Below are positions 1 to 32,000 of a DNA stretch of 32,000 nt, in pieces. The notes beneath the pieces are model-generated. The model saw only the letters and a program-made list of their open reading frames with translations, had not been told where the DNA came from and searched no databases. Each line of letters begins with the position of its first letter. The first letter of the stretch is position 1. The translations under genes and the position numbers were made by a program. This DNA is from Okeania sp. GTDB lineage: Bacteria; Cyanobacteriota; Cyanobacteriia; Cyanobacteriales; Microcoleaceae. Location: contig NZ_JAYKGW010000070.1 in the NCBI RefSeq assembly GCF_035285525.1, positions 1-32,000 on the forward strand, read 5' to 3'.

Positions 1-414
1 GTTCATGCTGGAGGCAACCGAGGTCGTGGTCAGGTTTATCCTGGTGGTGCGAAGAGCAATAATACTGTTTACAATGCTTCTGCTAGTGGTAAGATTACTG
101 ACATTACTTTTGAAGAGTATGAAGGTAATTACATTACTATTGAAACTGCCGATGGTGAGACTGTCGAAGATTTAGTGCCTGCTGGTCCTGAACTTTTGGT
201 TGGTGTAGGAGATACTGTTGAAGCAGGTCAAGTTATTACTAATAATCCTAATGTTGGTGGTTTTGGTCAAGCAGATACAGAAATTGTATTGCAAGATGCA
301 AATCGAGTTAAATGGTTAATGGCATTTTTTGCCTTAGTTATGTTAGCTCAAGTTATGTTGGTTTTGAAGAAGAAACAAGTGGAGAAGGTTCAAGCTGCGG
401 AATTAAATTTCTAG
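1..414 (+). CDS. petA: cytochrome f, 3' portion; the CDS enters from the left window edge
   Basis: Frame 1 is open from nt 1. It reads [27 protein letters not shown]...[57 protein letters not shown]. That is the conserved end of the cytochrome f lumenal domain, the C-terminal TM anchor and the KKKQxEKVQ tail. Track ORF 175..414 is only the part after an internal GTG. Confidence 0.93.
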
Positions 415-450
415 GTTTGCTGGATTTTTCCTTTCAAAATTGACTGATGG

Positions 451-511
451 GGAGCAAAGCATTGGGAGTGGAGGTGCAACTTCATTTCTGAAGCTTTGCT
501 CCTTAGTTTTT
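451..511 (+). terminator. possible rho-independent terminator after petA
   Basis: GGAGCAAAGC (451-460) pairs with GCTTTGCTCC (493-502), followed by TTAGTTTTT. The loop is long (about 32 nt), so this is tentative. Confidence 0.4.
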
Positions 512-518
512 CCATTCA

Positions 519-1097
519 TTAATCAAATTTAATTTTGTCATATAAGTCAGCTAAATTAATTTCAAAGTCAATAAATTTTAGAGATAATTTACTATCTTCT
601 CCTCTATATTCAGATAATAACCATTTTCCTGTTTCTGTTTGAGTAAATTGTTCAATTTGCATTGTATATTGGTCGATTAAAATATATTCTTTGAAAGTAG
701 GAATAGTACGATAGGCAGAAAATTTTTGATCTCGGTCAAAACTTTCTATTGATGTTGATCAAACTTCGGCAATAATAATAGGATTAGTTAAAGTATCTCG
801 TCTTCCTTTCTAAAATTGTAATTCACCTTCAATTATCATTATGTCAGGATAGGTGTAAATTTTTTCTGTAGGAATCCATAATCTTTGATATGTGAAAAAA
901 ATACGATAGGGTTGACGTTTCAAAGCAAAATTTAGAGCTGCATAAAAATTGCCCACAATTTGGTTATGATTGGGAGTACCACCTGTCATAGAAATAATTT
1001 CACCATTAATATATTCATGTTTTTCTTCTGAGTTAATTTCTAAATCAAGGTATTCTTCTGGAGAATAGGATTTTTCGGTTTTGATTTGTGTCAGCAT
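519..1097 (-). pseudogene. Uma2 family (DUF820) endonuclease-like gene with two in-frame stop codons
   Basis: Track ORF 810..1097 gives the Uma2 N-terminal half (YSPEEYLDLE...HEYINGEIISMTGGTPNHNQIVGNFYAAL). The same frame continues below the TAG at 810-812 (KGRRDTLTNPIIIAEV), hits TGA at 759-761, then reads STSIESFDRDQKFSAYRTIPTFKEYILIDQ...LADLYDKIKFD* to the stop at 519-521. There is no frameshift. Confidence 0.8.
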
Positions 1098-1252
1098 TAT
1101 AATTCATTCCTTATGATATTTTTTCATTTTTTTTAACGCTAATTTTCCCTACATTATACTGCAAAAAAAATTAGTTTAATACTATCACTATCAATTAATT
1201 CTATAAAATGATATAATCCCCAAGTTAATCTAGTCAAAAATTAATAACATAA

Positions 1253-2101
1253 ATGTCAATTGAAAAAAAAGATATAATTGTGGGTTCCCTCGAATGGTTT
1301 TATCGGGAAGTTCAACCAAATAAAGAAACAGATAAATTGCCAGTATTACTATTACATGGTTTACCTTCTCAAAGCCATAGTTGGACAATAATTATGCCCG
1401 AATTAGCTCAAGCAGGTTATCGAGCGATCGCTCCTGACTGGATAGGTTGTGGTTTGTCTCCGAAATTAGATAAAAGAGATTTTTCCTACAAACCAGAAGC
1501 TTTTATTAAGGCTTTAGCAGAATTAATTAATAGTTTAGAACTTGAACGTTTCTATCTAGTTGTACAAGGATTTTTAGGTTCTGTTGGTTTACAATATGCG
1601 TTAAGAAATCCCGAAAAAATTGAAGGTTTAATTATTTTAAATACTCCTATTTCTACTACGGCAAAATTACCTTGGCAAATGCAACAATTAGGCATACCTT
1701 TTGTTGGGGATATGCTGACTCAAGATCCTCTATTTGTAGATAGAACTTTAGAAAAAGGTAGTTGTTTAATAGTTGCTGATGAAGATTTAGATGTGTATCG
1801 TAGTCCTTATTTAAAAAGTTCTGCTGCTGGTAGAGCTATATTAGCAATTGTCAAAAATTTAGATTTAAAAAAATCAATGGCAGAAATTGAATCTGGTTTT
1901 AAAAGATGGCAGCAACCAACATTAATTATTTGGGGTATAAAAGACCCTTGGTTAGATATTAGTCAAGCAGAAAATTTAGCTAATATTTGTCAGAATGGAA
2001 AGTTAGTTAAATTGTCAGAAGCAGCACATTATCCCCAAGAACATTGGTCAGGAGATATTATAGATGAACTTCTATTATTTTTGAGACAAACAAAAGTTTA
2101 G
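1253..2101 (+). CDS. alpha/beta-fold hydrolase, haloalkane-dehalogenase-like
   Basis: 282-aa ORF with PVLLLHGLPSQSHSW, a LVVQGFLGSVGL elbow region, LIILNTP and a C-terminal AAHYPQEH, as in the dehalogenase-like alpha/beta hydrolase fold. Confidence 0.85.
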   Translation: MSIEKKDIIVGSLEWFYREVQPNKETDKLPVLLLHGLPSQSHSWTIIMPELAQAGYRAIAPDWIGCGLSPKLDKRDFSYKPEAFIKALAELINSLELERFYLVVQGFLGSVGLQYALRNPEKIEGLIILNTPISTTAKLPWQMQQLGIPFVGDMLTQDPLFVDRTLEKGSCLIVADEDLDVYRSPYLKSSAAGRAILAIVKNLDLKKSMAEIESGFKRWQQPTLIIWGIKDPWLDISQAENLANICQNGKLVKLSEAAHYPQEHWSGDIIDELLLFLRQTKV

Positions 2102-2140
2102 AAGGAAGAAGGAAGAAGGAATAAGAAAAGTAAATGAGTA

Positions 2141-2385
2141 TATAGCAATCCTATTTTATTAGTGTCAAAAATTTAGTTTCTTTTAGGGAATACGTGGGAG
2201 TCTCGAATTTTATTTCTAGTTTTTGAATTCTTATAAGCTATTTAGGATGGCTATATCATCTTTGCACTTCTTTGAAAGTAATGTAATTAAGTGGCTATTT
2301 AAGTTTTTTGGTGATGGTCAAATACTAGATTTCCCAAAACTTTTTCAGTACGGAATTTTGCCACAACCTATTTAGGATTGCTATA
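2141..2385. mobile_element. MITE-like element, bracketed by inverted GAAGGAA-type heptamer runs at 2101-2128 and 2413-2440
   Basis: Terminal inverted repeats TATAGCAATCCTATTTTATTAGTG (2141-) and CACAACCTATTTAGGATTGCTATA (-2385). The same termini and the internal GTGTCAAAAAT box recur at 27371-27501. Confidence 0.55.
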
Positions 2386-2553
2386 GATCAATATAGTTTA
2401 ATCAGTAAGCCCTACTTCTTTCTTATTCCTTCTTCCTTACCAAAAAATAAAGATATAAAGTCTTTCCATTCATGGATGGATAAAAAAGAAAAAAAATTCT
2501 TTTTAGTCAATCTTCTTATTATGAAAGAATAGGTAATTATTAATTATTGAATC

Positions 2554-3555
2554 CTACCAGTTAAGCAACAATTTTTCTAACTTTTGTTGTACCTCTATCT
2601 GATTGATATAGTCATCTGTTCTCTTTAAGATTGCCTGCAAATTTGGTTGCCGAGCATCATCCATTTTCAGCAACGGTTCCTTCAAAGGTAATTGTAGACG
2701 CATATACCGTGGTTTACTGTCATTTTCCGTCCCACCTATAATTTGTTCTGCAACATATCGATGTATATCAGGGGGAGCATCCATAAATATATCTGCAATA
2801 CGCAACCCCCATTGAATAAGTCCCCAACCTCGCACTTGCTCCCAGGGAATGGGAGATGCCGGATCTCCAGTACCAATAGATATTACTTTTATTCCTTCAA
2901 CAATCTCTCCTACAGATTTATCAGTAGACTGGCGTAATAGCTTAATAGCTTCTGCCACAGCACAGGAAACAGGATTATTAGCACAAACTCCTCCATCAAT
3001 CAAAGAGTAAACCTTTCCATCCTGTTCAATTCGGTGGGCAGGAAAATAAGTTGGAGCTGACGCAGAACAAAGACAAATTTCCCAGAGTGGAATATTGGCA
3101 TACCAGCGATGGTGATTCCAGCTCTTAAATATCACCGGATCACGGGCAATAGTATCATAGCTAGGAATAATAACTTTTAAGGAATCTCTTGATGGTGTAA
3201 TATCAGGAAATTTCTGCTCTCCAAATTGCTCCTGAAGTACAGCCATTAAACCTTCGCTAGAAAACTTGGGAGCAGAAAGACCATATTTGAAAATTAGTGG
3301 TAGGCGTTTGAGTGAGAAGAGTTTTTGGTAGGGAAATATTTGCAAACCTTTCTCTAGATATAGATTTAATAATTCTTCGGCACTTTTCCCTAGAGCTATT
3401 CCTACCGCTAACATTGATCCTGTTGAAGTACCAGCTATTAAATCAAAGTGGTCTTTTAAAGGGCTGCCTAATTTTTGCTCCATCTGCTGAAGAATAAGAG
3501 CGGGCATAACACCTCTAATACCACCACCATCTAAGCATAATATCCGAAAAGTCAT
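2554..3555 (-). CDS. patatin-like phospholipase
   Basis: 333-aa ORF with the oxyanion motif DGGGIRG, the nucleophile elbow GTSTGS and the catalytic Asp motif IDGGVCANNP. Confidence 0.9.
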   Translation of the reverse strand: MTFRILCLDGGGIRGVMPALILQQMEQKLGSPLKDHFDLIAGTSTGSMLAVGIALGKSAEELLNLYLEKGLQIFPYQKLFSLKRLPLIFKYGLSAPKFSSEGLMAVLQEQFGEQKFPDITPSRDSLKVIIPSYDTIARDPVIFKSWNHHRWYANIPLWEICLCSASAPTYFPAHRIEQDGKVYSLIDGGVCANNPVSCAVAEAIKLLRQSTDKSVGEIVEGIKVISIGTGDPASPIPWEQVRGWGLIQWGLRIADIFMDAPPDIHRYVAEQIIGGTENDSKPRYMRLQLPLKEPLLKMDDARQPNLQAILKRTDDYINQIEVQQKLEKLLLNW

Positions 3556-3974
3556 AATTTATTTTCTCCTGTATTGATTTGGCAATCCTAAAAATGACTA
3601 AGCAAACCAAGTATTGATTTTACGTTATTTTGTCTTAAAGTTCCCTGATGAATTATAATTAATAAAAAGATAGTAAGCATTAGCTATTAGCAAGGCTCTT
3701 GGGTCGTAACTGCGCAATTCAGAAGTCAGCTCAAGCGCTCTTTTAATTTCTACTTTTCAACCATATAGTAGTTGTTCAACTTAAAAATGAGACAAGTGTT
3801 TATTACTATGAAAATATTTCAGCAAAAAAAATATTTCATCCTGAAATTAAATAACTATATCAGTTGACAACCCATAAATGTCAGAAATGATAGATTGGTC
3901 TCAGTAGCTAATAGTTATTAGCTGACTGCTGATAGCTTACAAAATATAGGAATTATCTCTTAATTTTAATTAAA

Positions 3975-4769
3975 ATGAAAACTGCATTAATTACAGGTGC
4001 TTCTTCTGGAATTGGTAAAACTTTTGCTCAAGAACTAGCAGCCATAAAAACTAATTTAGTATTAGTTTCTCGTTCGTCAGATAAATTATATGAATTAGCA
4101 AATAAATTAGAAAATAAATATCAAATTCATACTGATGTAATAGTTCAAGATTTAACAGAGGTAGCCGCTACAAAGTCTGTTTTTGAAGTTGTTTTAGAAA
4201 AAGGATTAACTATAGATTTATTGGTTAATAATGCTGGTTTTGGAGATTATGGAATTTTTACTGAAAGACCTTTAGCAAAGCAGGTAAATATGATTCAATT
4301 AAATATTACTGCTTTAGTTGAATTAACACATTTATTTTTACCTGGAATGCAAGAACGCAAGTCTGGGGGAATTATTAATGTTGCTTCAATTGGTGGATTT
4401 CAACCTTTGCCTTATGTTTCGGTTTATGGTGCAACTAAGGCTTTTGTTTTGAGTTTTAGTGAGGCTTTGTGGGCAGAAAATCAAGATTCAGGGGTGAAGA
4501 TATTAGCTCTTTGTCCTGGACCTACAGAATCAAATTTTTTCCAAAAAGCAGAATTTCCTAGCTCTGCTGGAGGAGGTTCAATGCAAAAATTGGCATCTGC
4601 TAAAGAGGTAGTAAAAGATGCTCTTCAAGCATTAGAAAAAAATCAGTCTAATGTTGTTACTGGAGGATTTTTAAATCAGGTTATTGTTAATAGTTCTCGT
4701 TTTCTTCCACGAGAAATTTTAGTTAGTGCAGTCGCAAAACAGTTTAAAAGCCTAAAGTCTAATTATTAA
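3975..4769 (+). CDS. short-chain dehydrogenase/reductase (SDR) family oxidoreductase
   Basis: TGASSGIGK cofactor motif, NNAG, and the catalytic S...YGATKAF (YxxxK). Confidence 0.9.
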   Translation: MKTALITGASSGIGKTFAQELAAIKTNLVLVSRSSDKLYELANKLENKYQIHTDVIVQDLTEVAATKSVFEVVLEKGLTIDLLVNNAGFGDYGIFTERPLAKQVNMIQLNITALVELTHLFLPGMQERKSGGIINVASIGGFQPLPYVSVYGATKAFVLSFSEALWAENQDSGVKILALCPGPTESNFFQKAEFPSSAGGGSMQKLASAKEVVKDALQALEKNQSNVVTGGFLNQVIVNSSRFLPREILVSAVAKQFKSLKSNY

Positions 4770-4770
4770 T

Positions 4771-5295
4771 AATTAGGGCTTGCTGATTAAATCTAAAAGT
4801 CTTCATAGATAAATATTTCAGTCTTTTTATAGTCTAAAAAAGTGCAAGTTTTTAGGAGAATTAGGTTGAAAAACTTAGGATTTTACATGAACTAAGACAG
4901 AAAAATTAAGAAACTCTAACTTCAACTACTTCCTCTGTAACTTTCCTAAATCCTTACTCTTAACTACTCCCTATCTCGACAAAAAGACTGAAGAAGCGCA
5001 AACTCTAATTAGGGTTTGCTGAATTATTGATGAAAGCCTTTACAGATAAATATTTTAGCATTTTTAGGTAGGTCAAAAGTACCAGCTTTTAAGTCTTGAA
5101 AGCTGAAAAGTCTAGGATTTTCTGCCATAATTAGCAGATTTTTCGGGAACCGTAAATCAAGAGATAATTCTTCTGTACGGACGTTGCATGCAACGTCCCT
5201 ACTCTTCTGTAACTCCTATTCCCATCAGGATTCTGGATTGCTCGATTTTGGCTTCTCCTTGCTACTAAAAGACTTTTTCAGCAAGCTCTAATTAA
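4771..5295. mobile_element. two tandem MITE-like elements sharing AATTAGGGCTTGCTGA / TCAGCAAGCTCTAATT termini
   Basis: The left terminus is at 4771 and again at about 5007. The inverted right terminus is at 5276-5295. The second copy carries the palindrome GGACGTTGCATGCAACGTCC. A further left terminus is at 29024-29045. Confidence 0.6.
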
Positions 5296-5497
5296 AGATT
5301 ATTTCTTGCTAAAGAGGATTCTAAATTAGTGCAGAAATATTATTTCTTTTCTTTCCTGAAAAGGAGAGGCTTTAAACCTCTGAATATCAATTATTCATTA
5401 TTCACTATCTATTGGTAAATCTATTGCCAAAATGGTCATTTCCATTTTAAATCTAATAATAGAATCCTAAAATTAGTCTTGACAAATAAAGGAGATT

Positions 5498-5944
5498 ATG
5501 TTAAAAAAACAATCCATAGTATTATGGGTAATGGCACTATTAATGGCATTTTTGGCGAGTTGTAGTTCTCCGACTCCACCACCAACTTACTCCGATGCTC
5601 AATTACAGAAAATAGAACTTTCTACTTCTGGAATACAAGCTTTGCGCGATCGCATGGTGGATGAGCTAGAAAGTCTAATTCAAAAAGGTGACTGGGTAAA
5701 TGTGGGTACATTTATCCACGGGCCTTTGGGAGATTTACGGAGTAAAACTAATTATTTGACCCAAATTTTACTCTTAGAAAAAGACAAAGCACCTGTGATA
5801 GATGCAGCCAAAAAAGTATATGAAGATTTAGAGAGTATTGATGTAGCAGCAGCAGCAAATGATACAACGGCAGCTCTAAATAACTATGAAAAAGCAGTAG
5901 CTGATTTTGATACTTTCTTAGGTTTGGTGCCAACAGATAGTTAA
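5498..5944 (+). CDS. psbQ: photosystem II extrinsic lipoprotein CyanoQ (PsbQ)
   Basis: Lipoprotein signal (LASCSS). The mature part (W..V.TFIHGPLGDLR...A..VYEDLESIDVAAA...A...YEKAVADFDTFLGLVP) matches my recollection of cyanobacterial PsbQ such as Synechocystis Sll1638. Confidence 0.85.
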   Translation: MLKKQSIVLWVMALLMAFLASCSSPTPPPTYSDAQLQKIELSTSGIQALRDRMVDELESLIQKGDWVNVGTFIHGPLGDLRSKTNYLTQILLLEKDKAPVIDAAKKVYEDLESIDVAAAANDTTAALNNYEKAVADFDTFLGLVPTDS

Positions 5945-5990
5945 GTAGCTTTCAGCTTAAGTCAAAACTATAACAATCCTATAGAAAACA

Positions 5991-6160
5991 GGGAGAAAGG
6001 GAGAGTGGGAGTAGGGGAGAGGGAGAGGGGAAGACACGGAGACGCGGATATCTGTCACCGTGCCATCGTGTCAAATCTTAAAAACTTACTCTTACTCTCC
6101 CCGACTCCCCGACTTCCCGACTCCCCGACTCCCCGACTCCCTACTCCCTACTGCCTACTC
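5991..6160. repeat. long imperfect inverted repeat: purine-rich GGGAGA arm versus tandem CTCCCCGA octamers and CTCCCTA heptamers
   Basis: The G-rich arm at 5991-6040 is roughly complementary to the C-rich arm at 6096-6160 (CTCCCCGACTCCCCGACTTCCCGACTCCCCGACTCCCCGACTCCCTACTCCCTAC). It lies between the psbQ stop and the ATG at 6174. Confidence 0.7.
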
Positions 6161-6173
6161 TCTATAGAAAAAT

Positions 6174-7340
6174 ATGACTCATATAGTAATTATTGGATGC
6201 GGAATAGTTGGAGCGACGATCGCTTACCAACTTAGCAAAATAGAAGGTTTAAAAATTACAGTATTAGATAAACAAATGCCAGCTCAAGAATCTACTGGTG
6301 CTGCTTTGGGTGTTTTGATGGGAGTTATTAGTCAAAAAGCTAAAGGTAGACCTTGGAAAATGAGACGGATGAGTGTGCAAGCTTATCATAGTTTAATTCC
6401 GGAGTTAGAAGCCAAAATAAATCGGTCTATTCCTCATAACCGTCAAGGTATTTTACATTTGTGTTTTGAAGATAATCTAGATAAATGGCAAAGATTAATT
6501 GATATTCGAGAAGCAGACGGTTGGCCATTAGAAATGTGGAATGTCGAACAACTGAGCGATCGCTGCCCCCAACTGGAAACATCGGAGGTGAAGGCAGCTA
6601 TTTATTCTCCTCAAGATTTACAAATCAATCCTAGGGAGTTAACTTTAGCTTTAGTGGAAGCTGCTCAACAAAATGGGGTTAAGTTTCATTTTGGAGTTAC
6701 TGTTACGCAATATAAAACTATTTCTCATCCCAAAAATGAATTTAGTTGTCGCCAAGTTTATATCAAAAGTTTGGATGAGGGAAAAAAAGCTCCTGCTTTA
6801 CCAGATGTAGATTGGTTGGTTGTGGCTGCGGGGTTAGGTTCATTGTCCTGTTTGCAAGGAATAAATGGGGGTAAACTACGGTCTCTGGAACTCAAGCGTA
6901 AATCTAATCTGGAGAATAAATTTACTATTGTGCCTGTGTTAGGTCAAGCTTTACATCTCCAAGTACCAGCACTTTTGGGAAATCCAGATTTTCAACCAGT
7001 GATAACTGGGGATGATGTGCATATTGTACCAGTGGCAGAAAATGAATATTGGGTGGGAGCAACTGTTGAGTTTCCTAATGATAGGGGTGAAGTGGTAGCT
7101 GACTCTAGTTTATTAGATACGGCGATGGCAAGAGCTATTAGTTTTTGTCCGGGTTTAGCAGAAGGAACTATTCTCAGGAAATGGTCTGGTTTACGACCTC
7201 GCCCAGAAGGTCAAGCTGCTCCTGCTGTTGGTTATTTGGAAGGGTTTAAAAATGTGTTGTTAGCAACTGGTCATTATCGGAATGGAGTTTTGTTAGCTCC
7301 AGCAACCGCAGAAGCAGTTGAGAAAATGATTGTGAAATAG
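6174..7340 (+). CDS. FAD-dependent oxidoreductase, DAO family (glycine oxidase ThiO-like)
   Basis: N-terminal dinucleotide fold VIIGCGIVGATIAYQLS, and a C-terminal W.GLRP...GHYRNG.LLAP typical of DAO/ThiO-type flavoenzymes. Confidence 0.82.
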   Translation: MTHIVIIGCGIVGATIAYQLSKIEGLKITVLDKQMPAQESTGAALGVLMGVISQKAKGRPWKMRRMSVQAYHSLIPELEAKINRSIPHNRQGILHLCFEDNLDKWQRLIDIREADGWPLEMWNVEQLSDRCPQLETSEVKAAIYSPQDLQINPRELTLALVEAAQQNGVKFHFGVTVTQYKTISHPKNEFSCRQVYIKSLDEGKKAPALPDVDWLVVAAGLGSLSCLQGINGGKLRSLELKRKSNLENKFTIVPVLGQALHLQVPALLGNPDFQPVITGDDVHIVPVAENEYWVGATVEFPNDRGEVVADSSLLDTAMARAISFCPGLAEGTILRKWSGLRPRPEGQAAPAVGYLEGFKNVLLATGHYRNGVLLAPATAEAVEKMIVK

Positions 7341-7477
7341 AAGGAAGAAGGCTTTAGTTATCTAGGAGAGAAGGAAGAAGAAAAGTATTGTAAAGTTTTA
7401 TCAATTTTATAGAAAAAGACAGGAAAACAACTAAAAATATCTTAGACTGAGAAAGGAAAGCCCCAACAGCTCGTTAA

Positions 7478-8767
7478 ATGTTTACAGGAGGGATGATGCA
7501 GTTAGTGGAACGTACTATCATTAACAAAAATCATCCCAATTATAAATCACTTGATGCTCTAGCTTTCTTGTCTAAAAATCTCTACAATATAGCTAACTAC
7601 ATAGTCAGACAAGAGTTTATTAATAAAGGAAATTATCTAGATTATAAAAAGGTTCAAAATTTATTACAGTCGGGAGTAGATTATCAAGCAATACCAGCCA
7701 AAGTTGCTCAACAGGTTTTGATTCTTTTAGATAAAAATTGGCAAAGTTTTTTTCAAGCTATAAGAGCTTATAATGAATGTCCGAGTAAGTTTAAAAGTCG
7801 TCCTAAATTGCCAAAATATAAAGATAAAAAGAAAGGGAGGAATATTTTAGTCTATACAAAACAAGCCATTAGTAAACCTCAATTAGTCAAAAATAAGAAG
7901 ATATTACTATCAAAAAGTAAGCTATTTTTTGACAGTAAAATAAATTATGATTCTCTGCAACAAGTGAGAATTGTTCCTAAACTTAAATTACTTTGTGATA
8001 GAAGTGGTTTACGAATCCGTTGAAGTTAAATTAGATTTGTCAGAATATCATGTAGCTTCTGTAGATTTGGGAGTGAATAATTTGGCAACTGTAACATCAA
8101 ATAAAAAAGGTTTTCAACCCTTAATTATTAACGGCAGACCAGTCAAATCAATCAATCAATTCTATAATAAGAAAAAGGGTAAACTACAATCAGAATTAAA
8201 GGATGCTAAAAGTAGTAATCGAATCAAAAGATTATCGACAAAAAGAAATTTAAAGATTGATGATTATCTACATGTATACTAGCAGATATATTATTAATCA
8301 TCTGATAGAGAACCAGATAGGAATTTTAGTAATAGGAAATAATCCTAACTGGAAACAAGGTATAAATCTGGACAAAAAAAACAATCAAAACTTTGTTCAA
8401 ATTCCTTTTTTCAAGTTAATTGAACAACTAAAATACAAAGCCTTGCTTAGTAGGAATCAAAGTAATAATTAATGAAGAGAGTTATACCTCAAAAGCTAGT
8501 TTTTTAGACTGGGACGATTTACCAGTTTATCAAAAAGGTGTCAAATATAAATAAGCGTGGTAAACGAGTGAAAAGAGGACTTTATGAAGCTTCAAATGGT
8601 GTCAAATACAATGAAATGCGTCAATTGAAGTTTAAATATATTACGAAAATTAGTCCCAAACGCTTTTAGCAATGGGATAGAGGAGCCAGTGCGTTGGGGG
8701 GGTTTCCCGACAGTCACGCAACTGGCGTGGTGTTGTAGTTCACCCCATTAAGGTAACACTTAATTAA
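7478..8767 (+). pseudogene. tnpB: IS200/IS605-family TnpB (IS1341-type RNA-guided nuclease) with multiple frameshifts and stops; no tnpA
   Basis: The TnpB sequence is spread over three frames (track ORFs 7478.., 7971.., 8257..). It reads MQLVERTIINKNHPNY...SVDLGVNNLAT (RuvC-I), then ...GIKVIINEESYTSKAS (RuvC-II). A degraded NADVNG region follows (now NEMRQ / MKCVN*) with ..NILRKLVPNAFSNGIEE and a tail VVVHPIKVTLN* ending at 8767. Confidence 0.85.
8685..8727. repeat. small hairpin repeat inserted into the 3' end of the tnpB remnant
   Basis: GCCAGTGCGT...ACGCAACTGGC inverted repeat around GGGGGGGTTTCCC. It interrupts the conserved ...SNGIE|(G)VVVHP... tail of TnpB. Confidence 0.5.
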
Positions 8768-8888
8768 AACACTTGTCAAGGAATATTTTTCTATAGATTT
8801 AGTAACTATGAATCTTCTACAGATAAACCTGTTCTCTCCATACCTATTCCCTGTTCCTTGTTCCCTGTTCCCTATTCCTTTGATTTGC

Positions 8889-10100
8889 TTAAAAATCAAC
8901 AACTTGACTCAGTAAAAAATCTGGGGATATTAGCCTTTCATCCAACTTTTTTTCTGCTGGTAAATATATAGCTACAGTAATATCCATAGAAGTTAAATAT
9001 TTACACATTAGAGGTCCGACATCTTCCCAATCTAAACCTCCTAAACCACGTCCAAGTGCAGGCATAGCTAAAGATTTTATGCCTTGTTTTTGATAATTAT
9101 TGGCAAGCCATTCTAAACCATTTTTTATATCTTCAATTTCCGAAGCATTTCGCCAATGTTTTTTGGTGGGAAAGAGCAAAAACCATTTTTGTTCATTATT
9201 CAAAAAATCTTGAGGGAGAAAAAATTTACTATCTCCTAATTGTTCTTTTACGGATGATTCTCTTTTATATAAATATGGCTTTCCTATTTGCAAATATTTG
9301 CTTTTACAAACTTCTTGGTATCTAACATAAACATCTGGAAATCTATATTTTGCTGTTGATGCTAATCCTTTTCCCATCACACCAACACAATTAACACTTA
9401 CAGTCAAAGTTTGCATATTAGAAAAGAACATATCCCCGCGAATCAGAGAAATATTTTCTGTTAACTTTCGACTCCATTCTGGTTGGAAAAACTTTGTTGG
9501 TTCAACTACAATAGAAATATTTTTACCATAATTATTTCGGGCAAAAGTGTCTCTTAAAGATTGATTGGCTTTTTCACAAGCCACATAAATAGTTTGAATA
9601 TTAGTAGCAGGAACTACATCAGGAACTAAACATTCAGCCATAATTTTTCTTTTAGAACCATCCTCATTACTCCACCATTCTTTATCGGTTTCTTTTTTAA
9701 TTTGTTTCAGAATATTTAATTCTTCTGCTTCCTGAATAGAAATAATTTCCGAATCGTTATGAGCAGCATTCCCTGTAGTAATCCAAATATCTCTTCTAGT
9801 TAAAATATCTCGTTTCACTGAAATAATAACAATTTCTTCAATAGCATATTTATGAATAATTGAGTAAAGCATTGCATTTATAGGTTGAAAGTAAAGATTC
9901 GCAAAGCTCCACAATGATTTATTATTAAAAACTATTTTTTGATAACGATTATCGACTATTTGTGAGTTGTAAATTGTTGTAGGTTTTAGTTGATTATATT
10001 CTATTAATTGGTGAGATAGAATGCCTTTCTCTAAAATAGAGATGATATTTTCGATATGAGTAATATAGAATAAATTTTGAATACTTGTTTTGTGTACCAT
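8889..10100 (-). CDS. DarT-like (DUF4433) ADP-ribosyltransferase fused to a DarG-type macrodomain
   Basis: Residues 1-205 carry DarT hallmarks: LFYITHIENIISIL..G.LS, DNR, ANLYFQPINAMLYSI, ITTGNAA, KIMAECLVPD...IQTIYV, and an end ISIVVEPTKFF like the DarT C-terminus. Residues about 215-385 carry DarG-type macro motifs: GDMF, VNCVGVMGKGLA, FPTKKHWR, AMPALGRGLGGLDWEDV. It is an intact 403-aa ORF. Confidence 0.85.
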   Translation of the reverse strand: MVHKTSIQNLFYITHIENIISILEKGILSHQLIEYNQLKPTTIYNSQIVDNRYQKIVFNNKSLWSFANLYFQPINAMLYSIIHKYAIEEIVIISVKRDILTRRDIWITTGNAAHNDSEIISIQEAEELNILKQIKKETDKEWWSNEDGSKRKIMAECLVPDVVPATNIQTIYVACEKANQSLRDTFARNNYGKNISIVVEPTKFFQPEWSRKLTENISLIRGDMFFSNMQTLTVSVNCVGVMGKGLASTAKYRFPDVYVRYQEVCKSKYLQIGKPYLYKRESSVKEQLGDSKFFLPQDFLNNEQKWFLLFPTKKHWRNASEIEDIKNGLEWLANNYQKQGIKSLAMPALGRGLGGLDWEDVGPLMCKYLTSMDITVAIYLPAEKKLDERLISPDFLLSQVVDF

Positions 10101-10229
10101 CTGTTTTTAATGTTTGTAGTTCCGCTGTCACGTTTCTTTGCCTGACTGAAAGGCAGAGCCTAGCGGCAGCTATATCGCTCAGGTTCAGAAAAAAATTATA
10201 TGGTTATTTACTTATATTTAATAGTTAAA

Positions 10230-10640
10230 TTAACTATTCCAGAAATTATCATAAATAGATTTAATAGCCTTTTCTAAAGGTGGTAGATAATTTTCTACCA
10301 CATCCCAAACTACTTCAATATCAATCCCTAAATATTCATGGGCTAATCTATTTCTAAATCATGCTATTTTTTCCCACAAAATGTTTGGTTCTGAATCTTT
10401 CCATTCTGTCGGTAACTTTTTAATAGACTCACACATAACCTCTAGATTTTTCAAGACAGCATCTTGGATAATAGGTAAACATTCAGTCGTCAGCTATCAG
10501 CTATCATAAGACTGATTTTAATCTTTGATAAAAGCTTTATTAATTAAGCAAAAAAAATCTTCTTTCCCTTCTTTATTATCAACCTTTATCCTGGTTAAAC
10601 AGTCTCTAATGTGAATTAAATAAACTCTCTTTTATTTCAT
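10230..10640 (-). pseudogene. hepT: HepT (DUF86/HEPN) toxin gene remnant with five in-frame stops
   Basis: A single 137-codon frame reads MK*KRVYLIHIRDCLTRIKVDNKEGKEDFF..FIKD*NQSYDS**LTTECLPIIQDAVLKNLEVMCESIKKL...WEKIA*FRNRLAHEYLGIDIEVVWDVV... The HEPN RNRLAHEY (Rx4H) motif is present. A TGA at 10359-10361 sits just before it, and a small GATAGCT-repeat insertion carries three stops. Confidence 0.75.
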
Positions 10641-10657
10641 AAATTAATCGCCTACTT

Positions 10658-10930
10658 TCAGACATTTTCCTTAATAAAATAATGTAAAGATTTAGTAGAA
10701 ACTACATCGACTTTTCTATTTAAAAGCTGTTCTAAATCTTCTATTAAACCAACAGGAAACCAAGGAGAAATCTTAGACAAATCATAATCAATCAAAAAAT
10801 CTATGTCACTATTTTCTGCCTCTTCTCCCCTAGCTACCGAGCCAAACACCCTGACATTAAATGACCCATGTTTAGCAGCTAAAGCTAATATTTCCTCTCG
10901 TTTTTATTGTAAGTATTTCTTAAGTTTCAT
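10658..10930 (-). pseudogene. mntA: MntA-type nucleotidyltransferase antitoxin gene with a premature stop at codon 9
   Basis: ATG at 10930 gives MKLKKYLQ*(TAA 10904-10906)KREEILALAAKHGSFNVRVFGSVARGEEAENSDIDFLIDYD..., with the minimal nucleotidyltransferase motif GSxxRGx(n)SDxDxL. The track ORF 10658..10849 is only the part after an internal GTG. Confidence 0.75.
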
Positions 10931-11265
10931 TTTTCTATGTTAACATTTTATTGGTAATTTTTTGCCACAATTTTAGTTTCCCATAATTTTAGTCTTTTTT
11001 GAGTATTAAGTATTAATAGTTAAAAATATTTGTACCCACATTCGGCACTTAAATTTATAATCTTAAAAGAACCGGTAAGTTGGCTAGATAAAAATATAAT
11101 TTACTGATATAATGGATAATAGTTTGGTCAGAAAAAGCTTCTTTCCTTTCTTTTTTGGAAAGGAGCGATAATGCTCCGCATCGCTGACGCGATCGCCTCT
11201 TGGTAACAACTATCCTGAATAAAATATTTTATAATTAAGTAAGCTCTTAACTTTCAAAAGTTTCT

Positions 11266-11940
11266 ATGTCTCAAAGCACTTTAATATCAACAAAAATTCC
11301 ACCCCTGGAAAACGGCGATAAACTTAATTGTATTCAATTTGAAAGGCGTTATGAACAAATGCCTCATATCAAAAAAGCTGAACTAATTGCAGGAATTGTT
11401 TATATAGCATCACCTTTAAGGATTAATGAACATGGAGAACCTCATGCTTCAATTATAACATGGCTTGGTTTCTATAAAGCTTTTACTCCTAATCTGCAAA
11501 TAGGAGATAATTGTACAGTACGTCTTGATGCAGAAAATCAACCTCAACCTGATGTTTTACTCAGAATTAATGTTGATGGTCAATCGACAATTAGTAAAGA
11601 TGGCTATGTAGAAGGTGCGCCAGAATTAATTATAGAAATTGCAGCTAGCAGTGCATCTATTGATTTACATCAAAAATTAAAAACTTATCAAAATAATCAA
11701 GTACAAGAATATTTAGTTTGGCGGATTTATGACAGAGAAATTGATTGGTTTAGGTTAAAAAACAGAAAATATATTAAACTTAAATCCAATGAAAAAGGGA
11801 TTATTTGTAGTGAATATTTCCCTGGTTTATGGTTAGACAAAGAAGCTTTAATTTCAGGAAATTTAGCCAAAGTATTAGCAATTTTACAACAGGGATTAAA
11901 TTCTCCAGAATATCAAAAATTTGTCAAAAATTATGATTAA
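11266..11940 (+). CDS. Uma2 family (DUF820) putative endonuclease, intact
   Basis: 224-aa ORF with the usual Uma2 layout (...AELIAGIVYIASP...PDVLL...APELIIEIAASSASIDL..K...Y....V.EYLVW...). Confidence 0.85.
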   Translation: MSQSTLISTKIPPLENGDKLNCIQFERRYEQMPHIKKAELIAGIVYIASPLRINEHGEPHASIITWLGFYKAFTPNLQIGDNCTVRLDAENQPQPDVLLRINVDGQSTISKDGYVEGAPELIIEIAASSASIDLHQKLKTYQNNQVQEYLVWRIYDREIDWFRLKNRKYIKLKSNEKGIICSEYFPGLWLDKEALISGNLAKVLAILQQGLNSPEYQKFVKNYD

Positions 11941-11995
11941 GTCTTAAGCATTGAACTAAAATAGTGAGGATTTAATCATAAACGCTATTAGTAGT

Positions 11996-12098
11996 GGACT
12001 GTTTCATCTTAAATGGTGCAATAGCAAATTGGTCTGAGATTGCTTCACTATCGTTCGCAATGACAAATAATCATGCACTATTTTAGGTGAAACAGTCC
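11996..12098. mobile_element. MITE-like element with 25-nt terminal inverted repeats
   Basis: GGACTGTTTCATCTTAAATGGTGCA (11996-) versus TGCACTATTTTAGGTGAAACAGTCC (-12098). Confidence 0.6.
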
Positions 12099-12100
12099 AG

Positions 12101-12397
12101 TAGGGTATGTTACGAAGTGCGCTAACGCACCAAGGCACTATATCTATGTAGCTCCTTTGCGTAAGTTCTGATAGTAAAAAAAATCAGTATCTTGTAGAGA
12201 AAAATATCATTTCCTGATATAATATTTAGTTCATTAGTAGGACTTACGCAAAGGTACTATATATATAGATATATAGTCAAAAAACTATTGCGTATGGGGT
12301 TACACTATATCTATGGTCGCTGCGTAAGTCTTGAAAAGTACTATGTATGGCGTATTGGTGCGTTACGAAGTGCGCTAACACACCCTACCACTGAAAA
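12101..12397. repeat. composite repeat bounded by inverted GTAGGGT.TGTTA..GCGC..ACGCACCAA ends, containing ACTTACGCAAAGGTACTATATA / GCGTAAGTC modules
   Basis: The ends are at 12101-12134 and 12364-12397. The internal module at 12241-12334 recurs downstream of the helicase at 17680-17769. Confidence 0.6.
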
Positions 12398-12398
12398 A

Positions 12399-12425
12399 GC
12401 TGATAACTGATAACTGATAACTGAA
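12399..12425 (+). repeat. STRR-like heptamer array (CTGATAA)x3 abutting the helicase start codon
   Basis: GCTGATAACTGATAACTGATAACTGAA followed directly by ATG at 12426. Confidence 0.9.
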
Positions 12426-15400
12426 ATGGCAATATACCAAACCGAACCATCTAAATTTTCCCAATTACTCAAAAAAGTAAAAAATGGAGACGAACTCAAC
12501 CTCCAACCAGGAGATTACAAAGCTCCTTTTACCATTGATAAATCAATTACTATTCGTGGTAGCGGCACCGATACCGTAATTTTTGCTGCCACCGAAACTC
12601 CTCTCACCATAACAGTTCCCGAAGTACGATTGGAAAATCTCACAGTGGAGCGTACAGTTGGTGGCGAACAAGGGGAAGTTGCTATATTTGCCGAACCTAA
12701 TACTAAACCCATTTTGAGTCAAGTCAAATTAAATGGGGTTGCGGAAAATGTGGAATGGGAGGGAGCAAGTTGGGATATTCCCACGATGCTCGATTTTGGG
12801 GAAGTAGAAATTAACCGACAAGTGGAACGAGGATGGGAGTTACAACTGGGTGCGGTTTGTCAGGTTTTGTGTAATCTAAATTGGTTGCAGGTGCGCTCCA
12901 GTTATCTTTCACCGGGACGACAAAATTTGGATTTGGTGTTGAATACTGCTGATGTTCCTACTGGTACAAATTTATCTGGTTTAATTTCTCTGTTTTCAGA
13001 AGGTGGGAGACGAGAGTTGGAGGTTGCTGCTAAGGTTATTTCCTCAGCTCCGGCAACTCCAGTGGTGGCAGTGGAAACACAAGATTTATCTGCTAAAGTT
13101 TTGACTTCTCAAGATTGGGGTTATCGGTTTATCGGTAGTGCGGTGGATAGGTTGGTTCGGACTCAGTTGGGTGAAAGTGCCATGAAGAAATATCCAGAAT
13201 TTTCGGATCGTCGCGCGAAAGCAGAATTATTGATGTCTGAGATATTGGATGAAGATTCTCATTTATATTATGTGCGTCGTCAAGCACCGGGAAAGGAAGA
13301 GGGGGAGGAAGTTTGGGAACTGACAATGGCTACGGATAGGGAGGATGAATGGGAAAAAACGTTGAAACTTAGGGGAGCAGTTAATATTGATGGAGACAGG
13401 GTTTTCAAAATATTATCGGTGCAGTTTATTTCTCATAAAGCAGAAGCAGATGAGTTTAGTGTTGCTTTGCAAATCCGTTTATTGCCACAACATCAGTTCC
13501 GACGAAAGATACCATTGGGAGCGGTGCGCTCTATCCAAAAAATGCCTTTTTTTGGCGATCGCTTACTAACGGAGGATCAACTTCCTATTTGGACGACTTT
13601 TGTGAAAATGGAGCAGCGTCTCGCAGAAAAACGTCAATTTTGTTTACCTTATTCTAGTCACAACTACGGTAGTGCTAAGAAAAGGATTACTTTTGAAATT
13701 GATATTCGGGCGGCAACTATTGATGGAACGCCAGAAACTTCTCTGGAAGATATGGAGTTACGGCGACGACTTTTTGAGGCAAAAAATCAAAATATTCAAC
13801 TTTTTTCCAGTTCTCCAGCAGGTAGGGATGGTAGAGATGGGGAAAAGTTGGGAGCGATCGCTTCTATTGATTGGGAGAAGAGTCAAGTACGGATCGCGTT
13901 GGATAGTGAGATTGTGGAAAGTATTGTTCGTGGGAGTTATCGTATACCGTCTACAGGATTTTTATTTTTTGTGGATTCTGGAGATATTGCTCAGGTGCAA
14001 CGGAAACGAAGAGCGTTGGAAGATTTACAAAATGGTCGTTGTCAGAATCCATATTTGGGGGAATTTTTCTTTGATGCTACTTGTGCGCGAGTTCCAAAAA
14101 AGCGAGTGGAACTGCAACCCCAGAATTTATTGTTACCTGCTGCGAATGCTCATCAACTTGCTGCTGTGGAAAAGGTTTTGGCAGCAAAAGATTTGGCTTT
14201 GATTCAGGGTCCTCCTGGTACTGGGAAAACTACTGTGATTGCGGAAATTTGTTATCAAGTTGCGTTACGGGGAGGGCGGACTTTGATTGCGTCTCAGGCA
14301 AATTTGGCGGTTGATAATGCTTTGAGCAGGTTGGTTCATAATCCGGTGATTCGTGCTGTACGCAAGGGAAAAGCTGAGAAGGTGCAAGTGGAAGGGGAGC
14401 CATTTTTGGAGGAACGGGTGATTGATACTTGGTTAAAAAATACTGCTAATGATTGTGAAAAAGATTTGGGGGAGCGACTGCAACGGGTGGAAGTTTTACG
14501 GAATTTATTGATAGAGTCTGAGAGATTTAATGGTTATTTCGAGTTGGAGAAAAAATGGGTAAATGAACAGAAGGAGTTGAGCGATCGCCAAATTATTTTG
14601 GAGGCAAGTCGGATAGCATTGGAGGCTGAATTTTTGCAGTTGGAAACTGATAGGAAGGAGTTAGATTTTTTGGTATTGGGATTAGATAATTTGTTAAATT
14701 CTGCACCGAATATTAATTGGGAAAATGAGGAAGTTAGAATTTTTTTAGCTCGTTTACAACCTTATGCTCAGGAGGAAAGTTCGGTTAAAGATTTAATAGA
14801 GAATGTGGGTTTAGGTCGGAATCTTGCTAAAGATATTGGTTGGGAAATTCCGCAATTAGGAGCTTTTGGTTTAGCAGTTTGGTTACAGGAAAATTTAGTT
14901 GTTTTATTGCCAGAATTTCAGAGTGGTTTAGCTGTGGCAAAAAAAGCTGTTTTGGCAATGTCGGAAACTGAGAAATTATTACAGATTTATCAACAGGTTC
15001 ATGGTAATTTTGAGCGGTTGAAAAAAGATATTCAGCAAGGAGAGATAATTTCAGAAAGTTTAGGAGAAAAGCGTCAAGAATTAGAAAGGGAAAAAAGTCA
15101 GATAGATTTAGTTGTTGGAGAAGTAGGTGTCTGGATAAAAAAAATTGGTAAAGAACGGATATTTGAGGAATTGAAAAAATGTTGGGAAACTGGTGAAAGT
15201 TTTCAATTAGATTCAATTGGATTACCAGAAAGTTTAATGAAAGTTGCTAGTAGAGAAAAATTACAACTTTTGCCAAATTATGCTCAACGGATTAATCATT
15301 TGCCAGATTGGGAAAGATTGGAAAAAGCATTAAATGCCGAGTCAAGTCGTGGCTTTAAAAATATCCAAGGAAAAGAATATCGTTTTGATGAATTTTTACA

Positions 15401-17387
15401 AATTACTCTGAGTCAAGCACCGATAGTTTTGTCAGAAAGAGATTATCAAAACTGGCAAGAGTTTGCTAAATCATTTATAAATTATCCCCAACTTGGTCAA
15501 CAAGAACGACAAAGTTTAGTGAGAAAAATTCAACAATTTTTCCATAAAAATAAACAGAAATATAGTTTAGTTTGGCAACCAGAGAATATAACAAAAACTT
15601 TCACAGAAGTGATAGATAAAATTTTCAATAAAATTCTCCATAATTCTCGTGAATTTTTACTTCCTGCTAAACAAGAAAATCTCAAACAAATCCTGAAAAA
15701 TGAGAAACTATCAGAGGAAAATATACAATTATTGGCAAACCAGAGACAAAGACTAGAAATAGTCGATAAAAAAGGAAAAGATTCTCGACAAAAACTGGAA
15801 GAAAAATATCAAGAGCTTGTGGCAATTTTAAAAGAAATAGATTCTCAAACAGGAGTTAATCCAGAAATTAGCGATTTAGTCAAACAATATCTTGAATGGC
15901 AACCATTGCAGATATTAAACGATAAATCAAATTTTGCCGAAAAAGTAAATTATTGGGAAAATAGTTTAAATCAACTTAAAAAAATATCTCCTCAACTACA
16001 ACCTTTTACCGTTCTGAAAGAAATCAAAAATATTCTCCAAGAAAGACTAAACACCATCCAAGAAAAAGCCGATAAATTGCCGGAAAAAATCGAATCTTGC
16101 CAAACAAAAATTAATCAAATTAAAACGGAATTAGAACAAACATTACCAACCAACTTAATTCAAGAAAGAAACTGGTGGAAATTAGCATGGTCAAAAATTC
16201 CAGAAAATCTCAAACCCGCCGTTGAGGAAACAGAATTATTTGCCATCGAACTATTACATAAAATTAAACTGCAACAGAAAAATTGGCAACAAGAATTAGA
16301 AACAGAAGAAACCCTCCTAAATCAACACCAAAAATTTATTCAAGACTGGATAAAAAAACTCAAACAACCTTCAGAAAAAGATAGTAACGAGCTGAGAAAA
16401 ATTTACCTTGATAATGCCAACGTTATTGGTATTACCTGCGTCCAAGCTGCCAGTCGAAACTTTGCCGAAGAATTTAATAGTTTCGACGTCGTAATAATAG
16501 ATGAAGTTAGTAAATGTACTCCTCCAGAAATATTAATTCCGGCATTAAAAGGCAAAAAATTAGTATTAGTAGGAGACCATCGTCAATTACCACCAATGCT
16601 TAACGATAATACCATTGAAGAAATTGCTGAAGAGATGAAAATTTCCAAAGAAGAATTAGACTTTTTAGAAGAATCACTCTTTAAAACTCACTTCGAGACA
16701 GCCAAAGAAGAAATCAAACAAATGTTAACTATTCAATATAGAATGCACCCCAATATTATGGGAGCAATTAATCAATTTTATCAACATCGTTTAGAATGCG
16801 GTCTTATCAGACCAGACAAAAAACGTTCCCATAATTTAGAAGGTAAAATTATTCAAGAAAATCAACATCTTATCTGGGTAAAAATGCCACAGTCAGAAAA
16901 CTTTATGGAACAAAAAGAAGGAACATCACCTTTTAACAAAAAAGAAGTTGATGCCATTGAAAAAATATGTGGAGAAATGGAGAAATCTTGGTCTGTGAAA
17001 GTTGCTGAGGGTTTGCCAAGAAAAGAATTAGGAATTATTACATTTTATAATGCTCAGTTGCGATTAATAGAGTCGAGAATTAATCCTGAAAATTTTCCAT
17101 CCTTACATATTAGAACTGGAACAGTTGATAGATTTCAAGGAATGGAAAGACAGGTAATTATTGTTAGTATGGTCAGAAATAATGACTTAGGAAAAGTAGG
17201 ATTTGCCAAGAAACCAGAACGGGTAAATGTTGCTTTTTCTCGCGCTCAAGAATTGTTAATTATTGTGGGATGTCATAAATTATTTACACAACATTATGGA
17301 ACTGTAGGAAATATGTATTCAGAAGTTTCTGATGTGGTGCGCAGTCAAGGGGGATTGATAGAAATTTCAGATATTTTAATGACCTAA
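12426..17387 (+). CDS. 1653-aa Upf1/DNA2-like superfamily-1 helicase with a coiled-coil insertion of about 700 aa in the ATPase core and an unassigned N-terminal region
   Basis: One long ORF. Walker A GPPGTGKTT is at 14208-14234 (res 595-603), then motif Ia LIASQANLAVDNAL. Motif II VIIDEVSK comes only at 16491-16514 (res 1356-1363). It is followed by VLVGDHRQLPP, TIQYRMHP, GTVDRFQGMERQVIIVSMVRNN and RVNVAFSRAQELLIIVG. The stretch at residues about 640-1330 is K/E/Q/L-rich. The N-terminus starts with a beta-helix-like GDELNLQPGDY..PFTIDKSITIRGSG motif. Confidence 0.9.
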   Translation: MAIYQTEPSKFSQLLKKVKNGDELNLQPGDYKAPFTIDKSITIRGSGTDTVIFAATETPLTITVPEVRLENLTVERTVGGEQGEVAIFAEPNTKPILSQVKLNGVAENVEWEGASWDIPTMLDFGEVEINRQVERGWELQLGAVCQVLCNLNWLQVRSSYLSPGRQNLDLVLNTADVPTGTNLSGLISLFSEGGRRELEVAAKVISSAPATPVVAVETQDLSAKVLTSQDWGYRFIGSAVDRLVRTQLGESAMKKYPEFSDRRAKAELLMSEILDEDSHLYYVRRQAPGKEEGEEVWELTMATDREDEWEKTLKLRGAVNIDGDRVFKILSVQFISHKAEADEFSVALQIRLLPQHQFRRKIPLGAVRSIQKMPFFGDRLLTEDQLPIWTTFVKMEQRLAEKRQFCLPYSSHNYGSAKKRITFEIDIRAATIDGTPETSLEDMELRRRLFEAKNQNIQLFSSSPAGRDGRDGEKLGAIASIDWEKSQVRIALDSEIVESIVRGSYRIPSTGFLFFVDSGDIAQVQRKRRALEDLQNGRCQNPYLGEFFFDATCARVPKKRVELQPQNLLLPAANAHQLAAVEKVLAAKDLALIQGPPGTGKTTVIAEICYQVALRGGRTLIASQANLAVDNALSRLVHNPVIRAVRKGKAEKVQVEGEPFLEERVIDTWLKNTANDCEKDLGERLQRVEVLRNLLIESERFNGYFELEKKWVNEQKELSDRQIILEASRIALEAEFLQLETDRKELDFLVLGLDNLLNSAPNINWENEEVRIFLARLQPYAQEESSVKDLIENVGLGRNLAKDIGWEIPQLGAFGLAVWLQENLVVLLPEFQSGLAVAKKAVLAMSETEKLLQIYQQVHGNFERLKKDIQQGEIISESLGEKRQELEREKSQIDLVVGEVGVWIKKIGKERIFEELKKCWETGESFQLDSIGLPESLMKVASREKLQLLPNYAQRINHLPDWERLEKALNAESSRGFKNIQGKEYRFDEFLQITLSQAPIVLSERDYQNWQEFAKSFINYPQLGQQERQSLVRKIQQFFHKNKQKYSLVWQPENITKTFTEVIDKIFNKILHNSREFLLPAKQENLKQILKNEKLSEENIQLLANQRQRLEIVDKKGKDSRQKLEEKYQELVAILKEIDSQTGVNPEISDLVKQYLEWQPLQILNDKSNFAEKVNYWENSLNQLKKISPQLQPFTVLKEIKNILQERLNTIQEKADKLPEKIESCQTKINQIKTELEQTLPTNLIQERNWWKLAWSKIPENLKPAVEETELFAIELLHKIKLQQKNWQQELETEETLLNQHQKFIQDWIKKLKQPSEKDSNELRKIYLDNANVIGITCVQAASRNFAEEFNSFDVVIIDEVSKCTPPEILIPALKGKKLVLVGDHRQLPPMLNDNTIEEIAEEMKISKEELDFLEESLFKTHFETAKEEIKQMLTIQYRMHPNIMGAINQFYQHRLECGLIRPDKKRSHNLEGKIIQENQHLIWVKMPQSENFMEQKEGTSPFNKKEVDAIEKICGEMEKSWSVKVAEGLPRKELGIITFYNAQLRLIESRINPENFPSLHIRTGTVDRFQGMERQVIIVSMVRNNDLGKVGFAKKPERVNVAFSRAQELLIIVGCHKLFTQHYGTVGNMYSEVSDVVRSQGGLIEISDILMT

Positions 17388-17395
17388 TTTGAGTA

Positions 17396-17579
17396 TTAGG
17401 GCGGAGTTTATATAAATCTTAGAGTCAGTATTAAAATCCTAATTAAAAAGTTTTCATTAGGGCGGGTTTATATAAATCTTAGAGTCAGTATTAAAATCCT
17501 AATTAAAAAGTTTTCATTAGGGCGGGTTTATATAAATCTTAGAGTCAGTATTAAAATCCTAATTAAAACCCGCCCCTAC
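17396..17579. repeat. three tandem 60-bp units of a GGGCGGGTTT...AAACCCGCCC hairpin MITE; only the last unit has the right terminus
   Basis: TTAGGGCGG(A)GTTTATATAAATCTTAGAGTCAGTATTAAAATCCTAATTAAAAAGTTTTCA occurs twice. A third copy ends ...AATTAAAACCCGCCCCTAC. The array begins 9 bp after the helicase stop. Confidence 0.9.
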
Positions 17580-17597
17580 TATTACAGTAATATCAAA

Positions 17598-17890
17598 TCC
17601 ACTTAATTTAGTAGAAAAAAATCTTCGATTTTCAACCATTACCAAATCTCTCCACACCAACCACACTTTTCTGAACAAAACTTACCCAAAGATACTATAT
17701 ATAAAGTCAAAAAACTGTTGCACAATAATTTTTGAAACTATATCTAAACTCTAGTGCATAAGTCCTGACTATTTAAGATCACATCCTCTTAATTTAGTAG
17801 AAAAAAATCTTCGATTTTCAACCATTACCAAATCTCTCCACACCAACCACACTTTTCTGAACAGAACTTACACAAAGATACTATACTATA
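17598..17890. repeat. two direct copies of about 105 bp, offset by 187 bp
   Basis: TCC.CTTAATTTAGTAGAAAAAAATCTTCGATTTTCAACCATTACCAAATCTCTCCACACCAACCACACTTTTCTGAACA.AACTTAC.CAAAGATACTATA occurs at 17598-17703 and 17785-17890. Confidence 0.85.
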
Positions 17891-17986
17891 TATATAAAAA
17901 TTACTCCCTATCTCCCCATCACCCCATCTCCTTATAAAGAGTTTTTCAGCAGACCCTAGCTAAAACCTCCCCCCATTTAAAAACAC

Positions 17987-18036
17987 AAAAATACAGGGCT
18001 TAAATGCTTAAATTTTTAGCCCTGTATTTTTTGAAA
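17987..18036 (-). terminator. hairpin terminator downstream of the EF-G gene, potentially bidirectional
   Basis: AAAAATACAGGGCT (17987-18000) pairs with AGCCCTGTATTTTT (18018-18031). T-runs follow the stem on both strands. It lies about 65 bp past the fusA stop. Confidence 0.6.
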
Positions 18037-18097
18037 TTAACTAAGTATTCAGCTTTTCCCAAAAATAGCTGACCGCTGATAACTGAAAGGTAAATGC

Positions 18098-20191
18098 TTA
18101 TTTAGACTTAGCTTCCTGACGTTCCTTAGCTTCCTTAATCACCACTTCTGCCACATTATTAGGACAAGGTGCATAATGAGAAAACTCCATAGAAAACTGA
18201 CCCCGACCAGAAGTCATAGTCCGCAAATCCCCAATATAACCAAACATCTCACTTAATGGCACATCCGCCTTAATACGACTACCAGTTGCTGTCGAATCTT
18301 GAGACTTAATCATACCCCGACGACGATTAAGATCTCCAATCACATCACCAACATGATCGTCAGGAGTAAACACATCAACCTTCATTATCGGTTCCAATAA
18401 CTGAGGAGAAGCTTTAGAAAAAGACTGACGATAAGCAGCTTTCGCAGCAATCTCAAAAGCGATCGCTGAGGAGTCAACCGGGTGGAAAGCGCCATCCGTT
18501 AATGTGAACTTCATATCCACACAAGGATAACCAGCTAACATACCCTTGGCAAAACTACTCTCAAAACCTTTTTGTACAGCAGGCCAAAATTCTCTGGGCA
18601 CATTTCCACCAGTCACCTTTGACTCGAACTGGAAACCTTCACCAGTTTCAGCAGGTTCCATCACATAATCAATCTTAGCAAATTGACCAGAACCGCCAGA
18701 CTGCTTCTTATGAGTATAGCTATCTTCAAGACGCTTAGTAATAGATTCACGATAAGCTACCTGTGGTTTACCAACTTCCACATCAACTCCATAAGTCCGT
18801 TTCAGAATATCAACCTTAATATCCAAATGTAATTCACCCATACCCTTAATGATGGTTTCATTACTTTCAGCATCTGTTTCAACTCGGAAAGATGGGTCTT
18901 CCTGAACCATTTTACTCAATGCCAAGCCCAATTTTTCTACAGAACCTTTATCCTTAGCTGCCACAGCAATAGAAATTACTGGGTCAGGGAACACCATCGG
19001 TTCCAAAGTAGCAGGTTCTTTGGGGTCACAGAGAGTATGGCCAGTTTGTACATTCTTCATTCCCACAATAGCAACAATATCCCCTGCTTGAGCAGATTCA
19101 ATTTCTTCGCGGGAGTTGGCGTGCATTTCTACCAAACGTCCAACTCTCTCAGTCTTACCTGTAAAAGTATTAAGAACGGTGTCGCCTTTAGACAAAGTAC
19201 CAGAATAGATACGGGTAAAAGTCAAAGCACCATATTTGTCATCCATAATCTTAAAGGCCAAAGCTCGCAGTGGCTTTTCTGGATCGACATAGGCTACTTT
19301 ACCAGTCTCGTTACCTTCGAGGTCAATTTCTGGTTGTGGCTTAACTTCTGTAGGATTAGGTAGATAATCAACTACTGCATCAAGTACCAACTGTACGCCC
19401 TTATTTTTGAAAGATGAACCACAGTAGGTGGGGAAGAAAGCTAAGTCCCTAGTACCCTTACGAATACAACGTTTGAGAGTATCAATATCTGGCTCTTCTC
19501 CTTCCAAATATTGTTCCATTACGTCGTCGTCTTGCTCTACAGCAGTTTCAATTAACATTTCCCGATATTTCTCAACATCATCAACCATATTCTCTGGAAC
19601 ATCTTTAATCTCATATTTGGTTGGGTCTCCAGAATCATCCCAAATCCATGCTTTGCGGGTTAGCAAATCCACAACTCCCACAAAATCATTTTCAATACCA
19701 ATTGGTAATACCATTACTAATGGTTTGGCCGCGAGTACATCTTCTACCTGCTTGACAACTCTGTAGAAATCTGCTCCTGTGCGGTCTAACTTATTTACAT
19801 AGATAATTCGAGCAACTTTAGAATCATTAGCATAACGCCAGTTAGTTTCAGATTGGGGTTCTACACCACCAGAACCACAAAATACACCTACACCACCATC
19901 GAGAACCTTGAGGGAACGATATACTTCGATGGTAAAGTCAACGTGGCCAGGGGTGTCAATAATATTTAATTGATGGTTATTCCAGAAGCAACTTGTGGCA
20001 GCGGACTGAATCGTAATACCACGTTCTTGCTCCTGTTCCATAAAGTCTGTTGTCGCGGCACCTTCGTGGACCTCACCGATTTTATGAATTTTTCCGGTTA
20101 GTTTCAAAATTCTTTCTGTTGTGGTGGTTTTGCCCGCATCAACGTGGGCGAAGATGCCAAAATTGCGATAACGAGTGAGGTCTTTTGCCAT
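18098..20191 (-). CDS. fusA: elongation factor G, a stand-alone copy not in an rpsL-rpsG-fusA-tuf context
   Basis: 697 aa with G1 [13 protein letters not shown]3 DTPGHVDF, G4 NKLD and EF-G domains II-V (e.g. GELHLDI, GQFA, HPVDSS). Confidence 0.92.
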
Positions 20192-20440
20192 GTTTTACTC
20201 TCTTGTTAGATATTACAAACTGTACTCTTTTAGTATTACACAAAGGGGATTAGTTTCACCAGAAAAATCAATTTCAGTATGTCAAGTCTCTAGATTTGAG
20301 CAACTGGTACTGATAACTGATAGGCTGGCCCTTGGCTGAAGTGGGATTTCTTAAGATATAGTTAGAAATTCTGCTTCTTGCCCTATGTTATAGTGTCAAT
20401 TCTAAAGTATCTTGACCAAAAATCAGCTTTGGGTAGTCAT

Positions 20441-20480
20441 TTCAGTTATCAGCCCTTTCAGTTATCAGCCTTTTCAGTTA
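20441..20480. repeat. degenerate STRR array (TTCAGTTATCAGCCCTT-type units)
   Basis: TTCAGTTATCAGCCCTTTCAGTTATCAGCCTTTTCAGTTA. Confidence 0.7.
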
Positions 20481-20908
20481 GCCTCCTGGGGAGGAGTTGC
20501 GCTAACAGTACCTTGGAGCTATTGCCAGAGACTTGAGACTTTATAGCAACCGCCAAGGCAGTTAGGACATATTAAAAGCCTAAAACCCAGACAAAGCCAG
20601 ATTTTTCCTTCTGCCTTCTCCCCTCTGCTATATTTTTTGGTCAGAATTCAGAAGTTAGATAATAAATGTCCTAAATTATTTATTTAGCACACTCATCTTG
20701 CCTATGGTAGCTTTTTCAATATGACTTGCGCATAAGTACCTTTAACAATGGTGTAGAATTTTTTCTTTTCCGTAAGTCTTGATTAAGATAATATTTAATG
20801 TATTGTTGTAACTAATCTGAAAAAATCAACTTCAGTATTTCAAACCTCTGTCTAAAGCCAAAGACACTGATAACTGAAAAGGCTGATAATTGATAACTGA
20901 TAACTGAC

Positions 20909-21358
20909 ATGACTATGGAAATCGAAAATTTTCTGACTTGGTTAATCTTTTTTGGATTAATAAGTAGCTTTGGTATTAGTGCAATGATATATGCTTATCG
21001 TGGACAAGGAAGTATTTCTATCCTATTTACAGAACCAATATCAAAATCTTCATTAATTCCACCAGAAATAACAGTTAACTTTGAACAAGGATGTGAAGCT
21101 TTTCGAGTTAAAAATTATCAACAAGCTATCAATAAGTTTACTGAAATTATACAAAATAATTCCAATATTCCTGAAGCTTATCATAATCGAGGTTTAGCTT
21201 TTGCTAACTTACGTCAAGATGATGAAAGTGTAGCAAATTTATTACAAGCAGGAGAATTATATCTCCAAGCAGAAAATCAACAAGCGATCGCTCTGATTAA
21301 AAAAAATCTAGAGTTATTAAAAGCCAGAAAAGAATCTATTTCAATAATTAATAATTAA
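20909..21358 (+). CDS. small membrane-anchored TPR-repeat protein
   Basis: N-terminal hydrophobic helix (LTWLIFFGLISSFGISAMIYAY), then a TPR-like Y.QAI..F...I......PEAYHNRGLAF. The ATG is directly preceded by a CTGATAA-type array. Confidence 0.7.
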   Translation: MTMEIENFLTWLIFFGLISSFGISAMIYAYRGQGSISILFTEPISKSSLIPPEITVNFEQGCEAFRVKNYQQAINKFTEIIQNNSNIPEAYHNRGLAFANLRQDDESVANLLQAGELYLQAENQQAIALIKKNLELLKARKESISIINN

Positions 21359-21663
21359 CAATTACCTCTTCTTTGATTGAATTTGATATGGCGTTTCAGC
21401 TATCGCGAATAGTTTCAGCTTTCGCCGACATGAATGCGCTCCCATTTCCTATACGAAAAAGCGGATTTTGCATCAACAAAATGACTGCTTTTTCTCCATA
21501 AATGAAAATGCTTTATACTTTAATTAATTTTTAGGTAAAAATAACAATTAATTGATATAATATGATAGATTTGACCAAAAAATAAGGTTTCAAGGCTCTG
21601 GCAATAGCTGAGAGTTATACCATTTCTAAATTGGTATTACTGAGAACTGATAACTGAAATTTA

Positions 21664-21669
21664 GGAGGT
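21664..21669 (+). promoter_or_regulatory. Shine-Dalgarno sequence of the GST gene
   Basis: AGGAGG lies 4 nt upstream of the ATG at 21674. It is the only clearly canonical RBS I see next to an STRR array in this window. Confidence 0.6.
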
Positions 21670-21673
21670 AAAA

Positions 21674-22636
21674 ATGGGTTTAGGAATTTTAATAGATGGT
21701 AAGTGGATTTCTGAGAGAGAACAAGAAGATTCTCAAGGTAGATTTATTCGCCCTCAAACCACTTTTAGAAATCAAATTACAACAGATGGTTCTAGTGGCT
21801 TTAAAGCAGAAACAGGACGTTATCATCTATACATTTCTTGGGCTTGTCCTTGGGCACATCGAACTGCTATTATGCGAAAAGTTAAAGGGCTAGAAGATGC
21901 TATTGGTTTGTCAGTTGTTGGTGCTGTAATTGACCAAAATAGTTGGGAATTTACAGATGAACCAGGAGCTATTCCTGATACTATTAATTATCATAATTAT
22001 CTTTGGCAACTTTATCTTCAAGCAGACTCTAATTATAGCGGTAGAGTAACTGTTCCGGTACTTTGGGATCGCCAAACAAATCAAATAGTTAATAATGAAT
22101 CCCGTGAAATTATTCGGATGTTCGATACTCAGTTTAATGGCATTGCTAAAAATGATATAAATTTATGTCCTGAAGATTTATTGGATAAGATTGAAGAAAC
22201 TATTGATAAGATTTATCAACCTATTAATAATGGTGTTTATCGAGCAGGTTTTGCTGGTTCTCAGTTCGCTTATGATGAAGGAGTAAAAGATTTATTTGCA
22301 GCTTTAGATTCTTGGGAAGATGTCTTATCAAAACAACGTTATTTATGTGGCGATCGCTTAACTGAAGCTGATATTTGTATGTTTACTACTTTGCTTCGTT
22401 TTGACCCGGTTTATTATGTTCATTTCAAATGTAATTTACGTCATATTTGGGAATATCCAAATCTCGGGAATTATTTGAAGGATATTTATCAACATCCAGG
22501 GGTAAAAGAAACTTGTAATTTTGACCATATTAAACGGCATTATTACATGAGTCATCCTAAAGTTAATCCTACTAGAATTGTACCAGTTGGTCCGGAGATG
22601 GATTTAGATTCTTCTCATAACCGTGCTTCAATGTAA
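21674..22636 (+). CDS. Xi-class glutathione S-transferase / glutathionyl-hydroquinone reductase (YqjG/ECM4-like)
   Basis: RYHLYISWACPWAHR (CPWA active-site motif), VPVLWD, NNES.EI and a C-terminal HIK.HYY, all typical of the GS-hydroquinone reductase family. Confidence 0.88.
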   Translation: MGLGILIDGKWISEREQEDSQGRFIRPQTTFRNQITTDGSSGFKAETGRYHLYISWACPWAHRTAIMRKVKGLEDAIGLSVVGAVIDQNSWEFTDEPGAIPDTINYHNYLWQLYLQADSNYSGRVTVPVLWDRQTNQIVNNESREIIRMFDTQFNGIAKNDINLCPEDLLDKIEETIDKIYQPINNGVYRAGFAGSQFAYDEGVKDLFAALDSWEDVLSKQRYLCGDRLTEADICMFTTLLRFDPVYYVHFKCNLRHIWEYPNLGNYLKDIYQHPGVKETCNFDHIKRHYYMSHPKVNPTRIVPVGPEMDLDSSHNRASM

Positions 22637-22795
22637 AATGACAATTTAGCTGTTAGTTTCGGCTATTAATATCTGAATTATTGCAATCTAACTGAATATA
22701 AAATAGGGAAAAAGATAGCAGTTCAAACAGAAACTTTATACTCTTTCTCTTTACCCTGTTTTCTTAATCTATTATGTTTATTTTTCCAAAATAAA

Positions 22796-22890
22796 TATAG
22801 CTCCTAAATGATTTGTAAAAAAAAATGTAGGGGTTTGGTCTCCAAACCCAAGGGTAGATAAAATTTTACAATCTACTTAGGAGTGCTATA
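22796..22890. mobile_element. MITE-like hairpin element
   Basis: TATAGCTCCTAAATGATTTGTAAAA versus TTTTACAATCTACTTAGGAGTGCTATA, around the inner hairpin GGGGTTTGGTCTCCAAACCC. Confidence 0.6.
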
Positions 22891-23199
22891 TTTTAAATTA
22901 TCAGCTCTACTGCTATTTTCTCTAATTTTTGTTCGTAGTTTTTTTGTCGCTTGCGGATTTTTTTTTGCTGCATCTCAATGGGCGAAGAAAACGAAAAATT
23001 TATTGCTTTTAGGGAATAGGGAATAGGAAAAAAGTATTTTTGCGAATGGGAGATTAATCCTTTTTTTTTGAGCTAGATAAGTATTAATTTCCTTTAAATA
23101 TAATCATACTATAGAGAGTTGATTTTTGATACAAAAAATTATCATTAAGTTGATTAATTTTATTTAAAATTATCTTGAATCAAAATAATATTTATGTTA

Positions 23200-23691
23200 C
23201 TAAATTAGCTCTAAATTAAAATCAAACTTACCAATGGAAATTAATTTAGCATGACGACCGCAGAGGGTTTTGTCAACAGTATTTTCTATATTAGAAAAAT
23301 TCAAACAAACTCGTAAAAAATTAGGAGGATAATCAACTAATTTTTCAGCCCATTCAATAGCAACAATACCCAAAGGTACTTCTAAACCTTCCCAATAAAT
23401 CTCTAAATTTAAAGCTTCAATCTCTGAACTTTCTAAGCGATATAAATCAAAATGATAAAGAGGAATTTTGCCAGAAAAATATTCATTAATTAAAGTAAAT
23501 GTCGGACTATCAATTGTTTCATTTATTCCCAAACCTGCGCCAATACCTTGAACCAAAGTAGTCTTACCACTACCTAAATTTCCCTCCAATAAAATTACAC
23601 TACCAACAGGTAAAAATTTCCCTAAACTTTTACCAAGATTATAAGTAGCTGCTGCATTTTCTAGTGAGAAAAAAACTTCTTGATTCTTCAT
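23200..23691 (-). CDS. tsaE: tRNA t6A37 threonylcarbamoyladenosine biosynthesis protein TsaE
   Basis: 163 aa with LEGNLGSGKTTLVQGI (P-loop), SPTFTLINEY, HFDLYRL and IEW, the standard TsaE/YjeE signature. Confidence 0.9.
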   Translation of the reverse strand: MKNQEVFFSLENAAATYNLGKSLGKFLPVGSVILLEGNLGSGKTTLVQGIGAGLGINETIDSPTFTLINEYFSGKIPLYHFDLYRLESSEIEALNLEIYWEGLEVPLGIVAIEWAEKLVDYPPNFLRVCLNFSNIENTVDKTLCGRHAKLISIGKFDFNLELI

Positions 23692-23760
23692 TTCAATTAT
23701 CAGTTATCAGTATTTTATACTGAGGTAAAAGTATATCCTATTTCTACTTTTTCCTTTTTA

Positions 23761-23932
23761 TAAAGTATAGAAATCAGGTTGGTTAGAGACAAATTTCAAT
23801 ATATTCAGCTATCTAATAAAAACCCGGTTTCTCCGAGATCTAGGTTTTCCTTCTTTCTAAAGTATAGAAACCAGGTTGGTTAGAGACAAATTTCAATATA
23901 TTCAGCTATCTAATAAAAACCCCGGTTTCTCC
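23761..23932. repeat. two tandem copies (period about 97 bp) of a small hairpin element
   Basis: TAAAGTATAGAAA(T/C)CAGGTTGGTTAGAGACAAATTTCAATATATTCAGCTATCTAATAAAAACC(C)CGGTTTCTCC occurs at 23761-23834 and 23858-23932. Confidence 0.85.
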
Positions 23933-23960
23933 TTCTTCCTTCTTCCTTCTTCCTTCTTCC
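23931..23960. repeat. heptamer array (CCTTCTT)x4 ending 2 bp from the yvcK-like stop codon
   Basis: CCTTCTTCCTTCTTCCTTCTTCCTTCTTCC. The complementary GAAGGAA runs occur at 2101-2128 and 7341-7385. Confidence 0.85.
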
Positions 23961-23962
23961 TT

Positions 23963-25351
23963 TTAAACCCGACTATACCACTGAAATAAAACCCGTGCCA
24001 ACATCATAGAATCATGGCGAATAACACCAGTTTTTTCATCCTCATACATGACATTAGTTAAAAGAATTTTCCGCCCCAAATTTTTAACCGCTTCTCTGTC
24101 AAGAAAAACCGGATGAGAACCCTCTTGAGCATACTTAATTAATGCTTTTTCTGAAGGACTTTTTCCCTGAGCTAAAACAGTATCAAATAATTTCTTACCA
24201 CAAGCAACATCAATAGCACGAATATGATCCGCTACAGTATATCCATCAGTTTCCCCAGGCTGAGTCATAATATTACAAACATAAATACTAGGAATATTTC
24301 TACAAGCGATCGCCTCAGTAATTTCAGATACTAATAAATTAGGAATTACGCTAGTATATAAACTCCCAGGACCGATAATAATATAGTCAGCTTCTTCTAT
24401 AGCTTGCAACACTTTAGGTAAAGCAGGAGGATTTTCAGGAGTACAACCTATTTTGACAATTTTCCCTCCTGCTTCAGTAATATTAGACTCCCCTTCAATA
24501 CGTCGCCCATCGGATAATTCTGCCCAGAGGTTAACATCAGTCAAAGTAGCAGGCAAAACTTGACCTTGCACAGCTAAAACCTGTGAACTAGCAGCTATAG
24601 CTCTTTCTAAATCTCCTGTCACCTCACTCATTGCTGTGAGAAAGAGGTTGCCAAAACTATGTCCATTCAAACCATCACCAGCACTAAACCGATATTGAAA
24701 CAACTCAGTTAATAACTTTTCCTCACTAGCTAAAGCTGCCAAACAATTCCGAATATCTCCAGGTGGCTGTACTCCTATCTCTCGGCGTAACCTACCAGAA
24801 GAGCCACCATCATCAGCCACTGTGACTACAGCGGTAATATTAGCACTATAATCCTTAAGACCCCTTAATAAATTGGAAAGGCCAGTACCTCCACCAATGG
24901 CTAAAATTTTAGGACCTCTATTTAATCGTCGATGAGTAAGTAAAAGATCTACAAGTTTATCATTTCCTTCCGGCATTAATACTTGAGTAATATTATTTAA
25001 ACTACGGTTTTGTCCCCAGAAGATAAATAATAAACCACTAAGAATGGCTATTGGCCCGGAAATATAATTAGGTAATATAGTTGTGATCCAAGCCAAAAAT
25101 CCTTTTAATGTTTGTAGGGTATAAAAAACAGGAGTCATTCCTGTTGATATTCCTATTCCTAAGCTAGTTAGTAGTACACCAACAGCACTTAAAAGTAACC
25201 ATCGTTTAACGAATAATCCTGGGGCAAGCCATTTAAACCATTGGTAAATGACGTGGGAATTAGTTTTATGATATTTCCTTGGAGAAGAGTTACTTTTGAG
25301 GAAATTGCGTAGGGTTTTTTTCAGTAAAGCAGTTGACATAGGAATTTTCAC
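23963..25351 (-). CDS. YvcK/CofD-like (gluconeogenesis factor family) protein with an N-terminal membrane extension
   Basis: The core shows [46 protein letters not shown]. The first 115 residues or so contain several hydrophobic segments. Confidence 0.87.
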
Positions 25352-25800
25352 CTTAGCTTAAATTCAGGACAAATTTTTATGGAAATTTTATATATAATAA
25401 GGAGAGTTCTGGCACTATTATGTAGCTTCAGGACTAGATTTTCTGGGAAGAAAATGTGTGAAGTAGGAAATTAGGAGGGTGAGAGAGTTTGATGGGATAA
25501 GGATTTTAGAAAAAAATCTACCCTTGTTTCAGTTATCAGTGATCAGTTATCAGTACCCCGTAGCTTTTGCCAGAAGTTGGAAATACTGAATTGAAAATTA
25601 TTTCATCTCCTTGAAAGTTTAGGGCTAATTCTTTGTCTTCAGAGAATATTTAGAACCCTATATTTTTGGTTAATTAATTCTAGCAAGGTGTACAAAAATT
25701 CAAAGGATTCTATTTTCTAGCAACAATAAATAGACCCTGCTTTGAAAGGGGAGGCACATACCCCAATCTTTTGCTAAAAGTAGGGAAGTCAGGGAGTAAT

Positions 25801-25854
25801 TTCAGTTATCAGTTATCAGTTATCAGTTATCAGTTATCAGTTATCAGTTATCAG
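25801..25854. repeat. STRR-like array (CAGTTAT)x7
   Basis: Perfect heptamer tandem from 25803 to 25851, plus partial units. Confidence 0.92.
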
Positions 25855-26116
25855 CACCTCTGTCTGTTTGCGCAGCATGACCTAGGAAAGCCAGAGGCTT
25901 GAAATACTGAATCGAATATTTCTCTTGGTCGATTGGATATGCTTAGGGAACCCATCCATCTCACCCTGCGGGGAGTTTTGATAACGACCGCTTTTTCATC
26001 CCTTTGAAAGGGGAGGCTTTATACCCAATTTTTCGGTAATCAGGATTTCCTAATTTATTTTTTTGGTGTTATGTTGCTATATAATATATCTTGGGAAAAA
26101 AGTCAATACCTAATTT

Positions 26117-26905
26117 ATGAACTATGAACCTCTAATTGAATTAAAGGGAGTTAGTAAGTCATTTGGGCAAAATATTGTTTTAGATCGAGCAGACTTAACT
26201 ATTTATCGTGGAGATGCCTTAGCTATTATTGGTCCATCGGGTACTGGTAAATCTACAGTTCTCAGAATTATTGCTGGTTTATTGACTCCTGATGCTGGAG
26301 AAGTTTATGTGCAGGGAAAGCAAAGAGTTAGATGGATGGATGATTTAAAAGACCCAATTACTATTGGTATGGTATTTCAGAATGCAGCTCTGTTTGATTC
26401 TTTGACTGTAGAAGAAAATGTTGGTTTTCTATTGTATCAACATTCTAAGTTATTACCTTCTCAAATTCAGGATTTGGTGAACCAGAAGTTAGAAATGGTG
26501 GGTTTGAGTAATATTGGCGATCGCTATCCGGCAGAGTTATCTGGTGGGATGCGTAAACGGGTTAGTTTTGCTAGAGCTATTATTACTAATCCGGAAAATC
26601 CCCATGATGATCCAGATGTATTATTATATGATGAGCCTACTGCTGGTTTAGACCCTATCGCTTCTACTGTAATTGAGGATTTAGTCCGTCGCATACAATA
26701 TTTGGATGGTGGTTGTAGCACTTATGTTATGGTGACTCATCAACATAGTACCATTCGTCGCACAGCGGACAGAATTATTTTTCTTTATCAGGGTAAGGTG
26801 CAGTGGGAAGGTAGTGTTAAGGAAATTGATAATGTTGATAATCCTCTAGTACGACAATTTTTTACGGGTAGTGTAGATGGCCCGATTAAGGTGGTGGGTT
26901 ATTAA
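26117..26905 (+). CDS. ABC transporter ATP-binding protein, MlaF/TGD3-like
   Basis: Walker A GPSGTGKST, Q-loop, signature LSGGMRKRVSFARA, Walker B LLYDEPTAGLD, H-loop VTHQ. An MlaD-family gene follows. Confidence 0.9.
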   Translation: MNYEPLIELKGVSKSFGQNIVLDRADLTIYRGDALAIIGPSGTGKSTVLRIIAGLLTPDAGEVYVQGKQRVRWMDDLKDPITIGMVFQNAALFDSLTVEENVGFLLYQHSKLLPSQIQDLVNQKLEMVGLSNIGDRYPAELSGGMRKRVSFARAIITNPENPHDDPDVLLYDEPTAGLDPIASTVIEDLVRRIQYLDGGCSTYVMVTHQHSTIRRTADRIIFLYQGKVQWEGSVKEIDNVDNPLVRQFFTGSVDGPIKVVGY

Positions 26906-26990
26906 ATTCAGCTATCACTTATCAGTTATCACTACCAATATCTGAAATATCTGGATTGCAAATACTGAAGTTATTTTTTTCATTACTCTA

Positions 26991-27273
26991 GGGCGTGTCA
27001 TCAATTAAATAAGTTGACAAAAAGGCTATTCTCTGTTAGGTAAAAATGGCGATCACGGTTGGGTAAGTTCAGATACAGCGAGCGCATACCTGAAATTTTG
27101 CGGTCGGTAGGGGCGGGTTTCTGCTTAGGGACGTTGCATAAGGGCGTCCCTACAAAGATTTTCATAAGTTTAGATAAACCCGCCCCCCCCAATGATGTAA
27201 TGAACAGTTTTAGCTTTGTCAGTCCACTACTTTTGTTGATAAAGCTTCTAACATCTAATTGATGACATGCCCT
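26991..27273. mobile_element. MITE-like element with a nested GGGCGGGTTT hairpin MITE at 27107-27190
   Basis: Outer termini are GGGCGTGTCATCAATTAAAT and ATCTAATTGATGACATGCCC. The inner element is GTAGGGGCGGGTTT...AAACCCGCCCCCCCC and itself carries GGGACGTTGCATAAGGGCGTCCC. Confidence 0.6.
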
Positions 27274-27370
27274 AAAAGGGGCAAAAACTAATCTTTTGGT
27301 CAAATAAAGTTAAAAGTTGTTTTGGTAACAGAAATTTTGATTAACCTTCCAAAAGAAAGTTAGAAGTTAA

Positions 27371-27501
27371 TATAGTAATTCTATTTTATTTGTGTCAAAA
27401 ATCTTACTGCTTTTTACGGAAAAGGAAATAAGGAGTAGGTGGGGATTTCAATTTTTTTATTTACTTGTTGATTTATCACAACCTATTTTAGGATTATTAT
27501 A
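27371..27501. mobile_element. MITE-like element of the same family as 2141-2385
   Basis: TATAGTAATTCTATTTTATTTGTGTCAAAAATCT... and ...CACAACCTATTTTAGGATTATTATA. Confidence 0.55.
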
Positions 27502-27621
27502 GAAAATAAAGATAATTCTAGTAACATAAAATCAAGGTAATTACCATAACATAATATTTGTTGATTATAAAGTCAAAATCTTACGGTTCAATATCATAAT
27601 TGAAAAAACTTTTTTAGATAT

Positions 27622-29016
27622 ATGCGATCGCGAACAACTAGGGAAGGTTCAGTCGGTTTATTAGCCTTATTAGGAATAGGTTTATTTGGGGCTTTAGTTT
27701 TTTGGCTAAAGGGAATAGAATTAGGTAAACGTAGTTATATTGTTATAGTTGAATTTGAAAGTGCATCTAGTGTTGATATAGGCACATTAGTTAGGTATCG
27801 AGGTATTGATGTTGGACAAGTAGTAGATATTAAACCAGGGCCGAATGGGGTAGATATTTCTCTAGAAATTAAGCCAGAAGATTTAATTATACCTCGTGAT
27901 GTATACATCCAAACTAATATATCGTCATTTATTGGTACTGCTCATATAGATATTATTCCGAGAGGAAAAATACCAGAATCAAAAATTTCTGCTACTCCTT
28001 TATCGCCAAATTGTCCAGAAATAATTATCTGTAATAATGACCGTTTACAGGGAGATGCCGGAGTAGAAATGCAGCAATTATTAAGAGCAGGAATGCGTTT
28101 TATTGATGTTTATAGTGACCCAGAATTTTTTGATAATCTGAAGATAATTGCTAAAAATACAGCGGATGCTTCTGCTGAAGCTTCTAAGGTAGCTAAACAA
28201 CTTTCTAAATTATCAGAAACTTTGGAAAAAGAAATGGACAGTTTAAGTCAAGATTTAACAGAAGATGTTGATAATATAACAGTAGTTCTGGAAGGAGAAA
28301 TTGGCGGTTTGACTAAAACTATGAAAGGAGAAATTGGCGGTTTGACTAAAACTATAAAAGGAGAAATTGGTGGTTTAAGCAATAAAGTAGAGCAAGATTT
28401 AGACAGTTTAACTCAAACAGTGAATCAAGAAGTGAGTAATATTTCTAGTCAAGTAACTACTGTTACTGATGCCATGAAAGAATCTACAAAAAAAGTTTCT
28501 TCTGCTGCCATCTCTTCAGCAAATTCTGCTGAGAAAGTAGCTAATAAATTTAGCATAACAGCAGATAATATTAATGGGATTGTGAAGACAAATCGTTCTA
28601 ATATTATTAATACATTGGAAAATCTGGAAAAAACAACTGAAAAATTAGTAGTGTTAACAGAAAGCTTAAGTCCTATTACTAATGAATTAGAAAAAGGAGA
28701 GTTTATTAATAATCTGAAAATATTATCAGCAAATGCGGTAGAAACTTCTGCAAATTTACGAGATTTTTCTAGTGATTTAAACAATCAGAAAAATATTCTT
28801 CTGTTGCAAGAAACATTAGATTCTGCTAGAGTAACATTAGAAAATGTGCAGAAAGTAACGTCAGATTTGGATGATATTACAGGGGATAAAAAGTTTAGGG
28901 AAAGTCTCAAACAAATTGTTAATGGATTAGGTGATTTATTATCTTCAACTAAGGATTTGGAGGAACAAACTAGGGTTGCTAAAAATATTGAAGTTTTGTT
29001 GAAAGAAAGTAATTAA
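27622..29016 (+). CDS. MlaD/MCE-family protein (TGD2-like) with a long repeat-containing alpha-helical C-terminal extension
   Basis: N-terminal TM (VGLLALLGIGLFGALVFWL), then an MCE-type beta-barrel region (V.F.....V..G..VRYRGIDVGQV), then about 280 aa of E/K/L/S/T-rich sequence. Confidence 0.85.
   Translation: MRSRTTREGSVGLLALLGIGLFGALVFWLKGIELGKRSYIVIVEFESASSVDIGTLVRYRGIDVGQVVDIKPGPNGVDISLEIKPEDLIIPRDVYIQTNISSFIGTAHIDIIPRGKIPESKISATPLSPNCPEIIICNNDRLQGDAGVEMQQLLRAGMRFIDVYSDPEFFDNLKIIAKNTADASAEASKVAKQLSKLSETLEKEMDSLSQDLTEDVDNITVVLEGEIGGLTKTMKGEIGGLTKTIKGEIGGLSNKVEQDLDSLTQTVNQEVSNISSQVTTVTDAMKESTKKVSSAAISSANSAEKVANKFSITADNINGIVKTNRSNIINTLENLEKTTEKLVVLTESLSPITNELEKGEFINNLKILSANAVETSANLRDFSSDLNNQKNILLLQETLDSARVTLENVQKVTSDLDDITGDKKFRESLKQIVNGLGDLLSSTKDLEEQTRVAKNIEVLLKESN
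28294..28380 (+). repeat. in-frame 33-bp tandem repeat (about 2.6 copies) inside the MlaD-family gene
   Basis: GGAGAAATTGGCGGTTTGACTAAAACTATGAAA at 28294-28326 is repeated at 28327-28359, with a partial third unit. It encodes GEIGGLTKTMK GEIGGLTKTIK GEIGGLS. Confidence 0.88.
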
Positions 29017-29470
29017 TAATGGATAATTAGGGCTTGCTGAAAAAGTTGTAGGTTGGGTTGAGGGACGAAACCCAACACAACTTCGTTATATTTCTAAATC
29101 TCCCCTTTGACAAAACGCCATAATGTATAATGCACAAGAGATAGGTCGGATTGTCCACCCCTATTTACTGGGTACAATATAAATAAATTGTTAAATTATC
29201 TAGTAAACCTAACCCTTTATGTTGTGGTAAGGGTGAGTCGCAATACATGACTACATTTTAGCAGATATTCCCTACAAATCTTTGTTAAGAAATATTACAG
29301 AATTACATGGCTACGTCTAGAAAAGGCGGTCGCGGAGCGCGGAAGGTCGTTCTATGGCTATATCATAAGACTGAAAGGGGTTTCATAGTTTTATAGTACA
29401 TTTGGCTGCGGGGGGGAAGTTCAGATATTGTGGTTTCACTCCATACCACCCCTACTATGGATAATTAATT

Positions 29471-29683
29471 TTGTATGAGGGCGGGTTTATCTAAATTTTC
29501 GAGTAAGTATGAAAGTTATAGTTAAAACCCGCCCCTACTAATTGTATGAGGGCAGGTTGAGCTAAATTTTAGGGTGAGTATGAAAGTTACAGGTAAAATC
29601 AGCCCCTACTAATTGTATGAGGGCGGGTTGAGCTAAATTTTAGGGTGAGTATGAAAGTTATAGGTAAAACCAGCCCCTACTAA
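29471..29683. repeat. three tandem units of about 71 bp of a GAGGGCGGGTT...AAAACCCGCCCCTAC hairpin element between the convergent mlaD-like and thrB genes
   Basis: The unit TTGTATGAGGGC(G/A)GGTT.A.CTAAATTTT.G.GT.AGTATGAAAGTTA.AG.TAAAA.C.GCCCCTACTAA occurs three times. It ends 13 bp from the thrB stop. Confidence 0.85.
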
Positions 29684-29695
29684 AAAATAATTGTT

Positions 29696-30598
29696 TTAGC
29701 TACAAACTGCACCTTTAGTATCAATTTCTAAAACTTTTACTTCAGCAATTACTCCTTGATTTTTCCAAGCATCAGTCATTGCCACTACTACTTTTGAACT
29801 TACTGATGAATTTGTCAAAGCTAATAAAGTTGGACCTGCACCACTAATTACCATTTCATAAGCACCAGCATTTAAAGCAGCAGAACGCACATTTTCATAT
29901 CCTTTAATTAAAGACTTACGGTAGGGTTGATGAATTTTATCTTGCATTCCAGTTTCCAACCACTCTCGACGACCAGTTTCTAAACCTCTCAACAAAATTC
30001 CAATATGACCAGAATTAAATATAGCATCAGCACGACTATATTCTCCTGGTAAAACTTGTCGCGCTTCTACTGTTGAAAGTTCAAAGTTGGGTATTGCTAC
30101 TACTGGCACAATATCCGAATGCCAGGGAATATCGCATATTTCCCAACCTCTGGAGGTAGAAGCGGTTAAACGACAACCACCAAGTAAGGCAGGTACCACA
30201 TTATCTGGATGGCCTTCAATGGCGATCGCTAAGTTCATTACTTCTGTTTGACTTAAGGGATTTCCTGCTAATTGATTGGCCCCTATTAAACCTCCGACTA
30301 TTGCGGTGGCCGAACTTCCTAATCCTCTGGCTAAGGGTACGCCTAAATCAATCTCAATTAACACAGATTGGGGAGTTTGGTCGATATGTTCATATAATTT
30401 TACAAATGCTTGATAGGCAAGATTGCTTTTGTCTGTGTTGACTCGTGGAGCTTCTTTGCCTGTGACGATGATTTTTACTTCTGTGGCGCTATCGGCAATG
30501 GAGAATTTGAAGCGGTTATATTGGGATAGGGCGGCTCCGAGGCAGTCGAAACCTGGGCCTAAGTTGGCGGTAGTTGCAGGTACGGTAATGGTGGTCAT
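29696..30598 (-). CDS. thrB: homoserine kinase
   Basis: VPATTANLGPGFDCLGAAL, the GHMP motif PLARGLGSSATAIV, and HPDNV.PAL.GG. Confidence 0.93.
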   Translation of the reverse strand: MTTITVPATTANLGPGFDCLGAALSQYNRFKFSIADSATEVKIIVTGKEAPRVNTDKSNLAYQAFVKLYEHIDQTPQSVLIEIDLGVPLARGLGSSATAIVGGLIGANQLAGNPLSQTEVMNLAIAIEGHPDNVVPALLGGCRLTASTSRGWEICDIPWHSDIVPVVAIPNFELSTVEARQVLPGEYSRADAIFNSGHIGILLRGLETGRREWLETGMQDKIHQPYRKSLIKGYENVRSAALNAGAYEMVISGAGPTLLALTNSSVSSKVVVAMTDAWKNQGVIAEVKVLEIDTKGAVCS

Positions 30599-30624
30599 TT
30601 CAGTTATCAGTTATCAGTTATCAG
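30599..30624 (-). repeat. STRR-like array abutting the thrB start codon
   Basis: On the thrB strand it reads GCTGATAACTGATAACTGATAACTGAA-ATG. This is identical to the 30 nt (27-nt leader plus ATG) that ends with the start codon of the helicase gene at 12426-12428. Confidence 0.9.
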
Positions 30625-30878
30625 CCAATACGGTTCAGTTAAGAATTTTTTGGCACTTTTTTACTTTGAAAAGCCTATATAATGGTTCCATATTTTATGA
30701 GTTTTCGTCTTAACTAAACTGTATTGAGTTATCAGCAGCTTTTTTGATAGCTATGCTTGATCAACATCTTTCTTAACATAAAACTTGACAAAACAGGCAG
30801 TTTTTTAATATCTAAAAAGGCTAAGATTTTTATCTGTCAATCTTTTTAGGGTTAATAGGCAACTCCTATATTTATTTT

Positions 30879-31290
30879 GTTGAATAAAAAGTCATGCGCA
30901 TAGGCGAACAGCCCCAGTTAATTTCTATCCTATCACAAAAAATGTGGGGGCGCAACCATATCTCTTTTTTACCGCCGATTTTTTTTCGGGAGCTTGAGGA
31001 AATGAAAATGTTTATGGTTTTGCACTCAAAAGTTATTGGCGAAAGGATTTGAGGATAGGGAAAAACCTTAAGTACCTCTAGTTGTGCCTTTGTACCTTGA
31101 CTCTTCTTTCCACAAGGGAAGGTGATCGCTTTCCTACTTTCTTGGGTTGAATAAAAAGTCATGCGTATAGACGAACAACCCCAGTTAATCTCTATCCTAT
31201 CACAAAAAATGTGGGGGCGCAACCATATCTCTTTTTTACCGCCGATTTTTTTCTGGAGCTTTAGAAAATGAAAATGTTTCTGGTTTTGCA
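30879..31290. repeat. two direct copies of about 145 bp (30879-31024 and 31146-31290) separated by about 120 bp of unique sequence; function unknown
   Basis: The copies differ by a handful of substitutions and one 1-bp indel in a T-run. The central 60 bp or so (CCTATCACAAAAAATGTGGGGGCGCAACCATATCTCTTTTTTACCGCCGATTTTTTT) is identical. Confidence 0.85.
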
Positions 31291-31500
31291 TTGAGGAAAA
31301 ATGGAAAGAGTCAGAAAGCAGAAGGCAGAATGGAAGAGCTTTTAGAGCGACTTTACTTTTTATTGCATAATTGCATAATTAGTTTTTCGTGCTTACCTAC
31401 TCTACTATAAGCAATAATTTAGAGCGCTTCCCGTTGCTCGTCAGGTACACTCCGATAGAGATAAAATGCCTGACACTACAATATTTTGACTTAAAAACCT

Positions 31501-32000
31501 CTAACTTTTGACTTTTGACTTTTGACTTTTGACTTGAAAACCTCCACCACCTGGAGTTTCAATCACAAACACATCACCCACATTCATCTCCACAGTAGCA
31601 ATACCTCCCAACTCCTCAACTTTTCCATCATTCCTTTCCACATAATTTTTTCCTACCAAACCATCACCCCCACCATTCAAACCAGGGGGAGAAACAAAGC
31701 GACGACCTGATAATATTCCAGCAGTCATCTCCTCCAAAAAACGCATTCGCCGAATTACCCCATCACCACCCTTATATAAACCTTCACCTCCACTACCATA
31801 ACGAATAGTAAAACTTTCTAGTAATATCGGAAAGCGGAATTCCAAAACTTCGGGATCGGTTAGCCGGGAGTTAGTCATGTGGGTATGCACCGCATCTGTG
31901 CCATTAAAGTTCATACCTGCACCAGAACCTCCACAGATAGTTTCATAATATTGATACTTACTATTACCAAAAGTAAAATTATTCATAGTTCCCTGAGATG
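31501..32000 (-). CDS. hydantoinase B / 5-oxoprolinase family protein, C-terminal portion; the CDS continues past the right window edge
   Basis: The frame stays open upstream of the track Met (..SQGTMNNFTFGN..). The conserved run is YYETICGGSGAG...THMTNSRLTDPEVLE.RFP...F.IR.GSGG.G...GGDG..R...F...M...ILS.RR...P.GL.GG..G. Confidence 0.88.
   Translation of the reverse strand, partial: SQGTMNNFTFGNSKYQYYETICGGSGAGMNFNGTDAVHTHMTNSRLTDPEVLEFRFPILLESFTIRYGSGGEGLYKGGDGVIRRMRFLEEMTAGILSGRRFVSPPGLNGGGDGLVGKNYVERNDGKVEELGGIATVEMNVGDVFVIETPGGGGFQVKSQKSKVKS
31504..31536 (-). repeat. heptamer array (GTCAAAA)x4 forming the last codons of the oxoprolinase-family CDS
   Basis: The plus strand reads ACTTTTGACTTTTGACTTTTGACTTTTGACTTG. 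Translated on the minus strand it gives QVKSQKSKVKS*. Confidence 0.85.

What the first reader, a model, noticed from the sequence alone, without database searches (positions are those of the whole stretch)
8889..10100. Single-polypeptide DarT-macrodomain fusion: ADP-ribosyl writer and eraser in one chain, without the DarG C-terminal domain
In canonical DarTG, the toxin DarT (DUF4433) ADP-ribosylates thymidine in ssDNA. A separate antitoxin, DarG, reverses this with an N-terminal macrodomain and also binds DarT through a C-terminal domain. Here one intact 403-aa ORF carries a DarT-like half with the putative catalytic positions retained (H15 in ITH, R52 in DNR, E156 in AECLV). That half runs to the usual DarT C-terminal beta-strand (ISIVVEPTKFF, about residue 205). 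After only an 8-10 aa linker it continues into a DarG-type macrodomain (VNCVGVMGKG, FPTKKHW with the catalytic-type Lys313, GRGLGGLDW). The protein stops about 20 aa after the macrodomain, so the DarT-binding domain of DarG is absent. The junction looks like loss of the darT stop and the darG start. It is the only intact toxin-type gene among decayed neighbours (tnpB, hepT, mntA), which argues for selection. It is also very AT-rich, and I see no HIP1 site in it. In-cis neutralisation would need a different activation logic from the two-protein system.
Basis: partly seen in the sequence, partly recalled or inferred. Interest (0 to 1): 0.72.

Follow-up and report, generated by a model that had tools for sequence, protein, structure and literature searches.

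The report
Known single-chain DarT-macrodomain fusion (DarTG)
This gene joins a DNA ADP-ribosylating toxin and the enzyme that removes that mark into one protein; the fusion is real but already known (a 51%-identical relative was crystallised in 2021 and thousands exist), and this copy carries two unusual substitutions that may have weakened it.

Summary
Window 8889-10100 (-) is an intact 403-aa ORF with a full-length DarT domain (residues 11-205), an 11-residue junction, a DarG-type macrodomain (217-385) and no DarG C-terminal domain. H15, R52, Y70, E156 and K313 are all retained.

The novelty claim fails. PDB 7OMU ("Thermosipho africanus DarTG in complex with ADP-ribose", released 2021) aligns over residues 8-398 (E = 4.6e-128). 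The AlphaFold model superposes on it across both domains (TM 0.88/0.94). The native protein, UniProt K2PFJ6, is named [quoted passage not shown]. Full-length relatives occur in 292 species genomes across many phyla and form more than 2000 clusters at 90% identity. They have no conserved neighbour gene.

Arg351 lies in the ADP-ribose-grasping loop. Four cyanobacterial orthologues, including a sister Okeania strain, are pseudogenes.

Intactness is only weak evidence for selection: P = 0.09 under pure neutrality. HIP1 absence is uninformative (0.53 sites expected).

Verdict: an ordinary, possibly attenuated member of a known family. Its physiological trigger remains unstudied.

The parts
8889..10100 (-). 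Complete ORF of 403 aa (plus stop): fused DarT-macrodomain protein, identical to NCBI WP_324235925.1 / MEB3340507.1 (Okeania sp.)
9486..10070 (-). DarT (DUF4433) ADP-ribosyltransferase domain, residues 11-205; full-length Pfam match
   Evidence: profile hits to Thermus DarT 7omv (E=1.9e-11), Mtb DarT 7yk3 and E. coli DarT1 8baq
9453..9485 (-). Junction, residues 206-216 (QPEWSRKLTEN). It is structured, not floppy: pLDDT 94-96, with a strand at 209-212
8946..9452 (-). DarG/TARG1-type macrodomain, residues 217-385 (equivalent to DarG model positions 2-149 of 329)
8889..8945 (-). Short C-terminal tail (residues 386-403) and stop codon; no DarG C-terminal domain follows
10056..10058 (-). Codon H15 (ITH): the His conserved in Thermus, Mtb and E. 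coli DarT sequences
9945..9947 (-). Codon R52, equivalent to Thermus DarT2 R51 (proton abstraction)
9891..9893 (-). Codon Y70, equivalent to DarT2 Y71, the Tyr of the H-Y-E motif (DarT1 has Ser here)
9879..9881 (-). Codon I74 (ATA): an outlier. Arg in 255/270 fused relatives and 14/15 DarT-only hits, never Ile; AGA in L001-L003. It lies between Y70 and M77 in the (P)R-x-P-M-L-Y segment
9633..9635 (-). Codon E156, the ART catalytic Glu (Taq DarT2 E160; Ala in the 7omu and 7omv crystal chains)
9162..9164 (-). Codon K313 in FPTKKHW, equivalent to Taq DarG K80 / TARG1 catalytic Lys
9048..9050 (-). Codon R351 (CGT): an outlier. Cys in 267/270 fused and 81/92 macro-only relatives, never Arg/Lys; TGT in L001-L004. 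It corresponds to Taq DarG A118, inside the ADP-ribose-grasping loop 117-122
10119..11036 (-). 918-bp segment, replaced by 44 nt in relative L001, carrying the mntA and hepT remnants on the same strand directly upstream of the fused gene
10230..10478 (-). hepT remnant: HepT-like PF01934 (E=6e-21), internal TGA at 10359-10361, N-terminus missing
10658..10930 (-). mntA remnant: NTP_transf_2 (E=7e-11), premature TAA at codon 9 (10904-10906)
7478..8669 (+). tnpB (OrfB_IS605) pseudogene spread over at least 4 frame changes; similarity to relatives L001/L002 ends 5 nt after the fused gene's stop codon

Best explanation
The ORF is the Okeania member of the already described family of naturally fused DarT-DarG(macro) proteins, the "DarTG fusion" whose prototype is Thermosipho africanus K2PFJ6 / PDB 7OMU.

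Shown.
- One rigid two-domain chain.
- An N-terminal DarT2-like ADP-ribosyltransferase fold retaining H15, R52, Y70, M77 and E156.
- A C-terminal DarG/TARG1-type macrodomain retaining the catalytic Lys313 and the Gly-rich ADP-ribose loop.
- No DarG C-terminal domain.
- No conserved partner gene.

Inferred from the characterised two-gene DarTG2 system. The DarT half transfers ADP-ribose from NAD+ to a base in single-stranded DNA, probably thymidine. The tethered macrodomain hydrolyses that adduct. The macrodomain alone is a sufficient antitoxin in Thermus aquaticus. The covalent link therefore fixes a 1:1 writer:eraser ratio and plausibly replaces the toxin-sequestering role of the missing C-terminal domain.

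Inferred from distribution. The patchy spread across phyla at about 50% identity, with heterogeneous flanks, points to a horizontally mobile one-gene toxin-antitoxin or defence-type module.

This copy. It sits in a 5-kb patch of decaying mobile and TA genes. It carries lineage-specific R74I (toxin half) and C351R (ADP-ribose loop of the eraser half). It is likely attenuated, or at an early stage of the decay already completed in a sister Okeania strain.
For: Identity with the known fusion.
- 7omu aligns over residues 8-398, E=4.6e-128 by phmmer and 1e-171 by profile.
- Foldseek top hit is 7omu, "Thermosipho africanus DarTG in complex with ADP-ribose", released 2021-06-23: TM 0.88/0.94, rmsd 2.2 A over 391 columns, 51% identity. 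The model has pLDDT 90.1 and pTM 0.88.
- The native T. africanus protein is 388 aa and UniProt names it a transferase-glycohydrolase fusion protein.

Domain calls.

Catalytic residues.
- Conservation.
- Mapping to Thermus R51/Y71 and Taq E160.
- Mapping to Taq DarG T79-K80-K81-H82-W83 and G117-x-G119-N-G121.
- The macrodomain alone rescues DarT toxicity, and full-length DarG also binds DarT. The C-terminal domain sequesters DarT.

DarT2-like rather than DarT1-like.
- Tyr, not Ser, at the Y71 position, and no Asp two residues after R52.
- Foldseek TMt 0.80 to Thermus DarT against 0.58 to E. coli DarT1.
- A macrodomain partner rather than NADAR.

Family size and independence.
- 292 species genomes.
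- 2036 clusters at E<=1e-100.
- About 35-40 full-length clusters at 50% identity.
- No recurrent neighbour in 80 loci.

Attenuation or decay.
- I74 and R351 are outliers and are unique to the window lineage.
- G119E, next to the R351-equivalent position, strongly reduces Taq DarG activity.
- Four cyanobacterial orthologues carry premature stops: L003, L006, L014 and L065.
Against: - No enzymatic activity, target base or toxicity was or could be tested here. I found no held paper describing the biochemistry or physiology of any fused member.
- The DarT half scores below NCBIfam's DarT equivalog cut-off (81 against 150 bits), so functional equivalence to DarT2 is an inference.
- The base-coordinating position holds Asn (N111). 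Mtb DarT2 and guanine-specific DarT1 also have Asn there, whereas Thermus DarT2 has His. Base specificity therefore cannot be read from the sequence.
- The effect of R74I and C351R is unknown. Lineage dN/dS (about 0.3) is not detectably relaxed, and 2 hits among 99 conserved positions out of 18 non-synonymous changes is compatible with either constraint or chance.
- A defence role is inferred only from distribution. Flanks are mostly housekeeping genes, and the family is essentially absent from the plasmid and phage collections as a fused form.
Confidence: 0.85

Rival explanations
1. This particular copy is already non-functional: an open reading frame that has not yet acquired a stop codon, decaying along with its neighbours. 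R74I would have disabled or crippled the toxin half first, after which C351R in the eraser half became tolerable.
For: - I74 and R351 are each unprecedented among 285 and 362 homologous domains respectively, and both are derived in this lineage only.
- R351 lies between the two ADP-ribose-contacting glycines of the loop that closes on the ligand. The adjacent G119E mutation cripples Taq DarG.
- The sister Okeania orthologue L003 lost its start codon and has a stop at codon 62, with the same synonymous/non-synonymous pattern.
- 4 of about 16 cyanobacterial loci are pseudogenes, against 0 of about 64 others.
- An intact frame has P=0.09 even under full neutrality.
- The surrounding tnpB, hepT and mntA genes are all dead.
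Against: - All residues known to be catalytic are intact.
- Lineage-specific dN/dS of about 0.3 indicates constraint over most of the branch.
- No residue-level experiment exists for either position.
- Other divergent fused members tolerate non-Arg residues at position 74 (11 of 270).
Confidence: 0.4
2. One reading: a previously unrecognised architecture that arose locally by loss of the darT stop and the darG start, is maintained by selection, and implies a new activation logic.
For: - The architecture and residues are as described.
- The canonical darT-darG gene order is compatible with such a fusion.
- How a fused form is triggered is not addressed in any paper I could search.
Against: - A solved structure has existed since 2021, with an explicit "fusion protein" name.
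- NCBI already annotates this exact protein.
- There are more than 2000 clusters at 90% identity and 292 species.
- Only 27-33% identity to two-gene DarTG shows an ancient fusion, not a local one.
- The selection argument is weak.
Confidence: 0.03
3. The fused enzyme is not a toxin-antitoxin or defence element. It is a physiological writer-eraser of a reversible DNA mark that tunes replication or transcription, as proposed for DarTG in Mycobacterium tuberculosis.
For: [quoted passage not shown]
- Flanking genes of the family are mostly housekeeping.
- The fused form is chromosomal and essentially absent from plasmid and phage collections.
- Strong conservation (about 50% identity across phyla; dN/dS 0.2-0.25).
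Against: - The patchy, phylum-jumping distribution with no conserved synteny is typical of mobile accessory genes.
- Loss in close relatives shows it is dispensable.
- In the window it sits among IS and TA debris.
Confidence: 0.12
4. The apparent fusion is an assembly or frameshift artefact of two overlapping genes.
For: None found. The sequence comes from a draft or metagenome-type assembly (36-kb contig).
Against: - The same uninterrupted frame through the same junction occurs in 292 species genomes, including complete chromosomes.
- It also occurs in a crystallised native protein.
- The junction is conserved and confidently structured.
Confidence: 0.01

Closest known systems
Thermosipho africanus DarTG fusion protein (UniProt K2PFJ6, WP_004103096.1; PDB 7OMU, released 2021)
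   Same: - Same single-chain order: DarT, short structured junction, DarG-type macrodomain, about 15-residue tail. Length is 388 against 403 aa.
- 51% identity over residues 8-398. The predicted structure superposes over both domains (TM 0.88/0.94).
- Same catalytic residues and the same absence of a DarG C-terminal domain.
   Different: - Different phylum (Thermotogota against Cyanobacteria).
- The T. africanus protein has the consensus Arg and Cys where the window copy has I74 and R351.
- The crystallised chain carries an engineered Glu-to-Ala change at the position of window E156.
Canonical two-gene DarTG2 (Thermus aquaticus / Thermus sp. 2.9, M. tuberculosis, EPEC; also cyanobacterial and Bacillus plasmid copies)
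   Same: - DarT fold with the His, Arg51, Tyr71, Met78 and Glu160 equivalents.
- DarG macrodomain with the Lys80 equivalent and the Gly-rich loop.
- Gene order is toxin first, with the macrodomain immediately after.
   Different: - Two polypeptides. DarG has an extra C-terminal domain of about 180 aa that binds and sequesters DarT (title of Deep et al. 2023 cited). That domain is absent here.
- Only 27-33% identity.
- Below both NCBIfam equivalog cut-offs.
DarTG1 (DarT1 + NADAR antitoxin; E. coli C7)
   Same: Homologous DarT fold (profile E=5e-8). Shares the NAAS motif with Asn at the base-coordinating position.
   Different: - Guanine-specific.
- Ser instead of Tyr at the H-Y-E Tyr position, and a catalytic Asp54 that is absent here.
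- The antitoxin is a NADAR, not a macrodomain.
- Weaker structural match (TMt 0.58).
Human TARG1 (C6orf130)
   Same: The macrodomain half shares the fold (TMt 0.8-0.86), the catalytic Lys position and the G-C-G-L loop Cys.
   Different: A stand-alone eukaryotic protein and DNA de-ADP-ribosylase. About 22% identity. No transferase attached.

Membership tests
Naturally fused DarT-DarG(macro) proteins (prototype T. africanus DarTG, PDB 7OMU / UniProt K2PFJ6) | One ORF with an N-terminal DarT domain followed directly by a DarG-type macrodomain | tested here: met
Naturally fused DarT-DarG(macro) proteins (prototype T. africanus DarTG, PDB 7OMU / UniProt K2PFJ6) | End-to-end sequence homology to the prototype, including the junction | tested here: met
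   residues 8-398 against chain 24-405, E=4.6e-128; E=1e-171
Naturally fused DarT-DarG(macro) proteins (prototype T. africanus DarTG, PDB 7OMU / UniProt K2PFJ6) | Same relative arrangement of the two domains in three dimensions | tested here: met
   AlphaFold model (pLDDT 90.1, pTM 0.88) against 7omu: TM 0.88/0.94, rmsd 2.2 A over 391 columns. This compares a predicted structure, not an experimental one.
Naturally fused DarT-DarG(macro) proteins (prototype T. africanus DarTG, PDB 7OMU / UniProt K2PFJ6) | No DarG C-terminal (DarT-binding) domain, in cis or nearby | tested here: met
   only the first ~150 of ~330 model positions match; no tblastn trace in the window or in 80 loci
Naturally fused DarT-DarG(macro) proteins (prototype T. 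africanus DarTG, PDB 7OMU / UniProt K2PFJ6) | Family-invariant residues Arg74 and Cys351 | tested here: not met
   The window has Ile74 and Arg351. This affects the likely activity of this copy, not its homology.
Naturally fused DarT-DarG(macro) proteins (prototype T. africanus DarTG, PDB 7OMU / UniProt K2PFJ6) | Both enzymatic activities in one chain | not testable with these tools
   Needs biochemistry.
DarT2 (ssDNA thymidine ADP-ribosyltransferase) | ART fold with the H-Y-E motif (His, Tyr71, Glu160) | tested here: met
   H15, Y70 and E156 are conserved and aligned to Thermus DarT; Foldseek TMt 0.79-0.80
DarT2 (ssDNA thymidine ADP-ribosyltransferase) | Arg51 (proton abstraction) and the Met aligned with DarT1 M71 (catalytically essential; Thermus M78 by my own recollection) | tested here: met
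   R52 and M77
DarT2 (ssDNA thymidine ADP-ribosyltransferase) | Conserved Arg/Lys in the (P)R-x-P-M-L-Y segment | tested here: not met
   I74 in the window. Arg in Thermus and Mtb DarT and in cyanobacterial plasmid DarT; Lys in Bacillus thuringiensis
DarT2 (ssDNA thymidine ADP-ribosyltransferase) | Thymine-coordinating His119 (Thermus numbering) | tested here: inconclusive
   The family has an invariant Asn111 (GNAA). Mtb DarT2 also has Asn (SDGNAA), and so does guanine-specific DarT1 (TNAAS), so this residue does not discriminate the target base.
DarT2 (ssDNA thymidine ADP-ribosyltransferase) | NCBIfam equivalog score at or above the cut-off | tested here: not met
   81 bits against a cut-off of 150
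DarT2 (ssDNA thymidine ADP-ribosyltransferase) | Sequence-specific ADP-ribosylation of thymidine in ssDNA; toxicity | not testable with these tools
   Needs biochemistry and genetics.
DarG antitoxin | TARG1-like macrodomain with a catalytic Lys (Taq K80) in the T-K-K-H-W context | tested here: met
   T312-K313-K314-H315-W316; Foldseek TMt about 0.9 to 5m3e/5m3i
DarG antitoxin | ADP-ribose-grasping loop G117-x-G119-N120-G121 with a small residue at x | tested here: inconclusive
   G350, G352 and G354 are present, but x is Arg351, unprecedented in 362 homologues. The neighbouring G119E mutation is strongly inhibitory in Taq DarG.
DarG antitoxin | C-terminal DarT-binding domain | tested here: not met
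DarG antitoxin | NCBIfam equivalog score at or above the cut-off | tested here: not met
   161.5 bits against a cut-off of 250
DarTG1 (DarT1 + NADAR) | NADAR-domain antitoxin | tested here: not met
   Pfam finds Macro and no NADAR domain.
DarTG1 (DarT1 + NADAR) | Ser at the H-Y-E Tyr position and a catalytic Asp two residues after the Arg | tested here: not met
   Y70 and R52-Y53-Q54
Classical two-gene type II/IV toxin-antitoxin operon | Separate toxin and antitoxin polypeptides | tested here: not met
   Single ORF; no partner gene in 80 loci

The most novel reading that the evidence does not exclude
Fused DarTG proteins could be a self-contained, one-protein immune or stress switch. In that reading the trigger acts on the tethered macrodomain, for example by a phage factor, by ADP-ribose or NAD+ levels, or by cleavage at the junction, rather than by antitoxin degradation as in two-gene systems. 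The Okeania allele (R74I + C351R) could then be a co-adapted pair that retunes both the writer and the eraser, not a decaying gene. Neither the trigger nor the physiology of any fused member is described in the literature I could search.
Probability: 0.1. Interest if true: 0.5.

Novelty: already known. Interest (0 to 1): 0.15.

Why it matters
As a discovery it matters little. The architecture has been solved, named and annotated, and this exact protein is already in RefSeq.

Three modest points remain.
- The fused family is large and phylogenetically broad, yet I found no held paper on its biochemistry, trigger or biological role. Fused members offer a clean system for asking whether enzymatic reversal alone, without toxin sequestration, is enough to keep a DarT in check.
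- The two lineage-specific substitutions flag positions (Arg in the R-x-P-M-L-Y segment; the small residue in the G-x-G loop) that are nearly invariant but, as far as I could find, untested.
- Repeated pseudogenisation in cyanobacteria, mostly hitting the toxin half first, illustrates how a single-chain toxin-antidote gene decays.

Tried and rejected
- **Literature on the fusion.** Searches for text on the fused form found nothing. The 2021 Nature DarT paper and LeRoux 2022 are not held. The link of 7OMU to the 2021 Nature paper rests on my own knowledge. The entry title, release date and organism are tool results.
- **Conserved partner gene** (detached DarG C-terminal domain, regulator). All-against-all clustering of ORFs in 80 loci within 6 kb either side found none. 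The two recurrent clusters were antisense shadow ORFs inside the gene. A Pfam census of 132 flanking ORFs was heterogeneous.
- **Plasmid "short DarG" intermediates.** I first misread the plasmid hits as DarT plus a macro-only gene. The annotation shows canonical 341-362-aa DarG, so I rejected that reading.
- **Asn111 as a guanine-specificity marker.** I considered arguing that the invariant Asn111 implies DarT1-like guanine specificity. I rejected this because M. tuberculosis DarT2 has the same Asn.
- **N-terminal extension of the ~500-aa relatives.** No Pfam match, only weak PHROG hits, and no remnant in the window.
- **Promoter and terminator scan.** Not above the shuffled expectation.
- **Rfam.** No match in the window.
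- **Model coordinates.** They are not exposed to scripts, so I could not inspect the structural environment of residues 74 and 351 or the relative orientation of the two active sites.
- **First column mapping** was offset by two residues. It was corrected.
Full report
**1.
The ORF listing gives a single 403-aa ATG-initiated ORF at 8889..10100 on the minus strand. Pfam matches DarT (PF14487) over residues 11-205, covering the whole 201-position model (E=1.1e-35), and Macro (PF01661) over 236-363. PADLOC's DarT model covers 8-204. Its DarG model covers 217-385 but uses only positions 2-149 of 329. NCBIfam's DarG equivalog likewise aligns only positions 1-155 of 338. The protein is therefore DarT, an 11-residue junction and a DarG-type macrodomain, ending about 15-18 residues later. 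tblastn with the C-terminal domains of three canonical DarG proteins finds nothing in the window or in 80 related loci. In DNA of 30% GC an uninterrupted 1.2-kb frame is far from a chance ORF.

**2.
Across 270 fused relatives, H15 is His in 253, R52 is Arg in 264, E156 is Glu in 269 and K313 is Lys in 269. The single E156 exception is the engineered crystal chain.
- Profile alignments place R52 on Thermus DarT R51, Y70 on Y71 and E156 on the Glu that is Ala in the 7omv and 7omu chains.
- Schuller et al. 2023 (PMC11543638) state that in DarT2 Y71 is the Tyr of the H-Y-E motif, R51 is relevant for proton abstraction, and the catalytic-null mutant is E160A in T. aquaticus DarT2.
- In the macro half, T312-K313-K314-H315-W316 matches Taq DarG T79-K80-K81-H82-W83. 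K80A inactivates Taq DarG (PMC5179494).

**3. The architecture is already known.**
- The best PDB sequence match is 7omu, a 406-residue single chain aligned over residues 8-398 (E=4.6e-128).
- An AlphaFold2 model built on 94 sequences has pLDDT 90.1 and pTM 0.88. The junction is confidently structured (pLDDT 94-96, strand 209-212).
- Foldseek returns 7omu first, titled "Thermosipho africanus DarTG in complex with ADP-ribose" and released 2021-06-23. TM-scores are 0.88/0.94 and rmsd is 2.2 A over 391 columns, so both domains sit in the same arrangement.
- Next come the DarG macrodomains 5m3e and 5m3i (TMt about 0.9), Thermus DarT (0.8), Mtb DarTG 7yk3 and, more weakly, E. coli DarT1 (0.58).
- To exclude an engineered chimera I searched with the 7omu sequence. 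A native 388-aa T. africanus protein matches at about 100%. Its UniProt name is [quoted passage not shown], K2PFJ6.
- The window protein itself is RefSeq WP_324235925.1, [quoted passage not shown].
- From my own knowledge, 7OMU was deposited with Schuller et al., Nature 2021. That paper is not in the held library, and no held paper discusses the fusion.

**4. The family is large, old and self-contained.**
- All 120 best hits of the first homology search are 382-520 aa, nearly all with both Pfam domains on record.
- 2036 clusters at 90% identity match the 7omu sequence at E<=1e-100.
- An exhaustive HMMER pass over 1.84 billion representatives finds some 35-40 full-length clusters at 50% identity.
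- A scan of one genome per species finds 292 species with a continuous full-length match. They span Cyanobacteria, Chloroflexota, Poribacteria, Planctomycetota, Aquificota, Ignavibacteria, Acidobacteria, WOR-3 and Thermodesulfobacteriota, at about 50% identity.
- Clustering all ORFs within 6 kb of 80 loci reveals no recurrent neighbour. A Pfam census of 132 flanking ORFs is a mixture of housekeeping enzymes with occasional AAA ATPases, AbiEii, Eco57I and Uma2.
- In the plasmid collection the query finds only canonical two-gene DarTG at 27-33% identity: darT of 210 aa, a 14-85 nt gap, then darG of 341-362 aa with its macrodomain first.
The divergence shows it happened long ago, not in this genome.
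- In phages the hits are almost all macro-only proteins.

**5. Which DarT type is it?**
- The DarT half has Tyr at the H-Y-E position where DarT1 has Ser.
- It lacks the DarT1 Asp two residues after the catalytic Arg (the window reads R52-Y53-Q54).
- It is paired with a macrodomain, not a NADAR.
- It matches Thermus DarT better than E. coli DarT1 in sequence and in structure.

It is therefore DarT2-like. It falls below NCBIfam's equivalog threshold.

I tested one tempting inference. The family's invariant GNAA motif puts Asn111 where Thermus DarT2 has the thymine-coordinating His119 and DarT1 has the guanine-coordinating Asn104. However, M. tuberculosis DarT, described as a DarTG2 enzyme, also reads SDGNAA. 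The residue does not discriminate, and the target base cannot be assigned from sequence.

**6.
In an alignment with 119 relatives the window protein departs at two of the 99 positions that are at least 95% conserved. On the larger set:
- **Position 74** is Arg in 255 and Lys in 4 of 270 fused members, and Arg/Lys in all 15 DarT-only hits. It is never Ile.
- **Position 351** is Cys in 267, Ala in 2 and Ser in 1 of 270 fused members. In 92 macro-only hits it is Cys, Thr, Ala, Ser or Val, with one Tyr. It is never Arg or Lys.

Both changes are single-nucleotide (AGA to ATA, TGT to CGT) and are unique to the window lineage relative to L001-L004.

Ile74 lies in the R-x-P-M-L-Y segment.
- It is four residues after Y70.
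- It is three residues before M77, the Met aligned with DarT1 M71 (essential for catalysis).
- Thermus and Mtb DarT and the plasmid DarT2s have Arg or Lys there.

Arg351 corresponds to Taq DarG A118.
- It lies between G117 and G119, both of which hydrogen-bond ADP-ribose.
- It sits in the 117-122 loop that closes on the ligand.
- The adjacent G119E mutation markedly reduces activity.

No experiment addresses either position directly, so impairment is an inference.

**7. Selection and decay.**
- Pairwise dN/dS among the window gene and L001-L004 is 0.20-0.25, which shows historical purifying selection.
- The window lineage has 16 synonymous and 18 non-synonymous unique codon changes (omega about 0.3).
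- L003, the 88%-identical orthologue in Okeania sp. SIO3B5, has 17 and 16. Yet it has lost its start codon (ATG to ATA) and has a stop at codon 62.
- With 39 lineage-specific substitutions and 5.9% of possible substitutions creating stops, an intact frame has P=0.09 under complete neutrality.
- Among the 80 loci, four carry premature stops: Okeania L003, Hormoscilla L006 and L014, and Nostoc L065. All four are cyanobacterial (about 16 cyanobacterial loci), and none of about 64 others is disrupted. Three are hit early in the toxin half.

"Intact, therefore selected" is thus weak. The copy may be functional, attenuated or newly dead.

**8. Local context.**
The window is ordinary chromosome: EF-G, CofD, ABC/MlaD, SDR and DAO genes, and a 1653-aa SF1 helicase. 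The fused gene lies in a 5-kb patch that also holds:
- a tnpB pseudogene with at least four frame changes;
- hepT with an internal stop and no N-terminus;
- mntA with a stop at codon 9;
- an intact Uma2 gene.

In relative L001, Uma2 lies 44 nt upstream of the fused gene. The window has an extra 918 bp (10119-11036) carrying the mntA and hepT remnants on the same strand. Similarity around the fused gene begins 18 nt before the ATG and ends 5 nt after the stop.

HIP1 (GCGATCGC) occurs 14 times in the window and never in the gene, but only 0.53 sites are expected. The gene's GC (0.302) matches its flanks. No promoter or terminator signal exceeds the shuffled expectation, and there is no Rfam match.

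**9. How it most likely works.**
- **Shown:** fold, domain order, catalytic residues, rigid packing and the absence of a partner gene.
- **Inferred from the two-gene system:**
  - The DarT half ADP-ribosylates a base in ssDNA, and the macrodomain removes the adduct through Lys313.
  - In T. aquaticus the macrodomain alone rescues cells from DarT, while full-length DarG additionally binds the toxin. The C-terminal domain sequesters DarT (Deep et al. 2023 title).
  - In the fusion, the covalent link enforces 1:1 stoichiometry and proximity and plausibly stands in for sequestration.
- **Not established:** what shifts the balance toward modification (a trigger acting on the eraser, substrate abundance such as phage ssDNA, or proteolysis) is unknown. 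Whether the role is defence, addiction or physiological regulation as in M. tuberculosis is also unknown.

**10. Verdict.**
The finding is a correct description of a known kind of protein. It is not an artefact and not new. The only specific features of this copy are two outlier substitutions and a decaying neighbourhood, which point toward attenuation and away from a specially maintained function.

Noticed in passing
Relatives P0007, P0015-P0017, P0020, P0022-P0026, P0028, P0030, P0033, P0035, P0036, P0045, P0046; also L020:5761-5961: At least 17 of the 120 closest homologues are 468-520 aa. They carry an N-terminal extension of about 100 aa with a conserved start, MxRGGxRxGAGAKxxW...T(I/V)R(V/I)P + helix, followed by a variable linker. 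It may be a DNA-binding (Arc/ribbon-helix-helix-like) module, which would make a three-part single chain. There is no Pfam match, only weak PHROG hits (Arc-like repressor E=0.26), and no remnant in the window.
   Followed up: partly
L003:6001-7209, L006:6001-7191, L014:6001-7179, L065:6001-7191: Four orthologues carry premature stops, and all four are cyanobacterial: Okeania SIO3B5 (start lost, stop at 62), two Hormoscilla (stop at 26; stops at 38, 49, 51 and 60) and Nostoc (stop at 358). None of about 64 non-cyanobacterial loci is disrupted. Three of the four are hit early in the toxin half.
   Followed up: partly
L065:6001-7191 (Nostoc sp. P12578 bin 22): This copy has its only stop at the position of W358, inside the macrodomain, leaving the DarT half open. 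That would be expected to be toxic unless the DarT half is inactive or the stop is a sequencing error.
   Followed up: no
window 10119-11036: A 918-bp segment with the mntA and hepT remnants, on the same strand as the fused gene, replaces 44 nt in relative L001. L002 lacks both this segment and the Uma2 gene. Small TA-type cassettes therefore come and go between the helicase gene and the fused gene.
   Followed up: partly
window 8843-8878: A heptamer tandem array (CCTGTTC x 5.1 on the + strand) lies 11 nt beyond the stop codon. A similar array occurs elsewhere in L003 (5424-5461). It is probably a cyanobacterial short tandem repeat.
   Followed up: no
window 12426-17387 (+): A 1653-aa ORF with SF1 helicase domains (AAA_11/AAA_12, AAA_30) only in its C-terminal two thirds. 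It is syntenic with the fused gene in L001 and L002 (85-86% nucleotide identity). The N-terminal ~570 aa has no Pfam match.
   Followed up: no
Phage records H27-H50 (phiEco32-like Escherichia and Shigella phages): Stand-alone phage macrodomain proteins share 41-43% identity with residues 221-387 of the window protein. They sit next to an ECF sigma factor gene. They are candidates for DarG-mimic anti-defence proteins of the kind reported for other phages (titles).
   Followed up: no
PDB 7yk3_A against alignment A4: M. tuberculosis DarT has Asn (SDGNAA) at the position of the Thermus DarT2 thymine-coordinating His119. This is the same residue as guanine-specific DarT1 N104. The His/Asn rule of thumb for base specificity does not hold across DarT2 enzymes.
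   Followed up: partly
Proteins P0163, P0178, P0179, P0180, P0185, P0215: More divergent proteins (32-37% identity, 453-610 aa) also contain both a DarT-like and a macro-like stretch, but with extra sequence. They may be independent or elaborated fusions.
   Followed up: no
window 11266-11940 (+): An intact Uma2-family (putative restriction endonuclease-like) gene, conserved next to the fused gene in L001. The nearest HIP1 site, at 11189, lies just upstream of it.
   Followed up: no

Follow-up and report, generated by a model that had tools for sequence, protein, structure and literature searches.

What kind of protein is encoded by a gene of Okeania sp. in which the two parts of a helicase core are separated by a very long insert, and to which biological system does it belong? 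The gene is situated in a window of 32,000 nucleotides, which is the whole stretch of DNA analysed here, and its features are listed in Table 1. The single ORF given in the preliminary description was recovered unchanged, and its product was found to be 100% identical to an Okeania sp. protein annotated as "AAA domain-containing protein". The ORF of 4962 nt is a real gene and chance is ruled out, because this length occurs in DNA of about 34% GC and full-length orthologues exist with dN/dS values of 0.22-0.26. These whole-gene values were obtained against five relatives, and were comparable whether the relative contained or missed a partner gene. Within the gene, dN/dS was lowest in the core (0.12-0.15), compared with 0.21-0.27 for the N-terminus and 0.27-0.41 for the insert. 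Judged from these comparisons, the helicase gene is intact and under purifying selection, with dN/dS of about 0.25.

Table 1. Position of the helicase gene, its predicted parts, and the neighbouring spacers in the window.
Feature	Position (nt)	Strand	Residues and details
Upstream spacer containing palindromes and short dispersed repeats	11990-12400		12242-12291 resembles downstream 17680-17721
Complete ORF, MkoA-like Upf1-type SF1 helicase with arm insert	12426-17387	+	1653 aa
Short right-handed beta-helix-like cap	12426-12761	+	aa 1-112
Ig/PapD-like beta-sandwich	12786-13040	+	aa 121-205; AF2 model
Alpha/beta domain	13110-13496	+	aa 229-357; AF2
Long helix and beta-barrel	13515-14030	+	aa 364-535; AF2
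RecA1, first part	14106-14366	+	aa 561-647; Walker A (aa 595-602, nt 14208-14231) and motif Ia
Outbound helical arm	14403-15191	+	aa 660-922; helices 660-695, 698-759, 768-803, 813-922
Arm tip	15192-15587	+	aa 923-1054; contains four-helix domain aa 956-1047 (nt 15291-15566)
Return helical arm	15588-16364	+	aa 1055-1313; helices 1055-1140, 1146-1157, 1162-1236, 1242-1256, 1274-1313
RecA1, remainder, and RecA2	16398-17345	+	aa 1325-1640; motif II VIIDEVSK (nt 16491-16514), motif III GDHRQLPP; AAA_12 aa 1414-1617
Repeat-filled spacer where relatives have the partner gene	17406-17885		three 60-nt tandem repeats 17406-17585; 112-nt direct pair 17588-17699 and 17774-17885

By its sequence, the protein is an Upf1/DNA2-like SF1 helicase with intact motifs, as had been proposed, and the motifs were present at the positions given beforehand. 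The Walker A motif GPPGTGKT contained the conserved K601, and motif II, starting at aa 1356, contained D1359 and E1360; the spacing from aa 595 to aa 1356 was 761 residues. The Pfam AAA_11 domain was found in two pieces, aa 573-630 and aa 1185-1392, followed by AAA_12. The best matches among solved structures, both by sequence and by fold, were UPF1, IGHMBP2, DNA2, and Sen1. In the alignment with UPF1 (2xzo), aa 570-647 paired with chain positions 177-253, and aa 1325-1633 with positions 313-603, so that 678 aa of the Okeania protein sit where UPF1 contains its domain 1C of about 60 aa. The helicase motifs were thus distributed over RecA1 and RecA2 as in Upf1-like SF1B enzymes, with the arm filling the 1C position. 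The polypeptide ended directly after RecA2, and a Pfam PLDc match was absent from it.

The insert, placed between motif Ia and motif II, is predicted to consist of a pair of helical arms, each about 260 aa long, and a tip of about 130 aa. In the AF2 model, the two arms and the globular tip were built with pLDDT mostly between 80 and 90, whereas the whole model had a pTM of only 0.34 and a poorly modelled helicase core. About 390 aa per 520 were helical arm, with the globular tip in addition. A simple heptad score was weak in the outbound arm, which was not told apart from shuffled sequences, and this score was replaced by hydrophobic periodicity on the family alignment. The family-averaged hydrophobic period was 3.42-3.62 residues and strong in both arms (z 6.7-11.4), highest in the outbound arm (period 3.42, z 11.4), and absent in RecA2. 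Natural deletions were symmetric about the tip, removing aa 858-1113 in the relatives P0038 and P0051 and aa 950-1050 in P0036. Foldseek aligned 800-1000 columns to the arms of MukB, Smc5/6, condensin, cohesin, JetC, and Rad50. Taken together, the arm-like helices, the periodicity, the symmetry of the deletions, and the Foldseek matches suggest that the arms apparently pair in antiparallel orientation. Searches of aa 701-1289 against Pfam and PADLOC gave no significant match. The preliminary description had read this region as one coiled coil of about 700 aa, devoid of Pro/Gly-rich breaks and built on the SMC principle. The splitting of RecA1 by a long arm and the likeness to SMC-type arms held, but the continuous coil did not: the insert contained 21 Pro and 24 Gly, and its tip is globular.

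The tip itself was found to be related to a DNA repair helicase. Residues 956-1091 matched the NCBIfam RecG model NF008170 (E 3.6e-18), and in BLASTP the tip was 42% identical to the N-terminus of RecG over 90 aa, ungapped (E 6e-25). About 90 small representative proteins matched the tip, and those scanned contained the RecG wedge domain. As far as sequence comparison tells, cyanobacterial RecG contains at its N-terminus a homologue of this tip domain of about 90 aa; nothing relevant on this N-terminus was found in the literature searched. The tip was replaced by a DnaA_N-like domain in the relative P0028, and likewise in P0034 according to precomputed Pfam matches.

The N-terminal module contained four predicted parts. 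The beta-helix cap and the all-beta segment noticed earlier were both recovered: the cap matched the NCBIfam NosD family at aa 13-96 (E 1e-8, far under the family cut-off) and was modelled by AF2 as short strands with pLDDT 75-91, and the adjoining sandwich resembled HYDIN PapD-like, titin Ig, and similar domains of the PDB in Foldseek. On the N-terminal model Foldseek gave generic Ig-like matches only, in a search where the multi-domain query lowers the TM-scores. Of the 76 related loci, only 12 contained the cap when searched by tblastn. The alpha/beta domain was kept in nearly all related loci and deleted in the 1506-aa forms of Scytonema/Nostocales. The long helix and beta-barrel is probably an Upf1-type stalk/1B module, as indicated by its AF2 topology and by a weak match of aa 383-557 to positions 862-1005 of the MkoA profile PDLC03921 (E 0.002), besides which aa 1-560 gave nothing in Pfam or PADLOC. 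Pfam, PADLOC, and Foldseek revealed neither a nuclease nor a kinase or PLD domain anywhere in the protein, in agreement with the earlier reading that nuclease and PLD motifs were missing.

Is the split core, then, peculiar to this protein? It had been thought to be without parallel among characterised SF1 helicases, and this holds for the solved structures. The eukaryotic Upf1-like SF1B helicases (UPF1, IGHMBP2, Sen1/SETX, DNA2) share the RecA1/RecA2 core and its motifs, the point of insertion (domain 1C, the "prong" of Sen1), and probably the stalk and beta-barrel preceding RecA1, but their domain 1C is about 60 aa long against 678 aa, their CH, R3H, and nuclease domains are not shared, and the Okeania helicase is prokaryotic and stands in a defence-type gene context. 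In Hhe/DUF4011, ProA, and PDC-S37, however, Walker A and motif II are about 600-900 positions apart by profile coordinates, with a large insert in the same place, PLuB-type helicases also belong to this group with distant motifs, and about 500 aa lie between the motifs in Acinetobacter/Moellerella plasmid helicases next to PIN proteins. Going by these sequences, the split core alone is not unique to the Okeania helicase, and several defence helicase families contain it too. The likeness to PLuB-type and other defence Upf1-like helicases was confined to the helicase motifs, with all scores far under the curated cut-offs (PLuB_AAA 155.7 vs 999 bits, ProA 37 vs 1500, Hhe 23.9 vs 2000), and the partners of such helicases (PIN, ClpB-like) are unlike those of the Okeania family. 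The insert sequence found only 149 representative clusters, none named as Hhe, ProA, PDC-S37, or PLuB-type. The Nhi match was limited to a Walker A fragment (E 0.0011), and no CoCoNuT model was among the matches of PADLOC, whose library may hold none. On PLuB and on the structure of DUF4011 the literature searched contained nothing relevant.

A close parallel in design was found in SMC, Rad50, MukB, and JetC, where the arm also leaves and re-enters the nucleotide-binding domain with Walker A and Walker B flanking it, and where the far end likewise carries a distinct domain. These proteins, however, contain an ABC-type head with a signature motif, whereas the Okeania nucleotide-binding domain is of the SF1-type AAA_11/AAA_12 and has a RecA fold; ABC_tran scored only 13.5 bits at the P-loop, and neither a signature motif nor a hinge or zinc hook was seen. 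Their arms compare with an arm strand of about 260 residues in the Okeania helicase. The likeness is one of design, not of descent.

Among anti-phage systems, Mokosh is one of the more prevalent. The PADLOC MkoA profiles matched the Okeania protein strongly (PDLC03920, E 2.6e-115; PDLC03921, E 2.1e-102). The match to PDLC03920 covered only model positions 619-1096 of 1112, with aa 576-676 on positions 619-721 and aa 1296-1637 on positions 741-1096. The question of whether the architecture belongs to a known family was thus answered in two parts: the core falls in MkoA, but the insert and the N-terminal module lie outside the MkoA profiles. Type I Mokosh (MkoA and MkoB) has the same strong Upf1-like match of COG1112-type in its core, and in the relatives of the Okeania gene the order is the same, the helicase first and the nuclease second, often with overlapping frames; the downstream gene of these relatives matches MkoB in its N-terminal and PLD domains and contains HxKxxxxD. 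Type I MkoA was described with a Ser/Thr kinase domain (10.1101/2022.05.11.491447). In the Okeania helicase, as in its family, this domain is absent, neither the full chain nor aa 1-560 giving a Pkinase match and Foldseek finding no kinase fold; in many relatives a separate Ser/Thr kinase-GUN4 gene is situated nearby. The 678-aa arm insert is in turn missing from both MkoA profiles and from the canonical kinase-bearing MkoA of C. botulinum, which has 175 aa from Walker A to motif II, and the N-terminal modules also differ. Type II Mokosh (MkoC) unites the helicase and a C-terminal PLD in one chain, whereas the Okeania helicase is devoid of PLD; its match to MkoC (E 7.8e-27) reaches no further than model position 950 of 1136, before the C-terminal positions 976-1119 to which the PLD region of MkoB-like partners aligns. 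Defence by type I Mokosh needs the ATP-binding site of the helicase and the PLD active site (10.1101/2022.05.11.491447), and in a recent survey of 16 systems all but two could be purified, type I Mokosh being one of the two exceptions (10.1101/2025.07.10.664194). The MkoA profiles match many unrelated Upf1-like helicases, with more than one million eukaryotic hits (10.1101/2022.12.12.520048). In the literature searched, we found no description of the mechanism or structure of Mokosh, and nothing relevant on a coiled coil in Mokosh or on cyanobacterial Upf1-like helicases.

The partner genes were scanned in 76 informative loci; of the at least 546 matches of the family, the best 80 were retrieved. 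A full MkoB-like gene, with an adaptor domain of about 280 aa fused to PLD, was present in 29 loci, the adaptor only in 27, an adaptor with DarT in one, and no partner in 19, which include the Okeania window. The effector is thus absent here and variable across the family. The MkoB-like gene was mostly situated just downstream of the helicase or overlapped its stop codon, the partner often starting 16 nt before this stop. In Trichodesmium, whose orthologue is 76% identical, the helicase gene precedes one for a 614-aa protein with a PADLOC MkoB match (E 8.4e-36) and the motif HAKEVLVD. In the 32-kb Okeania window, neither an MkoB-like sequence nor a kinase gene was found. By the two-gene rule this copy does not make up a complete Mokosh system, the kinase is missing, the MkoA profiles are promiscuous, and the family is common and chromosomal, all of which weigh against Mokosh; and with one quarter of the loci devoid of a partner and one third having the adaptor only, the helicase may act independently of a nuclease.

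The neighbourhood had been described as an island of toxin-antitoxin and mobile-element genes bracketed by repeats. Toxin-antitoxin-like genes were present (a DarT-macro fusion, an MNT fragment, and Uma2), but no transposase or integrase was found in the window, and the remainder was housekeeping. The bracketing repeats are real (Table 1) and pieces are shared between the two sides; a promoter-like site at 12195-12223 did not match above chance expectation. McrB/McrC-like genes were absent from the window. An EF-G gene near the helicase recurred at one Microcoleus locus and at no other, the pair being only 29% identical, so that synteny with EF-G was rejected, and the DarT-macro gene of the window had no BLASTP similarity at E 1e-3 to the DarT effector of Nostoc C052. 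That effector belongs to the single adaptor-DarT locus, on a plasmid where the pglX and pglZ genes of a BREX-1 locus flank the helicase. Family members were found on three cyanobacterial plasmids. The BREX-1 copy, the plasmid copies, and the DarT-macro and MNT neighbours place the gene in a defence context, and a defence role for the helicase is plausible.

Taking these results together, we favour the reading, with a probability of roughly 0.6, that the Okeania helicase belongs to a type I Mokosh variant not described before and has been orphaned, being a helicase subunit whose effector gene is not present at this locus. An alternative is that it is a housekeeping helicase of filamentous cyanobacteria, active, for instance, in fork processing or RNA surveillance, with its tip directed to a RecG site or ligand, PLD as an accessory, and no role in defence. 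This would agree with the abundance of the family (at least 546 relatives in species-representative genomes, the best 80 all filamentous cyanobacteria, and mostly chromosomal), with the 19 partner-free loci and the 27 without a nuclease domain, with a tip held in common with a repair helicase, and with purifying selection on the gene. Synteny, however, is not conserved, the flanking genes differing among Okeania, Dapis, Trichodesmium, Laspinema, Nostoc, and Microcoleus; several paralogues of different arm length occur within one genus, plasmid and BREX copies exist, the effectors are swapped (PLD, DarT) in a manner typical of defence modules, and for a core gene a dN/dS of about 0.25 would be high, so that we regard a housekeeping function as unlikely.

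The locus might also be a decaying remnant in which the effector was deleted and the helicase is becoming a pseudogene. DNA similarity to five relatives ends at 17377-17387, at the stop codon, followed by the repeat-filled spacer, and in two close relatives, Okeania SIO2F4 and Dapis M172, MkoB is still present about 3 kb downstream. Decay is nevertheless quite improbable, with an unbroken ORF of 1653 codons, all motifs intact, dN/dS values alike for partner-bearing and partner-less relatives, and partner-less copies recurring in several distant lineages. Very little credence is left for the idea, raised in the preliminary description, of a surveillance protein acting alone or assisted by Uma2, in which the helicase or the upstream Uma2 endonuclease would be the effector. 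Uma2 does lie on the same strand, 485 nt upstream of the helicase, two close relatives have kept it, and many relatives are without a nuclease partner; but when 87 loci were searched with an HMM made from three Uma2 genes, only 10 contained it, in varying position and strand (11 genes in 1.38 Mb), the recurrent neighbours are the MkoB-like and Ser/Thr kinase-GUN4 genes instead, and no nuclease fold or motif is present in the helicase.

As the sensor and motor subunit of a helicase-nuclease module in a cyanobacterial type I Mokosh variant, the protein would load its core on single-stranded nucleic acid of an invader and translocate 5'->3' with ATP. The arm, about 35-40 nm long if it is straight, would bring the tip to a ligand associated with replication or the fork, or would mediate dimerisation. 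Coupling of an event at the tip to the ATPase is possible because the arm emerges within RecA1, and the adaptor would dock the effector on the helicase. The copy in the window would have lost its effector neighbour and the Ser/Thr kinase-GUN4 gene; its partner may be encoded elsewhere, or it may act alone or be a recently orphaned remnant. A more specific proposal, which we consider doubtful, is a mechanically new class of helicase, an SF1 motor with an SMC-like lever, in which an exchangeable tip docks a fork or replisome ligand or pairs two molecules, and thereby gates ATP turnover and effector release about 35-40 nm away, partner-less copies acting alone as sensors of forks or replication intermediates or as removers of roadblocks.

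The cyanobacterial Mokosh variant would provide natural material for dissection, since it offers different arm lengths, swapped tips, PLD, DarT, adaptor-only, or no effector, and a separate kinase. An SMC/Rad50-like coiled coil threaded through a nucleotide-binding domain would also have arisen in a RecA-fold helicase, where long-range coupling is testable. The domain of about 90 aa common to the arm tip and cyanobacterial RecG is previously undescribed, and a common ligand of the two could tie defence to replication-fork biology in cyanobacteria.

The helicase gene in the window was found to consist of a single unbroken ORF of 1653 codons, and the helicase motifs were confirmed on its translation at the positions where the preliminary description had placed them. 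The core contained AAA_11 in two pieces (aa 573–630 and 1185–1392), followed by AAA_12 (aa 1414–1617; Pfam). In the alignment to human UPF1 (2xzo), aa 570–647 corresponded to chain positions 177–253 and aa 1325–1633 to positions 313–603; thus, 678 residues occupy the place of the ~60-residue domain 1C of UPF1. The protein had a 100% identical match in Okeania sp., annotated there solely as 'AAA domain-containing protein', and the presence of a PsbQ gene in the window fits a cyanobacterial origin. The GC content was uneven along 12000–17000: it was 0.40–0.43 in the first half of the helicase gene (GC skew up to +0.39) and 0.30–0.33 in the half encoding the arm and core (AT skew +0.23 to +0.29), a change that probably reflects the Lys/Glu/Gln/Asn-rich arm.

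Coordinates of the helicase parts and of neighbouring and related loci (residues of the encoded protein; nucleotides of the window unless a locus of a relative, L, is named)
Feature	Residues	Nucleotides	Strand	Remarks
Helicase ORF		12426–17387	+	
Short beta-helix cap	1–112			AF2
Ig/PapD-like sandwich	121–205			AF2
Disordered linker	between 205 and 229			AF2
Alpha/beta domain	229–357			AF2
Long helix and beta-barrel	364–535			AF2
Walker A, GPPGTGKT	starts 595	starts 14208	+	K601
Outbound long helices	660–695, 698–759, 768–803, 813–922			AF2
Small globular part between arms (tip)	923–1054			AF2
~90-aa helical domain	956–1047	15291–15566		
Return long helices	1055–1140, 1162–1236, 1274–1313			AF2
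Motif II, VIIDEVSK	starts 1356	starts 16491	+	D1359/E1360
Fused DarT-macro ORF, 403 aa	DarT 11–205; macrodomain 217–385	8889–10100	−	
Truncated nucleotidyltransferase ORF, 63 aa		10658–10849	−	NTP_transf_2/Polbeta
60-nt tandem repeat, 3 copies		starts 17406, within 17406–17885		two identical, third 75%
112-nt direct pair		after the 60-nt repeats, within 17406–17885		96% identity
EF-G family gene		18098–20191	−	
Kinase-GUN4 gene, examples		L009 5005–6408; L014 11247–12695; L035 3214–4740	−	
Nostoc sp. C052 plasmid locus		L089 6349–13097		
Acinetobacter/Moellerella plasmid loci		L093 3382–12493; L094 3451–12815		

The AlphaFold2 model of aa 561–1653, built from an alignment of 40 family sequences, predicted long helices running out to a globular tip and back, with a pLDDT mostly between 80 and 90 in the insert and arm halves of nearly equal length (outbound 263 residues, return 259). 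The pTM of the model was 0.34 and the helicase core was poorly modelled. Foldseek against the PDB aligned the core of the model to DNA2, IGHMBP2, UPF1 and Sen1/SETX, and 800–1000 columns also aligned to MukB, Smc5/6, condensin, cohesin, JetC and Rad50. The family-averaged hydrophobic period of 3.42–3.62 residues was strong in both arms (z 6.7–11.4 against shuffles), and no such periodicity was found in RecA2 by the same analysis. Natural length variants lacked aa 858–1113 (1423-aa Microcoleus forms) or aa 950–1050 (another form); these deletions are symmetric about the tip, as would be expected from antiparallel pairing of the outbound and return stretches. The Foldseek matches, periodicity and length variants support the modelled insert as an arm and not a compact bundle. 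A crude heptad score gave no convincing signal in the outbound arm, and the insert, described preliminarily as free of Pro/Gly breaks, in fact contained 21 Pro and 24 Gly.

The insert alone, searched against 1.84 billion representative proteins, matched only 149 clusters, and generic coiled-coil noise was absent. The matches comprised large helicases of this same type and, as a second group, ~90 small proteins covering only aa 957–1047. The small proteins that were scanned were N-termini of cyanobacterial RecG proteins, in which the RecG wedge and DEAD domains come next; a kinase-WD40 protein (P0209) was also among the small matches, with the tip-like domain at its aa 181–271. The NCBIfam RecG model matched aa 956–1091 (E 3.6e-18), and BLASTP of the tip against the RecG N-terminus gave 42% identity over 90 residues, gap-free (E 6e-25). 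A ~90-aa helical domain (proteins P0107–P0218) is common to the helicase tip, the cyanobacterial RecG N-terminus, where it sits ahead of the wedge domain, and P0209; neither a Pfam model nor a literature description of this domain was found. In a scanned relative (P0028) the tip was swapped for a DnaA_N-like (STICHEL-type) domain, which precomputed Pfam matches also place in P0034; the tip is thus an exchangeable module.

The N-terminal 560 residues were modelled separately (pLDDT 78). The long helix and beta-barrel probably represent the Upf1-type stalk and 1B domain; aa 383–557 weakly matched the region directly before the helicase in the MkoA profile PDLC03921 (E 0.002). Foldseek matches of this model were to Ig-like folds only, and profile scans of these residues found no nuclease or kinase. 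Only 12 of the 76 related loci had the cap and Ig module; most relatives, at ~1430 aa, are devoid of it.

The helicase core falls in MkoA (PADLOC, E 2.6e-115 and 2.1e-102). In fragment scans, aa 576–676 matched positions 619–721 of PDLC03920 and aa 1296–1637 matched positions 741–1096, so that the MkoA models leave no space for the insert. The gene neighbourhood was the decisive evidence on family and partners. The helicase of Trichodesmium erythraeum IMS101, 76% identical to the window copy, is followed by a gene for a 614-aa protein with an MkoB match (E 8.4e-36) and the sequence HAKEVLVD; an MkoB-like gene was likewise found next to the helicase in Laspinema and Microcoleus. A scan with one genome per species gave at least 546 helicase relatives, the best 80 of which were all from filamentous cyanobacteria, each covering the whole 1093-aa query. 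Enough downstream sequence was available for 76 loci: 29 of them contained a full MkoB-like gene (in many cases with its start 16 nt ahead of the helicase stop), 27 the adaptor domain alone (~300 aa, without the HKD motif), one an adaptor-DarT fusion followed by an ADP-ribosylglycohydrolase in a BREX-1 locus of a Nostoc plasmid, and 19 no partner. In that plasmid (pC052_C of Nostoc sp. C052), a 1246-aa family member lies between pglX and pglZ of BREX-1, followed by the MkoB-type adaptor fused to DarT and then the glycohydrolase. The effector, which is modular like the tip, is changed here from PLD to ADP-ribosyltransferase. A Ser/Thr kinase-GUN4 (porphyrin-binding) gene recurred beside the helicase in two arrangements, divergent upstream in ~20 Microcoleus/Oscillatoriales loci, and between helicase and MkoB in Okeania SIO2F4 and Dapis M172. 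This gene may correspond to the kinase domain that canonical MkoA carries as a fusion; the recurrence amounts to few independent observations, many of these genomes being close relatives.

No MkoB-like or kinase sequence, kinase-GUN4 included, was found anywhere in the 32-kb window. DNA similarity to five relatives ended at 17377–17387, the end of the helicase gene, and the ~700 nt downstream, up to the EF-G gene, were filled with repeats, short pieces of which were found again at 12242–12291. The dN/dS of the helicase against these relatives was 0.22–0.26 (core 0.12–0.15, insert 0.27–0.41, N-terminus 0.21–0.27), and was similar whether or not the relative had a partner. The window shared the upstream DarT-macro gene and Uma2 with its closest relatives only; Uma2 was found in just 10 of the 87 loci, and the suggested Uma2-assisted role was not supported. 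The rest of the window contained housekeeping genes, and no transposase or integrase was found in it. DarT and DarG are usually encoded by separate genes; here the DarT toxin domain is fused to a DarG-type macrodomain, and a 91% identical fusion lies upstream of the helicase in a relative (L013). The 63-aa ORF is probably what is left of an MNT-type antitoxin; no HEPN partner was apparent. The convergent EF-G gene, 700 nt downstream of the helicase, shared only 29% identity with the EF-G close to a Microcoleus family member and may be a divergent paralogue.

The window gene is related to type I Mokosh and probably works like it, but the defining kinase domain in the helicase and adjacent MkoB are missing here. 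Walker A and motif II are 175 residues apart in the canonical kinase-bearing MkoA of a C. botulinum plasmid, whereas they are 761 apart here. A split core is not unique to the window helicase, since this distance is ~600–900 positions in Hhe, ProA and PDC-S37 (profile coordinates) and ~500 residues in Acinetobacter and Moellerella plasmid helicases; the literature yielded neither a structure nor a description of these large inserts. In the latter plasmids the Upf1-like helicase heads a conserved row of genes encoding a PIN-domain protein, a hypothetical protein, a ClpB-like AAA ATPase and a 4Fe-4S protein; this row may be a further defence module led by a helicase that carries an arm insert.

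Helicases of the Upf1-like type use ATP to translocate 5'→3' along single strands. For defence by type I Mokosh, the ATP site of the helicase and the PLD site are both required (10.1101/2022.05.11.491447). We infer that the helicase would sense invader nucleic acid and license the effector held by the adaptor domain, and that the arm, exiting RecA1 between motifs Ia and II, would transmit or position via its tip. The orphan copy in the window may have a partner in trans, a stand-alone role, or be a recent remnant. The arm-bearing helicases form a well-defined and widespread family, tractable by experiment, which could help to account for how Mokosh works and for long-range coupling in helicases.
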